NCBI GenBank assembly: GCA_024655865.1
Contig: JANLFM010000004.1
Coordinates: 19,040-83,039 of the forward strand
Length of the DNA: 64,000 bases
Source of the DNA: Caldisericota bacterium
GTDB taxonomy: Bacteria; Caldisericota; JANLFM01
Direction: 5' to 3'
Shown: positions 1 to 64,000 of the stretch, piece after piece
How positions within the stretch are numbered: the first letter of the stretch is position 1
Layout: each line of letters opens with the position of its first letter
Made by a program: the position numbers and the translations under genes
Notes under the pieces: model-generated
The model's input: only the letters and a program-made list of their open reading frames with translations
What the model was told of the DNA's origin: nothing
Databases searched by the model: none

Positions 1-61
1 CAATTAAAAACATAGAAATCGGGAAGGACTACTTTAAAATTTATCAACTGAGTGTGGCTTT

Positions 62-508
62 ATGGATAAGATCAGAACTTCTGTTTGTATAGCAACCTAT
101 AACGAGGCAAAATTCTTAAAAGAGCAGATAGAAAGCTTGCTCCATCAAACAATTTTACCGGACGAAATAGTCGTTTCTGACGATAGTTCTTCAGATGACA
201 CTCCACGGATATTGGAAGAATATCAAAATAGGCATCCGAGATTGTTTCGTATTTTCTTGCACAAGGACAACCTTGGTTTTGTTGGAAACTTCGAGCGATG
301 CCTAAAAGAGGCGCGGGGAGACTTTGTGGTCCTATGTGACCAAGATGACATCTGGCTTCCGGAAAAACTTGAAAAGCAAATAAGAATTTTTCAGCAATAC
401 CCTGAAGTGGGGATGGTATTTTGCGATCTTAAAGTCGTAAACTCTAACTTAGCTCTGGTTCGGAATTCTTTTTGGGACATCTTGGGCTTTCGCGAAGAGG
501 GTGACTAA
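62..508 (+). pseudogene. Truncated N-terminal fragment (148 aa) of a family-2 glycosyltransferase; likely a gene remnant
   Basis: The GT-A N-terminal motifs are present (CIATYNEA...VVSDDSSSDDT...DQDD), but the ORF stops after ~150 aa where a GT2 normally runs ~300 aa. The region is low-GC and an AT-rich non-coding stretch follows. Confidence 0.45.
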
Positions 509-736
509 GGCTTCTTCAATAATAAGAAAAATATTCTTCAGATGGCTTTTCCTTTCACTACTCCTTTCTTTCACGCAGTTCCTTAATTAACTTTTGCTAT
601 TATGCTTCCACAGAAACTGCCTTCTTGTTGATTTGGTTTATAAGTTAATCTACAGGGGATTAATGGTATTTTAGGCCGTAACGCGAATTTCTGTGCATAC
701 ACTATAGCTGTTTTCTGTTTCAGTTTTATCAAGCCA

Positions 737-1630
737 TTAATTAAAGTCATCGAACTCGCGTTTTCCTAACCGATTTAACATTCCGTCTTTTAAACCCTTA
801 AGTGTAGCATTAAGCTTTCGTTTCTTATCCGCTTCGCCGATGACAATCTTTATCAGCTCTTTGAACATCTGTACTGCCTCAAACCAGCACCAAGATGGAT
901 AAATATGCCAATAGAGTCTAATAAGATAAATTCGATTTCTGGCTATATAGTAACGTCTGATATATGAATGATTGGAGACCCAAAATTTTCTACCGAAGAT
1001 GGATTTTTGTTCCAAATTACCCAATCGGTGTAACAAGCAAGCTTCAGAAACATATTCTATCAAATAGCCCAAGTAATTGAGCCTGAGACAAAATTCATTA
1101 TCAACCGAGTCAATAAACAAATCCTCTTTAAAAAACCCAATATTAGGGATTAAAGATAAACGAATTAAACTCCCCGAGGTAATTCTAGTGAGGGGATTTT
1201 GTGGAATAGGAATTTTACTCCTGGAGTTTGGTGCATTTACCTCAATGATTTTAGGCGCCAGCATCGCCACGCGCCTCTGTTTATTCGGCGAAAGCTCAGC
1301 GTAGTGTTTTAGCATCTGGGGGACCATCCTTGGCATGGCTTGACTATCTTGATCCAGGGCAAGTAACCAATCAAAATTAGCATCAATGGCAAATCGCAAA
1401 CCCTGGTTGAGAGCAGCGGATACTCCCAAGTTCGATTGATTTAAAATTAGACTAACCCGGTTGCGATCAGCAGCTTGTAAATTTTGGATCAATGAAACAG
1501 TATCAGATTTAGAGCCATTATCAACAATTAGGACATGGTCTACCTGGTCTTTAATAGATTTAAGATTCTCCCGGATCTCTTCCTTTCCATTATATGTGAC
1601 TATAACTGCACAAACTGACTGTGAATTCAT
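737..1630 (-). CDS. Family-2 glycosyltransferase (rhamnosyltransferase-like)
   Basis: Carries VIVTYNGKE...VDNGSKSDT...LALDQD GT-A motifs. It heads the rfb operon on the minus strand. Confidence 0.8.
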   Translation of the reverse strand: MNSQSVCAVIVTYNGKEEIRENLKSIKDQVDHVLIVDNGSKSDTVSLIQNLQAADRNRVSLILNQSNLGVSAALNQGLRFAIDANFDWLLALDQDSQAMPRMVPQMLKHYAELSPNKQRRVAMLAPKIIEVNAPNSRSKIPIPQNPLTRITSGSLIRLSLIPNIGFFKEDLFIDSVDNEFCLRLNYLGYLIEYVSEACLLHRLGNLEQKSIFGRKFWVSNHSYIRRYYIARNRIYLIRLYWHIYPSWCWFEAVQMFKELIKIVIGEADKKRKLNATLKGLKDGMLNRLGKREFDDFN

Positions 1631-1640
1631 GAATTGACCT

Positions 1641-2543
1641 TTAAGCCTTCATAAATTTTGCAAGTTCTTCTTGCCATAAAGGCGCTGGCATAGTTAGAAA
1701 AAGAGTCGAGTAGGAGGGGCGTGGCGCAGGTCGAGATAATTGGAGAGTCTTAATGGGTTCAACCTTTTTAGAAATTTCAGCCAACTGTAAAATAGCCTGT
1801 GCAAATTCATACCAAGAAATCCCGTTCCCTGCATCATCGGTGTAATGGTGAATACCATACCAGCCAGTCTGAATTAAATCAGCGATTGCCCGGGAAAGGC
1901 TTTTGGTGTGCGTCGGAGAGCCTATCTGGTCGTCTACAACCTCCAGGCATTCCTTTTCCCTTGCCAATTTCAAGATCGTAGTGACGAAGTTTTTTCCATA
2001 TTTTCCATAAAGCCAACTTGTGCGCACGATGTAAAAACGGGAACAATGCCACTCTACGAATTTCTCCCCAGCGAGTTTGGTGTATCCGTACCAGTTTATG
2101 GGATTAGGTGGATCCAAGGGGCGGTAAGGGGTTTTCTTCGTGCCATCGAAGACGTAATCCGTGCTGATTTGAACCAGCTCACATTTTTTATCTTCACAGG
2201 CTAAAGCCAGGTTCTGCACTCCTAAGGCGTTAATTGCGTAAGCCAGGTCCCTCTCTACTTCAGCCTGATCCACGTTGGTGTAAGCGGCGCAGTTAATCAC
2301 AATTTGCGGATGAAAATGCTCAATGGCTTCAAAAACTGCCTTGCGGTCAGTAATATCAAGCTCCTGCCTGCCTAAAGGGATTACATCATGCCCCTGGTCC
2401 CTTAAAATTGGGACGAGGTCCTGCCCAAGCATCCCTTTGGCACCGGTGACCATTATCCTCATTATTTGCTCCAGAACCCCTTGCTCTCTTTTTGCAGTCG
2501 TTCCTTTAAGGGCTTCCACCAATGAGAATTGTTCATATACCAC
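1641..2543 (-). CDS. rfbD: dTDP-4-dehydrorhamnose reductase; probable true start at the internal MRIMVTGAKG (~2462), overlapping the rfbB stop
   Basis: Has the MVTGAKGMLG Rossmann motif and RmlD-like length and composition. It is adjacent to rfbB and rfbC. Confidence 0.85.
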   Translation of the reverse strand: MVYEQFSLVEALKGTTAKREQGVLEQIMRIMVTGAKGMLGQDLVPILRDQGHDVIPLGRQELDITDRKAVFEAIEHFHPQIVINCAAYTNVDQAEVERDLAYAINALGVQNLALACEDKKCELVQISTDYVFDGTKKTPYRPLDPPNPINWYGYTKLAGEKFVEWHCSRFYIVRTSWLYGKYGKNFVTTILKLAREKECLEVVDDQIGSPTHTKSLSRAIADLIQTGWYGIHHYTDDAGNGISWYEFAQAILQLAEISKKVEPIKTLQLSRPAPRPSYSTLFLTMPAPLWQEELAKFMKA

Positions 2544-3460
2544 TCCACCGTGCGCCGAATACCTTCCTCAAAGGAAGTAGCTGGGTTCCATCCCAGTTCA
2601 GATTCGATTTTGGTGTTGTCCAAAGCATAGCGAAAATCATGGCCTGGGCGATCGGGGACAAATTCAACCATTTCCTCGCTCTGCCCCATTATTTTCAGCA
2701 CCTCTCGAACAACCTCGATGTTGTGCTTCTCGCATTTCCCCCCTATATTGTAGGCCTCACCAGGCTTTCCTCTCTCCAGGATCAGGTCAATCGCTCGGCA
2801 ATTATCCTCCACGAAAAGCCAGTCCCGGACATTCAACCCCTGTCCATAAACGGGGACCTTCTTTCCCTCAATCAAATTTGTGATCATCAAGGGAATGAGC
2901 TTCTCCGGGAATTGATAAGGCCCATAATTATTCGAGGGTCGAGCAATGCACACTGGAAGCCCATAAGTGGTGAAATAGGATTGAACGAGAAGGTCCGCTG
3001 CTGCTTTGGAGGCGGAGTAGGGAGAACGAGGACGAAAGGGGTCGGTTTCCTTAAAAAGGCCCTCTTCACCCAATGCGCCATAGACCTCATCAGTGGAGAT
3101 ATGGACAAATTTTTTGATCCCGTGTTTCAGGGCTGAATTCAAGAGGACCTGGGTTCCCATAACGTTGGTTTTTATAAAAGGAGCTGCATCCAGAATGGAC
3201 CTATCCACGTGGCTTTCCGCCGCAAAGTGAACCACAGCCTCAACTCCCTCCAGGGCTTCTTCGAGCCTTTCTGCATCTTCCACCCTGCCGTGAACGAATC
3301 GGTATCGGGCCTCATTCTCAATGTCCTTCAGGTTCTCAATGTTCCCGGCGTAAGTCAGGGCATCAAGGTTTACGATTTCCACATCAGGGTGTTTATTTAG
3401 CATGTAGCGGATGAAATTTGATCCAATAAAACCATACCCTCCGGTTACCAGGATTTTCAT
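2462..3460 (-). CDS. rfbB: dTDP-glucose 4,6-dehydratase
   Basis: Begins MKILVTGGYGFIGSNF, carries YSASKAA (YxxxK) and is ~330 aa. Confidence 0.9.
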   Translation of the reverse strand: MKILVTGGYGFIGSNFIRYMLNKHPDVEIVNLDALTYAGNIENLKDIENEARYRFVHGRVEDAERLEEALEGVEAVVHFAAESHVDRSILDAAPFIKTNVMGTQVLLNSALKHGIKKFVHISTDEVYGALGEEGLFKETDPFRPRSPYSASKAAADLLVQSYFTTYGLPVCIARPSNNYGPYQFPEKLIPLMITNLIEGKKVPVYGQGLNVRDWLFVEDNCRAIDLILERGKPGEAYNIGGKCEKHNIEVVREVLKIMGQSEEMVEFVPDRPGHDFRYALDNTKIESELGWNPATSFEEGIRRTVEWYMNNSHWWKPLKERLQKESKGFWSK

Positions 3461-3957
3461 GGCATATCCTCCAATTTAAATTTGGAATGGGGATCGTTCT
3501 CGTGGCGCACCTCATCAACTGGTTCTTTTTTGCCACGCCCAGCGTAGAGGCGATTGGGAAAATTTAGCACCAGTCCATCTTTCCCCCCCACGTTTTTGTA
3601 TGCATGGACCACTCGAGGGGGCACAATCAGGCAAGCAGGCCGCGATTCCCCCAAAAGCAATTTAATATGGAGACCGTAAGATGTAGACTCCGGCCTGTTG
3701 TCCCAGAGATGCACCTCAAAATCAGAGGGCCCGAGGAAAGCGAAAAAATCGCTTTGCTCCAGGTGCTCGTGAGGGCCCCTGGCTATTCCGGGAAGGGTTA
3801 AGGAGATATAGGACATTACCGGGACATATTCCCTTAATCCTGCCTCTTCCAGAAAATCCAGGCGGAAGGTTTCCATAAGCCAACCTCGCTGATCCTGGAA
3901 TTTTGTAACGTCCCACATCACAACTCCTTCAATTTCCAGCTTCTGAATAGGAATCAT
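3457..3957 (-). CDS. rfbC: dTDP-4-dehydrorhamnose 3,5-epimerase
   Basis: Cupin protein of 166 aa, RmlC-like, positioned between rfbB and rfbA. Confidence 0.85.
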   Translation of the reverse strand: MIPIQKLEIEGVVMWDVTKFQDQRGWLMETFRLDFLEEAGLREYVPVMSYISLTLPGIARGPHEHLEQSDFFAFLGPSDFEVHLWDNRPESTSYGLHIKLLLGESRPACLIVPPRVVHAYKNVGGKDGLVLNFPNRLYAGRGKKEPVDEVRHENDPHSKFKLEDMP

Positions 3958-5042
3958 AGCTCCACCTCGCTGTAGTCTCCAACCATTAACCTCAAAGCCC
4001 GATGTTTGTCGTGTCCTTTGATCCTTGCCTGGCGGCCAACCACGCTGTCCTCAATACGCTCCACATTTTCCAGAAAGCTGTTTTCCAGAATTACTGAGTG
4101 TTCTATGTCCACGTGCTTCAAAGTGCACCCGTTACCAATCGAGGTGTAAGGGCCAATGAAGGAATTCTCTACTTGTGACCCTTCTCCGAGAATTGCCGGC
4201 CCTCTGATAGTGGAATCCCGAACTACAGCTCCTTTTTCAATCTGTACCCTCCCGCTTATTGAGGTGTTAATAACTTCTCCCTCAATTTGCCTTTTGGCGT
4301 AAGTATCCAAAACTATGGTGTTCGCTTCTAATAGGTCGTCCTTTTTTCCAGTATCGAGCCACCAGCCCTCCACAATTTTGGGGTAGATTTTGCCTCCGGA
4401 GTTCAAAAGCTCCTGAATGGCATCGGTAATCTCCAACTCTCCACGCCAGGAAGGTTTGATCTTCTCGATTGCTTTGTGGATCTTCGGGGAAAAAATGTAC
4501 ACCCCCACAAGCGCCAAGTTCGAAGGGGGCTCCTTGGGCTTTTCAATTAACCTTTGCACCTTGCCCTGTCCATCCAAAACTGCCACACCAAAAGCCCTAG
4601 GGTCCGGAACTTCTTTTAAGAAGATTACGGCATCGGCTTTCTCCCTCTTGAAAATCTCCATCCCCTCCTGGATGCCTTCCTGCAGTAAATTGTCGCCTAG
4701 ATACATCACAAAGGGGCAATCTCTAAGAAAGGGTTGGGCGATTTTCACGGCATGAGCGAGGCCCGCCGGCTTATCCTGATACACATAAGTAAGCTCCATC
4801 CCCCATTTTGAGCCATCTTTGAGAAAAGCCTTGACGTCCTCCCCTGTCTCCGGGGCGATGATGACCACGGTGTCTTTAATTCCACCCTCTCCCAGATGGC
4901 CGAAGACATAGGAAAGTATCGGCCGATTGGCCACCGGGATTAATTGTTTTGCGGTGGTAAAGGTAAGGGGTCGTAGGCGGGTTCCCTTCCCGCCGCTAAG
5001 AACTAAACCCTTAAATTGATCCATTTCTTCCAACAATGTCAC
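3954..5042 (-). CDS. Glucose-1-phosphate thymidylyltransferase, long form with a C-terminal left-handed beta-helix
   Basis: Has the LSGGKGTRLRPLT nucleotidyltransferase motif. The 362-aa length and C-terminal hexapeptide-repeat region match the archaeal/long type. Confidence 0.8.
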   Translation of the reverse strand: MTLLEEMDQFKGLVLSGGKGTRLRPLTFTTAKQLIPVANRPILSYVFGHLGEGGIKDTVVIIAPETGEDVKAFLKDGSKWGMELTYVYQDKPAGLAHAVKIAQPFLRDCPFVMYLGDNLLQEGIQEGMEIFKREKADAVIFLKEVPDPRAFGVAVLDGQGKVQRLIEKPKEPPSNLALVGVYIFSPKIHKAIEKIKPSWRGELEITDAIQELLNSGGKIYPKIVEGWWLDTGKKDDLLEANTIVLDTYAKRQIEGEVINTSISGRVQIEKGAVVRDSTIRGPAILGEGSQVENSFIGPYTSIGNGCTLKHVDIEHSVILENSFLENVERIEDSVVGRQARIKGHDKHRALRLMVGDYSEVEL

Positions 5043-5079
5043 TCCCTTTTAAATAGTTTAGTAAACTCCTCGGATACTT

Positions 5080-6105
5080 TCATTTTTTGGAAAAACAAAG
5101 CTGAAACCATTTCTGAAGAGTCGTTGTATATTTTTTTAAAATTTTTGCGTTTACAATTTCCTCCTGAGTAATGGAGCCTCTCTTCCCTCTTAAGGCGTGC
5201 CAGATTCCCAGGATGCGGGCAACGGTAATTTTAGGGTCCTCTTTGAACTCCCTTTTGAACAGTGAGGTTAAGAGGATAAAAAGAACTAAGCCTGTGCGAA
5301 GAAAAAGAGCGCACAAAAAATGCAATAATGAATAATTTCTTCTTGCGAAAATTAATGCGTTTCTCGTACCATAATACGTCAGCAGGTAAGAACTTTCAGC
5401 TAGCGTTATACTCCCTTTGTGCCAGACAATTGAATTTGGCTCATAATAAGTTAGCCAGCCCTTTTTTCGCCCCTGTACCATCCAATTAGTATCTTCCCAG
5501 TATAGGAAGTAACTTTCATCCATCAACCCAATTTGATTCAGCGCTTTTACTCGCACTAACAAACTCGCCCCGGTGACAAAGTCCACCGTTTTTCTTTTTG
5601 AGAATTCGTGTTGATCTTTCTGCCCAAAACCAATGTGGCGAGTAACTGCTTTCCAGGGATATACTTTCCCACCTGCATGTTGAATCAAGTCAGGTTGATC
5701 AAAGAAAAAAATTTTGCTTCCTACAAAAGCAGCTTTCTCCTCTTCTTGTGCACATTTTACGAGCATCTTCAGGGACTTAGGCGCAACGATTACATCGTTA
5801 TTAACAAGCCAGATAAATTCTGCACCTTCTTCTATTGCCATTTTTATCCCTACATTGTTTCCACCAGCGAATCCCAGGTTTTTGGGCAACTCTAAATATT
5901 TAATCTTTGAACATTTTAACTTTAAGGTCTCTATGAATTCCCTTAGTTTTTCTCTATCTGCAACATCAGAACTATTATCAATTATTAATATTTGGAAATT
6001 TTCATACTCAAGACCAAGCAAGGAATTAATGCATTGGATGCAATCCTCATGCCGATTAAAATTGAGAACAATTATCCAGGTTAACGGTTCAAATTGTGTA
6101 TTCAC
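5080..6105 (-). CDS. Family-2 glycosyltransferase with C-terminal membrane anchor
   Basis: Carries IIVLNFNRHED...IIDNSSD...NNDV GT-A motifs and a hydrophobic C-terminus. Confidence 0.75.
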   Translation of the reverse strand: MNTQFEPLTWIIVLNFNRHEDCIQCINSLLGLEYENFQILIIDNSSDVADREKLREFIETLKLKCSKIKYLELPKNLGFAGGNNVGIKMAIEEGAEFIWLVNNDVIVAPKSLKMLVKCAQEEEKAAFVGSKIFFFDQPDLIQHAGGKVYPWKAVTRHIGFGQKDQHEFSKRKTVDFVTGASLLVRVKALNQIGLMDESYFLYWEDTNWMVQGRKKGWLTYYEPNSIVWHKGSITLAESSYLLTYYGTRNALIFARRNYSLLHFLCALFLRTGLVLFILLTSLFKREFKEDPKITVARILGIWHALRGKRGSITQEEIVNAKILKKYTTTLQKWFQLCFSKK

Positions 6106-7214
6106 TTTAACCTCTCGTACTCCTTTAAAATACTACGAGCCGTATTTTCCCATGAAAACATTTTCCACCTTTGAAGCCCTTTTTCCTTTAAGGTCTGGCG
6201 GGATGAGGAGTTTAAAAGCAGGGACTTGACGCCCTCTCCCCAGGCATCCAGATTATCAGGTGGAAGGAGTAGGGCGGCATCTCCCAGAACCTCTGGCAGT
6301 GAGGTACAATTTGAGGCCACAACAGGGAGGCCGTAGGACATGGCTTCCAGGGGAGGAAGGCCAAAGCCCTCCGAGAGGGAGGGGAAGAGGAAAAGCAGGG
6401 CATTTTTATAAAGAATGCTCAGCTCCTCCGGACTCACATAACCCAACAAAAGCACCAGCTCAGGATCAGTCTTTGATAATTCCAGCTGGAATTCCTGGTA
6501 ATCAGGGTCCACTGCCCCAGCTATAACCAGCTTTAAGCTGGGAAAGGACTTCTGAAGTTCCCGAATCAAGCGCACGAGGAGAGCTACATCTTTGTGGAAG
6601 CGGACGTTTCCACAGTAGAGAAGGTAATCCCTTAAATTGTATTTTTCCAGGAAAGTGCGCTCCCTCTCCGGGGGAGCTTCAGGTGGAGGCTCCACCCCAT
6701 TATAAATAACTCTGATTTTTTCCCCGGGAATCCCCATTTCAATGAGGCTTTGAGCGGTGAACCGGGAAACCGCAAAGACCGCTTCAGCCCTTCTCGAAGC
6801 TCTCCTCACCATTATCTGGAAATAAGCTCTGGCCGCCGGGGAATACTGCTGAGGAAAGCGCAAGGGAGTTAGGTCATGGATGGTTACGATCAATTTTCCG
6901 CGCCAGAAAAAAGGAGCGTTGAAGTGGGGAACATGGAACAAGAAGATGTTCCTGTCCCGAAGCAGGCGGGGTATTTCCCAGTGCTCTTTCAGCCTCAGGG
7001 GCGGGGTTGAACATTCCAAAAATTGGAAGTTCTCTTTCTTGGGGAGGAACCTTTGAGCAAAAGGCGGACCAAAGATGGTGAATTTTAAGCTTGAAGGAAG
7101 TTCAACTTTAGAAAAACCAGTGAGCAGACCTTTAATATGTGCTCCAATACCACTGTATTTTTCCCTTAAGAAGCGGGCATCCAGAGCAATGTGAAACTCC
7201 CTCTCGCTACTCAT
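6102..7214 (-). CDS. Family-4 (GT-B) glycosyltransferase
   Basis: C-terminal EGFGLPPLEAMSYGLPVV motif. Confidence 0.8.
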   Translation of the reverse strand: MSSEREFHIALDARFLREKYSGIGAHIKGLLTGFSKVELPSSLKFTIFGPPFAQRFLPKKENFQFLECSTPPLRLKEHWEIPRLLRDRNIFLFHVPHFNAPFFWRGKLIVTIHDLTPLRFPQQYSPAARAYFQIMVRRASRRAEAVFAVSRFTAQSLIEMGIPGEKIRVIYNGVEPPPEAPPERERTFLEKYNLRDYLLYCGNVRFHKDVALLVRLIRELQKSFPSLKLVIAGAVDPDYQEFQLELSKTDPELVLLLGYVSPEELSILYKNALLFLFPSLSEGFGLPPLEAMSYGLPVVASNCTSLPEVLGDAALLLPPDNLDAWGEGVKSLLLNSSSRQTLKEKGLQRWKMFSWENTARSILKEYERLK

Positions 7215-8323
7215 AGGCTCTCGATCACGTCTTCCCAGCGGGAAAGAAAAACATCCTGAGAGAAGTCATTTACGATCCTCTCTCGAGCGAATGAGGAAAA
7301 TTCCTCCCTTCCCTGGCGGAATAAATCCATGATGGCCTTGGAAAGTTCCATTGCGTCCTTGGGGGAAATGATCAATCCCGTCTGGCCGTGCAAGTTATAG
7401 AAGCTCGTTCCCGTTCCAATTTCCGTGGTGATCACGGGAACCCCGCAAGCCATAGCCTCACAGGCCACAAGGCCAAAGGCTTCGCTCCGAGCGATGGAGG
7501 GCAGAACGAAGACGTCTGCTCCCCGGTAAACAGAAGGGAGCTCTTCGTCCTTCACGGGAGGGATAAAGACCACTCTCTCTTCCAAGTGAAGTTCTTTAAC
7601 CAGGGAAAGCAGTTTTGGCTTTCCCTCTCCGTCCCCCACGAGGACCACTCTGACATTCTGGGGAAGAGAGGGGACGGCCTTGATCAGGTATTCCAAACCC
7701 TTGTAGTAAGCGAATCTCCCCACGTAGAGAACGATGGAGAACCCTTCCTGCCGAATTTGGGAAAGGATGGGGTGCACAGGACCCTCAGGGGTGAAAAAAT
7801 CAGTATCCACGGCCAGGGGAATGATGCGCACCTTTTCCTTGAACTGGGAAAGGATGGGAGAAGTTTGGGCATAGTTGGGGGAGGTGGCGACGATGTATTT
7901 AGCCCTGGAAAGGAAAATCCGGGTTTCCAGGTCGTAGAAGGGTTTGAGGGCTTTCTGTCTCACCACATCGGAATGGTAGAGAACGATTTTGGGAGGGTTA
8001 GCGTTGACTATGAGTTCGGCCAGCTCCCCTGCGGGATCGGGAAAGTGGTGGATGATGAGGTCAGCTTCCCTGGAAAGCTTTTTGTAGAAGCTAGGAAAGG
8101 AGAAACTGAAGGGGGCGCTGGAGACATAAAAAGAAGTCTTCACTAATTGCAGGTGAACTCCATTTAATTCCTTTTCCTCTGTCTTCGGCCCACAGGCCAA
8201 AACGGTAATAGAATATCCTTCTTGCGCCAATCCCTCCCCTAACCTCTGGACGACCTTCTCCACCCCTCCGATGTGAGGGAAGTAGAGTTTATTCACCTGA
8301 AGGACGCGGGGTTTTTTGTCCAT
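7211..8323 (-). CDS. Family-4 (GT-B) glycosyltransferase
   Basis: Carries SEAFGLVACEAMACGVPVI and is translationally coupled to its neighbours. Confidence 0.8.
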   Translation of the reverse strand: MDKKPRVLQVNKLYFPHIGGVEKVVQRLGEGLAQEGYSITVLACGPKTEEKELNGVHLQLVKTSFYVSSAPFSFSFPSFYKKLSREADLIIHHFPDPAGELAELIVNANPPKIVLYHSDVVRQKALKPFYDLETRIFLSRAKYIVATSPNYAQTSPILSQFKEKVRIIPLAVDTDFFTPEGPVHPILSQIRQEGFSIVLYVGRFAYYKGLEYLIKAVPSLPQNVRVVLVGDGEGKPKLLSLVKELHLEERVVFIPPVKDEELPSVYRGADVFVLPSIARSEAFGLVACEAMACGVPVITTEIGTGTSFYNLHGQTGLIISPKDAMELSKAIMDLFRQGREEFSSFARERIVNDFSQDVFLSRWEDVIESL

Positions 8324-8339
8324 TATTCCGGGGCCGCGA

Positions 8340-9410
8340 TCAAGGTTTTCCCAGCCTCACTTCCGTCTCGTCCCCCACGTGCAGCCTCAAGCCAGGAATT
8401 CCATTTTCCTCCTGTACGATCGTCGCCCTGCGCCCCACGATGCTCGATTCCAGACGGGGAATGTTCACCACTTGGGCCTCCTTCATCAGGATGCTGAAGG
8501 CAATCCCAGAATTTTTAACCAGAGCGTCCTCCCCGATGCTGGTGAAGGGCTCAATCAGCGAATCTTCAATCCTGGCGTTTTTCCCGATGATCGCCGGGCC
8601 CCGGATCTCGCTTCTTTCCACCCTGGCCCCCTCCTCCACGGTCACCCTTCCCGTGATCTTGCTCTCTCTGATTTCTCCTTTGAGGGAAAAGCAAGCTTGA
8701 AGGTCAAGAAGCAGGCGGTTGGCCTCCAGGAGGTCTTCCTTCTTCCCCGTATCCAGCCAGAAGCCCTGGGCAATCCTGCCCTTCACCTGGAAGCCTTTTT
8801 CCACGAGGAACTGGATGGCGTCCGTGATCTCGTACTCGTTCCTTGAGGAAGGCTTGAGGGAATCGATGGCTTCCTGCACCGCACCTGAGAAAAAGTACAA
8901 GCCGATGATGGCGTAAGGTGAGGGAGGCTCCTGGGGCTTTTCGATCACTTTGAGGATTCTGCCCTTTTCGTCCATAAGGGCCACGCCAAACCTTCGGGGA
9001 TCGGGGACTTCCTTCAGGTAAATCAGGGCATCGAGGCCCAATTGGAGGAATTCCTGGGCGCCAGGGAGGAAATCCTCCTCCAGGAGGTTGTCGCCCAAGA
9101 AAAGCAGAAATGGGTCATCCTTAAGGAAGGGATGCGCCACCTTCACGGCGTGAGCGATGCCCAGGGGTTTCTCCTGATAGATGTATTGGAATTTGGGTCC
9201 GTAGCGCTCCTCGATCTCCTGCCCTGTTTCCGGGCTCAGGACGAAGCCGATTTCCTTGATCCCTGCTCTTTCCATTTTTTCCAGGGCGTAATCCAGGATG
9301 GGCTTGTTGGCCACAGGGATCAGATGCTTGGGCATGGAGTAGGTCAGGGGTCTTAATCTCGTTCCCTTCCCCGCACAGAGAATCAGAGCTTTCAAATTCT
9401 CGCCTTTCAT
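8340..9410 (-). CDS. Second long-form sugar-1-phosphate nucleotidyltransferase (paralogue of 3954-5042)
   Basis: Carries LCAGKGTRLRPLT and a C-terminal LbH domain. It aligns along its length with the other paralogue. Confidence 0.8.
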   Translation of the reverse strand: MKGENLKALILCAGKGTRLRPLTYSMPKHLIPVANKPILDYALEKMERAGIKEIGFVLSPETGQEIEERYGPKFQYIYQEKPLGIAHAVKVAHPFLKDDPFLLFLGDNLLEEDFLPGAQEFLQLGLDALIYLKEVPDPRRFGVALMDEKGRILKVIEKPQEPPSPYAIIGLYFFSGAVQEAIDSLKPSSRNEYEITDAIQFLVEKGFQVKGRIAQGFWLDTGKKEDLLEANRLLLDLQACFSLKGEIRESKITGRVTVEEGARVERSEIRGPAIIGKNARIEDSLIEPFTSIGEDALVKNSGIAFSILMKEAQVVNIPRLESSIVGRRATIVQEENGIPGLRLHVGDETEVRLGKP

Positions 9411-9614
9411 CGTTGATCCATTATAGCGAATCTGAAAACTCCCTGTGTATTAGTTCACTATATGCGATACGCCTTCCGTCTTCCTAAAACTTAAAAGGCA
9501 TTGGCCGAAGAATATTCCCAGGAGTTACCGATATGCTTATCTCATACGGATAATTGATTTTTTTATTCCTTATGATACAATTTTGCGTAGAAATTATATC
9601 ATAGAGGATATAAT

Positions 9615-10928
9615 ATGGACAAAGAGATTATAAAGCAAGTTATAGTCGAGTCTCAGGAATCCAAATTGCCTGAGATCGTCCCCAGGGATATTGAGATTCC
9701 TCTTTCTTCCCAAAAGATCATTACGATTACGGGGCCGAGAAGGGTTGGGAAAACATATCTTGTCTTCTATTCAATACGCAATCTTATCGAGCAAGGAATC
9801 CCAAGGGAAAGGATTATATACCTCAACTTTGATGACCCCAGGCTTTTGCCCTTTTCCGCAAAGGATGCGGAACTTATTCTTGAAGCCTATCAAGAACTCT
9901 ATCCTGAATATAGGGAAGAGACTAATTATATCTTCCTTGATGAAATCCAGAACGTGAAAGACTGGGAGATAGGGATAAGAAGGCTGTACGATACCAGAAG
10001 ATTTAGAATATTTCTCACGGGTTCTTCCTCGAAATTGTTGGGCAAGGAGATAGCAACTCAGTTAAGGGGAAGGGCATTAAGCTATGAACTCCTCCCCTTC
10101 TCTTTTAAAGAGATTCTCTGGGCAAAAGGAATAAAGGATTATAAAAGTCTTTTCTACTCTCAAGAAAGGTTCCGCATAAAGAAATATCTGGAAGAGTATT
10201 TAGAAATGGGAGGGTTTCCCGAGGTTGTCTTAGAGGATGCCTTAGACATAAAGATAAGGACATTGAGAGAATATGTGGAGACCATATTTTTTAGGGATTT
10301 AGTGGAACACTACAATATCAAAAACCAATTGCTATTAAGAGAGCTTATCAGATACCTTAGCACGAACACCGCTTCTATATTCTCCTTAAATTCTTTCTAC
10401 AAATGGATAAAAGAGATCTATCACATCACCCCGAGGACCCTATTGAACTATATTGGTCATCTTGAGGACATAGGGCTTTTCTTTTTCACAAGGAGGTTCT
10501 CCTTCTCTTTAAAGGAGCAGGCCAAAACTCTAAGAAAGTGCCATATTGTAGATAATGGCATAAGACTCGCCTATGGATTTAGGTTCAGCGAAGACAAAGG
10601 CAAAAATCTGGAAAACTCTGTCTTTTTGGAACTTGCCCATAGAAAAGTCCGGAATCCCTTTATGGAGATATTTTACTGGCAGGATTACAGAGGAAAAGAA
10701 GTAGACTTTGTAGTTACAGAAGGTAAAAGAGTGACATCCCTCATTCAGGCCTGCTTTAAAATTGAGGATATTAAAGCTAAAGAGAGGGAAATATCATCTC
10801 TTATTAAGGCTTCAGAGGAATTGAGATGCGCCAACCTTCTTGTAATAACCCTCGACTACGAGAAAGAAGAAGTAATTAATGATAAAAGACTAACCTTTAT
10901 GCCCTTCTGGAAGTGGGCTTTATTATGA
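9615..10928 (+). CDS. AAA+ ATPase of the AAA_14/DUF4143 (COG1373) family with a C-terminal PD-(D/E)xK-like domain
   Basis: Has the Walker A motif GPRRVGKTY and Walker B motif IFLDEIQ. The C-terminus carries ...YWQDYRGKEVDFVV...K, typical of the restriction-endonuclease-like DUF4143. GC is ~42% against ~56% in the flanks. Confidence 0.75.
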   Translation: MDKEIIKQVIVESQESKLPEIVPRDIEIPLSSQKIITITGPRRVGKTYLVFYSIRNLIEQGIPRERIIYLNFDDPRLLPFSAKDAELILEAYQELYPEYREETNYIFLDEIQNVKDWEIGIRRLYDTRRFRIFLTGSSSKLLGKEIATQLRGRALSYELLPFSFKEILWAKGIKDYKSLFYSQERFRIKKYLEEYLEMGGFPEVVLEDALDIKIRTLREYVETIFFRDLVEHYNIKNQLLLRELIRYLSTNTASIFSLNSFYKWIKEIYHITPRTLLNYIGHLEDIGLFFFTRRFSFSLKEQAKTLRKCHIVDNGIRLAYGFRFSEDKGKNLENSVFLELAHRKVRNPFMEIFYWQDYRGKEVDFVVTEGKRVTSLIQACFKIEDIKAKEREISSLIKASEELRCANLLVITLDYEKEEVINDKRLTFMPFWKWALL

Positions 10929-11080
10929 ATAAAACTCTGATGATGAGCGCTCTGCTTCGGCTGCCACTTGAAAAGGGCTCTGAAAGGGAATTCACCCCCT
11001 TACCTGTTTGATGTCCATTTTCGGAGGAAGGCTCCCTTTAGGCAAAGCTGGAAATTTAGCTTTAGACTTCTCTCCATGAA

Positions 11081-11146
11081 ATGGTATAATTTTGTTCAGT
11101 AGAGTGAACAAAAATGGTACGATTTTGTTCAGTAGAGTGAACAAAA
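11081..11146 (+). promoter_or_regulatory. Two tandem 33-bp units, each containing the palindrome TTGTTCAgtagagTGAACAA, immediately upstream of the second ATPase gene; also contains TATAAT
   Basis: Read directly: atggtataattttgttcagtagagtgaacaaaa followed by atggtacgattttgttcagtagagtgaacaaaa. Confidence 0.4.
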
Positions 11147-11156
11147 TTTAAACGAG

Positions 11157-12557
11157 GTGCCTATGATAGATTTAGAGCGATATAACCCATGGTGGATTAG
11201 GAGTGAGGGTATGGAGACCGATCCTCAATGGCGAGCCTTCAGGGATTCGCGCCTTCGTTGGCAGCCGAAAATCCTTCAGAAATTAGATTTACAAAAAGAA
11301 GGGGTTTATACTCTCCGTGGTCCCCGTCAGGTAGGGAAAACCACGCTGATTAAGATCTGGATCTCTCAACTCCTTGAAAATCACGTTGACCCCAGGGCAG
11401 TGTTTTATTACTCCTGTGATCTTTTAAACGACAAAAAGGAACTTTTTGCGGTTCTGGAACAATATCAAAACATCTCTCTTAATCGAGGGTTCAAGCATCG
11501 CTATATCTTTCTTGATGAGGTAACCCTCATTGAGGACTGGCAGCACGCTGTGAAGCAGGCAGTTGACCTGGGATGGATGCAAAATACCACAATCCTGGCA
11601 TCTGGTTCTTCGGCCATAGACCTGCGCAGGGGTGCTGAGAGGATGCCTGGGCGTCGTGGGCGAGCGGAAAAGTTAGACTGGGTGCTTATGCCTCTTTCCT
11701 TTGGAGAATTCTTAAAGTATTGCTATCCGGAGCTCCCAACATTAACCATCTCCCTTGATCTTCTTTGTAACGGGGTCCAAATTAAAAATCTCGTTTCCGA
11801 TTGGTTAAGCTTTGCTTTAAGGTTCCAGTTTGCTTTAGAAGAGTATCTCAAAACGGGCGGCTTTCCTCTGGCACTGGAGCGATACTTAAGACAGAGAGAG
11901 GTTGATGAGAGCCTCAGACAGGCCTATCTATCGGTTTTGCGCTCGGATGTGGAAAAATTGCGCCGGAACCGTGGAATCTTGAACAGTCTCCTGGCTCGAA
12001 TAGTGATTACAGAAGGCTCCCCTCAAAGCTGGCAAAACCTCAGTAAAGATGCGGGGATTGGCTCCCCGAACACAGCAATAGATTATGTAGAAATTTTAGG
12101 GGATTCCTTCTTACTTTTTGTTCTCCAGGCCCTGGATCGAAACAGGAAAGCAGCAGAACCAAAAAAGGACAAAAAAATTTATTTTTGCGACCCTCTGGTT
12201 CGAGATGCGATCTCGAAGGATTTGGGTTTACCTGGGCTTCCTCTGGAGCATAAAGTAGAGGCTGCTGTGGGGTTTCATCTAATCAGGCTTTTTGAGAAAA
12301 ACCCTGAGGAAGGGTTATCTCATTTAAACAAAGTTTATTACTGGCGCAATGTTAAGGGAAAAGAAGTAGACTTTGTTGCCCTTTATGAGAAAGGGGTTCT
12401 TCCTCTTGAAGTTAAGTTTCAAGAAAGTATCAACAAAGAAGATTATTCCCTTATTCAGCGCAGTTTCGGTTCAGGCGTAGTGGTCACCAAAAACGTTTTG
12501 GAGCGAAGGGAGGGTATCCTTTTTCTTCCTGCAGCCCTTTTCCTTCAAATGGAGTAA
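11157..12557 (+). CDS. AAA+ ATPase AAA_14/DUF4143 (COG1373) paralogue; likely ATG start at 11163
   Basis: Has the Walker A motif GPRQVGKTT and Walker B motif IFLDEVT. The C-terminus carries YYWRNVKGKEVDFVA...EVK. Confidence 0.75.
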   Translation: MPMIDLERYNPWWIRSEGMETDPQWRAFRDSRLRWQPKILQKLDLQKEGVYTLRGPRQVGKTTLIKIWISQLLENHVDPRAVFYYSCDLLNDKKELFAVLEQYQNISLNRGFKHRYIFLDEVTLIEDWQHAVKQAVDLGWMQNTTILASGSSAIDLRRGAERMPGRRGRAEKLDWVLMPLSFGEFLKYCYPELPTLTISLDLLCNGVQIKNLVSDWLSFALRFQFALEEYLKTGGFPLALERYLRQREVDESLRQAYLSVLRSDVEKLRRNRGILNSLLARIVITEGSPQSWQNLSKDAGIGSPNTAIDYVEILGDSFLLFVLQALDRNRKAAEPKKDKKIYFCDPLVRDAISKDLGLPGLPLEHKVEAAVGFHLIRLFEKNPEEGLSHLNKVYYWRNVKGKEVDFVALYEKGVLPLEVKFQESINKEDYSLIQRSFGSGVVVTKNVLERREGILFLPAALFLQME

Positions 12558-12629
12558 GCGCAGGGCCCGTCCCCAAAGTCAACCTTAAAGTTTATAATTG
12601 TGAGGAAAACAAAACTTAAGGAGAAGCCC

Positions 12630-13667
12630 ATGGTCAAGGTGGTTTTTCTGGCTGGAGGAAGCGGGGAACGCTTCTGGCCTAAAAGTCGAAAAGGGAAGCC
12701 CAAGCAGTTCCTGAAGCTTTTAGGAGAAAATTCCCTCCTCAGGGAGTCCTTCCTGCGCATCCAGGGGTTCGTCCCCGAGGAGGCGGTCTATCTCGTGACC
12801 TATTGGGAGCACAGGATGCTCGCAAGAAAGGAATTGCCCGAGATTCCCGAGGAAAACGTCATAGGGGAACCTATGGGGAGAAATACCGCCGCTGCCATCA
12901 TTCTGGCCTCTTTAATCCTGGACGAGGAAGACATTATGGTGGTCCTTCCCTCAGACCACTACATCCCGGAGGTGGAGAAGTTCCAGGAAACCCTGCGCAA
13001 GGCCATCGTCCTCGCAGAGAAAGGGTATCTTACCACCATTGGCATTCAGCCCTCGCGACCGGAAACGGGCTACGGATATATCGAGGTGGAGGAGGAAATT
13101 CCCGGAGGGTTTAGGGTGAGACGCTTCCGGGAGAAGCCCTCCCGGGAAGTGGCGGAGGAGTTCCTTTCCTCCGGGAGGCACTTTTGGAATTCCGGAATGT
13201 TCATCTGGCGCATCAGCACTTTCAGGGAAGCTGCGCGCAAATATCTCCCCCATACTTACAGTGTGCTCGAAGAAGCAAGCGAATCCTATCAGGACCTGGC
13301 TGCGCTCGCTCGGGCCTACGAACAAATAGAGAGCATCTCCGTGGATTACGCCATCATGGAGAAAGCGGAGAACGTGGCCATGGTGAAAGGGGACTTCCTC
13401 TGGTCGGACGTGGGAAGCTGGCTTTCCCTGGCTGAACTCTTAGGAAAAGGGGGAGCATATGCGGAAAACCCTCACCTGGTTACGGCCAGCGAGGCGGAAA
13501 AATACCTGATTTTGGGGAATACCAAGGAGGTAGCCATTCTGGGCTTGAAGGATGTGGGTTTTATTGAGACCGAGGACGCCATCTTGATCTTGAACCTGGA
13601 AAATGCCCAGGATGTGCGGAAGATCGTGGCCCAACTCAGGGAGAAAGGGAAGGAGCACCTCCTTTAA
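12630..13667 (+). CDS. manC: Mannose-1-phosphate guanylyltransferase (GDP-mannose pyrophosphorylase)
   Basis: Carries LAGGSGERFWP. The RBS AAGGAGAAG lies 5 nt upstream of ATG 12630, and the protein is ~345 aa. Confidence 0.8.
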   Translation: MVKVVFLAGGSGERFWPKSRKGKPKQFLKLLGENSLLRESFLRIQGFVPEEAVYLVTYWEHRMLARKELPEIPEENVIGEPMGRNTAAAIILASLILDEEDIMVVLPSDHYIPEVEKFQETLRKAIVLAEKGYLTTIGIQPSRPETGYGYIEVEEEIPGGFRVRRFREKPSREVAEEFLSSGRHFWNSGMFIWRISTFREAARKYLPHTYSVLEEASESYQDLAALARAYEQIESISVDYAIMEKAENVAMVKGDFLWSDVGSWLSLAELLGKGGAYAENPHLVTASEAEKYLILGNTKEVAILGLKDVGFIETEDAILILNLENAQDVRKIVAQLREKGKEHLL

Positions 13668-14599
13668 TGGCCACCTATCTCGTCACGGGAGGAGCAGGGT
13701 TCATCGGATCGCATCTCGTGGAGCTCCTCCTCGCTTCCGGCCACAGGGTGAAGGTCTTAGACGACCTTTCCACGGGCTCCCTGAAAAACCTTGAGGCTTT
13801 ACAGGACAAAATTGAGTTCTACAAGGGGGATATCCGCTATCCGGAGAAAGTGGCGGAGGCTTTCTCAGATTTAGACGGGGTCTTCCATTTGGCAGCCATC
13901 TCCTCTGTGGAGCGCTCCCTCTTGGAGCCAGAAATCACGCGCGAGGTGAACGTCAGGGGCACCCTCCAGGTGCTCCTCGCCTCCAAAAAGCACCGGGTGA
14001 AAAGGGTGGTCTTCATTTCTTCAGCTTCGGTTTACGGAAATCCGGAGACCTTTCCCATTTCGGAGGAGCAAGAACCGCGCCCCCTTTCCCCTTACGGAGC
14101 AACCAAAGTTGCAGGGGAGGCCCACACCAGTGCCTTTTTCAATTTGGGCTTCCTGGAGACGGTCTCGCTCCGGCTCTTTAACATCTATGGCCCGCGTCAG
14201 GACCCCGCCTCCCCCTATTCCGGGGTGATCAGCAAGTTCCTGGAAGCGGCGGTTTCCGGGAGGGAGCCCGTGCTTTTCGGGGACGGAAAGCAGACTCGGG
14301 ACTTCCTCTACGTGGAGGACGCCTGCCGGGCCATGCTCATTGCAATGGAAAAAGAAGAAGCAGCAGGCCAGGTCTTCAATATCGCCAGTGGGAAGGAAAC
14401 GAGTATTACGGACTTGGGAAAAATCATCTTTTCCCTTATGGGAAAAGATTTTGAGCCTGAGAAGAAGCCGGAAAGGCCTGGGGATATCCGGAGGTCCCTG
14501 GCTTCTATTGAAAAGGCCGAGAGAATCTTAGGATGGAGGCCCCAAGTCTCCCTCGAGGAAGGGCTCAAGAAAACCTTAGAGTGGGTAAAATCCCTCTAA
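13667..14599 (+). CDS. NAD-dependent nucleotide-sugar epimerase/dehydratase (UDP-hexose 4-epimerase-like)
   Basis: Has VTGGAGFIGSHLV and the YxxxK motif YGATKVAGE. Confidence 0.8.
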   Translation: MATYLVTGGAGFIGSHLVELLLASGHRVKVLDDLSTGSLKNLEALQDKIEFYKGDIRYPEKVAEAFSDLDGVFHLAAISSVERSLLEPEITREVNVRGTLQVLLASKKHRVKRVVFISSASVYGNPETFPISEEQEPRPLSPYGATKVAGEAHTSAFFNLGFLETVSLRLFNIYGPRQDPASPYSGVISKFLEAAVSGREPVLFGDGKQTRDFLYVEDACRAMLIAMEKEEAAGQVFNIASGKETSITDLGKIIFSLMGKDFEPEKKPERPGDIRRSLASIEKAERILGWRPQVSLEEGLKKTLEWVKSL

Positions 14600-16854
14600 G
14601 GCAGGGTTTTCAGCTTCTCTAAAATATCCTGGGCGTCCTTGTTCTGAGGATCGAAGCTCAAAAGCTTCTCCGCCAGCTCCTTGGACCTGTTCAGGTATTT
14701 GTTCGCTTCCTCTGTTTTCCCTTCCCCCTTAAGTTTGGCGCCGTAATTGAAGTTGGTCTGGGCTCCTAAAAGAAGGCTGTAATTGCGGTTCTCCGTGGGC
14801 TGGGCGTAGAGCACTCCCTTTTCTGCTTTCTCCACGGCTTTATCCGGTTCCCCAAGTTCGGTGTAGATGGAGGCGAGCTGGAAGTACAGGGGGTAGTCTC
14901 CGGGATCAGCCTGAACCCCTTTCTCGAAGTTCTCCGCGGCTTTCCTTAAGAGCTCCTGACGTTGGTCCGGCTTCTCGGTCGCTTCTTCCTGATAGGAGCG
15001 CCCCAGCATCATATAGACGTTCTCCAGATACATTGTGGTCTTCAAAGCCTCCTGCCACTCTTCCCTGGCCAGGGAGCGGTACTTTTCCTTCAGAGTGGGG
15101 TCCGTGATCCTGCGTGAAAGCTCGTAATAAAGGTTTCCCAGCCCGGAGGTGTGTCCCTCGGTGGCGGTGCGATATCCGGCCTCCCAGGGATTGAGCATCA
15201 CGGCCTGCGAGTAGTTATCTAAAGCCTCGGTCAAAAGCCTGTCCCCCTCCTTAAGTATGGAGTCCTTCTTCTGAGAATCGGTTTCCTTCTGCGCTTGCTG
15301 TTCTAAATATTGGGCGGTGCGCACGGCGGTTTCCCCTCGGCCATAAGCTAAATCGGCAGACATGAAGCGAATGGCCCAGTACCCGGAGGTAAAAAGGATC
15401 AGGGCGCAAACGATGTAAACCAGGTATTTTACCGGAGCGTGAAATTCCGGAAGGAGCTTTCTTGAAGGAGTTCTCGCCTCGTAGACGGGAATTCCCCCTG
15501 AGGGAGCAAGCTCCTTTTTCCCGGCTTTAACTTTGACCGGGGCGAGTTCCATCTGGGAGAGCGCCACGTTGAGCGCCATAAGCATCCAGAAATAGAGGAT
15601 AGTGGGAAGGACGCCGAAGGCCACGAGATTCTGACCCAAATACGCCAGAACGCCCACGGCGATCCCGGCAACCATGGCCTTCCAGTAAGGGTCCAGGGCA
15701 GACGTCCAGGTCTTGAAGGAGGTGACGAAGAAAGTCACGAGCATCCACATATAGACCAGAAAGCCAATTGCTCCCCGCATGATCAGCTCGTCCAGATACT
15801 GGTTGTGCATCCGGTCCGGATTGTTCATAGGTTCAATTAAGGAGTAGCGCAGGTCCTTGAAGGGCGGGGAGGCAATGCGTAGGACATCCGGGCCCACTCC
15901 TAAAATGGGGTAAGCGAGGAAAATAGAAAGGCCTCCCAGCCAGATGTAAAACCGGCTCTGGACCGTTCCTATTCTCAAGATGGAGGAGATGAGGTCGGTC
16001 TTCCACACAAGGTACACCAGGATAAGCACGAAAGCCGCCCCAAAAGCGATCAGCCAGTTCTTGTTCTCCCTGTAGGCCCTTTTGCTTATGAAGAATAAAA
16101 GGACAGGAAGGGAAATCACCAGGCCCACATAGGAGCCCCTGGTCTGAGCAACCACAACGTTGAAGGCAAGAAGGCCAATGTAAACCAGAAGGTAAAGCTT
16201 GAGCTCCAGTTTTGGGGCGTAAAGGAACTTCATCAGGGCAATGGGGAAAAGCATGATGAGAAAGTGAGGGAAGAAGTCCGGGTTCCCCAAAGTGGAGAAG
16301 GGCCTGCCCTTTGAGGCCCAGGAAATCCAGTCCAGGCCAAAGAACTGAAGCGTCCCATAAATTATGGTCACGAGGCCGGACCAGAGCATCACCTGGAGCA
16401 AGCGGTTCACCTGCTCCGTGGTCTTGTACGTGGAGGAGGCAATGAAGAAAAGGAGAATCATATTGGCGATGGTCCAGAAGCCCTCCTGCCTTAAGTAGTT
16501 GCCTAAAAAGCTCACCTCCGGCCTTAAAGAAAAAATGGAGGAAAGAAGCCAGGATAAAAGGACGGCCAGAACCGGCCAGGTCATGGGGGATTTAAGGCGG
16601 TAGAACTCCCTGGTCTCAAAGAGGCGGATCACCCAGGCCAGAGCCACCGGGATGGTCATAATGCGCAAAAATGTCAGCCGGGGAAGGTTAAAGATGTCCG
16701 CCCCCGTGGAAACGGTGAAGATCAGGGGGACGAAAAAGACAATTAAAATCAGGCCCGCTTCGATGACCTTATCGCACCAGTAAACTACTTTTTCCTTCGT
16801 TTCTGGAATGTGCTTCTTTCCGGATTTACCTTTGGCTTTCTTCATTCCCTCCAT
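14596..16854 (-). CDS. Polytopic O-antigen ligase/Wzy-like membrane protein fused to a C-terminal TPR-repeat domain
   Basis: About 12 predicted TM helices in the first ~430 aa, then a soluble TPR-like repeat region (YGRGETAVRTAQYL...). Confidence 0.7.
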   Translation of the reverse strand: MEGMKKAKGKSGKKHIPETKEKVVYWCDKVIEAGLILIVFFVPLIFTVSTGADIFNLPRLTFLRIMTIPVALAWVIRLFETREFYRLKSPMTWPVLAVLLSWLLSSIFSLRPEVSFLGNYLRQEGFWTIANMILLFFIASSTYKTTEQVNRLLQVMLWSGLVTIIYGTLQFFGLDWISWASKGRPFSTLGNPDFFPHFLIMLFPIALMKFLYAPKLELKLYLLVYIGLLAFNVVVAQTRGSYVGLVISLPVLLFFISKRAYRENKNWLIAFGAAFVLILVYLVWKTDLISSILRIGTVQSRFYIWLGGLSIFLAYPILGVGPDVLRIASPPFKDLRYSLIEPMNNPDRMHNQYLDELIMRGAIGFLVYMWMLVTFFVTSFKTWTSALDPYWKAMVAGIAVGVLAYLGQNLVAFGVLPTILYFWMLMALNVALSQMELAPVKVKAGKKELAPSGGIPVYEARTPSRKLLPEFHAPVKYLVYIVCALILFTSGYWAIRFMSADLAYGRGETAVRTAQYLEQQAQKETDSQKKDSILKEGDRLLTEALDNYSQAVMLNPWEAGYRTATEGHTSGLGNLYYELSRRITDPTLKEKYRSLAREEWQEALKTTMYLENVYMMLGRSYQEEATEKPDQRQELLRKAAENFEKGVQADPGDYPLYFQLASIYTELGEPDKAVEKAEKGVLYAQPTENRNYSLLLGAQTNFNYGAKLKGEGKTEEANKYLNRSKELAEKLLSFDPQNKDAQDILEKLKTLP

Positions 16855-16869
16855 ACCCTCCAGTTATTA

Positions 16870-18210
16870 TTATCTTGCTCCCTTTCTGCCCAGCATTAAT
16901 TTAAAGGTCAAAAAGAGCAGGCGCAAGTTAAGCAAAAACGATTGGTTGCGAATGTAGGCCAGATCATATCTCAGCTTGTTTGCCGGGCTGGTCTCGTAAG
17001 TGCCGTAGATCTGGGCCATCCCGGTCATTCCGGGCTTCACCAGAAAGCGCAGGGAGTAACCGGGGACTTCCTTTTCAAATTGTTCCACGAAGACCGGGCG
17101 CTCCGGCCTGGGACCCACCAGGCTCATCTCTCCCTTTAAGACGTTCAAGAACTGGGGAAACTCGTCTACGCGCAGGAGCCTGAGGAAGCGGCCGAAGGGG
17201 GTAATCCTGGGATCCTTCTCCTGAGCGAAGACCGGTCCAGTCTCCTTTTCTGCATCCGGCTTCATGGTGCGAAACTTGATCAAATTGAAAACCTTTCCTC
17301 CCAGCCCCACCCTTTCTTGCTTGAAAAAAATGGGACCGGGGGAAGTGAGCTTAATCCCCAAAGCTGCAAAAAGAAGGAGCGGAGAAAGGACAATTAAAAG
17401 GAGGAGAGCACCGAAAATATCCAGGGCGCGGATCAGGAAGCGATCCGTGGAGGAAACATCCCGCCAGAGTTCTACTATGGGGACGTTCCCTAAGCGGGAG
17501 AAGTTTGAGCTTCCCGTGAGCATTTCATAAAGGGAAGGCACCATAGAGATTTTGACCCCTTTTCTTCTGGCCTCAATTAAAAGGTCGAGAATCCGGGGCG
17601 CGATCTCCGGGGAGGAGAGGATTAAAATCTCCTCCGCTTTTGCTTCCTTTAAAAGTTGATCGCAGGGACCGGGAGGGAAGGCCTTAAGTCCTGGGACCTC
17701 CTCCTGATTCTCACTGATCCAGCCCACAACCTTCACGGAGTCCGTTTTTCCTTCCTCAAGGAAGCTCTGCACCTCATCCCTTTTTCCTAATAAGAGTGCC
17801 TTGGGTGGAGCCAGGGTGCGCTGGAGCAGATGGGAATCGAGCACGCGGAAGAGAGCAGTTAAAAACCAGAGGAACAAATAAGCGGAAATCAGGGTCAAAC
17901 GGGGAAAGGCAAATTCCCTCAGGAGGAAAAGCATCCCTAAGTGCACGACCACAAATACCCCCACGGCCGGCGCCAGCACTAAGAGATGGTCGAAGAAGCC
18001 AAAGTCCTTCTCCATCTCGTAAACTCCAAAGATTGCCAGGATCAGGATGTAGGTCAGGGTGAAAAGGGGAAAGTATCGCAAATAAGGAAGGAAATTGGCG
18101 TAGGGGATCTCCAGGCCGAAGCGCACTACATAGGCCAGGAGGAAGGAGGCGTTGAGAATTATCGCATCCCCCAGAATCAGAAAAAAAAGGCGGTTCTTGC
18201 TCCAGCTCAC
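16870..18210 (-). CDS. Polyprenyl-phosphate glycosyl-phosphotransferase (WbaP/EpsL-type priming sugar transferase)
   Basis: C-terminal bacterial sugar transferase motifs (KFRTM...DEFPQFLNVLKGEMSLVGPRPERP) follow an N-terminal TM bundle. Confidence 0.85.
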   Translation of the reverse strand: MSWSKNRLFFLILGDAIILNASFLLAYVVRFGLEIPYANFLPYLRYFPLFTLTYILILAIFGVYEMEKDFGFFDHLLVLAPAVGVFVVVHLGMLFLLREFAFPRLTLISAYLFLWFLTALFRVLDSHLLQRTLAPPKALLLGKRDEVQSFLEEGKTDSVKVVGWISENQEEVPGLKAFPPGPCDQLLKEAKAEEILILSSPEIAPRILDLLIEARRKGVKISMVPSLYEMLTGSSNFSRLGNVPIVELWRDVSSTDRFLIRALDIFGALLLLIVLSPLLLFAALGIKLTSPGPIFFKQERVGLGGKVFNLIKFRTMKPDAEKETGPVFAQEKDPRITPFGRFLRLLRVDEFPQFLNVLKGEMSLVGPRPERPVFVEQFEKEVPGYSLRFLVKPGMTGMAQIYGTYETSPANKLRYDLAYIRNQSFLLNLRLLFLTFKLMLGRKGAR

Positions 18211-18263
18211 CTCAGCGCAACATCCTTTCGGACTATTCTCCTAAAGCTTAAAATTGAACTTCT

Positions 18264-20804
18264 TTATTTTACACCGATCCAGGAGCTGATTTCTTTTAAG
18301 TAAAGTTCCACGAGCCTCCTTGCCACTTCCTCCGTATCCGCTTCCGCATTTATATGAAGCAGGGGGCGGTCCTTATCGGGCAGGACCAGCACCCAGGAGT
18401 TATCGAAGTAGATCTTCACGCCGTCCAGGGCCACGATCTTGTTCCTGGCGTTCTCCTCTAAAAGTCTCCGAATTACGGTTCCCTTCATCTCCCAGGGGCA
18501 GGCCAGGTGTTCCCGCACCATGGCTCTGGGCTTAATCAACGAGGAGACCTCCCTCAGGATGGCCTTCTCCAGGGAAAGGAGCTCCAGAATTTTAGCCAGG
18601 GCAAACATTCCGTCCGTGAAGGGCTGGAACTCCGGGAAGATGTACCCGTTTTTCACCTCTCCCACAAAAACGGCCTCTTTCTTCTTAGCCTCTAACATCA
18701 TGGCGCTGCTTGAGGTCTTGGTGTAGATTACCCTTCCTTCAAATGACCTGGCGATCTCTTCCAGGGTAGAGGAAGCGGTAACCGGAACGGCGATTGTTTT
18801 CCCCGGTTGAGCCTTGAGCACAAGATAGGCGATGCAGGCCAGGCTCTCATCGCCGGAAAGTATCCTACCCCGATCGTCCACCAGAAAGAGCTTCTCTGCT
18901 CCGGCATCCAGCATGAAGCCGGCGTTGCATTTTAAGGAAACGACAATCTCGGCCAGGGTTTTTAGGGCTTCCTCGTACTCTTCCTCCGACTTGGTAATCT
19001 TCCTTTCGTCCAGATAGGCGTTGAGGGCCACTACCTCCACCCCCATCTTTCCAAAGAGCATGGGGAGGACAGTGGAAGCAGTGCCGAAACCATAATCCAC
19101 CACGACCTTAAACCGCGCATCCCTCAAAGCATCAAGGTTTAGGGCGTGAAGGAATGATTCCTGATAGTACTCCAGGATCCTCGAGGGGAAGGAAATTGTC
19201 CCCACTTCTTCGGGGCTCACCCTCAGGAACTCCTCCCGGAAGTAAGAGTTTTCAATAGCTTTTTCCCTCACCGGAGGCAGGTCCAGACCAGTCTCGTCGA
19301 AAAACTTGATATCTATTACCTGGGGGTTAAAGGGAGATTTGCGCACGTGAACCCCTCCCGCTGCCTCCAGGCTGACGATAGCCTGTCTGGCAACAGGAAT
19401 GGCCACCTGTCCCAAATCGTAGACGTTAATGCCCGTTGAAAGGAGGCCGGCCATCAGCGAGCGGTGAATCAAGCGAGATGCCCTGTGCCCATCGTAAGAG
19501 GATATGACCGCCTGACCCTTTTTCAAGAGGGTGCCGTAAGCTGCCCCCACTTTAGCCGCGAACTCCGGGGTGATTTCCTGGTTGGCCAGGCCGGTGATGC
19601 CGTAATTGCCAAAGAGGTTCCTCGTCCAGCGATCCCCCCAGATCAGGCTTCCGGTGAGGTAAGCACCTCCCTCCACGTGTTTGTAGGGCCAAACCCTCAC
19701 ACCACTCGATACGGTGGCTTTGTTTCCGATCAAGCAACCGTCGGCGATTACGCTTCCTTCCTGGATGGAAGCTATGGACCCGACCTTCACCCCGTATCCC
19801 AAAATCGCCTTCTTGATGCGCGCATCTTTGCCGATCTCGCAATTGCTCCAGATAACGGAATCAGTAATCTGTGCACCTTCCCAGATCACCGTTCGGGGTC
19901 CGATCACGGAATCATGGAGGTAAGCGCCCTCCCCCACCTGCGAGCCTTCCCCTAAAATCACCGTTCCCCTGAGCCTTGCCCGGGGATGGATTTTCACTCC
20001 TTCTCCCACCCAAACGTCCATTCCCACACGGTTTATCCTGGTTCCTTCCACCTTCAAATTCACTTCCCCGTGGAGGACGTCCATGTGCGCCAGGCGGTAG
20101 TCTTCGAGGTTGCCGATATCCCTCCAGTATCCTGGTGCAATCAATCCATGAAGGGAGAATCCCTCTTTGAGAAGAATGGGAAAGAGGTCTTTGGAAAAGT
20201 CAAAGGGATAATCAGGGGGGATTTTCTCTAAGACTTCTGGTTCCAGAACGTATATTCCAGTATTTACCGTGTCTGAGAAGACCTCTCCCCATGTGGGTTT
20301 TTCTAAGAAAGAGAGAACCCTGCCGTCCTCTCCGGTGATCACGATGCCGTAAGCCCGGGGGTCTTTGACCCTGGTCAGGAGAATGGTAGCGGAGGATTTC
20401 TTCTCTTTATGGAAACGGAGGGCGGCTTCAAGGTCGAAATCCGTGAGCACGTCCGCGGAAATTACAAGGAAAGTGTCCTCCAGGTAGGGCTGAGCTTTCT
20501 TTACGCTGCCTGCGGTGCCAAAATCCGCCTCAGGTTTAATGTAATCAATCCTCAGGCCCCATCTTTTCCCATCCTGGAAATAGTTCTGGATGGCTTCCGG
20601 TTGGAAGTAGAGGAGCACAATCAACTCCTTGAAACCGTGGTTTTTCAAAAGCTCCACCACGTGTTCCATGATGGGGCGATTAATTACCGGGACCATGGGT
20701 TTGGGGATGTTCATAGTTAAAGGACGGAGGCGCGTGCCGAAACCTCCCGCCATAATCACTGCTTTCATGTGCGCACCCCCTTTCTTTCGCTCATGCCATC
20801 TCAC
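18264..20804 (-). CDS. Bifunctional sugar-1-phosphate nucleotidyltransferase / phosphohexomutase (GDP-mannose pyrophosphorylase-PMM fusion type)
   Basis: N-terminus carries MAGGFGTRLRPLT plus LbH repeats. The C-terminal ~450 aa have the phosphoglucomutase/phosphomannomutase fold. Confidence 0.8.
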   Translation of the reverse strand: MRWHERKKGGAHMKAVIMAGGFGTRLRPLTMNIPKPMVPVINRPIMEHVVELLKNHGFKELIVLLYFQPEAIQNYFQDGKRWGLRIDYIKPEADFGTAGSVKKAQPYLEDTFLVISADVLTDFDLEAALRFHKEKKSSATILLTRVKDPRAYGIVITGEDGRVLSFLEKPTWGEVFSDTVNTGIYVLEPEVLEKIPPDYPFDFSKDLFPILLKEGFSLHGLIAPGYWRDIGNLEDYRLAHMDVLHGEVNLKVEGTRINRVGMDVWVGEGVKIHPRARLRGTVILGEGSQVGEGAYLHDSVIGPRTVIWEGAQITDSVIWSNCEIGKDARIKKAILGYGVKVGSIASIQEGSVIADGCLIGNKATVSSGVRVWPYKHVEGGAYLTGSLIWGDRWTRNLFGNYGITGLANQEITPEFAAKVGAAYGTLLKKGQAVISSYDGHRASRLIHRSLMAGLLSTGINVYDLGQVAIPVARQAIVSLEAAGGVHVRKSPFNPQVIDIKFFDETGLDLPPVREKAIENSYFREEFLRVSPEEVGTISFPSRILEYYQESFLHALNLDALRDARFKVVVDYGFGTASTVLPMLFGKMGVEVVALNAYLDERKITKSEEEYEEALKTLAEIVVSLKCNAGFMLDAGAEKLFLVDDRGRILSGDESLACIAYLVLKAQPGKTIAVPVTASSTLEEIARSFEGRVIYTKTSSSAMMLEAKKKEAVFVGEVKNGYIFPEFQPFTDGMFALAKILELLSLEKAILREVSSLIKPRAMVREHLACPWEMKGTVIRRLLEENARNKIVALDGVKIYFDNSWVLVLPDKDRPLLHINAEADTEEVARRLVELYLKEISSWIGVK

Positions 20805-20815
20805 TTATTTTACTC

Positions 20816-20922
20816 AAAAATGGGGACTGTCCCTATATTTTTTATGCGGGATGGGGAGCCGCTTTCCGGCCTCATTTTTCCAATTTTTGCGAATAAAAAA
20901 TGGGGACAGTCCCTATTTTTCA
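20816..20922. promoter_or_regulatory. Two copies of a ~26-bp palindrome AAAAATGGGGAC(T/A)GTCCCTAT(A)TTTTT in the promoter region of the NTase/PMM gene
   Basis: Read directly at 20816-20843 and 20896-20922. The same core recurs at 24830 and 25000. Confidence 0.35.
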
Positions 20923-21567
20923 AATCGGCTTCGCCGTAAAGAGGTCCTCCACCTCCCGCCGGTCGTCCCCGGTCTTCGCCTTCAGCTCCCGAGCCTCCTT
21001 CAGGTACTTGGGAGCCATCACCAAAAGCATCAGCAAACCAAAGAGGAGGGTAATCCACTGGGGATTGGCAAAATACAAAAAGGCGGAGGCGCCAGCAACC
21101 CCTCCCAAAATCCCCAGGGCCATACGGCGCACAAAAATGAGCAGGGAAAGGCAAACGGCTGCGAATACAAGAAGAGCAAACCAGTTCAACCCCAAAAGTC
21201 CGCCCACCCAGGCCGCCACCCCTTTTCCTCCCTTAAAGTGCAAAAAGGGAGACCAGTTGTGACCGGCGACGCAGGAAACAGTGCAAAGGTAAGGGGCCCA
21301 GGAAGAGTCCCCCAGATGAATTCCCATAAGGCAAGCGCCCAACCCCTTTCCACCGTCTAAAAGCGCTCCTAAAATACCGGCTCCTCTGTTGACGTTGAAC
21401 ATCAAATTCCAGGCACCGGGGTTTCTGTCCCCTGTCTGAAGCAAGTCCTTTCCCTTTAGCCGTCCCAGAATATAGGAAAAGGGAATTCCACCCAATATGT
21501 ACGAAATAAAAATCAGGCCCAAATCCTTGTAAGGCATTTTTCCCTCCTTTCTCAATACACCCTTCAA
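20920..21567 (-). CDS. plsY: Glycerol-3-phosphate acyltransferase PlsY-like membrane protein
   Basis: GDRNPGAWN resembles the PlsY SGNPGATN motif. The protein is ~200 aa with five TM segments. Confidence 0.6.
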   Translation of the reverse strand: MKGVLRKEGKMPYKDLGLIFISYILGGIPFSYILGRLKGKDLLQTGDRNPGAWNLMFNVNRGAGILGALLDGGKGLGACLMGIHLGDSSWAPYLCTVSCVAGHNWSPFLHFKGGKGVAAWVGGLLGLNWFALLVFAAVCLSLLIFVRRMALGILGGVAGASAFLYFANPQWITLLFGLLMLLVMAPKYLKEARELKAKTGDDRREVEDLFTAKPI

Positions 21568-21592
21568 TCAAGCTTTCTCGGTACACCTTCAA

Positions 21593-22813
21593 TCAAGAGT
21601 AGTGGAGAGGGACCCTGCTCTCCTCCTCTTCCTCAGAATCCAGCCAGGGTTCCTCGCTGGCTTTTGTCCTGTACTTCCTGCCCTTCCATATTACCCCTAT
21701 GCCGCTTAGGTGGAGAAAGACAGAAAAGAGGGCGATTAAGTTGATATGAATCACGGAGAGTGGATGAAGAAGGGCATCCCCACGTGATTGGAAGCGGAAG
21801 GATTGGTAAAATCTCAGTCCGATGATCACCGCCACCTGAACCGAGATCATTAAATTTGCCGGGGCAGGATAACCTGCTCCCAGAAGCATTCTGAGCAAAT
21901 AGAAGAATGGGGTGAGGAACAGGGCGTCGAAGATGGCCATCACCAGAATAAGGGGTAGGAGGCGAAATTGAAAGACAGCAAACAGGAATTTGGAGAAGCC
22001 CAGCCAGACCTCCTTCAAGCTCCGGTACATTCTGCAGAAAACCAGGGAATTCCCGTCCAGGAAAAGGGGGGCCAGGCCAAATTCCTTTATCCTCCGGGCG
22101 AGCATTATGTCCTCCACTACTTCCCCTTTTACCGAGGCATGGCCTCCGATTGCGCGGTAAGCCGTCCTCCTGAATATCATAAACTGCCCCACAGCCATGG
22201 AGATCAGAGGGTTAGGGCTGTTGCGGATTAAATTAAAGGGAAGAAAGCACATGGGGGCGAAGTGCATGAAGGGGACGATCATCCTCTCCCAGATGGTGCC
22301 GGTAACCTCTGTAGGAAAGAGGCTTAAAAAATCGCTTCCGGTCTCTTGAAGAGCGGCAAGGCCAGCCCTGACGGCACCAGGGGAGAGCCAGGTATCGGCA
22401 TCCATAAAAAGCAGAATTTCTCCTTCGGCCTCCTGGGCAAGCTGATGGCAGGCGTAGTTTTTCCCCACCCACCCTTTAGGGAGGGCCTTGCCCTCTATGA
22501 TTTTTAGCCGCTTTTCCGGATATTGCTTTTTCAGCTCTTCCAAAATCTCCCTGGTTTTGTCCGTGGATTGGTCGTCCAGAACGATGATTTCCAAATTTTC
22601 GTAGTCCTGAGAAAGGATGCTCTGGATTGAGCGGCGGATATTCCTTTCCTCGTTCCTTGCAGGAACAAGCACTGAGACCAGGGGTTTGCTTAAGAGAAGG
22701 CAATTTCCAAAATCGCGCAAGAACAAAAGGTCCTTCAGGTTCCTGCGGAAATTCCAGAGGACCCAGAGTAAACCAGTAGTAACCAGTCCCTGATAAAGAA
22801 TAAATAAAGCCAA
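21593..22813 (-). CDS. Membrane-embedded family-2 glycosyltransferase (possible glycolipid/processive synthase)
   Basis: Carries VLVPARNEE...LDDQSTDKT...MDADT GT-A motifs flanked by N- and C-terminal TM helices. It sits next to a plsY-like gene. Confidence 0.7.
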   Translation of the reverse strand: MALFILYQGLVTTGLLWVLWNFRRNLKDLLFLRDFGNCLLLSKPLVSVLVPARNEERNIRRSIQSILSQDYENLEIIVLDDQSTDKTREILEELKKQYPEKRLKIIEGKALPKGWVGKNYACHQLAQEAEGEILLFMDADTWLSPGAVRAGLAALQETGSDFLSLFPTEVTGTIWERMIVPFMHFAPMCFLPFNLIRNSPNPLISMAVGQFMIFRRTAYRAIGGHASVKGEVVEDIMLARRIKEFGLAPLFLDGNSLVFCRMYRSLKEVWLGFSKFLFAVFQFRLLPLILVMAIFDALFLTPFFYLLRMLLGAGYPAPANLMISVQVAVIIGLRFYQSFRFQSRGDALLHPLSVIHINLIALFSVFLHLSGIGVIWKGRKYRTKASEEPWLDSEEEEESRVPLHYS

Positions 22814-22923
22814 ACTAATCCCTTTTAATAGATCCCTTAAGCCATTCTAAGCTGAAGGAATCTACTTTGTCTATAAAATATTAGACGTTTTTGTTTATGA
22901 ATATTAGACATTTTGAGCCCCCT

Positions 22924-24783
22924 TTACTTCCTCCTGGTTAAAATTTGCACCCGATTCCTTTCCTCTTTAAGGGGAAGGATGAAAAAGATTGACGTTCCCT
23001 GGTAAAACTTCTCCAGGCCAGCTCCAGAACTGGAGATGGTGAAAATCGGTTGCGCGCGGAAAAGGACTTCCTGGGAGAACTCAAAATGAAGCCCCAGGCC
23101 AGGGAAGGGTACAAAAAGGGACCTTCCTCTTTCTTCGGCCAGTTTCCAGTCCTTAAGACAGGACAGGTTGAGCTCGATCATGTAATAGGGCTTTCTCTTT
23201 TCCACCTCCAGGTTCAGGAGAAGCTCGTTCTCCCTGATGGTGAACTCCTTTAAAGGAATCCCCTCTCCTTTAAAGCTCAAGGTAAAAGGAGAGGCGGCCT
23301 CCACCTGATAGAGGAAAAAATTAGGCAGACTGCGCTCCCACTCCTCAGGGGAATCGAGGAAATGGTCAAGGAAGTTCTCTTTAACGTAGCGGTCGAACAC
23401 CGGCTCATTTTGGGTCCCGGAGGAAGAGGAGCCACTTCCAGAGTTTGCGCCCTGTCCTTTCTCTATATGATAGGTCTCAAGGTAGCGGGTCATGACATTG
23501 GTCAGGTTAGTAAAGGAGGGTCGGTCATCCCACTCTAAGACCCTGCCCCCTTTCCTGTGAAAGAAGAGATTGAAGGTCTTCCCCAGATAGACCCATTCCT
23601 CCAGGCCATCCTTATCGAAATCCAGCCTCGAGAAGTTCTCGGGGACAGGAAGCTCCGTTTCTGCCTTGAGGAACTCCCGGTACACGGCATCCCTCAAGAA
23701 GGGGAAGTACAGACCGCCGAAAACTCCGTGCCAGTAAGCGCAGTTGCACTGTCCGCGTAGGTAGTGTCGGAATGGCTTTCCCCTCTCACCCCTGAGCCTG
23801 TCACGGAGAAAAAGCATGCGCTTGTGCATTTTGTTGGACTCGGTGTACTTGGAAAGGAAATTTTGAAAGTAACCGCTCGAGAGAAAGCGCCTGGATTTCT
23901 GATCCATTGACGCCTTTATTCTTTTGAGCTCTAACTGTGTCCTGGGAGGAAGGGACCATTCTTCCATCTCCTCGTAGGAGGAAGGGGGAATGTACACCCT
24001 ACCTTTTGGGGGAAGGGAGCTTAAAACTTCAGAGGGAAAGACCGTCTCCACTTCTTTTTCATTCGAAAGAAGGTCCAGGAAGCGCTTCAGCCAACCATCC
24101 CGGTAAAGGCGATCGCGGGTCCCAGGCCAGAGGCCGAACTTTTCCCCGTCGTCCCCATAAACCAATACTGCATCCTGATCAGGGAAATTTTTGATATACT
24201 GGATTACCTCCTCTGGACTGCTGGCAGGGATCAGGTATCTTAAGCGTTTGGAAATGGGGAAGAGCTTCAAAGTGAATCCCTCATCCTCGGTAATAAAATA
24301 CCCGCCCAGCTCTTCCTCCTTAAGCCCCAGCTTATAGAAACCGTTATCGTCGATCAAAGTATATTCCATTCCTGCGCGGGTCAATGGTTTGATCAAGCTT
24401 GTCTCCCAGACCCTTTCTGCAAGCCAGAGTCCGTGGGATTGATAATTGAAGGTTTGTTTCAGGAACTCATTCATGAGCTCAACCTGGGCCACGATGTCCT
24501 CTTCCGGGATCATGGGCAGGATGGGCTCGTAGAAGCCCCCGCTCAAAAGCTCTAACTGTCCCCTCCCCAAGAGCTCCCGGATTAGGTCCAGGTAATGGTG
24601 CTGGTTTTTCTCGAGCAGGTATTCGTAAATCGGGCCAGAAATGTGTAGGGCTACCTTGATGGTGGGAAATTCCTTCAGGGTCTGAAGGAAGGGAAGGTAA
24701 GCCTCCTTTAAGGCCTTCTCGAAGACCTCGGTGAAGTTTCCCACCGGTTGATGGTTGTGCACGCAAAAAACGAACTTTTTCAT
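22924..24783 (-). CDS. Glycoside hydrolase family 57 enzyme (likely alpha-glucan branching enzyme/alpha-amylase type)
   Basis: The N-terminal CVHNHQP motif and overall GH57 architecture are present. The gene is divergent from the glycogen synthase. Confidence 0.75.
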   Translation of the reverse strand: MKKFVFCVHNHQPVGNFTEVFEKALKEAYLPFLQTLKEFPTIKVALHISGPIYEYLLEKNQHHYLDLIRELLGRGQLELLSGGFYEPILPMIPEEDIVAQVELMNEFLKQTFNYQSHGLWLAERVWETSLIKPLTRAGMEYTLIDDNGFYKLGLKEEELGGYFITEDEGFTLKLFPISKRLRYLIPASSPEEVIQYIKNFPDQDAVLVYGDDGEKFGLWPGTRDRLYRDGWLKRFLDLLSNEKEVETVFPSEVLSSLPPKGRVYIPPSSYEEMEEWSLPPRTQLELKRIKASMDQKSRRFLSSGYFQNFLSKYTESNKMHKRMLFLRDRLRGERGKPFRHYLRGQCNCAYWHGVFGGLYFPFLRDAVYREFLKAETELPVPENFSRLDFDKDGLEEWVYLGKTFNLFFHRKGGRVLEWDDRPSFTNLTNVMTRYLETYHIEKGQGANSGSGSSSSGTQNEPVFDRYVKENFLDHFLDSPEEWERSLPNFFLYQVEAASPFTLSFKGEGIPLKEFTIRENELLLNLEVEKRKPYYMIELNLSCLKDWKLAEERGRSLFVPFPGLGLHFEFSQEVLFRAQPIFTISSSGAGLEKFYQGTSIFFILPLKEERNRVQILTRRK

Positions 24784-24829
24784 GGTGTCTCCTTTATGGT
24801 CTCAAACGCAGCGTGAGGACAGATGATCT

Positions 24830-25027
24830 AAATAGGGACTGTCCCCAATTATTTCGAGACTGAGAGAACTCAACAATTCCTGAGTTCCTGTCGCTCGCAT
24901 TAACAGATTAACGACTTTTATGAAAATGATACAATTTTCTTCTAAAAACTAAAAATAGCGTCTCCTAAACCAGATCAGAAAAGAGATAGCGGCCCCACAA
25001 AAAATGGGGACTGTCCCCAATTATTTG
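24830..25027. promoter_or_regulatory. Two further copies of the GGGACTGTCCCCAATTATTT palindrome in the divergent GH57 / glgA promoter region
   Basis: Read directly at 24830-24854 and 25000-25027. Confidence 0.35.
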
Positions 25028-25061
25028 ACAGGGGGTTCCTCTTTCTCTAATATCAAAAACT

Positions 25062-27500
25062 GTGAAAATAACATTCGTTACCGCAGAAGCTGCTCCATTT
25101 GCCAAGATCGGGGGCCTGGGTGATGTAGCCAGCTCCCTTCCCAAAGCGCTCGCCCAGAAAGGTCACGCTCTTTCCGTGATCATTCCCGGATATTCCCTGA
25201 TCCCCGGGATCAAGGAGATGGAGGAAATTGCTAACTTCTCCGTTCCCTGGCAGGGGGGTGAGGAGCGCGTTCTTCTGCGCAAAAAGAGCCTCTGGGACAT
25301 CGATTTTTACTTTTTGGAAAACCAGAGGTACTCGAGCCGGGAGAAGATTTATGGCTATCCGGACGACGCCCTGCGCTTCGCCTTTTTTTCCCGATCCACC
25401 CTGGAGTCCCTGAAGGTCATAGGATTCCCTGAGCTCCTCCACCTCCACGACTGGCACAGCTGTCCCATTTTCCTCTATCTGGGAACAGTTTACAAGGATA
25501 ACCCCGATTATTCCCGCCTGGCCACGGTTTTCACGATCCACAATTTGGCCTTTCAGGGTATCCAGGATCCGCACTTCCTGAATGAAGCGGGAATTCCGAT
25601 TTCCCCTCATGATGAGAGGGTGGAGTTTTACGGAAAGGTGAACCTCCTCAAAGCCGGGATCCTCTCCTCGGATATGGTGACTACGGTGAGCGAAACCTAC
25701 GCCCGGGAAATCCAGACCCCTGCTTTAGGCATGGGGCTGGAGGGAGTCCTCGCCCTGCGCAAAAAACAGCTCGTGGGCATTACAAACGGCATCGACACCG
25801 AGGAGTTTGACCCCGCGGAATTCGGATATAAATCGGGAGATCCTTCCTCCTTTAAGGTCAGAGCCAAGCAGGTTCTTCAGCAAAAGCTGGGCCTGGAGGT
25901 AAATGAGAAAATTCCACTTTTGGCCTTGGTTTCCCGCCTGACCGATCAGAAAGGCCTGGACCTTTTCCCTCCCATCCTGGACCAGCTCATGGCCAAAGAT
26001 GTGCAGCTTGTGATCCTGGGACAGGGCGAGGAGCGCTATCAAGCCTTTTTTAAGGAAGCGGCATCAAGGTACCCGGAGAGGATCTCCCTGAATTTGACCT
26101 TCGATCCGGAACTCGCCAAACTGATCTACGCTGGAGCGGACATCTTCCTCATGCCCTCTCGTTTCGAGCCCTGTGGCCTGGGGCAGATGATTGCCATGCG
26201 CTACGGAACGATTCCTGTGGTCAGGAAAACCGGAGGATTGGCGGACACCGTAATTCATTTCGACCGGGAGGGAGGAACTGGAAACGGTTTCCTCTTCAGC
26301 CAGTATGAACCCCGCTCTTTCTTAGAGGCTATAATAGAGTGCCTGGAAGTCTACCGTGACAGGAGCCTCTGGATACAGCTTGTGCGCAATGCCCTATCAA
26401 GCGATTTCTCCTGGGGAAAGACGGTTTTTAAGTACGAGGAGGTTTACCGCCGGGCCATTTACCTGCACGCCAAAAAAATAGGGACCGTGAATCCCCCGGA
26501 AATCCGCAAGGATCCGATTTTGGAGGAGTGGGCAATCATTGCCAAGGGGAGGACAAAAAGGCCCAGCGATTACAAGTCAAAAGAGGACGAGTATCAGAAG
26601 AACCAGCTGGAGAACTGCCCCTTCTGCCAGGGAAACGAAAAAATGACCCCGGATGAGCTTTATGCTTTTCGCCCCAACGGAGGGAAGCCCAACTCCCCCG
26701 GCTGGGAAGTGCGCGTTTTCGACAACAAATACCCGGCTTTGATGAAGGATGAGGACCCGGCACACGGGCACTCCTGGCTCTTCACGCACATCTCCGGCGT
26801 GGGAGCGCATGAGGTGATTGTGGAGACTCCGGACCATCATAGGGACCTTCCTGATCTTTCTGACGAACAATTGATTCATGTCCTCAGGGCATACCGGGAA
26901 AGGTATCGCGTTTTATCCCTGAACAAGGACCTGCGCTATATTTTGATTTTCCGCAACCACGGGCGTTCCGCAGGGGCATCCCTGTCCCACCCTCATTCCC
27001 AGTTAATTGCCACACCCATCGTTCCCAGGCGCATCAAGGAGGAACTGGATTCCGCCCACACTTTCTACGAGCATACCGGGGAATGCATTTTCTGCGCCTT
27101 AATCAGGGAGGAACTGGAACAAAAGCAACGGGTGATCTTAGAGAATCAGGATTTTCTGGCCTTCGCCCCCTACGCCTCGCGCTTCCCCTTTGAAATCACG
27201 GTCATCCCCAAAAGACACCAGGCGGCATTCTCCGATCTGGAAAACGGGGAGCTCCTTTCCCTGGCACAAATGCTCAAGGATGTCCTGGGCCGGTTGAAGA
27301 GAGGAGTTAATGACCCTCCTTACAATATGATGATTCACTCCGCACCCCTGGGCTTCCTTTACATCCCTTACTATCACTGGCATATCGAGATCATTCCCAG
27401 GCTGACAACGCCCGCTGGTTTCGAGTGGGGAACGGACTTTTATATCAACCCCACCCCCCCGGAGGAGGCGGCCCGATTCCTTAAAGAGGGAAAGATCTAA
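25062..27500 (+). CDS. glgA: Fusion protein: glycogen/starch synthase (GT5, ~aa 1-470) + GalT-like HIT-family hexose-1-phosphate nucleotidyltransferase/phosphorylase (~aa 500-812)
   Basis: The N-terminus carries KIGGLGDV and a GT-B fold. The C-terminus carries CPFCQGNE (zinc site), ...SHPHSQL (GalT His-Pro-His active site) and the HIT-like fold. Confidence 0.8.
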   Translation: MKITFVTAEAAPFAKIGGLGDVASSLPKALAQKGHALSVIIPGYSLIPGIKEMEEIANFSVPWQGGEERVLLRKKSLWDIDFYFLENQRYSSREKIYGYPDDALRFAFFSRSTLESLKVIGFPELLHLHDWHSCPIFLYLGTVYKDNPDYSRLATVFTIHNLAFQGIQDPHFLNEAGIPISPHDERVEFYGKVNLLKAGILSSDMVTTVSETYAREIQTPALGMGLEGVLALRKKQLVGITNGIDTEEFDPAEFGYKSGDPSSFKVRAKQVLQQKLGLEVNEKIPLLALVSRLTDQKGLDLFPPILDQLMAKDVQLVILGQGEERYQAFFKEAASRYPERISLNLTFDPELAKLIYAGADIFLMPSRFEPCGLGQMIAMRYGTIPVVRKTGGLADTVIHFDREGGTGNGFLFSQYEPRSFLEAIIECLEVYRDRSLWIQLVRNALSSDFSWGKTVFKYEEVYRRAIYLHAKKIGTVNPPEIRKDPILEEWAIIAKGRTKRPSDYKSKEDEYQKNQLENCPFCQGNEKMTPDELYAFRPNGGKPNSPGWEVRVFDNKYPALMKDEDPAHGHSWLFTHISGVGAHEVIVETPDHHRDLPDLSDEQLIHVLRAYRERYRVLSLNKDLRYILIFRNHGRSAGASLSHPHSQLIATPIVPRRIKEELDSAHTFYEHTGECIFCALIREELEQKQRVILENQDFLAFAPYASRFPFEITVIPKRHQAAFSDLENGELLSLAQMLKDVLGRLKRGVNDPPYNMMIHSAPLGFLYIPYYHWHIEIIPRLTTPAGFEWGTDFYINPTPPEEAARFLKEGKI

Positions 27501-27510
27501 CGGGGAAGAC

Positions 27511-29154
27511 TCAGTTCGACCTATTCGCTTTTCTGATGCGCTGAAGAACACCCATCAGCTTATCTCTTCCTCGTTTTAAATATCCCAGGTAGCGGTTCAC
27601 TTCCTCGATTTTCATGATCCAGGAAAGGAGGGCGTAGATGAGAACTCCCAATCCGCAGACTATGGCGAGTATGGTGAGTTTCACCCAGAAGTTTTGGGGG
27701 TGAAGCCAGGCCAGAGCTCCTTGCCAGAGGAAGTAAACCGCAGCCCCCATTAGCAAGGAGGCCGCAGTCATCTTAACAAGCTCCAGGAATGGTCCCTCAA
27801 GGATGCTCTGGCCCACTTTCTTCCTGAGGAGGACGAAAAGAAGAATGAAGTTCAAGAAGGCAGCGAGCGACGTGGCTAAGGCGATTCCTGATGCTCCCAT
27901 TACCCGGGAGAGCGCCAGGTTCAGGAGGATGTTTACCGCCACAACCAGAAACCCCAACTTCATGGGGGTCACGGTGTCGCGCAGACTAATGAAGGCGTTA
28001 CTCAAGAGAGCGTTCCCGCCGTGAGCGAAAAGACCCAGGGAATAAAAGGCTAAAGCTCCAGAAGTAAGCAGGGTGTCCTCGGCGGTAAAAGCCCCGTGCT
28101 GGTAAATAGCCGCAATTATCGGGCTGGAAAGAAAAATCAGGCCCGCTGTGCTGGGAAGAATAACGAACCAGAGGGCCTGAAGTCCCCGGGAGAGGGAACG
28201 TTTGAAATCCCCCATGGCGTTTTTGGCTACATGGAGGGAAAGGGTGGGGTAAATGGCCGTGGCCACGTTGGCGATGAACATTCCCTGGGGAATGCCCATG
28301 ATTTTGGAAGCGTAATTCAAGGCGGAAATTGAAGCCTCAGGAAGGCCGGAGGCGATTGCCCTATCCACAAGCAGGTTCAAAAGCCCCGCGGAACTGCCAA
28401 TAACGATAGGGATCACCATCTTAAAGACCAGGGAGAGGTTGGGATCGCGCCAGTTGAGGTTAATCTTCAAATAGGGCTTGCGGGCAAAAAGCCCTCCTCC
28501 CACGATCAGGAACTGGAAAATTACCGCCCCCAGGGAGCCGATGATTAGGCTGACAATTCCACTCTTAGAGGAGAGGAGAACCACTGCCAGAATCAGGAAG
28601 ACGTTATTCAAAAGGGCGGCGGCCGCCGGGAGGAGAAAATGCTGGTAGGCATTGAGCACCGCAGTGAATAGCCCCAGGAGCGTTCCTAAAAATATTGTGG
28701 GGATCATGTATTTTACCAGCCAGCTCGCTAACTCCTGCTCGCTGGGACCGAAGCCGGGAGCCATGATCCTGGTCACTGGTCCAGCAAAGAAATAGATTAA
28801 AAGGGAAATTAAAATTAAAAGCAGGGCCAAAAGGGAGAAAATCTTAGAAGTTAGCTCCCAGGCGGATTTTTCACCGCTCAATTCCTTCACGCGCACGAAG
28901 ACCGGGATGAAGGCGGAAATGATTGCTCCGGCGATGATCGTGCCGAAGACGTTGGGCAAAATCTGGGAGACAAAGAAAGCATCGGTAATCCTGGAGGCCC
29001 CGAAGAAGTCCGCAATCACGATCTCCCTCAAAAGCCCCAGGGGCTTTGAGATTATGGAGATAATCGTGAGAAGTAAAGCTGCCTGAGCCGCGGTTTGCTT
29101 CTTCAAAAATGACAGGATGTTTGCGCCTCTACTACCTGCCGCCTCGGTTTTCAA
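27511..29154 (-). CDS. murJ: Lipid II flippase MurJ/MviN
   Basis: About 14 TM helices with an MviN-like N-terminus (LLREIVIADFFGAS). Confidence 0.8.
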   Translation of the reverse strand: MKTEAAGSRGANILSFLKKQTAAQAALLLTIISIISKPLGLLREIVIADFFGASRITDAFFVSQILPNVFGTIIAGAIISAFIPVFVRVKELSGEKSAWELTSKIFSLLALLLILISLLIYFFAGPVTRIMAPGFGPSEQELASWLVKYMIPTIFLGTLLGLFTAVLNAYQHFLLPAAAALLNNVFLILAVVLLSSKSGIVSLIIGSLGAVIFQFLIVGGGLFARKPYLKINLNWRDPNLSLVFKMVIPIVIGSSAGLLNLLVDRAIASGLPEASISALNYASKIMGIPQGMFIANVATAIYPTLSLHVAKNAMGDFKRSLSRGLQALWFVILPSTAGLIFLSSPIIAAIYQHGAFTAEDTLLTSGALAFYSLGLFAHGGNALLSNAFISLRDTVTPMKLGFLVVAVNILLNLALSRVMGASGIALATSLAAFLNFILLFVLLRKKVGQSILEGPFLELVKMTAASLLMGAAVYFLWQGALAWLHPQNFWVKLTILAIVCGLGVLIYALLSWIMKIEEVNRYLGYLKRGRDKLMGVLQRIRKANRSN

Positions 29155-29160
29155 AGAAAC

Positions 29161-30504
29161 TTATCCTCGCTTTAAAAGTTCTAAAAGCTGTGATGTTTTT
29201 TTCTTCAAGAGTTCCTCGTTCAGCGCTTCCACGTTCAACCGCACCAGGGGTTCAGTCTGGGAAGGTCGAAGGTTGAAGCGCCACTCTGGATATTCTACTG
29301 AGACCCCATCCAGAAAGGATGCCTCCCCATCGGAAAATGCCTCCCGGACTTTTAAAAGGAGTTTTCCTGGATCCTCCACCCGGATGTTGATCTCTCCCGA
29401 GATGAAATATTTTGATTTTAAGGGTTGAACGAGCTGGGACATCTTCATTCCCCGGACGCTCAAAAGCTCCAGAATTAAAAGGGCGGGGATCATGCCGTTA
29501 TCCGCATAAAAGTTATCCCGGAAATAATAGTGCCCGGAGGCTTCTCCTCCAAAAATGGCGTTCTCCTGGCGCATTCTAGCTTTAATGAAGGAATGCCCTG
29601 CCCTATTTAAGAGGGGGATTCCCTTATTTTTCCTCGCTGTCTCCAGGTTTGCCCAGACCAGGCGATTGTCGAAAATCACCTTTTCTCCCGGATGCTTTCT
29701 CAAAATAGCTTCGATCAGCAAAGCTGTAACGTAATAGCCCTCCACAAATTCCCCTTGATCATCGATGAAGAAGCAGCGATCAGCGTCCCCGTCCCAGGCA
29801 ATACCTAAATCGGCCTTCTTTTCAAGCACCGCCTTAACGATCTCTTCCCGGTTTTCTGGAAGCAGGGGGTTGGGCTCGTGCGCGGGGAAGCGCCCATCGG
29901 GGGTAAAGTTCAAGGGGATGATCTCAATCTGGGGAAGGGAGGAAAAAATGTGTCGGGCCAAAACTCCCGCCACCCCACTTCCTGCGTCCATAACCACCTT
30001 CATAGGCCGGACGAGATCGGGTCCAATAAAGGAGAGCACGTGACTGGCATAATCCTGGTAAATGTCCCTTCTTTTTAATTCCGGGGGAGGATAAGGCTGA
30101 AATTCGATCTGGTCGTACAGGGAGCTGAGCTCAGGCAATCCGGAATCCCCGCTCAGGGGGATCACGTTCTCCTTGAGCAGCTTAAATCCGTTGTACTCTG
30201 CGGGATTATGGGAGGCGGTGACCATGCAGGCTCCCTGGTATCCGTAATAACCCAGGGCGAAATAGACCATATCGGTGGAGACCATCCCGGCGTGCGTAAC
30301 CTGGCAATTTTCCTTTAGGGCTCCAGCGGAGAAGGCCTCACTTAAAGAAGGGGAGGAGAGCCGGGCGTCGTGGCCGATGACCAGCTCCTTGAGGCCCAGC
30401 AGGCGAGCGAAGGCCCGGCCGATCCGGTAGGCTTTTTTCTCATCCAGCTCCTGAGGATAAACCCCCCTGATGTCATAGGCCTTGAAGATCCCCTCCATTT
30501 TCAC
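29161..30504 (-). CDS. Phosphomannomutase/phosphoglucomutase
   Basis: Carries the TASHNP active-site loop and GIFKAYDIRG. Confidence 0.85.
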   Translation of the reverse strand: MKMEGIFKAYDIRGVYPQELDEKKAYRIGRAFARLLGLKELVIGHDARLSSPSLSEAFSAGALKENCQVTHAGMVSTDMVYFALGYYGYQGACMVTASHNPAEYNGFKLLKENVIPLSGDSGLPELSSLYDQIEFQPYPPPELKRRDIYQDYASHVLSFIGPDLVRPMKVVMDAGSGVAGVLARHIFSSLPQIEIIPLNFTPDGRFPAHEPNPLLPENREEIVKAVLEKKADLGIAWDGDADRCFFIDDQGEFVEGYYVTALLIEAILRKHPGEKVIFDNRLVWANLETARKNKGIPLLNRAGHSFIKARMRQENAIFGGEASGHYYFRDNFYADNGMIPALLILELLSVRGMKMSQLVQPLKSKYFISGEINIRVEDPGKLLLKVREAFSDGEASFLDGVSVEYPEWRFNLRPSQTEPLVRLNVEALNEELLKKKTSQLLELLKRG

Positions 30505-31826
30505 AGCCTCCAGATATTCCCCTCGAGGCCGCGGAAAGCGTTCCTGGTATCCACGATCAGCTTGCTCTCCCTGGCGATTTCAGGATAGGGAAAGGCCCTG
30601 TGGGCAGTAAGGAGAAGGACACAGTCCGCATTTTTCCAGGGTTTCTCAGAAAGGGAAAGTGAGCTCATAGTTTGATCCTCTATCTCTAATGAAGGGACCA
30701 GGGGGTCACAGTATTTCACCTGTGCTTCCCGCTCCTTAAGCAAGGGGATAATCTTCAGGGCCGGGGATTCCCGCAAATCGCTGATATCCTGTTTGTAGGA
30801 GACCCCTAACACCAGGATCCTGCTCCCTTTAAGGGGCTTCCCTTCCTTATTCAAGGCTTCGGCCACCAGATCCACCACAAAGTAGGGCATAGAATCGTTG
30901 ATCTCCCCCGCGAGCTCCACGAACCTTAAATTAAAATCGTAGGCTCGGGCTTTCCAGGAAAGGTAGAAGGGGTCAATGGGGATACAATGTCCCCCCATTC
31001 CCGGGCCGGGGTAGAAAGGGGTGAAGCCGTAGGGCTTGGTGGAGGCTGCTTCGATCACTTCCCAGATGTTGACCTTCATCCTCCTTGAGAGCTGGGCCAG
31101 CTCGTTTACCAGAGAGATATTTACCACGCGGTAGGTGTTCTCCAAAAGTTTTGTCATCTCTGCCACTCGGGGAGAGGAAACGGGAACCACGCGCTCCACG
31201 ATGGTGCTCAAAAGATAGGCCGTAAGCTCGGTACAGGCAGGGGTTACCCCGCCCACCACCTTGGGCGTATTGCGTATGCCGTAGGCTTTATTCCCGGGAT
31301 CGACCCTCTCCGGAGAAAAAGCCAGGTAAAAATGCATCCCAACTTTCCTTCCTCCTTTTTGAAGGAGTGGTAAAAGAATCTCCTCTGTCGTCCCGGGATA
31401 TGTGGTTGAGACCAGAACCACAAGCTCCCCTAATTTCAGGTATCGGGCGACCGATTTGCCCGCGGCGATAACAAAGGAGAGGTCGGGTTCCCTATTTTGG
31501 GTAAGCGGGGTGGGGACACAGACGAAAACAGCATCGGCACCGGCAAGGGCTTCACTTTCCCTGGTCGTGGCGGTAAATTCCTTCTTTAGCGCGTGCTCTA
31601 CCTCCAGGGAAGGGATGTCGTCCACATAGCTTTTCCCTTCATTAAGAACCTTCACTTTCTTAAGATCTTTGTCCAGCCCGGAAACAGGGAAGCCCTCCTC
31701 GGCAAAGGCCAGGGCCAGGGGCAATCCCACGTATCCCAGACCGATCACCGCTATCCTGTACTCCCTTTTTTCAATTCTCCTTTTCAGCTCCGAGACGTTG
31801 TCCATTTTTTTCCTTTCACACATCAA
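30501..31826 (-). CDS. Nucleotide-sugar 6-dehydrogenase (UDP-glucose/UDP-ManNAc dehydrogenase family)
   Basis: Carries IAVIGLGYVGLPLA and the catalytic GGHCIP motif. Confidence 0.85.
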   Translation of the reverse strand: MMCERKKMDNVSELKRRIEKREYRIAVIGLGYVGLPLALAFAEEGFPVSGLDKDLKKVKVLNEGKSYVDDIPSLEVEHALKKEFTATTRESEALAGADAVFVCVPTPLTQNREPDLSFVIAAGKSVARYLKLGELVVLVSTTYPGTTEEILLPLLQKGGRKVGMHFYLAFSPERVDPGNKAYGIRNTPKVVGGVTPACTELTAYLLSTIVERVVPVSSPRVAEMTKLLENTYRVVNISLVNELAQLSRRMKVNIWEVIEAASTKPYGFTPFYPGPGMGGHCIPIDPFYLSWKARAYDFNLRFVELAGEINDSMPYFVVDLVAEALNKEGKPLKGSRILVLGVSYKQDISDLRESPALKIIPLLKEREAQVKYCDPLVPSLEIEDQTMSSLSLSEKPWKNADCVLLLTAHRAFPYPEIARESKLIVDTRNAFRGLEGNIWRL

Positions 31827-32250
31827 AAATTACTCGTATTTTCCAGAACCGCCCTTCCTTAAAGATTTTAAGGTTGTAATAAGTAGCGGCCTTAATAGGA
31901 ATTCCAGGTGTATGTCTCTTTAAGGAAAAACGCTCCCCTAAAAGCTCCGCCTTGAGGCTCCTCTTCCCCAACTTCGAGATCCGGATCTCTCCTACAGCGA
32001 AGCGTTGAGCATCAAAGAGGAAGATAATCTCGTTGAGGAAATTCACAAACAGGGACTCCCGATCCGGTTCTTTGAGCTCCACAATTCTTTTAGAGAGGCG
32101 CCGCACCTTACCCCGCACCAGGAGCGAGGACACAGCTAAAGCTGAGGTTTGAAAGGCCTCCTTTAGCGTTCGGGCAGTAATTAAAAGCCCCATGTCCGCA
32201 GTATGGGGAATAATTTCTACTTTCATAATTCCAATTTTAGCAAATGGCAT
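31816..32250 (-). CDS. Archease (RtcB activator); likely start at MKVEIIPHTAD
   Basis: Has the HTADMG motif and is ~140 aa. Confidence 0.65.
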   Translation of the reverse strand: MPFAKIGIMKVEIIPHTADMGLLITARTLKEAFQTSALAVSSLLVRGKVRRLSKRIVELKEPDRESLFVNFLNEIIFLFDAQRFAVGEIRISKLGKRSLKAELLGERFSLKRHTPGIPIKAATYYNLKIFKEGRFWKIRVIFDV

Positions 32251-32310
32251 TAAAAAATACTCTGGGGCTCATGTGGTAAAATATAGCTGGCGGAAGGAGG
32301 AAAAATCCGG

Positions 32311-32946
32311 TTGAACAACGTGATTCAAGAAATGGAAAGTGCGCTTATGCGCATTAAATCTGTTTTGGGGGCCAAAATTGTCACGGACCAAAAAGGGGAG
32401 ATCGTGGAAGTTCACGTCCTGGCAACAGACCAGAGAAACCCAAAACAGGTGGTCAGGGATGTCGAGTCCACCCTGCTCGTGAAATTCGGAAGAAAAGTGG
32501 ATCACAAAAAAATCGGGGTTGTCCAGCAGAGCGAGAGGGAAGCGGAACATCCTCTGGAAGGAAGGCTGAAGTTTGTGGGGATTAGCACCATGCCCGGGGA
32601 GCAGAACTTCTTCGAAGTCATCCTTAGGGACCCCTCGGGAGTAGAGCATCCCGGACAGGCCTTCATCCGCGACCCCTTGCAGAGACTCCAGGCTATCGGG
32701 CAGGCCGCGATCACCGCCGTAAACCACTTCCTGAATCAGGAAAGGCTGCACCTCCAGGAGGTTTATGTGCTCAAGACCGTGGAACTGCCCTTCGTTGTTT
32801 CCTCGGTTCTTTACCGTGGAAAAAAGGGGAACCTGGTATTGGCCGGCGCGGCACCTGTCCGAGGAAGCGAGGAGGAAGCAGCAGTGAAGAGCGTTCTGAG
32901 CGCTATTAACCGCTTGCTCCCCAAGATCGTGGAGGGAGAAGTTTAA
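32311..32946 (+). CDS. Hypothetical protein with a two-fold internal repeat
   Basis: Long ORF with coding-like composition. I recognise no family. Confidence 0.4.
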   Translation: MNNVIQEMESALMRIKSVLGAKIVTDQKGEIVEVHVLATDQRNPKQVVRDVESTLLVKFGRKVDHKKIGVVQQSEREAEHPLEGRLKFVGISTMPGEQNFFEVILRDPSGVEHPGQAFIRDPLQRLQAIGQAAITAVNHFLNQERLHLQEVYVLKTVELPFVVSSVLYRGKKGNLVLAGAAPVRGSEEEAAVKSVLSAINRLLPKIVEGEV

Positions 32947-32997
32947 AATTTTTCGAAAAATTTACCCCTTGACCTGAATCCTCTATAATCTTTTTTC

Positions 32998-33201
32998 GGA
33001 CGGCGCATTCTGAAGCGGGAAACTCCCTTGAGCGGAGCGCTTGTTTGGAGAACAAATGAGTGCGAAAGGGGGTATCCCCATGAGACGCTGGTTAACGAGA
33101 GCTCTGTGGTTTGTAGCCACCATCGCTTCCTTGATCCTGGCATCCGGAGCGGACGTAAAGTGGGGCGGCAGGTAGCGAACGCCTGAGGGGAGTGCGCCGT
33201 C
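32998..33201 (+). ncRNA. ~205-nt structured leader closed by a perfect 9-bp long-range helix (GACGGCGCA...UGCGCCGUC) downstream of a TTTACC-17-TATAAT promoter; class unknown
   Basis: Read directly: the -10 TATAAT sits at 32984-32989. The stem halves are at 32999-33007 and 33193-33201, extendable to ~15 bp with one mismatch. Confidence 0.3.
33080..33175 (+). CDS. Candidate 31-aa single-TM micro-protein (MRRWLTRALWFVATIASLILASGADVKWGGR) inside the leader
   Basis: The RBS AAAGGGGG lies 7 nt upstream of the ATG. The core is hydrophobic and the ORF is fully enclosed by the long-range stem. Confidence 0.3.
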   Translation: MRRWLTRALWFVATIASLILASGADVKWGGR

Positions 33202-33211
33202 TAATAAAAGG

Positions 33212-34453
33212 ATGAAAAAAGAATTTCCAAAAGGCCTAAAGGTCTATCTGGCGCTGATCATCACAGGGGGTTCTGCTGCCCTCTATCTTACTTTCCCTTA
33301 CTGGCACGCAACTCTTATCTGGGATTATCTAATCTTTGCCCTCATCAGCTATTTTGCCTATATTCTTCTCGTCAAACTTCCAAAGCTCAACGCATACCTT
33401 TCCGTGGCCTCCCACATGAACTTCGCAGCACTTTTCCTCTTCGGTCCCTTCGCCATCTGGATCCCTGCTCTAACCGGGGCTCTCCCGGATAGCCTCCCCT
33501 TAAAGAAACCCTACATTTACCTCTTCAACGGAGCTCAGTTCGCCCTCTCCTACGGCCTGGCGGCCCTGACTTATTACGGCGCCGGAGGAACTGCCCTCTC
33601 TTTATCTTTTGCGGTTCCCATAAAAACCATCCTCCCCGCTCTCCTGAGCGGATTAGTTTATTCCTTAGTCAATGTCGGCCTGACTGCAGGAGCGATCTCC
33701 TTTGACCAGGGGCCTTTTGTTAAGGTTTTCTGGAACGTCATCAAGTGGGAATTCCCCAACATGCTGATCGCCGTCCCCTTCGCCCTCTTTCTGGCCTACA
33801 TCTTCACCCAGTTAGGCTATCTGGGACTGGCGATCCTCTTTTTCCCCCTGCTCGCCTCCCGCTATATCTTCCAGGCCTACATTCGTATTCAGGAAACCTA
33901 TTCCGAGACCGTCCGTGCCCTGATGGCCACGGTGGACAAAAAGTTCGGGCAGCCCGGCCGCAACCAGAAGGTCTACCAGTACGCGCTCCAGGTTAGCCAG
34001 AGTCTGGGTCTTTCCCCGGAGGAAGCTGAAATTTTAGGATATGCCAGCTACTTACGCCACATTGGATTAATAGGGATTGAAAACAGCATGCTGGAGTTCA
34101 CCCTTTCCCAGCCCATCTGGTCTTCGAGCCCCATAGTCGTTAATGCCTTACTTGCTGGCTCTCAGATCTTGGAGCGGACCGAGACTTTGAAAAGGGCCGC
34201 CCCCTTCATCCGGCTACACCATGAAAAATGGGATGGAACTGGCCCCTGGGGTTTGAAGGAGGAGCAAATTCCTCTCGGGGCGCGCATTATCTCCGCCTGT
34301 GAATTCCTGGAGGAATTAGAATACCGTGGAAGTAAAAGGGAGGAAATTTTGAAACACTTGAGGGAAAGGAGCGGAAAGCATTATGATCCCCGCGTGGTGC
34401 AGGCTCTTATTTCCCTTCTGGAAAAGGAGAGAGATGAACAGAAAACTTCTTAA
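33212..34453 (+). CDS. 7TM-receptor-fused HD-GYP-like domain protein (degenerate: HHEKWDGTGPW)
   Basis: An N-terminal polytopic domain is followed by a C-terminal HD-type domain with the LRHIG...HHEKWDG motif. Confidence 0.7.
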   Translation: MKKEFPKGLKVYLALIITGGSAALYLTFPYWHATLIWDYLIFALISYFAYILLVKLPKLNAYLSVASHMNFAALFLFGPFAIWIPALTGALPDSLPLKKPYIYLFNGAQFALSYGLAALTYYGAGGTALSLSFAVPIKTILPALLSGLVYSLVNVGLTAGAISFDQGPFVKVFWNVIKWEFPNMLIAVPFALFLAYIFTQLGYLGLAILFFPLLASRYIFQAYIRIQETYSETVRALMATVDKKFGQPGRNQKVYQYALQVSQSLGLSPEEAEILGYASYLRHIGLIGIENSMLEFTLSQPIWSSSPIVVNALLAGSQILERTETLKRAAPFIRLHHEKWDGTGPWGLKEEQIPLGARIISACEFLEELEYRGSKREEILKHLRERSGKHYDPRVVQALISLLEKERDEQKTS

Positions 34454-35705
34454 TTACCTTTTAATTCTCTCCCCGGCACTTTTAATCTCCGGGTGGTACG
34501 CATTTTCTCTTGACCCGGGCTCTTTTTTGGGGGTCGTGCCCTTAGCGGTTTTGGCTTTCCTTTTGCGTTCTCTGGAAGTCTCCTATTTTGGGGAAGTGAT
34601 TTCCCCCGCAAGCGCCGTCACCCTAACTTCCCTTTTTCTTTTCCCCGCTCCCCAGGCCCTTGTGGTTCTCTTTGCCTCTCTTCTTGGAGGCCTTGCTTTT
34701 CTCCGCTTTTCTCACATCCAAGAGGACGGTTTCCTGAAATCCATAGCCTCCGAACTGGGCGGTTTCCTTGGGGCTTTGCTCCTCTATCGCCTATATTTCT
34801 CATCCCAGTTAATTGGCATCTCGTTAAGCACGTATTCGCCATCTCTTCTCTTGGCCCTGGGGGCCGTCTTTGGGGGATATGCTCTTACCTCCAGTATCCT
34901 TTCTCTCATTAGCTCATTTGTCCTCCGCACCAACTTAAGGGATACCCTGAGAGTGCAGCTTTCTCCTTTCTATTTCGGCCTCTATTTCGTTCTGGGAGTG
35001 AGCCTGCTCCTCCTCGTCCCCACATATTCCGCCTTTGGCGTTTTGGGTTTCCTTTTGGGCTTGATTCCCCTGTGCGTATTTTTCTTCGCCTCCAAGCTCT
35101 ACTTTCACACTCAGGAGGTTTACCGTCAGTCCCTGCGCTCGCTGGTGGGAGTGATCGAAGCTATGGACCCCTACACGCACGGCCATTCCGACCGGGTGGC
35201 CCTCATCTCCCTGGAAATTGGGAAGAGGATGCCTTTATCCCAGTCAAGGTTGCAGCTTTTGGAATACGCCGCCTACTTGCACGACATGGGCAAGGTCTCC
35301 ATCGATCCCGCCATCCTGCGCAAACCGGAGGCCCTTTCCGAGGAGGAGTGGAAAATAATCAGATCCCACCCTGAGGATGGGGTAGAGATCCTGCGAAACG
35401 TGAAATTCCTCAAGCCCATCCTGCCCTGGATCGAGCATCATCATGAGAAGGCCAACGGTACCGGTTACCCCTCGGCTCTCCCCTTAAAGAAAATTCCCCT
35501 GGAAGCCCGAATTATCACCCTGGCCGATGCCTTTGACGCCATGATCTCCAATCGCCCTTATCGCCCTGCCCTGACGGTGGAGGAGGCGAAAAGGGAGATC
35601 GAGAGGAACACGGGTTCCCAGTTCGACCCCATCCTGGTGAAAAAGTTCCAGCGCCTCATAAAGAAAAAGGACTTTGTTCGGACGCTGGGCTTCCCCAAGC
35701 GGTGA
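34434..35705 (+). CDS. 7TM-receptor-fused HD-GYP c-di-GMP phosphodiesterase
   Basis: Carries HGHSDRV...YLHDMGK...HHEKANGTGYP, the canonical HD-GYP motif. The N-terminal ~250 aa are polytopic. Confidence 0.8.
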   Translation: MNRKLLNYLLILSPALLISGWYAFSLDPGSFLGVVPLAVLAFLLRSLEVSYFGEVISPASAVTLTSLFLFPAPQALVVLFASLLGGLAFLRFSHIQEDGFLKSIASELGGFLGALLLYRLYFSSQLIGISLSTYSPSLLLALGAVFGGYALTSSILSLISSFVLRTNLRDTLRVQLSPFYFGLYFVLGVSLLLLVPTYSAFGVLGFLLGLIPLCVFFFASKLYFHTQEVYRQSLRSLVGVIEAMDPYTHGHSDRVALISLEIGKRMPLSQSRLQLLEYAAYLHDMGKVSIDPAILRKPEALSEEEWKIIRSHPEDGVEILRNVKFLKPILPWIEHHHEKANGTGYPSALPLKKIPLEARIITLADAFDAMISNRPYRPALTVEEAKREIERNTGSQFDPILVKKFQRLIKKKDFVRTLGFPKR

Positions 35706-35833
35706 CAACATTCTGGGGCTTGCAAAATTGAGCTAAAGGATTAAAATACGAAAAATTTACCCTTATGGAGGTGAAAATAACTTGGGCCAGAAGAAAAAAT
35801 GCGGCCGCCTTCAGGGGGGTAATATTTCCTTAC

Positions 35834-35857
35834 GAGCCTCTCGAGGCTCTTTTTTTA
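35834..35857 (+). terminator. GC hairpin GAGCCTctcgAGGCTC plus T7 in the leader of the pyr operon (possible attenuator)
   Basis: Read directly. It lies 37 nt upstream of the pyrK start. Confidence 0.4.
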
Positions 35858-35894
35858 TGCCCTCGGGCTTCAGGGTGAACCCCGGAGGTGAGCT

Positions 35895-36665
35895 TTGAAC
35901 TCCGTAATTCAGGCGCGGATCGTAAAAAAAGATAACCTCTCTGGGGAGATTTTCCATATGGTTTTGGAAACCGAGATTCCCCTTCAGAGTTTGCCCGGCC
36001 AATTCCTCAGGCTTTCTCTGCCCGGAATCCTCGATCCCTTCATTCCACGCCCCTTTCTCATTTTCAGGGAGCACGGTCCTGTTGTAGAAATAGTCTTTAA
36101 CATGCGCGGAAAGTTCACCCGGATGCTTTCTCAAATGGAACCCGGGCAACCTCTGGAATTACATGGCCCTCTGGGAAAGCCATTTTTCCTTCCAGATGCC
36201 GAAAGCTATCTTTTAGTGGGAGGAGGGACAGGAGCAGTTTTCTTCTCCCGCTACCTCCAGGACCTTCAGGAAAAACGGCACCTTTTCCTCCTCGGTTCTC
36301 GGAACAGTTCCACTAACTGGTTCTCCCTTTTCTATCCAGCCGAGAACGTCCTCCTTGTAACTGAGGACGCCTCCGCCGGTTTAAAGGGGACAATTCTGGA
36401 CTACCTTCCGAAAACAGTGAGGGATTTTAAACCTGCTCTTATTCTGGCAAGCGGCCCCCTTTCCCTGCTTAAGGGAATCGCCTCTCTCCTTGAGGACGAC
36501 CATACTCCTCTGTGGATAGTTTTAGAGGAGATGATGGGGTGCGGAGTAGGAATTTGCTTGAGCTGCGCCATTACTTTACGCGGGGAAGAGGGCCTGCGTA
36601 AGGCTTGCCTCTGCCGCGAAGGCCTGGTCTGGAAGGCAAAGGAGGTGATCCTTCCTGAACCTTGA
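35895..36665 (+). CDS. pyrK: Dihydroorotate dehydrogenase electron-transfer subunit
   Basis: FAD/NAD-binding fold with the C-terminal CGVGICLSC...C 2Fe-2S motif. A TTG start follows the GGAGGTG RBS. Confidence 0.85.
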   Translation: MNSVIQARIVKKDNLSGEIFHMVLETEIPLQSLPGQFLRLSLPGILDPFIPRPFLIFREHGPVVEIVFNMRGKFTRMLSQMEPGQPLELHGPLGKPFFLPDAESYLLVGGGTGAVFFSRYLQDLQEKRHLFLLGSRNSSTNWFSLFYPAENVLLVTEDASAGLKGTILDYLPKTVRDFKPALILASGPLSLLKGIASLLEDDHTPLWIVLEEMMGCGVGICLSCAITLRGEEGLRKACLCREGLVWKAKEVILPEP

Positions 36666-36687
36666 AACTCGCCTGGGAAAATTAATT

Positions 36688-37563
36688 TTGCCTAATCCGG
36701 TGATGGTGGCCTCGGGCACATACGGCTGGGGGGAAGAGGCAGCTCTGCTATTAGACCTCGACCAGCTTGGTGCCTTCGTCACGAAGACCGTCACTTTAAA
36801 GCCCCGCCTGGGAAACCCGCCCCCTCGTATCTGGGAGACCCCTGCCGGGCTGCTCAACTCCATTGGCCTCCAGAACGAGGGCTTGAAGGTTTTTTTAAAA
36901 AAAGCGCTCCCTATTTTTGAGCGCTTTCGGGTTCCTTTGATTGTGAGTATCGCCGGGGAAAGCGTGGAGGAGTACCTGGCCCTCGCGGAGGCCCTGGAGG
37001 ACGAGCATAGAGTAAATGCTTTGGAGATCAATGTCTCCTGTCCCAACGTGAAGGAGGGAATGCTTTTTGGAACAAGCCCGCGCTTGACCGCGGAATTGGT
37101 GAGAAACTTGCGCCGAGCCACCTCTAAAACCCTGATCGTGAAACTCACCCCGAATACGGGAGAAATTAAAGAGGTAGCGCAGGCCGCAGAAAACGAAGGG
37201 GCAGACGCCCTCTCTTTAGTGAACACCTTCTTGGGGATGGCCATTGATCTTCGAACCAGGCGCTCCCGTCTCTCCACCCTTTTTGGGGGCCTCTCGGGGC
37301 CAGCTATCAAGCCCCTAGCCCTGCGCTATGTTTTTGAAGTCTATCGAGCGGTAAAGGTCCCGATCATCGGCATGGGAGGGATTACGAGCGGCGAGGATGC
37401 CCTGGAATTCATCATTGCCGGGGCCTCGGCGATAGCCGTGGGGAGCGCTTCCTTCCGGAGGCCTGATGCCCCACTCCAAGTATTGAGGGAGTTAACCTCG
37501 CTTTTTGAGGAATTGGGAGTTAAAAGCCTCAAAGAAATAAAAGGGAGTTTCCAGTATGAGTGA
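36688..37563 (+). CDS. pyrD: Dihydroorotate dehydrogenase 1B catalytic subunit (true start probably a few codons upstream)
   Basis: Carries NPVMVASG...IGMGGI. Confidence 0.85.
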   Translation: MPNPVMVASGTYGWGEEAALLLDLDQLGAFVTKTVTLKPRLGNPPPRIWETPAGLLNSIGLQNEGLKVFLKKALPIFERFRVPLIVSIAGESVEEYLALAEALEDEHRVNALEINVSCPNVKEGMLFGTSPRLTAELVRNLRRATSKTLIVKLTPNTGEIKEVAQAAENEGADALSLVNTFLGMAIDLRTRRSRLSTLFGGLSGPAIKPLALRYVFEVYRAVKVPIIGMGGITSGEDALEFIIAGASAIAVGSASFRRPDAPLQVLRELTSLFEELGVKSLKEIKGSFQYE

Positions 37564-38449
37564 GAACTTCGCGGATTTCTTGCTTGATTCTATAAGAAAG
37601 AAGGGCTCTGTCCTCTGTCTCGGAATGGATCCAGTCCTGGAGCATTTTCCCCCCGATCTTTCGGGCCTTCCCCCAAAACGGGCCCTTTATAGCTTCGTCA
37701 TGGAAATTATGGAGAGCGTCCAGGACTTGACCCCGGTAATCAAATTTCAGATTGCCTGCTTTGAGCGCTACGGAAGTGAAGGAATAAGGATTCTGGAAGA
37801 GGCATTGAGGAAAGCCCAAAAGAGCGGGATCATCACGATCCTCGATGGCAAACGAGGGGACATTGGCTCCACTTCGGAACAGTATGCCCTGGCCTACTTC
37901 TCTCAGCAAGCACCCCTGCCCGCGGATGCAGTCACTTTGAACCCGTATCTGGGCCGGGATTCACTGGAGCCCTTCTTCCCCTTCTTCAAATTAAGAAAGG
38001 GAGCCTTTGTGCTCCTGCGCACCTCCAATCCCTCCGCCCGCGAAGTTCAGGATTTAAAGGTTGAAAGCGGCCCTCTTTATTTGGAAGTGGCCAAACTGGT
38101 TAAGGAATGGGGGAAACCGTTCCTCGGGAAATTTGGCTACAGCTCCCTGGGAGCTGTAGTGGGCGCCACTTACCCGGAAGAGCTTTCTCTACTTCGAGGC
38201 CTCTTTCCGGAAATGTTTTTCCTCGTTCCTGGATATGGAGCGCAAGGAGCAACGGAGAAGGAAGTGGCCTCAGCTTTTGACACTCGTGGGGAAGGAGCGA
38301 TTGTGAACTCCTCCCGCCAGTTAATCTACGCTTACAAGCGCTCCCCTTATTGTGAAATGGGGGTAAAATTCGGGGAGGCAGCGCGCCTGGCATACCTTGA
38401 TGCTCGAGAAAAATTAAATTTGGCCATTAAAGAAAGGGTGAAAAAATGA
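37556..38449 (+). CDS. pyrF: Orotidine-5'-phosphate decarboxylase (type 2)
   Basis: Carries LCLGMDP and DGKRGDIG. Confidence 0.85.
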   Translation: MSENFADFLLDSIRKKGSVLCLGMDPVLEHFPPDLSGLPPKRALYSFVMEIMESVQDLTPVIKFQIACFERYGSEGIRILEEALRKAQKSGIITILDGKRGDIGSTSEQYALAYFSQQAPLPADAVTLNPYLGRDSLEPFFPFFKLRKGAFVLLRTSNPSAREVQDLKVESGPLYLEVAKLVKEWGKPFLGKFGYSSLGAVVGATYPEELSLLRGLFPEMFFLVPGYGAQGATEKEVASAFDTRGEGAIVNSSRQLIYAYKRSPYCEMGVKFGEAARLAYLDAREKLNLAIKERVKK

Positions 38450-39030
38450 ATAAGGATGAACTTTTAGAAACGCTCTATCGCACAGGGGCACTGCAACAGG
38501 GGCACTTTTTGCTTTCCTCTGGATTGCATTCCGATCGCTACGTGCAGTGTGCCCTGCTCCTCCAGTATCCCGGCATTTCCTCCAGGGTAGGGGAAGAGCT
38601 GGCAGAACTTTTTTCTGACCTCCAGGTAGAGACGGTCATTGGACCGGCAATGGGTGGAATTATTATCGTTTACGAGGTGGCCAGGCACCTGAAGAAAAGG
38701 GCGATCTTCACCGAAAGGGAGCAGGGGAAGATGGTCTTGAGAAGAGGGTTCTCTCTGGAGCCCGAGGAACCGGTGCTCGTGATTGAGGACGTAATCACCA
38801 CTGGCGGATCGGTTCTCGAGGTGATTGACGTCTGCCACGCTTTCCGGGCAAAAGTTATGGGGGTCGGTTCCATTATCGACCGCAGCATTAAATCATTGGA
38901 TCTGGGAGTGCCCCTGAAATCGCTTTTAAGGCTGGAAATCCAGACCTGGAAAAGGGAAGAGTGCCCCTTATGCCAGCAGGGGATTAAGCTGGTGAAACCA
39001 GGAAGTCGGGAAATCCCTCTTTCCTTCTGA
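38446..39030 (+). CDS. pyrE: Orotate phosphoribosyltransferase
   Basis: Carries GHFLLSSGLHSDRY and the PRPP-binding motif VLVIEDVITTGGS. Confidence 0.85.
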   Translation: MNKDELLETLYRTGALQQGHFLLSSGLHSDRYVQCALLLQYPGISSRVGEELAELFSDLQVETVIGPAMGGIIIVYEVARHLKKRAIFTEREQGKMVLRRGFSLEPEEPVLVIEDVITTGGSVLEVIDVCHAFRAKVMGVGSIIDRSIKSLDLGVPLKSLLRLEIQTWKREECPLCQQGIKLVKPGSREIPLSF

Positions 39031-39151
39031 GCCCTTCAGGACTATCTCTTCCCGGAAGGGAAATCGTTCACCTTATCCGGGGGACGGAGCTTGATAATGA
39101 AGGCAGCATCCTTGCTCCTTCTTAAAAGCGGAGGGGCGTGTTAATATTTAA

Positions 39152-39535
39152 ATGATGAGAGCAAGGGCTTTCCAGAATATTTTTGCTCTTTTTATCCTGG
39201 CTGGAGCTCTGGTTTTTGGCTTCCTGCCAAGAAGCGATTTGTTTCCTATCAAGGTGGACATTTACATTCAGGGTGACACTTTCACCTTCCGAGAGATCGA
39301 GAGCGATTTCGAGGAGGGGGTCCGTGCCCTGGACATCGTTGTGGACAACAGCTTTTCGGCCTCGGCCTTTTACGGGGATCTGCTCCTCACGCCAGGCCAA
39401 CACTACCTCGTCTTTCATTACAAGTACCGGGGGGAACTTCTGGATAGCCGTGATTTGAACTTAGAGCCTTCCGGACATAGCGCCATCAGGGTTGACCTCA
39501 ACCGCACGAGCATTCTCAACGTGGAGGCGAAATAG
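39152..39535 (+). CDS. Small secreted/membrane-anchored hypothetical protein
   Basis: An N-terminal signal/TM segment (FALFILAGALVF) is present. I recognise no family. Confidence 0.4.
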   Translation: MMRARAFQNIFALFILAGALVFGFLPRSDLFPIKVDIYIQGDTFTFREIESDFEEGVRALDIVVDNSFSASAFYGDLLLTPGQHYLVFHYKYRGELLDSRDLNLEPSGHSAIRVDLNRTSILNVEAK

Positions 39536-40205
39536 CATGGTGCTTCCCATCTATGATTTAAACAGAAGAAGGTCCTTTCCCTTTATCACTCTGACGCTGA
39601 TTGCCTCTTGCATAATAGTTTTTATCTACCAGCTCACCCTGGGGCTCTCTTCTGAGGAGGGCAACCGTTTTGTGACGCTCTACGGGGCGGTCCCCGCATT
39701 GATCCTTCAGGGACAGAACATCTCCTCCATCTTCAGCTCCATGTTCCTGCACGGTGGCTGGCTCCATCTGATCGGAAATATGTTTTTCCTCTGGGTTTTT
39801 GGCGACAACGTGGAAGATTTCCTGGGACCTGTGCGCTACACCCTTTTCTACTTGCTCTCTGGAGTTGCTGCAGCCTACAGCTACGTTCTCTTCTCAGGGA
39901 ACTACCCCTATACACCCATGATTGGAGCCTCTGGGGCGATATCCGGGGTCATGGGAGCTTACATTTATTTCTTCCCCAGAGCACCGATAATCACGCTGAT
40001 TCCCCTGGGAATTTTCTCAAGGGTGATCCCCCTTCCTGCCTGGATCTACCTCTTAATCTGGTTCGGCTCGCAGTTCCTGATCGCTCCTTCGGAAGGCGTT
40101 GCGGTTCAGGCCCACATTGGAGGTTTCCTGGCCGGAATTGCTCTGGCGATCATCTTTAGCTTAGGTAAACGCCCCACCCCATCCGGGGGTCAGGTCTTGC
40201 AATAA
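39492..40205 (+). CDS. Rhomboid-family intramembrane serine protease (start likely ~39537); last codons read into the REP repeat
   Basis: Carries GASGAISG (GxSG) and the AHIGGFLAG catalytic His, with six TM segments. Confidence 0.75.
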   Translation: MTSTARAFSTWRRNSMVLPIYDLNRRRSFPFITLTLIASCIIVFIYQLTLGLSSEEGNRFVTLYGAVPALILQGQNISSIFSSMFLHGGWLHLIGNMFFLWVFGDNVEDFLGPVRYTLFYLLSGVAAAYSYVLFSGNYPYTPMIGASGAISGVMGAYIYFFPRAPIITLIPLGIFSRVIPLPAWIYLLIWFGSQFLIAPSEGVAVQAHIGGFLAGIALAIIFSLGKRPTPSGGQVLQ

Positions 40206-40462
40206 CACATTTGCTTTTTTCGGCATTCTATGCGCTCTGGGGAGATGCCTTCGGGTGCTTTTAATACTGCCGTAGCGGCCCTCTTTCACCTCTTTTTCAA
40301 TGGAAATTTCCATAAACCTCTATGGCCTGCCCTTTGAGCCTGAAATAGAAGGCAGAAGCTCATGAGCCATTAAACCAATATTTGAAACATAGCCCCTTTT
40401 TAGCCTGAAAACGAAGCAGAAGCCCGTCGAAATTAAAATGTTGGATTGCAAGACCTGACCCC
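40186..40462 (+). mobile_element. 277-bp MITE/REPIN-like element bounded by inverted copies of the 26-bp REP GGGGTCAGGTCTTGCAATCCAACAAT (copy A)
   Basis: Terminal inverted repeats read directly. The interior is ~90% identical to copy B. Confidence 0.7.
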
Positions 40463-40523
40463 GGAGCTTGACAGTGGCACTCGATAAACCTATGCTATTT
40501 TTGCACTTCAAAAAAGGGGGTAA

Positions 40524-41882
40524 GTGGAACAAATGAGAGGGAAGTGGAAAGTTTTACTGGTTTTGGTTTCTCTCCTCGCTATTACAGCTATGATCGCCAG
40601 TTGTGCTGCTCCTACGCCAAGCCCTACACCCACCGCGACTTCTCCTACGCCCACACCGACTTCTCCACCGCCAGAAGTTAATGCGCTTACGGTCTATCAC
40701 TGGTGGACCTCGGGCGGAGAGAAAGCGGCAATTGATGCCCTTGTTAAAGTTTTCGCCACAAAGTATCCCGATGTAGCAATTATGCAGACTCCTGTAACAG
40801 GGGGCGCAGGCTTTACCATGATGGGCATCATTAAGACCCTGGTCTTAGCAGGGGATGCTCCAGATGCCTTTCAGATGCATGCTGGATACGAGGGCAAGCC
40901 CTATTTCGACGCCGGCCTTCTTGACCCCATAGATGATCTCTGGAAAGAAGAGGGCCTGGAAGCCGTAATACCTGAAGTGGTCAGGCACATGTGCCAGTTC
41001 GATGGGCATTATTACTCTGTGCCCGTGAACATTCACAGGGTAAACGTCGTCTGGTACAACAAATCCCTTCTGGATAAAAACGGGATTGACCCCACCACTT
41101 TAACCACCTGGGACGCCTTCTTTGCTGCCTGCGACAAGCTAAAAGCTGCAGGCGTCCAGTATCCCATTCAAATGGGTGAAGCCTGGACGGCCGCTCACGC
41201 TTTTGAACAAATTGTGGCCAGCATGGGCATAGACTTCTATCAGGATTGGATCAACGGCAAGATAACCGCTGCGGATGATCCCAAGCTGACGCAGGCTCTG
41301 GAAATCTTCAAAAAGTACCTGAGCTACGTTAACCCCGATCATGCTGCTTTAACCTGGGATGACGCCACAAAGAGGATCATCACCGGGGAAGGCGCCTTCA
41401 ACATTATGGGTGACTGGGCCAACGGAGAATTTTACGTTGCCAAGATGACGTACGGCGAAGATTACGGAACATTCGCGGTGCCCGGAACTGAGGGGATGTA
41501 CGGCCTCTGCATCGATGTTTTCCAGCATCCCAAGGGGGTAAAGCACCCCACCAACTCCCTGCGATGGCTTAAGGTGGTAGCCTCCAAGGAGGGGCAGGAC
41601 GCCTTTAACCCTATCAAGGGTTCCATCGCTGCCCGGACAGATGCCGATATCTCTAAGTACGGTCCTTACCAGCAATCCGCTATTGCGGACTTCAAAGTAG
41701 CCAAATACATGTTCCCCAGCGTGGTCCACGGGAGCGGAGCCCCAGAGTCCTTCAAGGTTAAGCTGTCCGACATCATCTCTGGGTTTACCACCGACTTAGA
41801 CGTGAATAAGGCAGCACAGGCCCTGACCAGCTATACCAAGGAGATCTCCGGCGAATACACCATTCAGTGGTCAATTAAATAG
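40524..41882 (+). CDS. ABC transporter solute-binding lipoprotein (sugar, family 1) with Pro/Thr-rich linker
   Basis: A lipobox (LAITAMIASC) is followed by a PTPSPTPTATSPTPT linker and an SBP fold. Confidence 0.85.
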   Translation: MEQMRGKWKVLLVLVSLLAITAMIASCAAPTPSPTPTATSPTPTPTSPPPEVNALTVYHWWTSGGEKAAIDALVKVFATKYPDVAIMQTPVTGGAGFTMMGIIKTLVLAGDAPDAFQMHAGYEGKPYFDAGLLDPIDDLWKEEGLEAVIPEVVRHMCQFDGHYYSVPVNIHRVNVVWYNKSLLDKNGIDPTTLTTWDAFFAACDKLKAAGVQYPIQMGEAWTAAHAFEQIVASMGIDFYQDWINGKITAADDPKLTQALEIFKKYLSYVNPDHAALTWDDATKRIITGEGAFNIMGDWANGEFYVAKMTYGEDYGTFAVPGTEGMYGLCIDVFQHPKGVKHPTNSLRWLKVVASKEGQDAFNPIKGSIAARTDADISKYGPYQQSAIADFKVAKYMFPSVVHGSGAPESFKVKLSDIISGFTTDLDVNKAAQALTSYTKEISGEYTIQWSIK

Positions 41883-41934
41883 GTGAAGGTTTCCAAAGGA
41901 GGGGGGAGTACTCCCCCCTCCTTTTTTTCTAAAG

Positions 41935-42825
41935 ATGACGGTTTCCTGGAAGGCTTTCAAAGATAGAATATTAACGATAACCCTTTTCCTGCCCGCCCTA
42001 GTCCTTGTAGGGTATTTTGTCTACTTCAGTATAGGCTGGAATATAGTTGTTTCTCTTTCAGACTGGAAGGGCCTTGTCCCCAGTTATCGCATTGTAGGTT
42101 TTTCTCAATACCTCAAGCTTATAAGTGACCCAGTATTTCTCATCTCGCTGAAGAATAACCTGATTTTAATGGCCCTTTTTGTCCCCGGAAGCCTGGCTCT
42201 GGGACTGTTCCTGGCCATTCTTCTCGATCAAAAGGTAAGGTTTGAGGCGAGCTTCAGGGCCATTTACTTGCTTCCTTTCACCCTCTCCTTCGTGATTACC
42301 GGTTATCTCTGGCGCTGGATGTACAACCCGACCATAGGGGTGATCAATACAATTCTGGATAAAACCGGGCTGGGTTTTTTAAAGAGCGGGTGGATCACCG
42401 ACCCCAACATCGCACTTTATTGCGTAGTTCTCGCTCTGATCTGGCAATTCGCGGGATATACGATGCTCATTTTTCTCGCAGGGATCCGGTCCATTCCTGA
42501 ATCGCACATTATGGCTGCCCAAGTTGACGGGGCCTCGGGATTTTACCTATATAGAAGAATCATCATCCCTCAAATTAAATTTTCCTTCTTCACGGCTTTC
42601 GTAATCCTTATGGTTTTTGCCCTGAAAGCCTTTGACTTCATTTATATTCTTACTTCCGGTGGTCCCGGCTATGCCACGGAAATTCTCCCCCTGACTATGT
42701 ACAAGGAAAGCTTCGCTATGACGCACTTTGCCTACGGATCGGCCATCGCCTCCCTCTTGTTCTTTCTGGTGATGATGATCGTGGTCCCTTACCTTTTGCG
42801 CACCTATTGGAGGCAAGAGAAATGA
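41935..42825 (+). CDS. Sugar ABC transporter permease (MalF/UgpA-like)
   Basis: Six TM segments with the EAA-loop motif (DGASGFYLYRRIIIP). Confidence 0.85.
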   Translation: MTVSWKAFKDRILTITLFLPALVLVGYFVYFSIGWNIVVSLSDWKGLVPSYRIVGFSQYLKLISDPVFLISLKNNLILMALFVPGSLALGLFLAILLDQKVRFEASFRAIYLLPFTLSFVITGYLWRWMYNPTIGVINTILDKTGLGFLKSGWITDPNIALYCVVLALIWQFAGYTMLIFLAGIRSIPESHIMAAQVDGASGFYLYRRIIIPQIKFSFFTAFVILMVFALKAFDFIYILTSGGPGYATEILPLTMYKESFAMTHFAYGSAIASLLFFLVMMIVVPYLLRTYWRQEK

Positions 42826-43646
42826 CTCGCCCCCGGGTCAGTCGCTTTTTCCTGTACCTGATTCTGATTTTCTTCGTCATCCTCTTCCTTCTCCCCCTGT
42901 GGAGCGCCCTGGTGACCGCCCTGAAAACCGAGCAGGACCTGATCTATACCACTCCTATAGAACCGCCTAAAGATCCCACCCTGGAGCCCCTGAAAACCAC
43001 ACTGTCCATAATGGGTCGTCCCCTTTTAAACAGCTTGACCTTCACTTTGGGAGCAACTCTCCTTTCTTGCCTTTTTGGTTCTATTGCAGGATACGTTTTG
43101 ACCAAAATCAGGTTCCCGGGTTCCGGTATTATTTTTGCTTTGATCATTCTGGGCATTTTTATCCCCTATCAGGCAGTCCTCGTGCCTTTAGTGTTGACTA
43201 TGGTCAGGCTCGGCCTCTACAACACCATATGGGGACTGATTTTGACCCATACAGCCTACGGGATACCAATTTGCACCCTGCTTTTCCGGTCCTTTTATGA
43301 GGATATTCCCGACAGCCTGGTTCGAGCCGCACAAATAGACGGGGCCGGCACCTGGACTATATACAGGCGAGTGATACTTCCCCTATCCTGGCTTCCTTTC
43401 GCAGTGGCTGCGGTCTTCCAATTCACCTCTATCTGGAACGACCTGTTAATTGGCCTGGTCCTTTCCCGGGGGATTGAGGCTATGCCTGCATCTGTGGCTT
43501 TAGCGAATCTCAAGGGTGGCTTTGTCGCTCTCTGGAATTTACAGATGGCAGGCACGCTCTGGTATGCTCTACCCGCTTTGATTATTTATTTCGTTTTAGG
43601 AAAATATTTGATAAAGGGATATATGGCTGGAGCGATCAAGGGCTAA
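42807..43646 (+). CDS. Sugar ABC transporter permease (MalG/UgpE-like)
   Basis: Has the EAA loop (AAQIDGAGTWTIYRRVILP). Confidence 0.85.
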   Translation: MEAREMTRPRVSRFFLYLILIFFVILFLLPLWSALVTALKTEQDLIYTTPIEPPKDPTLEPLKTTLSIMGRPLLNSLTFTLGATLLSCLFGSIAGYVLTKIRFPGSGIIFALIILGIFIPYQAVLVPLVLTMVRLGLYNTIWGLILTHTAYGIPICTLLFRSFYEDIPDSLVRAAQIDGAGTWTIYRRVILPLSWLPFAVAAVFQFTSIWNDLLIGLVLSRGIEAMPASVALANLKGGFVALWNLQMAGTLWYALPALIIYFVLGKYLIKGYMAGAIKG

Positions 43647-43647
43647 T

Positions 43648-43673
43648 GGGGTCAGGTCTTGCAATCCAACAAT
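43648..43673 (+). repeat. Solo REP copy between the permease and ATPase genes
   Basis: Exact 26-mer read directly. Confidence 0.7.
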
Positions 43674-43704
43674 TTCAGAGGACTGGAGCGATTAAGAGTT
43701 AAAA

Positions 43705-44820
43705 ATGGCGAGCGTAATCATTAAGAACCTGAAAAAAAGATACGGCAAATCCGAGGCCGTGGACAATTTAAACCTGGAAATCAGGGATGGAGAGTTTTTT
43801 GTCCTTCTTGGTCCGTCTGGTTGTGGCAAGACGACAACCCTGCTTTCTATCGCCGGGTTGATTACTCCTGACGAAGGGGAAATCTGGTTAGGAGAAGAGC
43901 TGGTAACCTCAAAAGAAAAGAGGAGTTTCCTTCGTCCTCAGGAACGTGATGTGGCCATGGTTTTCCAGGATTACGCTATCTACCCCCACCTGACCGTTTT
44001 TAGAAATATTTCTTTTCCTCTGGAAGTGAGAGGGATGAGCAAAGAGATAATAGAGAAAAAGGTCAGGGAAGTGGCCGAAAGCCTGGGCATTGCAAGCCTG
44101 CTTTCCCGAAAACCGGCACAGCTCTCAGGTGGTCAAAGGCAAAGGGTGGCCCTGGCCCGGGCCATCGTGAGGGAGCCCAAAGTTTTCCTCATGGATGAGC
44201 CGCTGTCTAATCTTGACGCCAAGCTTAGAGTGTCTGCCAGGGCTGAATTAAAAAAATTACACGAGAGAATTAAAACAACGATCATCTACGTCACCCATGA
44301 TCAGGTAGAAGCTATGTCCATTGGGGACCGTATTGCTATTTTAAACAATGGGCGCCTTGAGCAGGTGGGAACCCCTCGGGAAGTCTATGACCGCCCCGCC
44401 AATATTTTTGTGGCCTCATTCATCGGCAGCCCGCCCATGAATTTCTTTGAGGGCCTCATCCGGGGGCAAGACGAGAAGATTGTGCTGGATTTAGGTTTTA
44501 CCTCCATAGAGCTTCCCGAAAGAATCAAGAAGGCCATAAGAGAGAACGGGCTTTCTCAGGTAACGGTTGGCATCCGACCGGAACACGTAGAAATCGTAAA
44601 AGAAAGGGGAGCCAAAGGCTTAATTGAAGCCAAAATTGACGTCATAGAGCTCGTGGGAAAAGAGTTTATAGTGCACCTGGACCTTGACAGATGGTCCATA
44701 GTTTCCGTAACCAGTGCCAACCTGGATCTGGTTGCGGGGGAAAAGGTGGGGCTTTTCCTGGACATAAACAGGATGCACTTTTTTGAGAGTCAAACCGGAA
44801 AGGCCCTTTCCACTTCTTAA
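43705..44820 (+). CDS. Sugar ABC transporter ATP-binding protein (MalK/UgpC-like with C-terminal TOBE domain)
   Basis: Has Walker A GPSGCGKTT, the ABC signature LSGGQRQR and Walker B FLMDEPLSNLD. Confidence 0.9.
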   Translation: MASVIIKNLKKRYGKSEAVDNLNLEIRDGEFFVLLGPSGCGKTTTLLSIAGLITPDEGEIWLGEELVTSKEKRSFLRPQERDVAMVFQDYAIYPHLTVFRNISFPLEVRGMSKEIIEKKVREVAESLGIASLLSRKPAQLSGGQRQRVALARAIVREPKVFLMDEPLSNLDAKLRVSARAELKKLHERIKTTIIYVTHDQVEAMSIGDRIAILNNGRLEQVGTPREVYDRPANIFVASFIGSPPMNFFEGLIRGQDEKIVLDLGFTSIELPERIKKAIRENGLSQVTVGIRPEHVEIVKERGAKGLIEAKIDVIELVGKEFIVHLDLDRWSIVSVTSANLDLVAGEKVGLFLDINRMHFFESQTGKALSTS

Positions 44821-44841
44821 ACCACTGAAAAAGTGAACCTC

Positions 44842-45118
44842 GGGGTCAGGTCTTGCAATCACACATTTGCTTTTTTCGGCATTCTATGCGTCCTGGGAAT
44901 GTACCTTCAAATACCTTTAATACTGTCATAGCGGGCCTCTTCTTTTTATCAATTGAAAATTTCAATGAGATTCTCCACAGCCAGCCCTTTGTAGACCGAA
45001 ATAGAAGGCAGAAACTCATGAGCCATTAAACTAATATTTGAAACATAGCCCCCTTTTAGCCTGAAAACGAAGCAGAAGCCGGTCGAAATTAAATTGTTGG
45101 ATTGCAAGACCTGACCCC
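44842..45118 (+). mobile_element. 277-bp MITE/REPIN-like element (copy B), in the same orientation as copy A
   Basis: Bounded by inverted REPs. The two copies directly repeat across the ABC operon. Confidence 0.7.
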
Positions 45119-45188
45119 GGAAACTACTTTACCTCATCCTCTTAAACTGCTAAATTTACTCCAACTTCCTTTAAACTGAGGAGCGAAG

Positions 45189-46628
45189 ATGGCAGAGGAA
45201 TTTGTTACCGAAATCACAAAAAAATCAGAGGATTTTTCCGAATGGTACGTTCAAATAGTGCGGCGCGCCGAGCTCGCAGATTATAGCCCCTTGAAAGGCT
45301 GCATGGTGATCCGCCCCTATGGCTACACCATCTGGGAGAACATCCAGGACGCTCTGGACAGGCGCCTTAAGGAGACGGGGCACGTCAACGCTTACTTCCC
45401 CCTCTTCATCCCGGAAAGCTTCCTGGCCAAAGAGGCGGAACACGTCAAAGGCTTTGCCCCCCAGGTAGCCTGGGTTACCCAAGGCGGGGACGAAATCCTG
45501 GAAGAACGCTGGGCGGTGAGACCTACTTCCGAGGCCATTATCGGCTATATGTATTCCAAATGGGTGCGCTCCTGGAGGGATCTTCCCATCCTGATCAACC
45601 AGTGGTGCAACATCGTGCGCTGGGAAAAGGTCACGAGACTGTTCTTGCGTACTACCGAGTTCCTCTGGCAGGAGGGGCACACTCTGCATCGCACCCACGA
45701 GGATGCCCTGGAGGAAGTGCTTCGGATTTTGGAGATTTACCGGGATCTCGTAGAAAATGATCTCGCCATCCCGGTGATTACCGGAAAGAAATCTCCCTCT
45801 GAAAAGTTCGCTGGCGCTCTGGATACCTACACCCTTGAGGCGCTGATGCCCGATGGCAAAGCATTGCAGTGTGGCACCTCCCACGATCTCGGTCAGAATT
45901 TCTCCAGGGCTTTTGAAATCACCTTCCTGGATTCTGACGGCCAGGAAAAGCATGCCTGGTCAACTTCCTGGGGGGTATCCACGCGTCTGATCGGTGGTCT
46001 AATCATGGTTCACGGGGATGATTCCGGACTGATCATCCCTCCAAAGATTGCCCCTTATCAGGTGGTGATCGTGCCCATCTTCTACGGTGAAGAGCAAAGC
46101 GCGGTGATTGCCAAGGCCCATGAGCTTAAAGAGATGCTCAAAAAATCCGGAATTCGAGTCAAGGTGGATGACCGGGACGAGTACACCCCTGGTTGGAAAT
46201 TTTCCGAGTGGGAGCTTCGGGGAGTGCCTCTGCGCCTGGAGATTGGGCCCAGAGATCTGGCTTCCAGCGAGGCCGTGCTTGTCCGCCGGGACACTCGGGA
46301 AAAGGTCAAAACTTCCTGGAACGCTCTTCCCCAGCAAACCTCAGAGCTTTTGGAAAGCTTGCATCGCTCGCTCTTTGAAAGGGCGAAAAGTTACAGGGAA
46401 GCAAACACGCATGAGAGCGAAAACTTCGAGGAGTTCAAGGGCATAATTGAAGAGAAGAGAGGGTTTATCCTTTCCCCCTGGTGTGGCAGCGAGGCCTGCG
46501 AAGAGGAAGTGAAAAACCAAACTACAGCAACGATCCGCTGTCTGAAAGAGGAAGGGCCGGAAGGAAAAAAGTGCCTGGTCTGCGGCCAAAAGGCAAAATA
46601 TTTAGCCTATTTTGCCAAATCCTATTAA
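45189..46628 (+). CDS. proS: Prolyl-tRNA synthetase, archaeal/eukaryal type
   Basis: Class II motifs are present and there is no editing insertion. A C-terminal zinc-binding tail is present and the protein is 479 aa. Confidence 0.9.
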   Translation: MAEEFVTEITKKSEDFSEWYVQIVRRAELADYSPLKGCMVIRPYGYTIWENIQDALDRRLKETGHVNAYFPLFIPESFLAKEAEHVKGFAPQVAWVTQGGDEILEERWAVRPTSEAIIGYMYSKWVRSWRDLPILINQWCNIVRWEKVTRLFLRTTEFLWQEGHTLHRTHEDALEEVLRILEIYRDLVENDLAIPVITGKKSPSEKFAGALDTYTLEALMPDGKALQCGTSHDLGQNFSRAFEITFLDSDGQEKHAWSTSWGVSTRLIGGLIMVHGDDSGLIIPPKIAPYQVVIVPIFYGEEQSAVIAKAHELKEMLKKSGIRVKVDDRDEYTPGWKFSEWELRGVPLRLEIGPRDLASSEAVLVRRDTREKVKTSWNALPQQTSELLESLHRSLFERAKSYREANTHESENFEEFKGIIEEKRGFILSPWCGSEACEEEVKNQTTATIRCLKEEGPEGKKCLVCGQKAKYLAYFAKSY

Positions 46629-46906
46629 TCCGGTTTTTCCCCTAAAAGGTTCAAAATCTGGGTTGCGGCTACCGCACCCAAGATCATCCAGAAGAGCAGG
46701 CTGAGGTTGTAAAGCACGGGCAGGTCGATATAGAGCTTGAAGATCACAGCGCAGACGAAGTCCAAAAGGAATGCTCCCAAAATCCCCACAAAGGCAAAAA
46801 GCCAGACTCCTCCTGTGACCCTTTTCACTGAGAGAAACCCGGTGATGATCCCTATCAGGCCACCAACAATGATTATCGCCAGCCAGTGCCAGAAACTGGT
46901 AATCAT
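46625..46906 (-). CDS. Small membrane protein (GlsB/YeaQ/YmgE-like)
   Basis: A 93-aa ORF with three glycine-zipper TM helices. Confidence 0.45.
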   Translation of the reverse strand: MITSFWHWLAIIIVGGLIGIITGFLSVKRVTGGVWLFAFVGILGAFLLDFVCAVIFKLYIDLPVLYNLSLLFWMILGAVAATQILNLLGEKPD

Positions 46907-48361
46907 CTATCCCTTTATCACCCCTAAGGGTTTCATTTTAGCCACCTTACGGGAAATTCCTGCGCCGGCTACTGCCTCCACTACCTGGGTAACGTCCTTG
47001 TAGGCGTCCGGGGCTTCCTCCACCAGGGTCTCTCTGCTCGCTGCCTGAACCAGAATTCCTCTTTTTTGGAGTTCAGCCACCAGTTCCTGCGGCTTGATCT
47101 CTCTTTTTGCCTCACTGCGGCTCTTCACCCTTCCGGCCCCGTGGCAGGTGGATCCAAAAGTCTCCTTCATGGCCAGATCCGTCCCTACAAGCACATAGGA
47201 GCACCTTCCCATATCGCCCGGTATCAGGACGGGTTGCCCCACTTTCCTGTAGCGCTCTGGAAGTTCAGGGTGTCCTGCGGGAAAAGCCCTGGTTGCTCCT
47301 TTGCGATGCACGCAGAGAGTCATCCTCTTCCCATCCACTTCGTGATCTTCGATTTTGGCCACGTTGTGTGCCACATCGTACACTACCTGGAGGCCCAGCT
47401 CGCGCTCGCTCAGCTTGAAGACAGAGGTCACCGCCTCCCTCACCCAGTGGGTGATCAACTGCCGGTTAGCCCAGGCAAAGTTTGTGGCCGCCCTCATAGC
47501 CTGGAGGTACGCCTGACCCTCGTCCGATTTCACAGGGGCACAGGCCAGTTGCCTATCTGGCAAAGATATGCCATATTTCTGCACCGCCTTCTGCATCACC
47601 TCGATGTAATCGGAACACACCTGGTGGCCCAATCCCCTGGAACCCGTATGGATCAAGATGGTGATCTGACCGACCTCCTTGATCCCGAACGCCTCAGCCA
47701 CTGATTGATCGTAGATTTCCACGACTTCCTGAACCTCAAGGAAGTGATTCCCGGCCCCTAAACTGCCGACCTGGGAATAGCCCCTTTCTTTGGCGCGATT
47801 GGAAACCCTTCCCGGGTCGGCTCCCTTCATTTCCCCGTAGGATTCAATCGCCTCCAGGTCCTCCTTATGGCCGTAACCCTTCTCCACTGCCCAGCGGGCG
47901 CCGTGGCGCAGAAGGTCGTCTATTTCTGCACGGGAAACCCTAATTTTACCCTCAGACCCAACTCCTGAGGGAACGTTTGAGGCGATCTTGGGCACCAGGC
48001 TCTCCAGCTTATTCAAAAGGTCCTTTTTATGCAAGGTAGTGGTGAGTAGACGCACACCACAGTTGATATCGTACCCCACCCCTCCCGGGGAGATCACCCC
48101 TTCCTCAACGTTGAAAGCTGCCACGCCTCCGATGGGAAAACCGTAACCCCAGTGAATGTCGGGCATGGCCAGCGAAGCCTTCACTATTCCCGGGAGGCAG
48201 GCCACATTAGCCACTTGCTCCGGTGCATCTTCGGAGAGGATATCGGGGAGCAGCGCCTCAGAAGCGTATATGATGCCGTCGACTCGCATCCCGGGCTTGT
48301 ATCCTTGTGGAATGCGGTACTTGTACTGATCTAATTTTTCTAGCTTTCCTTTCCAAGCCAT
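46907..48361 (-). CDS. rtcB: RNA-splicing ligase RtcB
   Basis: Has conserved His/Cys metal ligands, GAGR...H motifs and is 484 aa. Confidence 0.9.
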   Translation of the reverse strand: MAWKGKLEKLDQYKYRIPQGYKPGMRVDGIIYASEALLPDILSEDAPEQVANVACLPGIVKASLAMPDIHWGYGFPIGGVAAFNVEEGVISPGGVGYDINCGVRLLTTTLHKKDLLNKLESLVPKIASNVPSGVGSEGKIRVSRAEIDDLLRHGARWAVEKGYGHKEDLEAIESYGEMKGADPGRVSNRAKERGYSQVGSLGAGNHFLEVQEVVEIYDQSVAEAFGIKEVGQITILIHTGSRGLGHQVCSDYIEVMQKAVQKYGISLPDRQLACAPVKSDEGQAYLQAMRAATNFAWANRQLITHWVREAVTSVFKLSERELGLQVVYDVAHNVAKIEDHEVDGKRMTLCVHRKGATRAFPAGHPELPERYRKVGQPVLIPGDMGRCSYVLVGTDLAMKETFGSTCHGAGRVKSRSEAKREIKPQELVAELQKRGILVQAASRETLVEEAPDAYKDVTQVVEAVAGAGISRKVAKMKPLGVIKG

Positions 48362-48420
48362 TCAGATCTCCTCCCTTTATTCTAATGATAACCAATGCGA
48401 AAAAAAGTTAAAATATCCCC

Positions 48421-49734
48421 ATGGATCGGCGCAAGGTCCCGATAATAATTTTAGCGTCGCTTACCATAGTAGCGATCGGCGTCGCCTTTGTTCTCAGTTT
48501 CTGGGGCATAGGGTACGGCCTTCAACCCTTCCCTCTTCCCTCCCACGCAAAGGTGCTCTTTATCCTCCCCCACCCCGATGACGAGGTCATCACGGCAGGA
48601 GGGGTGATCTCTGAGCTGGCGAAGATGGACTGTGAATTGACTTTCGTGTATCTCACGAACGGCGAGAACTTTGAGTGGGCGGCGGAAGAAGAAGCCGATA
48701 CCCTCCTCCTCAGGCCTCAGGAATACCTGAAATTTGGCTACGAAAGACAAGTGGAAACGGAGAGGGCGCTCGAGGACCTGGGTTTGACCAACCCAAAATT
48801 AATTTTTTTGGGCTATCCGGACCGCAACCTGACCGCCCTTTTAAGGGAATACTGGTCCTCTCACAATCCCCTCTACAGCAAGCAGCTTAAAACAAATAAA
48901 ACCCCTTTTTTCAACTCCTTTAATCCCCAGGCTGTCTTTTCTGGAGAATGCTTGCTTCAGGACTTAAAAAGGGTGCTCGCGCAGGAACCCTGGGATGTGA
49001 TTTTCCTTCCCTCTCCCTACGATTCCCATCCGGATCACCGGGCGGCAGCGGCTTTTTCCCGGATGGCTCTCGAGGAAACGAGGGAGAATTCGGGGAACTC
49101 ACCCACCCTGGTCTCTTACCTCGTGCACCGCGGGAACTGGCCCGGTCAGAACGGCAAATCCCGATTCCCCCTTCTTCCCCCAAGCTCCATGAGAAATCAA
49201 GAGGAGCTCTGGACGAGTTTCCATCTTACCCCAGAAGCCCTGGTCAGAAAAGAAAGGGCTCTAAATCAGTACAAAAGTCAGCTCAGAATCTTATCAGGGT
49301 ACCTTTTTTCCTTCCTCCGGCCCAACGAGCTTTTCTCCCTGGATACCCCCTTGGTTCTCCAGAACGAGGTGACGGTGTGGGAACCAGCCGCGGATACTTT
49401 CTGGCGCACCGTCTTTAAAGGAGCGGACTTCAAATCCCTTTCCTTTTCCTGGGAGAATGGATTAAAGCTTAAAATTGAGACCTCGGGTTCTTTTCCCAAG
49501 ACCTTCGATCTGGAAATACACGTTCTTTCTCTTAAAAATGGTGCCTGGAGCCCGGTGTTCGTCAAAGATGCCTTCCGCAATTTGAAAGAGTTGAAGGGAA
49601 CGATAGAACGGTCAGGCAAAACGATAGAGGCCTTTATTCCCATGGAAAGGCCGCAGGCTTTTGTCCTGGCGCTCTCCTCAAGATATTGGGTGAATATCGA
49701 CCGCAGTGCTTACTGGCTGATCAAGCTCCCTTAG
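48421..49734 (+). CDS. Membrane-anchored PIG-L/LmbE-family deacetylase with a C-terminal domain of unknown function
   Basis: An N-terminal TM segment is followed by the LFILPHPDDEVI motif. Confidence 0.7.
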   Translation: MDRRKVPIIILASLTIVAIGVAFVLSFWGIGYGLQPFPLPSHAKVLFILPHPDDEVITAGGVISELAKMDCELTFVYLTNGENFEWAAEEEADTLLLRPQEYLKFGYERQVETERALEDLGLTNPKLIFLGYPDRNLTALLREYWSSHNPLYSKQLKTNKTPFFNSFNPQAVFSGECLLQDLKRVLAQEPWDVIFLPSPYDSHPDHRAAAAFSRMALEETRENSGNSPTLVSYLVHRGNWPGQNGKSRFPLLPPSSMRNQEELWTSFHLTPEALVRKERALNQYKSQLRILSGYLFSFLRPNELFSLDTPLVLQNEVTVWEPAADTFWRTVFKGADFKSLSFSWENGLKLKIETSGSFPKTFDLEIHVLSLKNGAWSPVFVKDAFRNLKELKGTIERSGKTIEAFIPMERPQAFVLALSSRYWVNIDRSAYWLIKLP

Positions 49735-50626
49735 CGCCGTGCCTTCTTGCCCAGGAGGGAAGCACTCCGGTTTCATCCTCCAGGAAACAGGCAAAGCCCA
49801 AAAGGCCAGGACCGGTATGAGTGCTGAGTACTGGTCCCAGGCCAGAAATGAAGGCCTCCTCCGGTTTGAGCTTTTGCCTTAAATTTTCTAAGACCTCCCT
49901 GGCCTCCTCCAGAGCCTCCGTCTGGTGGATGGCTATTCTCATCCTGGCTTGCGGATATTCATTTCTGATTTCCTCGAGAATGGCGATCATCCTCGCTCGG
50001 GCTGCAGCTTGAGTGCGCACCTTTTCCAAAACCTCGATTTTCCCCTCTTCTAAAAAGAGAATTGGTTTGATTTTGAGCAAAGTGCCGAGCAGTGCTTGCG
50101 CGCCGCCGATCCTTCCTCCTTTGTGTAAGTACTCCAGGGTGTCCACGACGAAGATCACCGTTATCCCCTCCCGCACTGCATTTACTCGAGCCAGCACCTC
50201 CTCTTTGCTCGCCCCTCCTCTGACCGCCTTCAGGGCTTCCAGCACCATAAAGCCCAGGCCCATCCCCGTAAAGAGGGAGTCTACAACTTCAATTTCCCCT
50301 CCTACAATTTTCGCCGCCTGCTGAGCTGAGTCTACAGTGCCCGAAAGCTTAGAGGAAATATGAAGGGAAATTATTGCGGAGCCCTCCTCGACGAGGGGTC
50401 TATAGACTTCCAGAAAATCCCCCACAGAGGGCTGGGAGGAGGTGGGTAGCGTCTTAGATTTTTTCAGCATGGAGAAAAAATCCTCTGTCTTAAGGTTCAC
50501 CCCTTCCCGATAACTTTTTTCCCCGAAGCTCACGTAAAGGGGAACAATGACCAGCTCTGGATACTCCTGGAGTACCTCCGGAGGCAGGTAGCAGGTTGAA
50601 TCGGTAACTATTCTTATTTTGCTCAT
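49721..50626 (-). CDS. DegV-family fatty-acid-binding protein
   Basis: Carries IRIVTDSTCYLP and a DegV fold, ~300 aa. Confidence 0.8.
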   Translation of the reverse strand: MSKIRIVTDSTCYLPPEVLQEYPELVIVPLYVSFGEKSYREGVNLKTEDFFSMLKKSKTLPTSSQPSVGDFLEVYRPLVEEGSAIISLHISSKLSGTVDSAQQAAKIVGGEIEVVDSLFTGMGLGFMVLEALKAVRGGASKEEVLARVNAVREGITVIFVVDTLEYLHKGGRIGGAQALLGTLLKIKPILFLEEGKIEVLEKVRTQAAARARMIAILEEIRNEYPQARMRIAIHQTEALEEAREVLENLRQKLKPEEAFISGLGPVLSTHTGPGLLGFACFLEDETGVLPSWARRHGAKGA

Positions 50627-51674
50627 CCTTCATCCCTCTTTCTTCCCCCTCATGGGGTCAGGTCTTGCAATCCAACAATTCTTAAATGTATTAATATTAA
50701 ATGCTAAAAGAGTTTTAAATTTGACGACGGGAAAAATAACAAAGTTCCTGGTGGCTCTTTGGGATAAGGTGAAAAAGTTTAAATTACGAACTCAGGAGTA
50801 TTTCGTCATTATTGGGGGCGTGTTAATTCTGGCCCTCATCCTCTACTTTGTTTTCCACTCTCGCTCTTCTCCCCTTCGGGGCTTTGATTTAAGCCAGGTA
50901 ATTGGCGCCGGGCATTTGAAAAATTCTTCAAGCCCAACCTCGAGCTCCCCACCCCCTACCTTTTCCTCTTCCAGGCCGGAGGCTCCATTAATAGCTTTGG
51001 TGCTCGACGACAACGGCTACAACCTGGAGCAATCGCGAACCTTCATCGCCCTCCCCGTTCCCCTCACGCTTTCCGTCCTGCCCTCCCTCAAGTATTCCAG
51101 GGAAGTGGCACAGGAAGCTCTTGCTAAGGGTAAAGAAGTTATTTTGCATTGTCCCATGGAGTCTCATAAGGGAAACAACTGGTTGGGTCCGGGAGCGATT
51201 TTCACCACAATGAGCGATGAGGAAATTAAAAAACAGATCGAGGCCGACCTTTACGATGTTCCCGGGGCCACGGGAGTTAATAATCACATGGGCACAAAGG
51301 CTACCGAGGACTCGAGGGTGATGAGGGCGCTCCTCTCATATCTCAAAGAGAGAGGGCTTTTTTTCCTGGACTCCAGGGTGACTTCTGGCTCAAAAGCGCG
51401 GGAAATCGGCCTGGAACTGGGAGTTCCCGTTCTGGAAAATGACCTTTCATTAGATCACGATCCAGACCCCCAGGCGATCAGGGAAAAGATGAAAAGGCTG
51501 GGAGAGATCGCCCGGAAAAGAGGGGTAGCCATCGGCATAGCCCACGTCTATACCCGGGACATCCTCCCCCTTCTTTCGGAAGGAATAGGTTACTGGGAAG
51601 AGGAGGGCTTTCAGATGGTGCGCCTTTCCGAAATTATCCCCTATTGGGCGCCTTCACCGGGAGGGAAGCCTTGA
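50619..51674 (+). CDS. Divergent polysaccharide deacetylase family protein (YibQ-like) with N-terminal TM anchor; start probably ~50730
   Basis: Core region GATGVNNHMGTKATED...LFFLDSRVT. Confidence 0.65.
   Translation: MLILHPSFFPLMGSGLAIQQFLNVLILNAKRVLNLTTGKITKFLVALWDKVKKFKLRTQEYFVIIGGVLILALILYFVFHSRSSPLRGFDLSQVIGAGHLKNSSSPTSSSPPPTFSSSRPEAPLIALVLDDNGYNLEQSRTFIALPVPLTLSVLPSLKYSREVAQEALAKGKEVILHCPMESHKGNNWLGPGAIFTTMSDEEIKKQIEADLYDVPGATGVNNHMGTKATEDSRVMRALLSYLKERGLFFLDSRVTSGSKAREIGLELGVPVLENDLSLDHDPDPQAIREKMKRLGEIARKRGVAIGIAHVYTRDILPLLSEGIGYWEEEGFQMVRLSEIIPYWAPSPGGKP
50644..50669 (+). repeat. Solo REP copy
   Basis: Exact 26-mer read directly. It lies inside the annotated 5' end of ORF 50619, so that ORF's true start is probably downstream. 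Confidence 0.7.
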
Positions 51675-52276
51675 ACGATCCCACGCTTCTCATTGAGGAG
51701 CTCCTAAAGAAGATCCGTTCCTGTCGCGCCTGCCAAGAAAAGGGGTATATTCCGGAAGCCAGACCCGTCTTCTCCCCGGTCTACCCCTCTTCCTGGATGC
51801 TCATCGGACAGGCCCCGGGGAAGGTGGAGCAGGAATCCGGGCTTCCCTTTATGGGACGGGCGGGAAGAAATCTTTTCCGCTGGTTCAAAGAGATCGGATG
51901 GGAGGAAAGGGGCTTTCGGAGGTCCGTTTACATGACCTCGGTCACAAGGTGCTGGCCGGGGAAGCAAGCGCGAACGAGTGGAGACAGGGCGCCTTCCCGA
52001 AAGGAGATCGACCTCTGCCTCCCGTTCCTCATGGAGGAAATAGAACTGGTCTCACCCAGAGTGGTGATCCTTGTGGGGAAGCTGGCCGTGAAAGTGTTCC
52101 TGAATATTGATAAACTGGAAGATGCGGTGGGGAAAAAATTCCAGCAAAAGGGCAGGATCTGGATTCCTCTTCCCCACCCTTCCGGGGCGAGCAGGTGGTT
52201 GAATCCCGAGGAAAATAAGGCCCGACTCCGGGAGGCTTTGAGAATTATAAAGGAGCTCAGGGATGCTGGAAATTGA
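51644..52276 (+). CDS. Uracil-DNA glycosylase superfamily protein (family 4/5-like)
   Basis: Carries GQAPG...GLPFMGRAGRNL and the C-terminal HPS motif. Confidence 0.7.
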   Translation: MGAFTGREALNDPTLLIEELLKKIRSCRACQEKGYIPEARPVFSPVYPSSWMLIGQAPGKVEQESGLPFMGRAGRNLFRWFKEIGWEERGFRRSVYMTSVTRCWPGKQARTSGDRAPSRKEIDLCLPFLMEEIELVSPRVVILVGKLAVKVFLNIDKLEDAVGKKFQQKGRIWIPLPHPSGASRWLNPEENKARLREALRIIKELRDAGN

Positions 52277-52805
52277 TGATTCCGGATGGGGTTGCCCCGT
52301 GGGCGGGGTTTTGATCGGAGTGCTCCGCAGGGAAACCGAGGAATACCTGACAGGCATCATTCCTGTCTCTTACTTCCAGGAGGAGTTCAAGAAGGGATCA
52401 TACCTTCTGAAGGCTCGTAGCCTTACTAAAAACCTGATGGGGATGCTTAAGGTCGGGCCGAGGGAGCAGATTATCGTTTGCCCCGGCCCCCTTTTCCGGG
52501 AGTTTCGGACCTTCCTTTATGAAAAGGGATTCAACTTCCAGGTGCGCACGATCGGGGACCCCTTGCAGTCTCTCCTTCAAAAATCCTTTGCCCAATATCT
52601 GAATAGCCTGGGAGTTCCTCCCGAAGTTCTCGCACAGGGATCCACTCATCCCTCAAAAAGGTTCCGCGCGCTACTTAAATGGGTAGCGGAAAACTACAAT
52701 GAGCGTATCAGGCTCTGCAAAACTGGATGGTCCTCCTGGGAAAAATGGGAGGAGCTCATCCTTAAGGAGATCCACTCCTCAAACGAGGAGTCCTATTTCA
52801 CATGA
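52263..52805 (+). CDS. Hypothetical protein, possibly DUF99/UPF0215-like (endonuclease-V-related fold)
   Basis: The N-terminal IDDSG...GGVLIGVL resembles DUF99. Assignment is weak. Confidence 0.3.
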   Translation: MLEIDDSGWGCPVGGVLIGVLRRETEEYLTGIIPVSYFQEEFKKGSYLLKARSLTKNLMGMLKVGPREQIIVCPGPLFREFRTFLYEKGFNFQVRTIGDPLQSLLQKSFAQYLNSLGVPPEVLAQGSTHPSKRFRALLKWVAENYNERIRLCKTGWSSWEKWEELILKEIHSSNEESYFT

Positions 52806-53064
52806 CCATGCAGGTCATGGTGGCAACCACGCCCTCAATCTGGTGAATCTTGGAGGTAATCAAATTGGACATCACCGAGGGATCCTCTGTCTCCACCACC
52901 GCAATCACATCGTAGGGACCGGTCACCACATCAGCCACTTTCACCTCGGGCAGGGCCAGAAGCTCCTTCTGCACATGAGGAATAGAACCCACTTCCGCAT
53001 CAATAAGAACGTATGCCTTCATTTCTTTCCCTCCTTTTCCTCTATTGTAAAGGCAAGGAAGCAA
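52798..53064 (-). CDS. Stand-alone Lrp/AsnC C-terminal (RAM) ligand-binding domain protein
   Basis: About 75 aa, with the MKAYVLI...YDVIAVVE pattern. Confidence 0.55.
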   Translation of the reverse strand: MLPCLYNRGKGGKEMKAYVLIDAEVGSIPHVQKELLALPEVKVADVVTGPYDVIAVVETEDPSVMSNLITSKIHQIEGVVATMTCMVM

Positions 53065-53074
53065 TTCCTACAAG

Positions 53075-54367
53075 TCAAGGGGTCAAACGATTTATATCAC
53101 GGGGAAAGAGGCAGGCTTGCCTGATGTTTTCGAGATCCAGAAGCCTTGCTGTAATTCGTTCCGCACCGATAGCCAGCCCACCGTGGGGAGGCATTCCGTA
53201 CTTGAAGGGTTCCAGGTAAAAATCAAAGCTCTCCGGATCGAGTCCAAATTTTTTGATATTCTGGACGAGCAGTCCGTAGTCATGAATTCGCTGGCCTCCA
53301 GTGGTGACCTCCATTCCCCGAAAGAGGAGGTCAAAGCTCCTCGTGATTGAGGGATTATCCTTATCGGGCATGGCGTACATTGGGCGCAAGGAGACCGGGT
53401 AACTGGTGACGAAGAGGAACTCGGAGTTCAGCTCCGACAGGGCGAACTCGCTGAGTAACTTTTCCGCTTCTGGATCGAGGTCGTCCTCTTCCTCCAGGTG
53501 CTTCCCGTATTTTTTCCTCAAGACCTCCTTGGCCTCAGAGAGGGTGAGCTGGGGGATGCTCTCCTGCGGCTCGGGAATCTTCGCTTGGAGCAGTCTAATC
53601 TCCCGGGAGCAGTTTTCCCTGATTCGGGAAAGAGCGTAAGCCAGAAGACGCATCTCCAATTCCATGACGTCCTGCTCGTCCTTGATGAAACCCATCTCGT
53701 AATCTAAACTAAGGTACTCGTTGATGTGTCGGGAGGTAGCGTGAGGTTCCGCCCTGTAAACGTGACCCACCTCGAAAACTCGTCCAAAAACCCCAACCAT
53801 CATTTGTTTGTAAAATTGCGGGCTCTGAGCCAGATAGGCTTTTTTCCCCATGTAATCGATGGGGAAAAGGGAGGCTCCTCCCTCAGTACCGGTGGCCACA
53901 ATCTTGGGGGAGAAGATCTCAGTGAAGCCCTCCCCGCGCAGGAAGTCACGGAAGGAACTCACGAATTCAGCCTCTATTCTGAAAATGGCCCTTTGTCTGG
54001 GATGGCGCAAGCTGAGGGGGCGATGATCAAGGATCAAACTCAAGCTGACCTCCAGTTCCTTCTTGTTCAGCTCGAAGGGCGGCAATTCCAGGGCTTTTGA
54101 GAGCAATTCCACTGATTGGGCGTGGACCTCAAGGCCCAAGGGAGCCCTAGGCTCGCTTACCACCTGTCCCTGGATGCGCACCGCGCTCTCTACGGGAAGG
54201 TCCCTCACGGTTTCCGCTTCGGGGATAACGACCTGCACGACGTCCCAGGGGTCACGCAGGAGAAGGAAAGCGAATGCGCCCATATCCCTGATCCTGTGCA
54301 CCCACCCCGTAAGGATCACTGTCTCTCCGACGAATTTTTCCAGGTAGCGGGAGTCCGCCTGCTTCAT
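53075..54367 (-). CDS. aspS: Aspartyl-tRNA synthetase, archaeal/eukaryal type
   Basis: An OB-fold N-terminus plus class II core, 430 aa. Confidence 0.85.
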
Positions 54368-55560
54368 AGACCTCTTACCTCTTTCAGGAGCTCATCCACC
54401 CTGTCAGTTCGTTCCCAAGGGAAAAGCACGTCCTGCCGACCAAAGTGTCCGTATGCGGCGGTTTTCCGGTAAATAGGTTTCAAAAGGTCCAGTTGATCAA
54501 TAATCGCTTTGGGGCGGAGGTCAAAGACCTTGAGGATCGCTTTCTGAATTTTATCCTCAGGGACCTTTGCCGTGCCGAAGCTATCGGTGAACACCGAGAC
54601 CGGCCTGGCCACGCCAATGGCGTAAGAGACCTGGATTTCAAAGACGTCCGCCAGACCCGCGGCAACCACATTTTTAGCAATGTAGCGGGCCATATAGGCT
54701 CCAGAGCGATCGACCTTTGTGGGGTCCTTTCCCGAGAAGCACCCTCCTCCGTGAGCCCCCTTTCCGCCATAGGTATCCTGGATAATTTTTCTCCCCGTGA
54801 GCCCCACATCGGCCACAGGCCCTCCAGTTACAAATCTTCCCGTGGGGTTGACATAAATTATCGTTTGCTCATCTAACAGCTCCGGAGGAATTACGCGCTT
54901 AATCACCTTTTCCCTTATATCTTCGTCTATGCGTTCTCGAGTGATCTCCTCGTTGTGTTGTGTGGATACGATGATTGTGTGCACTCTATAAGGGACATTT
55001 TTTCTGTATTCCACAGTCACCTGGGTCTTTCCGTCAGGCCTCAAGTAGGGAAGCCTGCCGCTTTTTCTTTCCTCAGCAAGGGCGAAGGAAAGGCGATGTG
55101 CCAGGAATATAGGCATGGGCATTAGTGCCGGGGTTTCATTGCAGGCATAGCCCACCACCATCCCGGAATCCCCGGCCCCGATCTCGTCATAATGGTCCTG
55201 AGCGATCCCCAGTCTCACTTCCTGAGATTTGTCCACCCCCATAGCGATGTCGGGGGATTGTTTGTCCAGGGAAATCAAGACGGCGCAGGTGGAGGCATCA
55301 AAACCCAGGTCCGGGGAATTATACCCAATCTCTCTGACCGTTCTCCTGACTACTTCAGGGTAATCCACCATGGCCGTGGTCGTAATTTCCCCGGCTACAA
55401 ACACTAAACCGGTAGAAACCATGACCTCACAGGCGACCCTGGCTTTAGGGTCCTGAATCAATATCTCGTCCAGAATAGCGTCGGAAATCTGGTCCGCTAT
55501 CTTATCTGGATGTCCCTCAGTCACAGATTCGGAGGTAAACAAATATTTCTCCTGATTCAT
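54364..55560 (-). CDS. metK: S-adenosylmethionine synthetase
   Basis: Carries [13 protein letters not shown] and GGGAFSGKD. Confidence 0.95.
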
Positions 55561-55635
55561 ACTTGGCCTCCTTAAAAGATTCCCATAAATTAGCGCAAAA
55601 TTGTCGCTATGACAAGGGGGAAGCGCCCAATCCTG

Positions 55636-56277
55636 TCAGATGGAGATCCGTCCCCAGATCCTGTTCAAGCTGTCCAGAGTAGCTTTGACTACAGCTTCCA
55701 GATAGTTGTTCTTCACAAAGGCCGAACCGGTCAGGGTTTGCTCTCCGTATGAGGAACAGACGCTAACGCAGACCACAATCAACGCTCTATCCTGTATGGT
55801 GAGTTCCTGGCACCCTAAGAGGGAAAGGCTGAATGATTCCTTGAGAAAGCCCTCTAAGGCCCTCAGCGTGGCCTGGGAAATGAGCATGCGCACGAAGGCT
55901 GCCGTGTTTGGGCCCGAGGCCTCTCCCCAAAAATGATCGCCTCTCCAGGAAAGACAAACCCTCACCTGGGCGTGATCTGCAGAGGTCTCAAAAGAAACTT
56001 TGTCCACCTTGGGCCTACCCCAGCTCTGAGCGAGGTCTCGGGAATTCCAAACGGCGATGTTAATTACTGCGGGATCAAGGTCGTCACCCATGAGTTCTGA
56101 TACGAGCTGAGAGATCTCTCTCCTCCATTGAGAATAATTGCGGGAATTATCTACGATGAGGTTCAGCGCCTCAAGCTTGTTTTCTGTTCCAAATTTGGAG
56201 GATACGGCCAGGATTCCTTCGATGCTCCTCAGCTTTTCCTCCAAGATTTGCTTTATTTCCATGCTTTCCCGGCCCAT
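55636..56277 (-). CDS. Hypothetical protein
   Basis: Long ORF. I recognise no family. Confidence 0.4.
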   Translation of the reverse strand: MGRESMEIKQILEEKLRSIEGILAVSSKFGTENKLEALNLIVDNSRNYSQWRREISQLVSELMGDDLDPAVINIAVWNSRDLAQSWGRPKVDKVSFETSADHAQVRVCLSWRGDHFWGEASGPNTAAFVRMLISQATLRALEGFLKESFSLSLLGCQELTIQDRALIVVCVSVCSSYGEQTLTGSAFVKNNYLEAVVKATLDSLNRIWGRISI

Positions 56278-56367
56278 AATTTTAAATATTATACCATAAA
56301 TCCCACCCCCTCTGAGCTCTGAGGGTCAGGTCTTGCAATCCAACAATGAAGAGGATAAACTTTAACC

Positions 56368-57210
56368 ATGGCCAGACCACTGAGAATCGAATATCCCGGA
56401 GCTGTATACCACGTCACCTCTCGGGGTAACGCCCGCCAGGATATATTCCTGGACTCAAAGGATCGAGAACTTTTCCTCAAAACGCTCGCCGAGGTTGTCG
56501 ATGAGTTTAACTGGCTCTGTCACGCCTATTGCCTCATGGATAACCACTACCATCTCCTTCTGGAAACTCCGGACGCCAATCTCTCCCGGGGCATGCGCCA
56601 GTTGAACGGGGTTTACACTCAAATATTCAACCGCAGGCATAATACTTTTGGCCATCTCTTTCAGGGCCGCTACAAGGCAATCCTGGTAGAAAAGGAACGC
56701 TACCTCCTGGCGCTCTGTCGGTACATTGTCCTCAACCCCGTGCGCTCCGGAAAAGCGAAAGAGGTTCAAGATTGGGCCTGGAGCAGCTATCAAGCCACGG
56801 CCGGCCTCGCTCCGCCCCCTCCATTCCTTGTTACCGATTGGATTTTGGGGCAATTTGCACCCGAGAAGAATAAGGCCCAGGCACTCTATCGCCAGTTTGT
56901 AAATTCCTGGCCGGGCACCTCTCCCTGGGATGATCTCCGCGGACAGATTTATTTGGGGAGCGAGAGGTTCATTAAGGATCTTGCCAATGGGAATGCCCTT
57001 GCCAAAGGAAATGCCCTTACTGAGGTTCCCCGCTTCCAGAGGAACGTGAACCGGCTCGGGCTCGAGGAAATTTTTGCAGGACGACCCCAGGAGGAGGCGA
57101 TTGCCCTGGCTTATCGGGAACATGGCTACACGATGAAGGAGATCGCCGCATACTTGGGAGTTCATTACGCTACTGTCAGCAGGCGCTTACGGCGCTCCCG
57201 CCCCCTGTAG
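56368..57210 (+). CDS. tnpA: RAYT / IS200-like Y1 HuH transposase with C-terminal HTH
   Basis: Carries the HuH motif NHYHLLLE, the catalytic Tyr motif RYIVLNP, an N-terminal YHVTSRGN and the C-terminal HTH EIAAYLGVHYATVSRRL. Confidence 0.8.
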   Translation: MARPLRIEYPGAVYHVTSRGNARQDIFLDSKDRELFLKTLAEVVDEFNWLCHAYCLMDNHYHLLLETPDANLSRGMRQLNGVYTQIFNRRHNTFGHLFQGRYKAILVEKERYLLALCRYIVLNPVRSGKAKEVQDWAWSSYQATAGLAPPPPFLVTDWILGQFAPEKNKAQALYRQFVNSWPGTSPWDDLRGQIYLGSERFIKDLANGNALAKGNALTEVPRFQRNVNRLGLEEIFAGRPQEEAIALAYREHGYTMKEIAAYLGVHYATVSRRLRRSRPL

Positions 57211-57239
57211 GATATTGGATTTTCGATACAGTTCTTATC

Positions 57240-57540
57240 CTGACTGCCTTTAAAGAGGAGGGACCGAAGGGAACACGACTTTGTAAGCGGTATGGGCGCC
57301 TCTGTCAGGAGCGACTTTGTAAACGAAATGGCTCGACTTTGTCGGTGGCGTGACTCGCTTTTGTAAGCAGCACGGGCACCCTTTTTCGGTGTAATGACCC
57401 CCCTTTGTCGGTGGCGTGACTCGCTTTTGTAAGTGGCACGGGCGCCTCTGTCAGGGAAAACGCTCGGCCTTCTCGTCTCTGTCAGTGGCATGACCCCCTT
57501 ATCAGCGGCCTGACCGGCGAAGAGAGGCTTATGGAGAGCC
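57240..57540. repeat. Complex tandem repeats (units ~45-65 bp; CTTTGTCGGTGGCGTGACTCGCTTTTGTAAG x2, TTTGTAAGnGGCACGGGCGCCTCTGTCAG x3)
   Basis: Read directly. Overlapping minus-strand ORFs translate as repeated peptides (SESRHRQ) and are likely spurious. Confidence 0.6.
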
Positions 57541-57639
57541 AATCCTAGCCTTCTCTTCCTATCCCACAGTTTCCTCAGGCGGCTGATTTTGGGCCGGTTC
57601 TGGTTATATCCACCTGGCCTGTTCGGCTCCTTGCAGAAA

Positions 57640-57790
57640 GGGGCCCTTGGCAAAAGACCCTGAGGTGCGAGGCTGAAATTTGATCCGCAGAGGATCCCCG
57701 CTTCCGCAGAAGCTCCTTGCATCCGCGAAGAGCCCTTGCATCCGCAGAAGCTCCCTGCACTCGCAGAGGATCCCCCGCGGTGCACCATCT
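57640..57790. repeat. Short tandem/inverted repeats (GCATCCGCAGAAGCTCC units flanked by CCGCAGAGGATCCCC palindromic arms)
   Basis: Read directly. Confidence 0.5.
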
Positions 57791-57929
57791 AAAGGGAAAT
57801 CCAAAAATGTATGATTGCAAGACCTGACCCTACTGGCTGGCCCTATTGGAATTCTGGAATTGTTGGATTGCAAGACCTGACCCCGTTACATGGCGTTGAC
57901 AGCCAGCCAATTATTTGCTAAAAAGGCCC

Positions 57930-58150
57930 CAAAGCGAAGAAGGGAGAGGAGTAAGCCTCGTCGCTTGCCTCAGAGAGGGGAAGTAAGGTGCGAGTTCCCT
58001 GGCAGGCAGAAGCTGAAGTCGCTCTCTGAGCTGGATGCTGAAATTAAAAGTAGGCTTTCCCGCTGGCTGCGTTAAAACCAAGAGAGCCCATTATGGGAAT
58101 TAAGGTGGTACCGCGGACCTCCGTCCTTGACGGAGGTTTTTCTTTTTAAA
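57930..58150 (+). promoter_or_regulatory. T-box riboswitch leader (Val specifier likely) with intrinsic terminator, preceded by a TTGACA-17-TAAAAA promoter at 57895-57923
   Basis: The T-box sequence AAGGTGGTACCGCGG at 58102-58116 overlaps the terminator hairpin ACCTCCGTCcttgACGGAGGT plus a T-run, which ends 18 nt before the valS ATG. The stem I arms CTCAGAGAGG and CTCTCTGAG pair. Confidence 0.75.
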
Positions 58151-58167
58151 GATGGAGGAAGGAGAAT

Positions 58168-60795
58168 ATGGAGATATCCACGGCTTACGAGCCTAAGGCA
58201 GTAGAAAAAAGGATATACCGGTTCTGGCTGGACGGAAATTATTTCCGTGCCGAAATCGATTACCACAAAAAACCGGCTGTAATTTCTATGCCCCCTCCCA
58301 ACGTTTACGGCTCCCTGCATATGGGACATGGCTTCAATAACACCCTTCAGGACCTGATCATCCGCTTTTGGAGAATGAGCGGGCTGAACGCTCTCTGGGT
58401 TCCCGGACTGGATCACGCTGGTTTAGCTTTCCAGAACGCAGTAGAAAAGGAGCTTCGCAAGGAGGGCCTCTCCCGTTTCGATTTGGGGAGAGAGGAGTTT
58501 TTAAAGAGGTGTTTTAAGTGGAAGGAGGAACAGGCTGCCTACGTGGTGGAACAGCTTCAGACAATGGGGGCTTCAGCGGATTGGTCCCGTTTGCGCTTCA
58601 CGATGGACGAGGCTTACCAGAAAGCTGTGCGCCGCCAATTCGTGCAACTTTTCCAGGATGGATTGATCTACAGGGGAACCCGGATCATAAACTGGTGCCC
58701 TACCTGTCTCACGGCACTTTCGGATATCGAGGTGGAGTACGAGGAGGAGCAAGCCTTCCTCTATTATGTGCGCTATCCCCTGGAGGGAGGGGAGGGCTTC
58801 ATCACGGTGGCCACAACCAGGCCGGAAACGATGCTCGGAGACACAGGAGTAGCAGTACACCCGGAGGATTTAAGATACCGTTCCTTAATCGGTAAAACAG
58901 CCATCCTCCCCATTATGAATCGCAAAATTCCCATTGTGGCCGATGAGGCTGTTGACCCCACCTTTGGTACAGGAGCGGTAAAGATCACCCCGGCTCATGA
59001 TCCGGTGGACTACGAGGTTGGTCAGAGGCACAATCTTCCCCCCATCTCCGTGATCGGCGAAAAGGGGAAGATGACCTCTGATGCCGGAAAGTACGCGGGA
59101 AAAGATCGCCTGGAAGCGCGAAAGGAAATCGTAGAGGAACTTAAAAGAGAAGGGCTTCTTCTGAAAGTGGAGCCCTACACTCACGCCTTGGGCAAGTGCT
59201 ACCGCTGCCACCAGCCCATAGAGCCCTTGATTTCCACACAGTGGTTCGTGAAAATGAAACCCCTGGCCATACCGGCGATGGAGGTCGTGGAAAGAGGAGA
59301 AATTAAGTTTTACCCTGAGCGATGGAAAAAGGTATATATGGACTGGATGGAGAATATAAAGGACTGGTGCATCTCGCGCCAGATCTGGTGGGGGCACCGG
59401 ATTCCTGTCTGGTACTGTCAGTCCTGCGGGGAAGTTTTCGCCAGCGAGGATGATCCGGAAAGGTGCCCCCACTGTGGTTCTCCTGATTTAAAGCAGGATC
59501 CTGACGCCCTGGACACCTGGTTTTCCTCTAATTTATGGCCCTTCGCCATCTTAGGCTGGCCTGAGGACACCCCCGACCTCCGCTATTTTTTCCCCACCAC
59601 GGTGCTCTCTACGGGATACGACATCATCTTCTTCTGGGTGGCACGCATGATTATGGCTTCCCTCTATTTCACGAAGAAGATCCCCTTCAGCAAGGTGTAC
59701 ATTCACGGGCTAATCAGGGATGGAAAAGGAAGAAAGATGTCCCGCTCCTTGGGCAACGTGATAGACCCCTTAGAGAAAATGGAGCAATACGGCACCGACG
59801 CTTTTCGATTCGCCATGGCGGCCTCAGCCACTCTTGGAGGCCAGGACATTCCTATGGGTGAAGAGCGCTTCGAGCGGGGGCGAAATTTCACGAACAAGCT
59901 CTGGAACGCCTCCCGCTTCCTTTTAATCAACCTCGAGGGGTACGACCCTCAAGCTCGACCCGCCGACTCCCTCCCTCACAGATATATTCGCTCTCGCCTG
60001 AACAAAGTAATTGAGGAAGTTACCAGGGACCTTGAGGAGTTCAATTTTGCTGATTGTACGCACACTCTGGAGGAATTCTTCTGGGGAGAGTTCTGCGACT
60101 GGTATATCGAGATGTGCAAAACCGACCTTGCCCGTGGTGGTGAGGCCAAGAAAGGGGCACAGGTGGTTCTCCACGACACCCTTGAGACCATCCTCAGGCT
60201 CCTACATCCCATTTGCCCCTTCATCACCGAGGAGCTCTGGCAGAAGCTACCGGGTAAAAAGGGGCCTGCCTTGATCGTTGCTCCCTGGCCCAAGCCCGAG
60301 AAAAGCCTTTACGATGAGGATGCGGAAGAGAGGATGGAGTGTCTTAAGGCCTTCGTGCGCACTGTACGCAATTTGCGCGCCGAAGGGGGCCTTCCTCCAT
60401 CGAACTTCATCAAGGCTCTGGTGATTACCGATTCCCAGACTCAAAAAACTATCCAGGAGTCCCTGGAATACATTCTTCCCCTGGCCCGCCTGAGCGAGGT
60501 GGAGTTCCTGGAGGAGAAAAGAAGGCCTAAAGGGTCCCTTGGCGGGATTGCTCAGGGCATGGAGATCTTTCTGCCCCTTACCATTCAGGAAAAAGAAAGC
60601 CTGCTTGCCCGGATGAGGAAGGATTCGGAGAAATTGAAAGCGGACTACGAGCGCGTCCTTCTTCGGATATCTAACCCCGAGTTTCACAAAAAGGCTCCTC
60701 CCGAGGTTTTGGAAAAACAAAAAAGAAGCCTTGAGGATTTGAAGTTTCGCCTGGAGCGAGTGCAAAAAATCATCGAAGAGCTGGAGGAAGAATGA
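58168..60795 (+). CDS. valS: Valyl-tRNA synthetase
   Basis: Class I motifs HMGH and KMSRS are present, with a C-terminal coiled coil, 875 aa. Confidence 0.95.
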   Translation: MEISTAYEPKAVEKRIYRFWLDGNYFRAEIDYHKKPAVISMPPPNVYGSLHMGHGFNNTLQDLIIRFWRMSGLNALWVPGLDHAGLAFQNAVEKELRKEGLSRFDLGREEFLKRCFKWKEEQAAYVVEQLQTMGASADWSRLRFTMDEAYQKAVRRQFVQLFQDGLIYRGTRIINWCPTCLTALSDIEVEYEEEQAFLYYVRYPLEGGEGFITVATTRPETMLGDTGVAVHPEDLRYRSLIGKTAILPIMNRKIPIVADEAVDPTFGTGAVKITPAHDPVDYEVGQRHNLPPISVIGEKGKMTSDAGKYAGKDRLEARKEIVEELKREGLLLKVEPYTHALGKCYRCHQPIEPLISTQWFVKMKPLAIPAMEVVERGEIKFYPERWKKVYMDWMENIKDWCISRQIWWGHRIPVWYCQSCGEVFASEDDPERCPHCGSPDLKQDPDALDTWFSSNLWPFAILGWPEDTPDLRYFFPTTVLSTGYDIIFFWVARMIMASLYFTKKIPFSKVYIHGLIRDGKGRKMSRSLGNVIDPLEKMEQYGTDAFRFAMAASATLGGQDIPMGEERFERGRNFTNKLWNASRFLLINLEGYDPQARPADSLPHRYIRSRLNKVIEEVTRDLEEFNFADCTHTLEEFFWGEFCDWYIEMCKTDLARGGEAKKGAQVVLHDTLETILRLLHPICPFITEELWQKLPGKKGPALIVAPWPKPEKSLYDEDAEERMECLKAFVRTVRNLRAEGGLPPSNFIKALVITDSQTQKTIQESLEYILPLARLSEVEFLEEKRRPKGSLGGIAQGMEIFLPLTIQEKESLLARMRKDSEKLKADYERVLLRISNPEFHKKAPPEVLEKQKRSLEDLKFRLERVQKIIEELEEE

Positions 60796-62084
60796 ACTAT
60801 AAGGAGGCTCTGGAGTTTCTGGAATCCCCCTCCCGTTTCTCCCCGAAGTTAGGGTTGGAAAGGATCAGGGTATTTTTATCGGAGCTGGGTTCCCCTCAGG
60901 ATTGCTTTCCCTCCGTTCTGATCGCGGGGACCTCGGGCAAGGGGTCCAGTTGCAAGATGATAGAGAGCGTCCTCACGGCATCTGGGTACAAAGTGGGGCT
61001 CTTCACCAAGCCACACCTCCAGTCATACCGGGAGCGCGTTGCCCTTGGAGATGAATTGATTTCCCCAGAGGACCTTACGAGGCTTGTAGAAAAAATGGTT
61101 CCCTTGGCGGGGAAAATCGGCAGTACACCCCTGGGCTTCCCCACTTATTTCGAAATGGGAGTAGCTCTGGCCTTTCAGTACTTTGCCCTGAATAAGGTGG
61201 ATATCGCCATAGTGGAAGTGGGTATGGGAGGAAGGCTTGACGCCACAAACATCCTAATGCCCATCGTATGCGGAATCACTGAGATCGGTTTCGATCACGA
61301 GAAGTATTTGGGGAGCACCCTTTCTCAGATTGCAGGAGAGAAGGCGGGAATTATCAAGCCCGGGGTGCCGGTTGTGGTCTCCCGTCAGGAACCAGAGGCC
61401 ATGGCAGTCATCACAAGAGTGGCCCGGGAACTTAGAGCGCCCATTTTTGATAGCGATAATAGGGGCGATGGTCCTCTCTCGTTCAGCTTAGAGGGGCAGA
61501 CCTTTAATCTCCGGGGAAGGGATAACCTTTACAGGGAACTCTTCATCCCTCTTTTAGGTGAGCATCAGATCAGGAACGCTGCCTTGGCCCTCACGGTCCT
61601 CGAGGTCCTTCGTGATCTGGGGTTTTCCTGGAACGAGGATCATTTGCGCAGAGGCTTCGCGGAGCTTAAATGGCCAGGGCGTCTGGAGGTTCTTTCCCAA
61701 TCGCCCCTCGTGGTCATAGATGGAGCGCACAACCCGTGCAAGGCCCAGGCTTTAGCACAGGCAGTGGCGGAATACCTGCTCTTTAAGCGCCTGATATTGG
61801 TTCTGGGGGTCTCCAGGGATAAGGACTTTCTCGGCATCCTGGAAAAATTCCTCCCCATGAATCCTCTGGTGATAGCTACCGCTGCCAGTTCCGGAAGGGC
61901 CTTATCTCCTCCTGAAATTAAGCAAGCCTGCCAGAACCTGGGCATTCCCTGCGAGGATTTTCCCAGCGTAAGGACTGCCCTGAAAAGAGCCATTGAGGTT
62001 GCAGAAGCGGAGGATTTGATCCTGGTATCCGGTTCTATATACGTTGCCGGGGAGGCGCGAGATCTTTACTTTCAAGTGGGGTGA
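60792..62084 (+). CDS. folC: Folylpolyglutamate synthase / dihydrofolate synthase
   Basis: Mur-ligase fold with GTSGKGSS. Confidence 0.85.
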   Translation: MNYKEALEFLESPSRFSPKLGLERIRVFLSELGSPQDCFPSVLIAGTSGKGSSCKMIESVLTASGYKVGLFTKPHLQSYRERVALGDELISPEDLTRLVEKMVPLAGKIGSTPLGFPTYFEMGVALAFQYFALNKVDIAIVEVGMGGRLDATNILMPIVCGITEIGFDHEKYLGSTLSQIAGEKAGIIKPGVPVVVSRQEPEAMAVITRVARELRAPIFDSDNRGDGPLSFSLEGQTFNLRGRDNLYRELFIPLLGEHQIRNAALALTVLEVLRDLGFSWNEDHLRRGFAELKWPGRLEVLSQSPLVVIDGAHNPCKAQALAQAVAEYLLFKRLILVLGVSRDKDFLGILEKFLPMNPLVIATAASSGRALSPPEIKQACQNLGIPCEDFPSVRTALKRAIEVAEAEDLILVSGSIYVAGEARDLYFQVG

Positions 62085-62674
62085 TCGCCGTATAGACGCA
62101 TCAGCTTTTCCCGGGAAAGCCAGATGCGTCGCGATACCAGGGCTTTTTTCTTTTTTTTCTCAAACCCCTCCTCAAGGTACTTTCGCAAAAAGAAGTACTG
62201 TACCCTTGTCTCCCATACCTCTTTAGTTTTGGTTTCCATGGGAAACACCTCAAAGCCCAGCCGCTTTGCTCCTTCATGAAGCAGGGTGGTCCCCCGGAAA
62301 GCCTTCACCTTAAGCAGGCGGGGATCCGAATTGGCCATCTTTGCCAGCTCCCTTAAAGAGAGTCTCGTCCTTCTCAAAACTTCTACGTAAAAGGACACCG
62401 GGTCCTGAATTTCCTTCCTTAGTTCCCTGATCATTTTATTATCGGTATGAAGTTCGCCCACCACTTCCCCTTTTTTGATTTTGATTCCCCCCTCGAGTGT
62501 GATTCCCGGACCCCGATAGTGGGTCAAACCCCAGCGGAGGGTCCCTTCCCCTGGAGGGCCTACTGGTTTTATGCGAAAAAGCCACTCGTAGAAACGCTCA
62601 TAAAAATCCCAGAATTTCTCGCTTAACGACCCGAAAGCCGGCATCCATGATCGCTTTTTGAAGCTCATCGTCAA
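62072..62674 (-). CDS. Hypothetical protein (C-terminus overlaps a hairpin and T-run; end uncertain)
   Basis: ORF with coding-like composition but no recognised family. It overlaps folC by 12 nt and the ydjC-like gene by 77 nt. Confidence 0.35.
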   Translation of the reverse strand: MTMSFKKRSWMPAFGSLSEKFWDFYERFYEWLFRIKPVGPPGEGTLRWGLTHYRGPGITLEGGIKIKKGEVVGELHTDNKMIRELRKEIQDPVSFYVEVLRRTRLSLRELAKMANSDPRLLKVKAFRGTTLLHEGAKRLGFEVFPMETKTKEVWETRVQYFFLRKYLEEGFEKKKKKALVSRRIWLSREKLMRLYGDHPT

Positions 62675-63425
62675 CTAAAACCTCCATTTCTCCTCTGTGT
62701 CCCGGGTGGACCATGACCTCAGTAAAACCGGAATCCAGGCGCCTCAACATCCCTAAGACACTGCTTAAGGAAAAGTTCGGTTCCTGCTCCAGGATTCCCG
62801 CAAAGTATTCGCTGGTTATAAAGTCGTCATTTTTTAAATAGTCATAAAGGGAGCCCGCCCATAGGGATAAAAAAAGAATCTCCAGGGCCCTTCCTATCCG
62901 GGGCAGAGCTCGAAAAAGGTTCACTTTCTTTTCCCTGGGGCAACGTATATATCTAAAACCGTATTCCTTAACGGTCTGGCGCAAAATAGGAAAAACGCCC
63001 GGCATAACATGCGTGTGGTTATGGCTATCGAACCTGTTTGGCTGAAACCCGAAGGAGAGGAATTTTTCAATCTGAGCGCGGCACTCCTTTTTTAAGTCCT
63101 CCGGGTCGATCAAACCCTGGCGCATCCTGAGCAGAAATTTGGCCGGGGGGTAAAACAGGCCCTCTTTGTCCACAAGGGAAGGAGCCTTTGAAAGAGGTGA
63201 ACCCTCAGTAACGTTAAAATGAAGGCCAACCGGGAGACCTGCCTCTTTTGCTTTCTGGGCCCCCTCTTCCGTGGCCATCCCCATGTTCACGATCAAGGAA
63301 GCGCCACCCACGGGACCCTTCTTAAAGGAGGCAATAATCCTCTGGTTCGTTGCCGAATCGAATCCTAAATCATCAGCCTGAAAGAGCACAAGTTTATCTT
63401 TGGGCACCTTCTTCATCCGTAACAA
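62598..63425 (-). CDS. YdjC/ChbG-family carbohydrate deacetylase
   Basis: Carries LVLFQADDLGFDSATN and HTHV. Confidence 0.7.
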   Translation of the reverse strand: MLRMKKVPKDKLVLFQADDLGFDSATNQRIIASFKKGPVGGASLIVNMGMATEEGAQKAKEAGLPVGLHFNVTEGSPLSKAPSLVDKEGLFYPPAKFLLRMRQGLIDPEDLKKECRAQIEKFLSFGFQPNRFDSHNHTHVMPGVFPILRQTVKEYGFRYIRCPREKKVNLFRALPRIGRALEILFLSLWAGSLYDYLKNDDFITSEYFAGILEQEPNFSLSSVLGMLRRLDSGFTEVMVHPGHRGEMEVLVDDELQKAIMDAGFRVVKREILGFL

Positions 63426-63495
63426 AAGTTGACCGCCTTTGCTCTAAATATTAAAACAAATAAACAGCTTGATTCAGTATTTTAAGGAGGGGAAA

Positions 63496-64000
63496 ATGGA
63501 TTTTGACGCTATTGTCCTCGCCGGGCCAGGAAAGGAAGACTGGCTGGCTCAGGAAGGTGTGAGCAATAAAAGCCTTTTGCCCATTGATGGCAGACCAATG
63601 GTGGAATACGTGCTTCAAGCCCTTAAGGGCTCCCGATTTTTAAAAAACCTGATCCTCGTTGCCGACTTTCCCTTAAGCGAGGGCCTGAAACCTCTTGTAG
63701 ATAAATATGTGCCCGCCGGCGATACTATGGAGGAAAACATCGAAAGGGGTGTATTGGAAACCTCCAGTCCTCTCGTAGCCATCATGGGCTCGGACATCCC
63801 TTTTATTTCCAGCGAAACTATTGATCGGGTGATCTCCCTTTGCAGTTCCTACCCTGCCTCGCTTTACCTCCCGGTGATCAGGAGGGAGGACATCGAGAGG
63901 ATCTTTCCTGGGAGTCAGCGCACTTATGCTCGTTTAAAGGAAGGAGAGGTAAAGGCCGGGAATATCTTTTTATTCAAAAGGGAGAACTGGCACACGGTAG
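63496..64000 (+). CDS. MobA-like/GT-A nucleotidyltransferase (partial, runs off window end)
   Basis: The RBS AAGGAGG is followed by ATG 63496. The protein carries IVLAGPGKEDWL...LLPIDGRPM. Confidence 0.55.
   Translation, partial: MDFDAIVLAGPGKEDWLAQEGVSNKSLLPIDGRPMVEYVLQALKGSRFLKNLILVADFPLSEGLKPLVDKYVPAGDTMEENIERGVLETSSPLVAIMGSDIPFISSETIDRVISLCSSYPASLYLPVIRREDIERIFPGSQRTYARLKEGEVKAGNIFLFKRENWHTV

Follow-up and report, generated by a model that had tools for sequence, protein, structure and literature searches.

What are the two 277-bp repeats that enclose a sugar importer operon in a Caldisericota genome, what could move them, and have they affected the operon between them? They lie in a 64,000-nt stretch (hereafter the window) of Caldisericota bacterium GCA_024655865.1 (contig JANLFM010000004.1, positions 19,040–83,039 of the forward strand). 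A preliminary description of this sequence took them for MITE/REPIN-like elements ending in REPs and raised the possibility that they mark the capture of the operon. We consider that the repeats are probably non-autonomous, TIR-bounded, MITE-like "TIR dimers" of the TIRYT/TIRtron system, which later served as breakpoints. Copy counts cover this one 64-kb window and scattered contigs. The genomes compared are labeled lineages W (window and L148), X (L144, L158, and L159), Y (L151), and Z (L155, L156, and L168), whose flanks are all ~70–80% identical to one another.

Anatomy of the two elements and the enclosed operon

Alignment of the two copies reproduced exactly the boundaries given in the preliminary description (40186–40462 and 44842–45118) and their direct orientation. 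The alignable part begins with the first G of GGGGTCAGG and ends with the last C of CCTGACCCC; beyond these points, the similarity drops abruptly. The near-identity of the copies was correctly noted, with the figure lowered from ~90% to 85.4% over 281 columns; the right 136 nt are 93% and the left 100 nt 85% identical. Each copy carries 27-nt terminal arms that are 89% complementary and 223 nt apart, and both elements, folded as single-stranded DNA, are closed by a TIR–TIR stem (−47.2 kcal/mol, z −3.5 for the left element; −45.3 kcal/mol, z −4.7 for the right). The internal palindromes reported earlier are in fact a 22-nt direct repeat of the left copy (40330–40351 and 40395–40416, 82%); the repeat scan of the right copy reported no direct repeat. 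The TAA stop of the rhomboid ORF (40203–40205) falls within the left TIR of the left element. The heptamer GAACCTC (44835–44841), located left of the right element's TIR, appears to be part of the unit, and it also precedes the TIR of a homologous element at an unrelated locus (L136). Short, non-coding, and bounded by 27-nt TIRs, the units have the traits of MITEs. Their length had rightly been called unusual, as TIR pairs elsewhere mostly span 50–180 bp and 277 bp is long for the family.

The genes between the copies form the SBP–permease–permease–ATPase operon originally described, with SBP_bac_1, two BPD_transp_1, and ABC_tran/MalK matches (Table 1). Since the CTTGACAG...TATG block upstream of the SBP gene is also conserved in the element-free lineage Z, the left element was inserted upstream of the promoter and is not its source.

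Table 1 Coordinates of the elements, TIRs, and genes in the window
Feature	Position	Strand	Remarks
Left element	40186–40462	+	277-bp TIR-bounded miniature element; from alignment with right copy and inverted arms
Left element TIRs	40186–40212, 40436–40462		223-nt non-coding interior
Right element	44835–45118	+	Includes 7-nt left extension; TIRs 44842–44868 and 45092–45118
18-mer sites	40186, 43648, 44842, 50654, 56322	+	
18-mer sites	40445, 45101, 57814, 57867	−	
Carbohydrate ABC importer operon	40524–44820	+	Pfam and NCBIfam matches; enclosed by both elements
SBP promoter-like site	40468–40496	+	TTGACA-17-TATGCT; starts 5 nt beyond right end of left element
SBP	40524–41882	+	SBP_bac_1
Permeases	41935–42825, 42807–43646	+	BPD_transp_1 (both)
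MalK-type ATPase	43705–44820	+	ABC_tran/MalK
Solo TIR	43648–43675	+	58-nt gap, permease-2 stop to ATPase start
Solo TIR	50654–50681	+	Gap between DegV and polysaccharide-deacetylase
TIRtron	56322–57884	+	Left TIR, TIRYT gene, ~600 nt repeat-rich non-coding DNA, two right TIRs
TIRtron TIRs	56322–56348; 57805–57830, 57858–57884	+; −	Left; right
TIRYT gene	56368–57210	+	280 aa, NCBI MCR4432955.1; RAYT-like Y1/HUH tyrosine transposase, C-terminal helix-turn-helix

The element ends are dispersed TIRs

The inverted 27-nt ends consist of GGGGTCAGGTCTTGCAAT and nine further bases. With up to one mismatch, this 18-mer occurs at nine sites in the 64-kb window, against 0.06 expected from shuffles, and these are distributed over two dimers, two solo copies, and three copies at the TIRtron. 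The solo unit noticed earlier at 43648 was confirmed; it occupies the same place in L158 (lineage X) and L148, and the lineage Z sequence there is unrelated. The solo TIR at 50654 is present in W (window and L148) and Y (L151) and missing at the same alignment position in X (L158) and Z (L155). Assemblies break at TIRs.

The ends had been described as inverted REP 26-mers. They are inverted, but a single end unit has no self-complementarity (it folds at 0 to −1.6 kcal/mol, not better than shuffles), and neither a GTAG nor a CGTC tag is present in the conserved core of the unit, which begins with GGGGTCAG. Since the single unit is not palindromic and does not fold, "REP" is a misnomer for these ends. 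In the TIRtron/TIRYT account of Di Nocera, De Gregorio & Rocco (2013, BMC Genomics 14:522, PMC3733652), TIRs starting with GGGGWSAS, dispersed as single, dimer, or grouped repeats, are kept apart from REPs, whose tag is GTAG/CGTC.

A TIRYT gene is bounded by the same ends

The TIRtron sits 11 kb from the 277-bp elements and is bounded by the same ends, with AGGGTCAGGTCTTGCAATCCAACAAT at 56322, 46 nt ahead of the TIRYT ATG. The TIRYT protein matches Y1_Tnp (PF01797, 4e-14) and, at residues 244–278, HTH_23, HTH_38, and Sigma70_r4_2 in Pfam, and it scores 86.1 bits with the NCBIfam model REP_Tyr_transpos (NF047646, cut-off 80). Its sole relative in the PDB is E. coli TnpA_REP (4ER8), where HYH (residues 60–62) aligns to HMH and RYIVLNPV to DYIYINPV. 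From RAYT motifs, we take Tyr119 in RYIVLNPV to be the catalytic tyrosine. An intact HUH and Tyr core, a C-terminal HTH, flanking TIRs of the GGGGWSAS type, and dispersed copies are thus all found here, as in the TIRtron/TIRYT class (TnpA_Y1 subclass 2.1). The label MITE/REPIN-like was apt in that the units are TIR-bounded and non-coding and a RAYT-type gene with the same ends, overlooked in the preliminary description, lies in the window. The 223-nt interior of the elements does not significantly resemble the resident TIRtron, the TIRYT protein (in any frame), or the element-free gap of lineage Z.

The TIRtron is an insertion relative to lineage Z, in which the 213aa–ValRS gap is 345 bp long with no TIR; it is syntenic in W and Y and missing at that site in Z. 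Three Logan assemblies stop within 550 nt downstream of the TIRYT gene, and L122 and L123 stop at window position 57885. The TIRYT ORF has a dS of 0.15 and a dN/dS of 0.13, and since the neighboring syntenic genes have dS values of at least 1.9, exchange between lineages is suggested. A TIRYT paralogue or xenologue with 82% identity is found at another locus in the same samples.

A literature search found no functional or biochemical study of any TIRYT, nor transposition or cleavage shown for one. From sequence, we infer that TIRYT may bind, cut, and rejoin TIRs and hence mobilize the elements. It would recognize TIRs either as duplex DNA via the HTH or as the single-stranded TIR–TIR stem, and single-strand cutting and rejoining at its HUH/Tyr center would move both solo TIRs and units bounded by TIRs with no target duplication. 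No direct repeat representing a target-site duplication was found at either copy or at the TIRtron, nor could any other insertion footprint be defined, the element-free relatives being too diverged to give exact junctions.

TIRs and TIRYT homologues beyond the clade

The 16-nt TIR core alone, used as a query, recovered 120 loci and was found unchanged in many phyla. A TIRYT homologue is present at 17 of these loci, in 11 cases at full length, and at several loci a TIR lies 20–45 nt ahead of the MARPLR start or directly adjoins the stop codon. The ~270-bp TIR pairs in L137, L138, and L140 retain the first 31–48 TIRYT codons and are therefore internal-deletion derivatives of TIRtrons. TIR pairs of ~230–290 bp in the related contig L164 have unrelated interiors, which suggests that local DNA can become enclosed by a TIR pair in situ. 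Plasmids seldom carry the TIRYT family (29 of 72,556 records), and the TIR core is likewise rare in viral contigs (26 stretches).

These loci bear on two alternatives. The repeats could be ordinary MITEs belonging to a DDE transposon, such as one with Tn3-like ends, with the Y1 gene placed between such ends by chance. The TIRs, length, and non-coding nature are indeed classical MITE anatomy, and Tn3-family ends also begin with GGGG. However, at least 11 full-length TIRYT homologues from unrelated phyla are bordered by these ends at a constant spacing, the ~270-bp pairs keep TIRYT codons, and no target duplication is seen, which makes a DDE origin extremely improbable. Alternatively, the ends could be REPs, paired as a REPIN that a group 2/3-type RAYT would move via hairpin recognition. 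The partner protein exceeds the cut-off for REP-associated tyrosine transposases, the gene for it keeps a fixed, syntenic position in two lineages, and the doublets form long single-stranded hairpins, all as expected for a classical REPIN–RAYT system. On the other hand, the single unit lacks the defining palindrome and the GTAG/CGTC tag, and the ends fit the separate GGGGWSAS class (PMC3733652). Quentin et al. (2018, PMC6006769) further assign a C-terminal HTH_23, HTH_28, or Bac_DnaA_C-like extension to TnpA_Y1 subclass 2.1, state that no REPs were found near subclass 2.1 genes, and describe each tnpA_REP with its own specific REP family, as opposed to a 16-nt core unchanged over many phyla. 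We regard the REPIN reading as quite unlikely.

The elements coincide with breakpoints in relatives

In lineage Z, this operon occupies the same place with no TIR in ~30 kb and clean junctions, the ATPase–ProRS gap being 67 bp. Since the operon is in place without the elements, its capture by them, as raised at the outset, is unlikely. The preliminary description had also proposed a comparison of relatives for a single element without the operon, and lineage Y (L151) has this arrangement: one element between the rhomboid and ProRS genes, with the operon absent. Homology of L151 to the window ends at 40212 and restarts at 45091, inside both outer TIRs, and the direct repeats here act as boundaries of recombination. 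Parsimony points to operon loss as the direction of change in lineage Y.

In the 99%-identical strain L148, other sequence replaces a 4-kb segment, with the change falling exactly at the right element. Homology is lost at 44834/44835 in both L148 and L158, and L148 recovers it at 45091. At the ProRS site, the L148 element has an interior different from that of the window's right copy, and the latter therefore arrived as a unit. Homologous elements are seen at three non-orthologous loci: the rhomboid–SBP gap (window and L144, the lineage X element being orthologous to the left copy), upstream of ProRS (window, L148, and L151), and the gap separating a membrane-protein gene from a ClpC-like gene. 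The last is occupied in L136, whose contig falls in the same species-level ValRS cluster, by a full-length element that shares 72% identity over 287 nt with the lineage X copy.

It could be argued that whole units never moved, and that local duplication or gene conversion between intergenic regions, together with independently gained solo TIRs, produced the two copies. Solo TIRs clearly insert alone, and the L164 pairs enclose unrelated interiors. Nevertheless, the similarity of the copies stops exactly at the TIRs, a homologous full-length element occupies the unrelated ClpC locus, and L148 has its different-interior element at the ProRS site; we find this explanation very improbable.

Between W and X, the ABC block is 84–93% and the flanks 66–84% identical, and the steps fall at the element positions. 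Within lineage X, L158 and L159 differ at the same ATPase–ProRS gap by a 4.5-kb indel that is not bordered by TIRs, and the elements are therefore not needed for every rearrangement here. Judged from these alignments, both elements mark rearrangement breakpoints in relatives. In the TIR-dimer reading that we prefer, the elements would have inserted into two intergenic gaps on either side of an ancestral sugar ABC operon and then, as direct repeats, would have served as breakpoints for operon loss leaving one element in the sister lineage and for the swap of the neighboring 4-kb segment in the sister strain.

A more far-reaching role is conceivable, though unlikely: the TIRs may be strand-exchange sites of TIRYT as well as transposon ends, with TIR-flanked blocks, for instance the operon together with one element, leaving the chromosome as circles and entering another genome at a TIR already present there. 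By analogy, this may be an HUH tyrosine cassette-exchange system with results comparable to those of IS26 translocatable units or integron cassettes. Such exchange is compatible with the data because the two independent rearrangements in L151 and L148 break exactly at TIRs, the W/X identity steps fall at the elements, and the TIRYT ORF is far younger than its syntenic neighbors.

The TIRs could also be domesticated, serving as HTH-Y1 binding sites with a host function in chromosome structuring or regulation and with a regulatory placement around the operon, which would be compatible with the TIR-dimer reading. The unchanged TIR core, a solo TIR whose site is shared by lineages in which synonymous divergence is saturated, the low dS and dN/dS of TIRYT relative to its neighbors, and the rarity on plasmids and in viral contigs are in line with this idea. 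The native promoter, however, lies outside the element, a close relative has the same operon without elements, and the elements go with gene loss rather than conserved regulation, so that domestication seems unlikely.

Comparison with known systems

The TIRYT/TIRtron kind, named in 2013 and classified in 2018, is already known and little studied, and the Caldisericota system is an additional member. It shares with described TIRtrons a Y1/HUH protein with an HTH, a gene between TIRs, here starting with GGGGTCAG, and single, dimer, and grouped TIRs. It differs in a dimer with a 223-nt interior and conserved subterminal regions that forms a multi-locus family, in its host, and in TIR-located breakpoints of operon-scale rearrangements; neither a long-interior dimer family nor rearrangement consequences appear in the relevant parts of the published accounts (PMC3733652, PMC6006769). 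REPIN–RAYT systems (Bertels & Rainey 2011; RAREFAN) likewise have a fixed-site transposase gene flanked by the repeat, intergenic locations, and non-autonomous inverted doublets capable of a single-stranded hairpin, here the TIR–TIR stem closing both units. Unlike REPINs, the unit is non-palindromic without GTAG, measures 277 bp as against the ~100 bp quoted for REPINs in the preliminary description, and has a core common to many phyla instead of one repeat family per transposase. Y1/HUH chemistry is shared with IS200/IS605, and the lack of a detectable target duplication here would fit single-strand transposition; IS200/IS605 elements, however, have subterminal hairpins as ends and a core-only transposase (PMC6006769), whereas here the ends are TIRs and an HTH tail extends the protein. 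As in classical MITEs and IS-flanked composite units such as IS26-type translocatable units, short non-coding TIR repeats in direct copies bracket genes and are substrates for deletion or exchange of the enclosed block, but the partner enzyme is of the HUH rather than the DDE type, and no target duplication is seen.

The locus is a compact natural experiment that unites a putative master gene with solo ends and with a family of long units bounded by TIRs, and its sister lineages provide element-free sites, an operon deletion with one element left behind, and the replacement of a cassette at the edge of an element. It offers concrete, testable substrates for asking if duplex-type inverted repeats can be moved by an HTH-tailed HUH tyrosine enzyme, and it indicates that in an uncultivated thermophilic phylum gene content is shaped by TIR repeats. 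The constancy of the 16-nt TIR core across phyla and the anomalously low synonymous divergence of TIRYT may also be of interest to specialists.

Two TIR-bounded repeats around the sugar ABC operon

The two repeats that a preliminary description had placed on either side of the sugar ABC operon lie at its coordinates. They align from GGGGTCAGG to CCTGACCCC with an abrupt loss of similarity on both sides, and the copies are 85.4% identical overall (93% in the right 136 nt and 85% in the left 100 nt). In each copy, terminal inverted arms of 27 nt (TIRs), which are 89% complementary, are separated by 223 nt. Allowing up to one mismatch, the window contains nine sites for the 18-mer GGGGTCAGGTCTTGCAAT, where 0.06 would be expected. 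The operon between the copies encodes a solute-binding protein (SBP), two permeases and a MalK-type ATPase, and the solo end copy noted within it was confirmed.

The ends had been taken for REP sequences and the interiors for carriers of internal palindromes; neither assignment held. One end unit by itself forms no secondary structure and lacks a GTAG tag, and the palindromes are a 22-nt direct repeat reported in the left copy only. As single-stranded DNA, both copies fold via a TIR-TIR stem (z = -3.5 and -4.7). An Rfam gathering scan of the window detected no known RNA family in the elements; its sole match was a T-box leader, which is 85-86% conserved in the related lineages Y and Z.

The rhomboid protease ORF 5' of the operon runs six codons into the left TIR and stops at a TAA made by TIR bases 18-20. 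Since its C-terminal tail is different in each of the lineages W (the window and strain L148), X, Y and Z, the native 3' end of the gene was replaced by the insertion. An element-borne promoter for SBP or ProRS was considered and rejected, as the promoter-like site of SBP is found immediately beyond the left element and is also conserved in lineage Z, which lacks the element.

Coordinates of the features in the window and in the contigs compared
Feature	Position	Description
Left element	40186-40462	277 bp
Right element	44842-45118	277 bp
Solo TIR	43648	between permease-2 stop and ATPase start
Rhomboid protease ORF	39492-40205	
3' end of rhomboid ORF, reaching into left TIR	40120-40205	
Sugar ABC operon	40524-44820	
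Cassette	44834/44835 (expected position)	absent from window
Cassette	L148 1190-4898; L158 3438-7936	present
TIRtron	56322-57884	
TIRYT ORF	56368-57210	
TIRYT ORF, lineage Y	L160 4001-4843	
TIRtron 3' region	57211-57804	~600 nt of repeat-rich non-coding DNA between TIRYT stop and right TIRs
Direct repeats	57273-57455	37-54 nt, spacing 66-80 nt
Segment absent from strain L122	57310-57418	
Tandem repeat	57683-57777	19 bp, four to five overlapping copies
T-box leader (RF00230)	57928-58131	113 bits; upstream of valine-tRNA ligase (ValRS) gene, directly 3' of TIRtron
Region of contig with second TIRYT	L164 1392-5079	ENA ERZ27247969 k141_1827275
25-nt repeat AAATGGGGACTGTCCCCAATTATTT	20818-20922; 24830-25026	four copies, two pairs ~4 kb apart
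33-nt repeat AAATGGTAYRATTTTGTTCAGTAGAGTGAACAA	11079-11144	two tandem units, 94% identical
33-nt repeat AAATGGTAYRATTTTGTTCAGTAGAGTGAACAA	24924	weak third copy

The resident TIRtron and its transposase gene

The TIR motif is also present at the TIRtron, where one copy lies 46 nt upstream of the ORF and two inverted copies lie downstream. The ORF product matches Pfam Y1_Tnp, carries a C-terminal helix-turn-helix (HTH), and is above the NCBIfam cut-off for REP-associated tyrosine transposase. Its only PDB relative is E. coli TnpA_REP (4ER8), with which the HUH histidines and the tyrosine of the Y-x-x-x-NPV motif are aligned.

RAYT-like genes with long terminal inverted repeats were named TIRtrons, and their enzymes TIRYTs, in the passages on these elements by Di Nocera et al. 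2013 (PMC3733652), which also describe a common GGGGWSAS start of the ends and a dispersal of TIRs as single, dimeric and grouped copies. The account of TIRYTs by Quentin et al. 2018 (PMC6006769) assigns most of them to TnpA_Y1 subclass 2.1, a group defined by a tail of the HTH_23, HTH_28 or DnaA_C-like type. The window ends start with GGGGTCAG and fit the GGGGWSAS class, whereas they fail the defining features of REP, a self-folding palindrome and a GTAG tag. The elements are TIRYT-associated TIR repeats, a known but barely studied kind.

Between W and Y, the TIRYT ORF is 95% identical in DNA (dS 0.153, dN/dS 0.13), while synonymous divergence is saturated in the syntenic neighbours MetK, Asx-tRNA ligase, a 208-aa gene and ValRS (pS 0.69-0.76), and identity drops to 73-79% in the non-coding 3' part of the TIRtron. 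Such a pattern suggests that the ORF alone was recently replaced horizontally or converted. An overlapping antisense gene was rejected as the reason for the low dS: the 236-aa antisense ORF lies in the codon-aligned frame and lacks conservation among homologues, in which the longest open stretch measures between 74 and 251 codons. Since strain L122 lacks part of the TIRtron 3' region, repeat copy number varies there. In homologues from other phyla, the stop codon mostly abuts the TIR, and the ~600-nt insert is thus lineage-specific.

The 277-bp unit as a family

The search for further copies found homologous units in related metagenomic contigs: in the orthologous rhomboid/SBP gap of L144, upstream of ProRS in L148, L151 and L152, and, in L136, at a site with a membrane-protein gene on one side and a ClpC-like gene on the other. 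ValRS clustering at 90% identity groups the L136 contig with the window organism, so the L136 site counts as a third locus, in a close relative. In an alignment of seven members, ~75 nt are conserved at the left end and ~50 at the right end around a variable middle, with the window's two copies making up a subtype of their own. Judged by sequence homology, the 277-bp units constitute a family rather than a local duplication.

Descent of the interior from the resident TIRtron by internal deletion was rejected because tblastn of TIRYT against the elements gave chance matches only, and local alignments of the interiors with the TIRtron 3' region did not score above those with shuffles. The resemblance of GCAGAAGC in the interior to the 19-bp tandem repeats was likewise due to chance. 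A further reading takes the interior as native rhomboid/SBP intergenic DNA that two solo TIRs came to enclose; the element-free rhomboid/SBP region of lineage Z showed no significant similarity to it, at ~75% background divergence. Comparisons with TIRYT, the TIRtron 3' region and lineage Z intergenic DNA yielded no source of the interior.

TIRs and TIRYTs across phyla

A scan for the 16-mer GGTCAGGTCTTGCAAT, using one genome per species, found at least 120 loci. Among the matches listed, the hosts include Nitrospirota, several proteobacterial classes, Acidobacteriota, Actinomycetota, Elusimicrobia, Rokubacteria, Planctomycetes, Parcubacteria, Bipolaricaulota and others, and 149 instances give a flanking consensus in which (G)G precedes the core and NNN-(A/G)CA-T follows it. 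Also among the matches listed, 17 of 120 loci carry a TIRYT homologue (11 full length, 48-64% identity), and the TIR there typically lies 20-45 nt before a MARPLR start or abuts the stop codon. The TIR core is the same across these many phyla while the TIRYT proteins are this diverged, unlike REP systems, in which every tnpA_REP is paired with a REP family specific to it. Searching the literature for the TIR string yielded no paper.

Most inverted TIR pairs at these loci span 50-180 bp, so 277 bp is long for the family, in line with the unusual length noted earlier. A metagenome scan for TIR pairs 226-256 nt apart found only 21 loci, which exclude the source contig (JGI 3300038743, Ga0417229_000165); this contig is likewise absent from the matches listed for the 16-mer in genomes. 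Three of the 21 pairs retain the first 31-48 TIRYT codons and are therefore internal-deletion derivatives. Plasmid or viral carriage was rejected as the route of spread, since only 29 of 72,556 plasmids have a TIRYT homologue (one near full length, 47% identity) and only 26 stretches of viral contigs contain the 16-mer. A second TIRYT, 82% identical to the window's, occupies a different locus on the metagenomic contig L164, where 8.8 kb contain nine exact TIR cores. These include three TIR pairs (238-292 bp) whose interiors are unrelated to one another; pairs may thus also arise around local DNA.

Operon history and recombination at the elements

The window derives from a Caldisericota MAG, and exact-protein look-ups of its ProRS and RtcB returned the source contig only. 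Four lineages were compared, with flanking genes mostly at ~66-80% DNA identity to the window.

Arrangement of the operon locus in the lineages and strain compared with the window
Lineage	Members	Locus	TIR features
Z	L155 (GCA_024655965.1), L156, L168	rhomboid-SBP-permease-permease-ATPase-ProRS; ATPase-ProRS gap 67 bp	
X	L144, L158	operon present	left element + extra solo TIR; solo TIR before ATPase
Y	L151-L154, L160	rhomboid-(solo TIR + one ~300-bp element)-ProRS; no operon	TIRtron at syntenic site
W	L148 (99%-identical strain of window organism)	matches window to 44834, again from 45091	

Lineage Z has no TIR in ~30 kb and no TIRtron at the syntenic 213aa/ValRS site, and lineage X has no element before ProRS. 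In the ATPase/ProRS gap, X carries a 4.5-kb Kelch/Amidase_6 cassette that is absent from its 99.9%-identical sister L159. The 3,955 bp of L148 between 44834 and 45091 comprise the Kelch/Amidase cassette and an element whose interior differs and whose left TIR is degenerate. Presence of the cassette (4-4.5 kb; a Kelch-repeat and an Amidase_6 gene on the minus strand) varies even between strains of 99-99.9% identity (window and L148; L159 and L158), and the indel in lineage X has no TIR at its ends.

The operon-ProRS junctions are clean and element-free in Z and L159, which argues that this adjacency is older than the elements. The operon would therefore not have been captured by them, contrary to the earlier proposal.

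The operon-less lineage Y has one element and a solo TIR at the rhomboid-ProRS junction. Its homology to the window ends at 40212 and restarts at 45091, both inside the outer TIRs of the window elements. Y is most readily explained by a deletion between a left and a right element, with the polarity inferred by parsimony: at its left junction, a solo TIR and an element are arranged as in X, and its right junction matches the window's CCCC-GG...CTACTTTACC. The window strain is best read, again with inferred polarity, as having gained a subtype-B unit after the ATPase gene and then lost the cassette between two right TIRs; the GAACCTC extension of its right unit is also found in L136.

Between the window and X, identity is 84-93% in the ABC genes and 66-84% in the flanks, whereas operon (72-80%) and flanks (67-79%) are alike in the comparison with Z. 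The step changes in identity fall at element positions, and identity between the window and Y peaks beside the right element (92.5% in ProRS) and falls off further away. From these identity profiles, the region is therefore a recombination hot spot with tract ends at or near the elements. The breakpoints at TIRs in Y and L148 agree with the earlier view of the elements as a recombination boundary. The TIRs may cause the hot spot, through homology or enzyme action.

The comparisons show common ends, linkage to an intact Y1/HUH-HTH gene, recurrence of the unit at unrelated loci, sites without elements and breakpoints at TIRs. In the proposed mechanism, TIRYT may recognise the TIR as duplex DNA via its HTH or as a TIR-TIR stem in single-stranded DNA, and its HUH/Tyr centre would then cut and rejoin single strands, which would explain why no target duplication is detectable. 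Later deletions may have arisen when direct copies underwent exchange, either homologous or enzyme-mediated. The preliminary description thus stands in its reading of MITE-like, mobile units at a recombination boundary, and not in REP identity, internal palindromes or operon capture. The locus is a useful natural experiment on the genomic consequences of TIR repeats.

Other repeats in the window

Two further repeat types are listed in the feature table. The 25-nt repeat contains the palindrome GGGGAC-N-GTCCCC and is unrelated to the TIR family.

Follow-up and report, generated by a model that had tools for sequence, protein, structure and literature searches.

A probable TIRtron and its gene-less derivatives in a Caldisericota genome

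We analysed a 64,000-nucleotide stretch of a Caldisericota bacterium genome (hereafter the window), in which a gene for a tyrosine HuH protein is bracketed by a 26-nucleotide repeat that recurs elsewhere in the window. The initial annotation took the gene for a REP-associated tyrosine transposase (RAYT) and the repeat for its cognate REP. Here we describe them in the terms of the TIRYT/TIRtron class (Di Nocera, De Gregorio & Rocco 2013, PMC3733652), which is subgroup 2.1.2 of TnpA-Y1 subclass 2.1 (Quentin, Siguier, Chandler & Fichant 2018, PMC6006769). Three kinds of unit bounded by or consisting of the terminal inverted repeat (TIR) lie in the window: a 1563-bp element that carries the gene, a pair of 277-bp copies without a gene (MITE A and MITE B) and two solo copies. 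The features are as follows.

40186-40462, plus strand: MITE A, gene-less 277-bp TIR-bounded unit, recognised by homology to MITE B; its left TIR provides the stop codon of a rhomboid gene
43648-43673, plus strand: solo TIR, perfect 26-mer, between two ABC transporter genes
44842-45118, plus strand: MITE B, gene-less 277-bp TIR-bounded unit, between an ABC ATPase gene and proS
50654-50679, plus strand: solo TIR, perfect 26-mer, in a divergent intergenic region
56322-56347, plus strand: left TIR of the gene-carrying element, AGGGTCAGGTCTTGCAATCCAACAAT, complementary to 57859-57883 at 25/25 positions
56333-56338, plus strand: -35-like box TTGCAA, within the left TIR
56356-56361, plus strand: -10-like hexamer TAAACT, read directly from the sequence
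56368-57210, plus strand: probable TIRYT gene, 280 aa, identified by Pfam and NCBIfam profiles, structure match and homologue alignment
aa 140-235 of this protein, plus strand: middle region, poorly modelled by AF2
57213-57250, minus strand: possible decayed original right TIR (ATATTGGATT..CCTGAC), directly 3' of the stop codon, a weak resemblance noted by eye
57251-57807, no strand: non-coding tail inside the element, with two tandem arrays, of 22 nt (57338-57437) and 19 nt (57683-57774)
57808-57831, minus strand: inner partial right TIR, in tandem with the outer one and 92% complementary to the left TIR
57859-57884, minus strand: outer right TIR, perfect copy of the 26-mer and right boundary of the 1563-bp insertion

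The 280-aa open reading frame, with the HYHLLLE and RYIVLNP motifs and the C-terminal helix-turn-helix (HTH) that had been assigned to it, is present as annotated. Its Y1 HuH core spans aa 13-120, H60-Y61-H62 being encoded at nt 56545-56553 and the catalytic Tyr119 at nt 56722-56724. The protein scored 53 bits with Pfam Y1_Tnp (cut-off 23; E = 4e-14) and 86.1 bits with NCBIfam REP_Tyr_transpos (NF047646; cut-off 80), and only 15.9 bits with the IS200 model NF033573 (cut-off 55). Escherichia coli TnpA-REP (4ER8) was the top PDB match by sequence, with the HuH and Tyr residues aligned, and also the top fold match (Foldseek E = 1.2e-6); IS608 and ISDra2 TnpA were also among the Foldseek matches. 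H60, Y61, H62 and Y119 are invariant across 21 homologues of 49-81% identity, and the gene is under purifying selection (dN/dS = 0.13 against a syntenic orthologue of 95% identity). The open reading frame thus encodes a Y1 HuH protein that is intact and belongs to the RAYT branch. The HTH (aa 245-276, nt 57100-57195) matched HTH_23 (28.1 bits, cut-off 24.6), HTH_38 and Sigma70_r4_2 above the Pfam cut-offs, and the AF2 model gave the C-terminus as a confident three-helix unit; the same model is poor at aa 110-226, the catalytic tyrosine included, and the middle domain is not interpretable from it. The recognition helix GVHYATVSR of the HTH is almost invariant, and helix and TIR sequence appear to co-vary, VSR or VSK in the helix with GCAAT or GAAAT in the TIR. 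The assignment to RAYTs was therefore correct as far as the profiles and the nearest structure go, but the protein fits the TIRYTs of subclass 2.1. The window, from a contig of 93 kb, has one such gene, an 82% paralogue-like gene (P0002) is present in the same metagenomes, and relatives of full-length type form 3276 clusters (50% identity) at E <= 1e-30.

The 26-mer GGGGTCAGGTCTTGCAATCCAACAAT brackets the gene in forward (56322-56347) and inverted (57859-57884) orientation, as had been reported; the right copy is perfect and the left one has a single mismatch (AGGG for GGGG). The gene does not lie exactly between the two, as had been stated, but begins 20 nt past the left TIR and ends 648 nt short of the right one, within an element of 1563 bp (56322-57884) from TIR to TIR. 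With up to three mismatches, the 17-nt core GGTCAGGTCTTGCAATC was found nine times in the window, on the plus strand at 40188, 43650, 44844, 50656 and 56324 and on the minus strand at 40444, 45100, 57813 and 57866; 0.11 copies were expected from shuffled sequences, among which nine was never reached. This bears out the seven further copies of the initial annotation, all at 40-58 kb, with the start of one corrected from 50644 to 50654. The copies at 40186 and 44842 deviate from the 26-mer in the inner 8 nt. All nine copies are confined to 18 kb (40.2-57.9 kb), and a scan of the remaining 46 kb with up to five mismatches in 18 nt gave chance-level matches only. Every copy is intergenic or overlaps a gene end, as had been noted; the rhomboid stop codon (40203-40205) lies inside a TIR, and a permease gene stops 1 nt ahead of the TIR at 43648. 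Some TIRs adjoin a valS T-box leader, which, with one chance-level match, was all that an Rfam scan of 39.5-58.5 kb returned.

The view of the repeat as a REP was not upheld. No hairpin formed when a single 26-mer was folded alone and in context; its minimum free energy (MFE), 0 kcal/mol, did not improve on that of shuffled sequences, and no significant hairpin was found in the end regions of the element. The 26-mer contains no GTAG or GTGG tag, the left ends of the window copies are not adjoined by a conserved tetranucleotide, and no target-site duplication is visible. Inverted TIR doublets and MITE B, by comparison, fold with z = -4.75 to -6.55. Because the 26-mer is not self-complementary, has no such tag and bounds units of 277 and 1563 bp, it acts as a terminal inverted repeat and not as a REP. 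The published motif of TIRYT TIRs comprises only the 8-nt GGGGWSAS (PMC3733652; PMC6006769), which fits GGGGTCAG at 57884-57877 (minus strand) and in seven other copies; at this position the left TIR of the gene-carrying element (56322) has AGGGTCAG.

MITE A and MITE B are about 83-89% identical to each other. They align from the left TIR, starting at its GGGG, through the right TIR and 3 nt beyond it (a shared GGA), and their flanks are unrelated. As single-stranded DNA, the TIRs of MITE B form a stem with each other (-42.3 kcal/mol, z = -4.75). Since TIR-bounded elements of close relatives have unrelated interiors, some 'MITEs' may be two solo TIRs that were inserted independently, rather than units moved whole. 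Recombination between MITEs, considered for an ABC operon that is missing in a related locus (L137), was unsupported, the element left there having an unrelated interior.

Comparison with related loci revealed filled and empty sites. Two loci with a 90% identical proS product (L141 and L142) share synteny with the window for about 21 kb and are free of TIR copies. The gene-carrying element is replaced in them by 55 nt, homology with the Caldisericota relative L141 ending at 56298 and resuming at 57895, and both MITEs and the solo TIR at 50654 are missing from both loci. The latter TIR behaves as an indel of about 27 nt: L137 has it, L141 lacks it and L125 has another sequence in its place. At the site of the solo TIR at 43648, L141 has unrelated sequence. 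The L141 flanks are about 80% identical, and the junctions of the gene-carrying element are fixed to about 11-24 nt on each side, not to the base; the presence/absence polymorphism in L141 and L142 hence has ends defined within a few tens of nucleotides. Because a syntenic Caldisericota relative is without any of them, the TIR units of the window are insertions. Insertion at terminators, as the initial annotation suggested, did not find support, since the empty sites in L141 have no terminator-like hairpin. The gene-carrying copy is without sign of recent movement, because an orthologue of 95% identity occupies the same site. This copy is fixed at one chromosomal site in close relatives and the small TIR units vary; TIR content differs sharply among relatives of 90-97% identity.

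Ahead of the gene, the -10-like TAAACT lies 17 nt after TTGCAA and 6 nt before the ATG, the two boxes matching the consensus at 8 of 12 positions. Because no site passed a strict sigma-70 scan of the element, the case for a promoter is drawn from family-wide statistics and not from the window copy. TAnnnT occurs 4-8 nt ahead of the start codon in 58 of 70 family left ends and TGnTAnnnT in 26 of 70; a Shine-Dalgarno-like tetramer was found in only 7 of 70. We infer that the left TIR supplies the -35 box of a promoter for an apparently leaderless TIRYT mRNA.

At the other end, canonical right TIRs begin 4-54 nt past the open reading frame in 30 of 32 cases. The sequence at 57213-57250 is possibly the decayed original right TIR, and the present outer right TIR may be a secondary acquisition; the orthologue L125 likewise has two right TIRs, 28 nt apart. 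The non-coding tail had no meaningful match in Rfam and is kept solely in orthologous loci, where the repeat numbers differ. When the tail (57211-57805) and the MITE interiors were sought in about 220 related loci, they turned up nowhere but in orthologous loci and the window itself, and are therefore not features of the family. The window element is atypical in its 650-nt non-coding, repeat-rich tail and its apparently decayed original right TIR.

The repeat was also thought to be specific to its lineage, which proved not to be the case. Among the matches listed, more than 120 contigs carry the exact 20-base core GGGTCAGGTCTTGCAATNNNACA; they come from Nitrospirota, Rokubacteria, Actinomycetota, Beta- and Gammaproteobacteria, Elusimicrobia, Planctomycetota, Bipolaricaulota, candidate-phyla-radiation (CPR) bacteria and others. 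The anatomy of the family was sampled from 80 metagenome loci picked by protein similarity only, blind to the TIR. The 17-nt core, with up to four mismatches, was found in 53 of 72 homologous loci, the left TIR lying about 45 nt before the start codon (modal distance from the ATG, 45 nt). The outer 13 nt of the TIR are the conserved core of the family, GGGGTCAGGTCTT or AGGGTCAGGTCTT being present in 53 of 71 distinct homologous elements. Beside 50 of 552 TIRs (about 9%) there is a tandem 'stutter' duplication of the flank and a TIR prefix, which was seen at 2 of 2480 random positions; in about 38 of the 50 duplications the prefix has GGGTC or GGGTCA at its end, which points to GGGGTC(A) as the predicted nick site. 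TIR doublets that form 47-bp hairpins occur in other genomes, and the two members of a doublet lie between about 10 nt and 1.5 kb apart. Five left ends in one related locus (L167) were considered as nested self-insertions, which we rejected as nothing follows the right TIR there.

The 'domesticated' status initially given to the system is not borne out: the element is absent from a syntenic relative, and the family has a patchy cross-phylum distribution. Cultured carriers include Andreprevotia lacus DSM 23236 (L074), Collimonas rhizosphaerae H4R21 and Thioalkalicoccus limnaeus Um2. TIR ends common to many phyla point to horizontal spread. Carriage by phages or plasmids was rejected as the route, the gene being almost absent from both (one weak protein match in phages and one full-length copy on a plasmid); the exact TIR was not found in IMG/VR.

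These results suggest, with a probability of roughly 0.8, that the locus is a TIRtron of 1563 bp, with 26-nt TIRs at its ends and a gene for a TIRYT, i.e. a RAYT-like single-tyrosine HuH nuclease/ligase with a C-terminal HTH. The literature searched gave only descriptive accounts of the class, with no TIRYT biochemistry or transposition, and a full-text search for the TIR sequence gave no match; all of the following steps are what we infer from sequence comparison. A promoter with its -35 box in the left TIR would start transcription at or beside the ATG and give a leaderless mRNA. The C-terminal HTH is predicted to bind the TIR, because its recognition helix and the outer TIR are both almost invariant, and the Y1 domain would nick at or opposite the end of GGGGTC(A). 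Acting in trans, the enzyme could mobilise anything between two inverted TIRs, namely the gene-carrying element, the 277-bp copies and the 47-bp doublets, and possibly single TIRs too. TIR pairs would form long, REPIN-like hairpins in single-stranded DNA, probably the substrate form. Such a lifestyle would resemble that of RAYTs and REPINs, with a stable gene and variable small TIR units.

We weighed this reading against three others. In favour of a classical domesticated REP/RAYT system, in which a single-copy, vertically inherited RAYT keeps lineage-specific palindromic REPs or REPINs, the protein passes the RAYT cut-off of NCBIfam and has TnpA-REP as its nearest structure, the one gene in the window holds a conserved site in the 95% relative and is under purifying selection, inverted doublets form hairpins, and the gene is almost absent from plasmids and phages. 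Such a system is nonetheless unlikely, as one repeat unit by itself forms no palindrome (MFE 0) and lacks a GTAG tag, the element is missing from the relative with the 90%-identical proS product, and the repeat core is identical across many phyla, although each RAYT lineage has REPs of its own (PMC6006769). Moreover, the protein has the extra C-terminal HTH by which TnpA-Y1 subclass 2.1 is defined, a subclass in which REPs were not found (PMC6006769).

Still less probable is an autonomous insertion sequence of the IS200/IS605 type, moving by single-strand peel-and-paste with subterminal hairpins and a short left target sequence: the IS200 score is far too low (15.9 bits against 55), the ends are true inverted repeats and not two differing subterminal hairpins, the left ends in the window share no adjacent tetranucleotide, the protein, with its HTH, is double the size of TnpA-IS200, and the 64 kb contain one copy, whose gene occupies the same site in a relative. 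The Y1 HuH fold with IS608 and ISDra2 TnpA among its matches, the absence of target-site duplication, the whole-element presence/absence polymorphism and the cross-phylum spread are what speak for it. Equally remote is the notion that the TIRs are mainly regulatory or structural DNA of the host (an operator or promoter, an mRNA-stabilising hairpin or a nucleoid-protein site) and the Y1-HTH protein a sequence-specific regulator or nuclease with no role in transposition. The promoter-like arrangement overlapping the left TIR throughout the family, the apparent co-variation of HTH helix and TIR, TIRs at gene ends and beside the valS T-box leader, and a gene copy static between close relatives agree with it, but the HuH and Tyr residues of the catalytic site are invariant, the 277-bp TIR-bounded unit was duplicated as a unit, TIR content is sharply different in relatives of 90-97% identity, and the stutters are a sign that DNA is broken at the TIR.

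The TIRtron reading can be extended, tentatively and with more doubt than belief, to TIRYTs as one pan-bacterial, still-active family with a 13-nt outer end GGGGTCAGGTCTT that a conserved HTH keeps nearly invariant, a nick mapped by the stutters and rolling-circle-like replicative ends. If true, the stutters would imply a nick, 3'-OH extension and religation at each end, a rolling-circle-like chemistry distinct from IS200/IS605 peel-and-paste and so far unproposed for RAYT-like enzymes. Few relatives of transposases are as widespread as the RAYT-like HuH enzymes. The locus and its relatives offer a testable substrate, with an end of 13-26 nt, a predicted nick at GGGGTC(A) and a predicted contact between HTH and TIR, together with a putative self-contained promoter and Caldisericota populations in which sites occur naturally both filled and empty. 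The case also shows that annotation should treat TIRYT/TIRtron and 'REP/RAYT' as separate calls, and that TIRYT elements and their gene-less derivatives can usefully be traced across phyla by the TIR.

Among known systems, MITEs of DDE insertion sequences are similar in being short, gene-less units within the TIRs of a transposase-encoding element, intergenic and polymorphic between relatives; here, however, the enzyme is a HuH tyrosine nuclease, there are no target-site duplications and solo TIRs are common. TnpA of IS200/IS605 elements (IS608, ISDra2) shares the HuH single-tyrosine fold and the lack of target-site duplication, but the window element has neither subterminal imperfect hairpins nor a left target tetra- or pentanucleotide, and its protein is about twice as long and scores far below the IS200 cut-off. 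Closer are the RAYT/REPIN systems (E. coli TnpA-REP, 4ER8; Pseudomonas RAYT groups 2 and 3), with a Y1 HuH core in which HuH and Tyr align, inverted repeats that flank the gene, are dispersed in intergenic DNA and form long hairpins as doublets, and a gene that is apparently single-copy, stable in position and very rare on plasmids. In contrast to these, the window repeat unit is non-palindromic, lacks the GTAG/GTGG tag and is common to many phyla rather than lineage-specific, doublet spacing in its family is about 10 nt to 1.5 kb, and the protein has an extra middle region and an HTH.

From the TIRYT/TIRtron class, the window element differs in no defining feature. It has a RAYT-like Y1 gene between long TIRs that are not GTAG REPs and start with GGGGWSAS (here GGGGTCAG), and a protein longer than RAYTs with a C-terminal domain of the HTH_23 type (HTH_23, HTH_28 or Bac_DnaA_C in the class); its TIRs are also moderately abundant as singles, dimers and clusters, and its taxonomy is patchy. 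The class is little studied, and the window element adds a member to it. What it adds to knowledge of the class is a Caldisericota-like MAG host, the 650-nt repeat-rich tail, empty sites and 277-bp gene-less derivatives, along with a 13-20-nt TIR core near-invariant across phyla, a putative TIR-embedded promoter with leaderless start, and stutter duplications.

The initial annotation had described a 280-aa transposase ORF with HYHLLLE and RYIVLNP motifs, lying between inverted 26-mers of which further copies are dispersed across the window. This observation was confirmed, and the features of the element and of its relatives in the window are summarized below (TIR, terminal inverted repeat, the 26-mer; TIRYT, RAYT-like transposase with a TIR-flanked gene).

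Features of the TIRYT element and related repeats in the window
40186-40462: MITE A, gene-less TIR-bounded element, 277 bp
43648: solo TIR
44842-45118: MITE B, gene-less TIR-bounded element, 277 bp
50654: solo TIR
56309-56330: possible stutter duplication, CTCTGAG CTCTGAG GGTCAGG
56322-56347 (+): left TIR, AGGGTCAGGTCTTGCAATCCAACAAT, upstream of the ORF
56333-56338 (+): TTGCAA, putative promoter box
56356-56361 (+): TAAACT, putative promoter box
56368-57210 (+): TIRYT ORF, 280 aa, with both motifs
57213-57250: candidate decayed original right TIR, by resemblance
57338-57437: 22-nt tandem array, within the tail 57251-57807
57683-57774: 19-nt tandem array, within the same tail
57808-57831: inner of two tandem right TIRs
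57859-57884 (-): outer right TIR, perfect inverted copy, downstream of the ORF

Profile searches supported the proposed superfamily: the ORF matched Y1_Tnp (Pfam, E = 4e-14) and REP_Tyr_transpos (NCBIfam, 86.1 bits; cut-off, 80), and fell below the cut-off of the NCBIfam IS200 model (15.9 vs 55 bits). The C-terminal HTH comprises residues 245-276, with the Pfam models HTH_23, HTH_38 and Sigma70_r4_2 all exceeding their cut-offs. The sole match in a PDB sequence search was E. coli TnpA-REP (4ER8), with the HuH and Tyr residues aligned. An AF2 model (mean pLDDT 65; Y1 core and HTH good, residues 110-226 poor) also retrieved 4ER8 first with Foldseek (E = 1.2e-6), with the ISDra2 and IS608 transposases ranking next. 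Among 21 homologues (49-81% identity), there is no variation at H60, Y61, H62 and Y119, and hardly any in the HTH helix GVHYATVSR. The dN/dS of 0.13 against the syntenic orthologue of 95% identity indicates that the gene is intact and under selection. The protein family is large; at E <= 1e-30 it comprises 3276 clusters (50% identity), and at E <= 1e-3 their number rises to 46,912. Public records list several close homologues (e.g. P0025, P0096 and P0062) as 'addiction module toxin RelE' or 'ParE', apparently a propagated misannotation.

The two TIR arms are complementary at 25/25 positions. The ORF does not lie 'exactly between' them as had been stated, since it starts 20 nt past the left TIR and ends 648 nt short of the right one. 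Nine instances of the 17-nt core were counted in the window (40188+, 40444-, 43650+, 44844+, 45100-, 50656+, 56324+, 57813- and 57866-), against 0.11 expected from shuffles. All nine are confined to 40.2-57.9 kb, and no TIR copies were found in the remainder of the window. Every copy is intergenic or overlaps a gene end, in agreement with the initial annotation, in which one copy was misplaced (50644 for 50654). At the junction of this solo TIR with its flank (50652-50679) an ATG arises (ctcATGGGGTCAGG), from which a JGI gene call starts a polysaccharide deacetylase of 340 aa, compared with 282-317 aa in relatives; this call is probably an annotation artefact of the insertion.

The repeat had been taken for a REP with the expected hairpin. 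However, the single 26-mer gave no secondary structure on folding (MFE 0), has no GTAG tag, and delimits discrete units, namely a gene-carrying element of 1563 bp and the two 277-bp elements; the dispersed repeat is thus a TIR rather than a REP. MITE A and MITE B are about 83-89% identical, their homology extends from the GGGG of the left TIR to 3 nt beyond the right TIR (shared GGA), and the flanks outside are unrelated. Strong folding is a property of inverted TIR pairs, both in MITE B (-42.3 kcal/mol, z = -4.75) and in TIR doublets of 47-50 nt from other genomes (z of about -6.4).

The window is contained in JGI 3300038743 Ga0417229_000165. The proS products of the window and of 'Caldiserica bacterium' MAG GCA_024655965.1 (L141) share 90% identity, and about 21 kb of L141 and of a second population from the same sample (L142) are syntenic with window positions 35-58 kb (about 23 kb). 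No TIR copies were found in these syntenic regions, which miss both 277-bp elements and the solo copy at 50654; in L141 homology with the window ends at 56298 and restarts at 57895, with 55 unrelated nt between. The 95% orthologue (L125) carries the gene-bearing element at the matching site. In a closer relative (L137, proS product 97% identical), the four-gene ABC sugar-transport operon bracketed in the window by MITE A and MITE B (40524-44820) is absent, and its place is taken by one TIR-bounded element of 345 bp, whose interior is unrelated and whose left TIR is duplicated (L137:6580-7000). An 82% homologue in another genomic context (L130) has ten TIR copies within the surrounding 4 kb. 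It follows that the small TIR units are dynamic and the gene copy is stable in position. The ABC operon is present without MITEs in the 90% relative (L141:5647-9933). At the place of the solo TIR (window 50640-50680), L125:4290-4330 has a different short palindrome, CAACACCCACAGGTGTGGGTTAA, which hints at another small repeat family occupying this intergenic spot. No target-site duplication was visible at any window copy. The proposed insertion at terminators was not supported, because no terminator-like hairpin was found at the empty sites of the relative.

Exact GGGTCAGGTCTTGCAATNNNACA was found, among the matches listed from GTDB representative genomes, in more than 120 stretches from Nitrospirota, Rokubacteria, Actinomycetota, Acidobacteriota, Beta/Gammaproteobacteria, Elusimicrobia, Planctomycetota, Bipolaricaulota, Atribacterota, CPR bacteria and others, including three cultured isolates, so that the repeat is not specific to this lineage; the proteins of these loci are just 48-64% identical to the window protein. 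In a non-circular sample of 80 metagenome loci selected solely on protein similarity (49-62% identity), the 17-nt core was present with at most four mismatches in 53/72 loci, the GGG-to-ATG distance had a modal value of 45 nt, and the right TIR began 4-54 nt past the ORF end. This puts the canonical element at about 950 bp. GGGGTCAGGTCTT or AGGGTCAGGTCTT occurred in 53 of 71 distinct elements. The sole full-length homologue in 72,556 plasmids (L223; Legionella adelaidensis NZ_LR134433.1, 352182-353045; 47% identity, annotated 'transposase') has the variant TIR GGGTCAGGCCTTGCC, and 117 nt rather than 45 separate its left TIR from the start codon.

The window element is unusual in its 650-nt non-coding tail with tandem arrays, and at 57213-57250 it has what resembles a decayed original right TIR. 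Conservation of the tail is limited to orthologous loci, where the array repeat numbers differ (including the 95% orthologue), and several short-read assemblies are broken within it. A 207-aa minus-strand ORF call (57165-57788) had no family match and looks spurious. Downstream, the right TIR ends only about 10 nt upstream of the putative valS promoter (TTGACA, 57895-57900), which precedes a T-box leader (Rfam RF00230, 113 bits; 57928-58131, +; terminator 58115-58139) and valS (58168-60795); the element-free relative retains this leader.

Across 70 distinct left ends, 44-47 nt separate the TIR from the start codon, TAnnnT is found 4-8 nt upstream of that codon in 58 (about 5 by chance), an extended -10 (TGnTAnnnT) in 26 and a Shine-Dalgarno-like tetramer in just 7, and the TTGCAA of the TIR is 16-17 nt upstream of the TAnnnT hexamer. 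The left end thus seems to hold a complete promoter for a leaderless mRNA, although the window boxes match the consensus at 8/12 positions and did not pass a strict scan. Variants of the HTH helix track those of the TIR (VSR with GCAAT, VSK with GAAAT/GAATT, VGR with GGTCTA/C, HPST with GACCTT). This signal, although confounded by phylogeny, suggests recognition of the TIR by the HTH and, possibly, autoregulation of the gene.

Across L001-L222, from many phyla, 50 of 552 distinct TIRs are directly preceded by a tandem 'stutter' duplication that joins 2-14 nt of the outside flank to a TIR prefix (e.g. L074:1355-1400, L116, L060, L012 and L137:6580-6650); with exact matches, the counts were 21/147 TIRs against 2/2480 random positions. 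The outer boundary is variable, and the prefix terminates after GGGTC or GGGTCA in about 38/50, which suggests that this point marks a nick site. In an unproven model, a sequence-specific nick in the TIR would fix the inner boundary, the 3'-OH on the element side would be extended a few bases outward, and the 5' end, linked to the tyrosine, would then be religated, duplicating the flank-plus-prefix unit. Larger versions occur as well: in L167:100-2380, one complete TIRYT element has ahead of it four tandem partial left ends of up to about 700 nt, in which the TIR is followed by 33, 66, about 430 or about 650 nt of the gene. Nested insertions were rejected, because nothing follows the right TIR. 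The double right TIR of the window and L125 may reflect related events.

In summary, the superfamily and the logic of a gene with dispersed repeats stood, the repeat class and lineage specificity did not, and domestication is unproven. RAYT-like genes with long flanking TIRs have been named TIRYTs and their loci TIRtrons; many of their TIRs share GGGGWSAS and are found singly, as dimers and in clusters (Di Nocera et al. 2013, PMC3733652). Twenty of the 26 TIRYTs fall in TnpA-Y1 subclass 2.1, which lacks REPs and is characterized by an HTH_23, HTH_28 or DnaA_C domain at the C terminus (Quentin et al. 2018, PMC6006769). In the literature searched, the term was confined to these two papers, both without experiments; the class is widespread and its mechanism unexplored, and the present comparative data yield testable predictions. 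Nothing within the window itself is categorically new. Since its TIR starts GGGGTCAG and its protein carries an HTH_23 domain, the locus has all the defining features of a TIRYT and is a member of the TIRtron kind already described.
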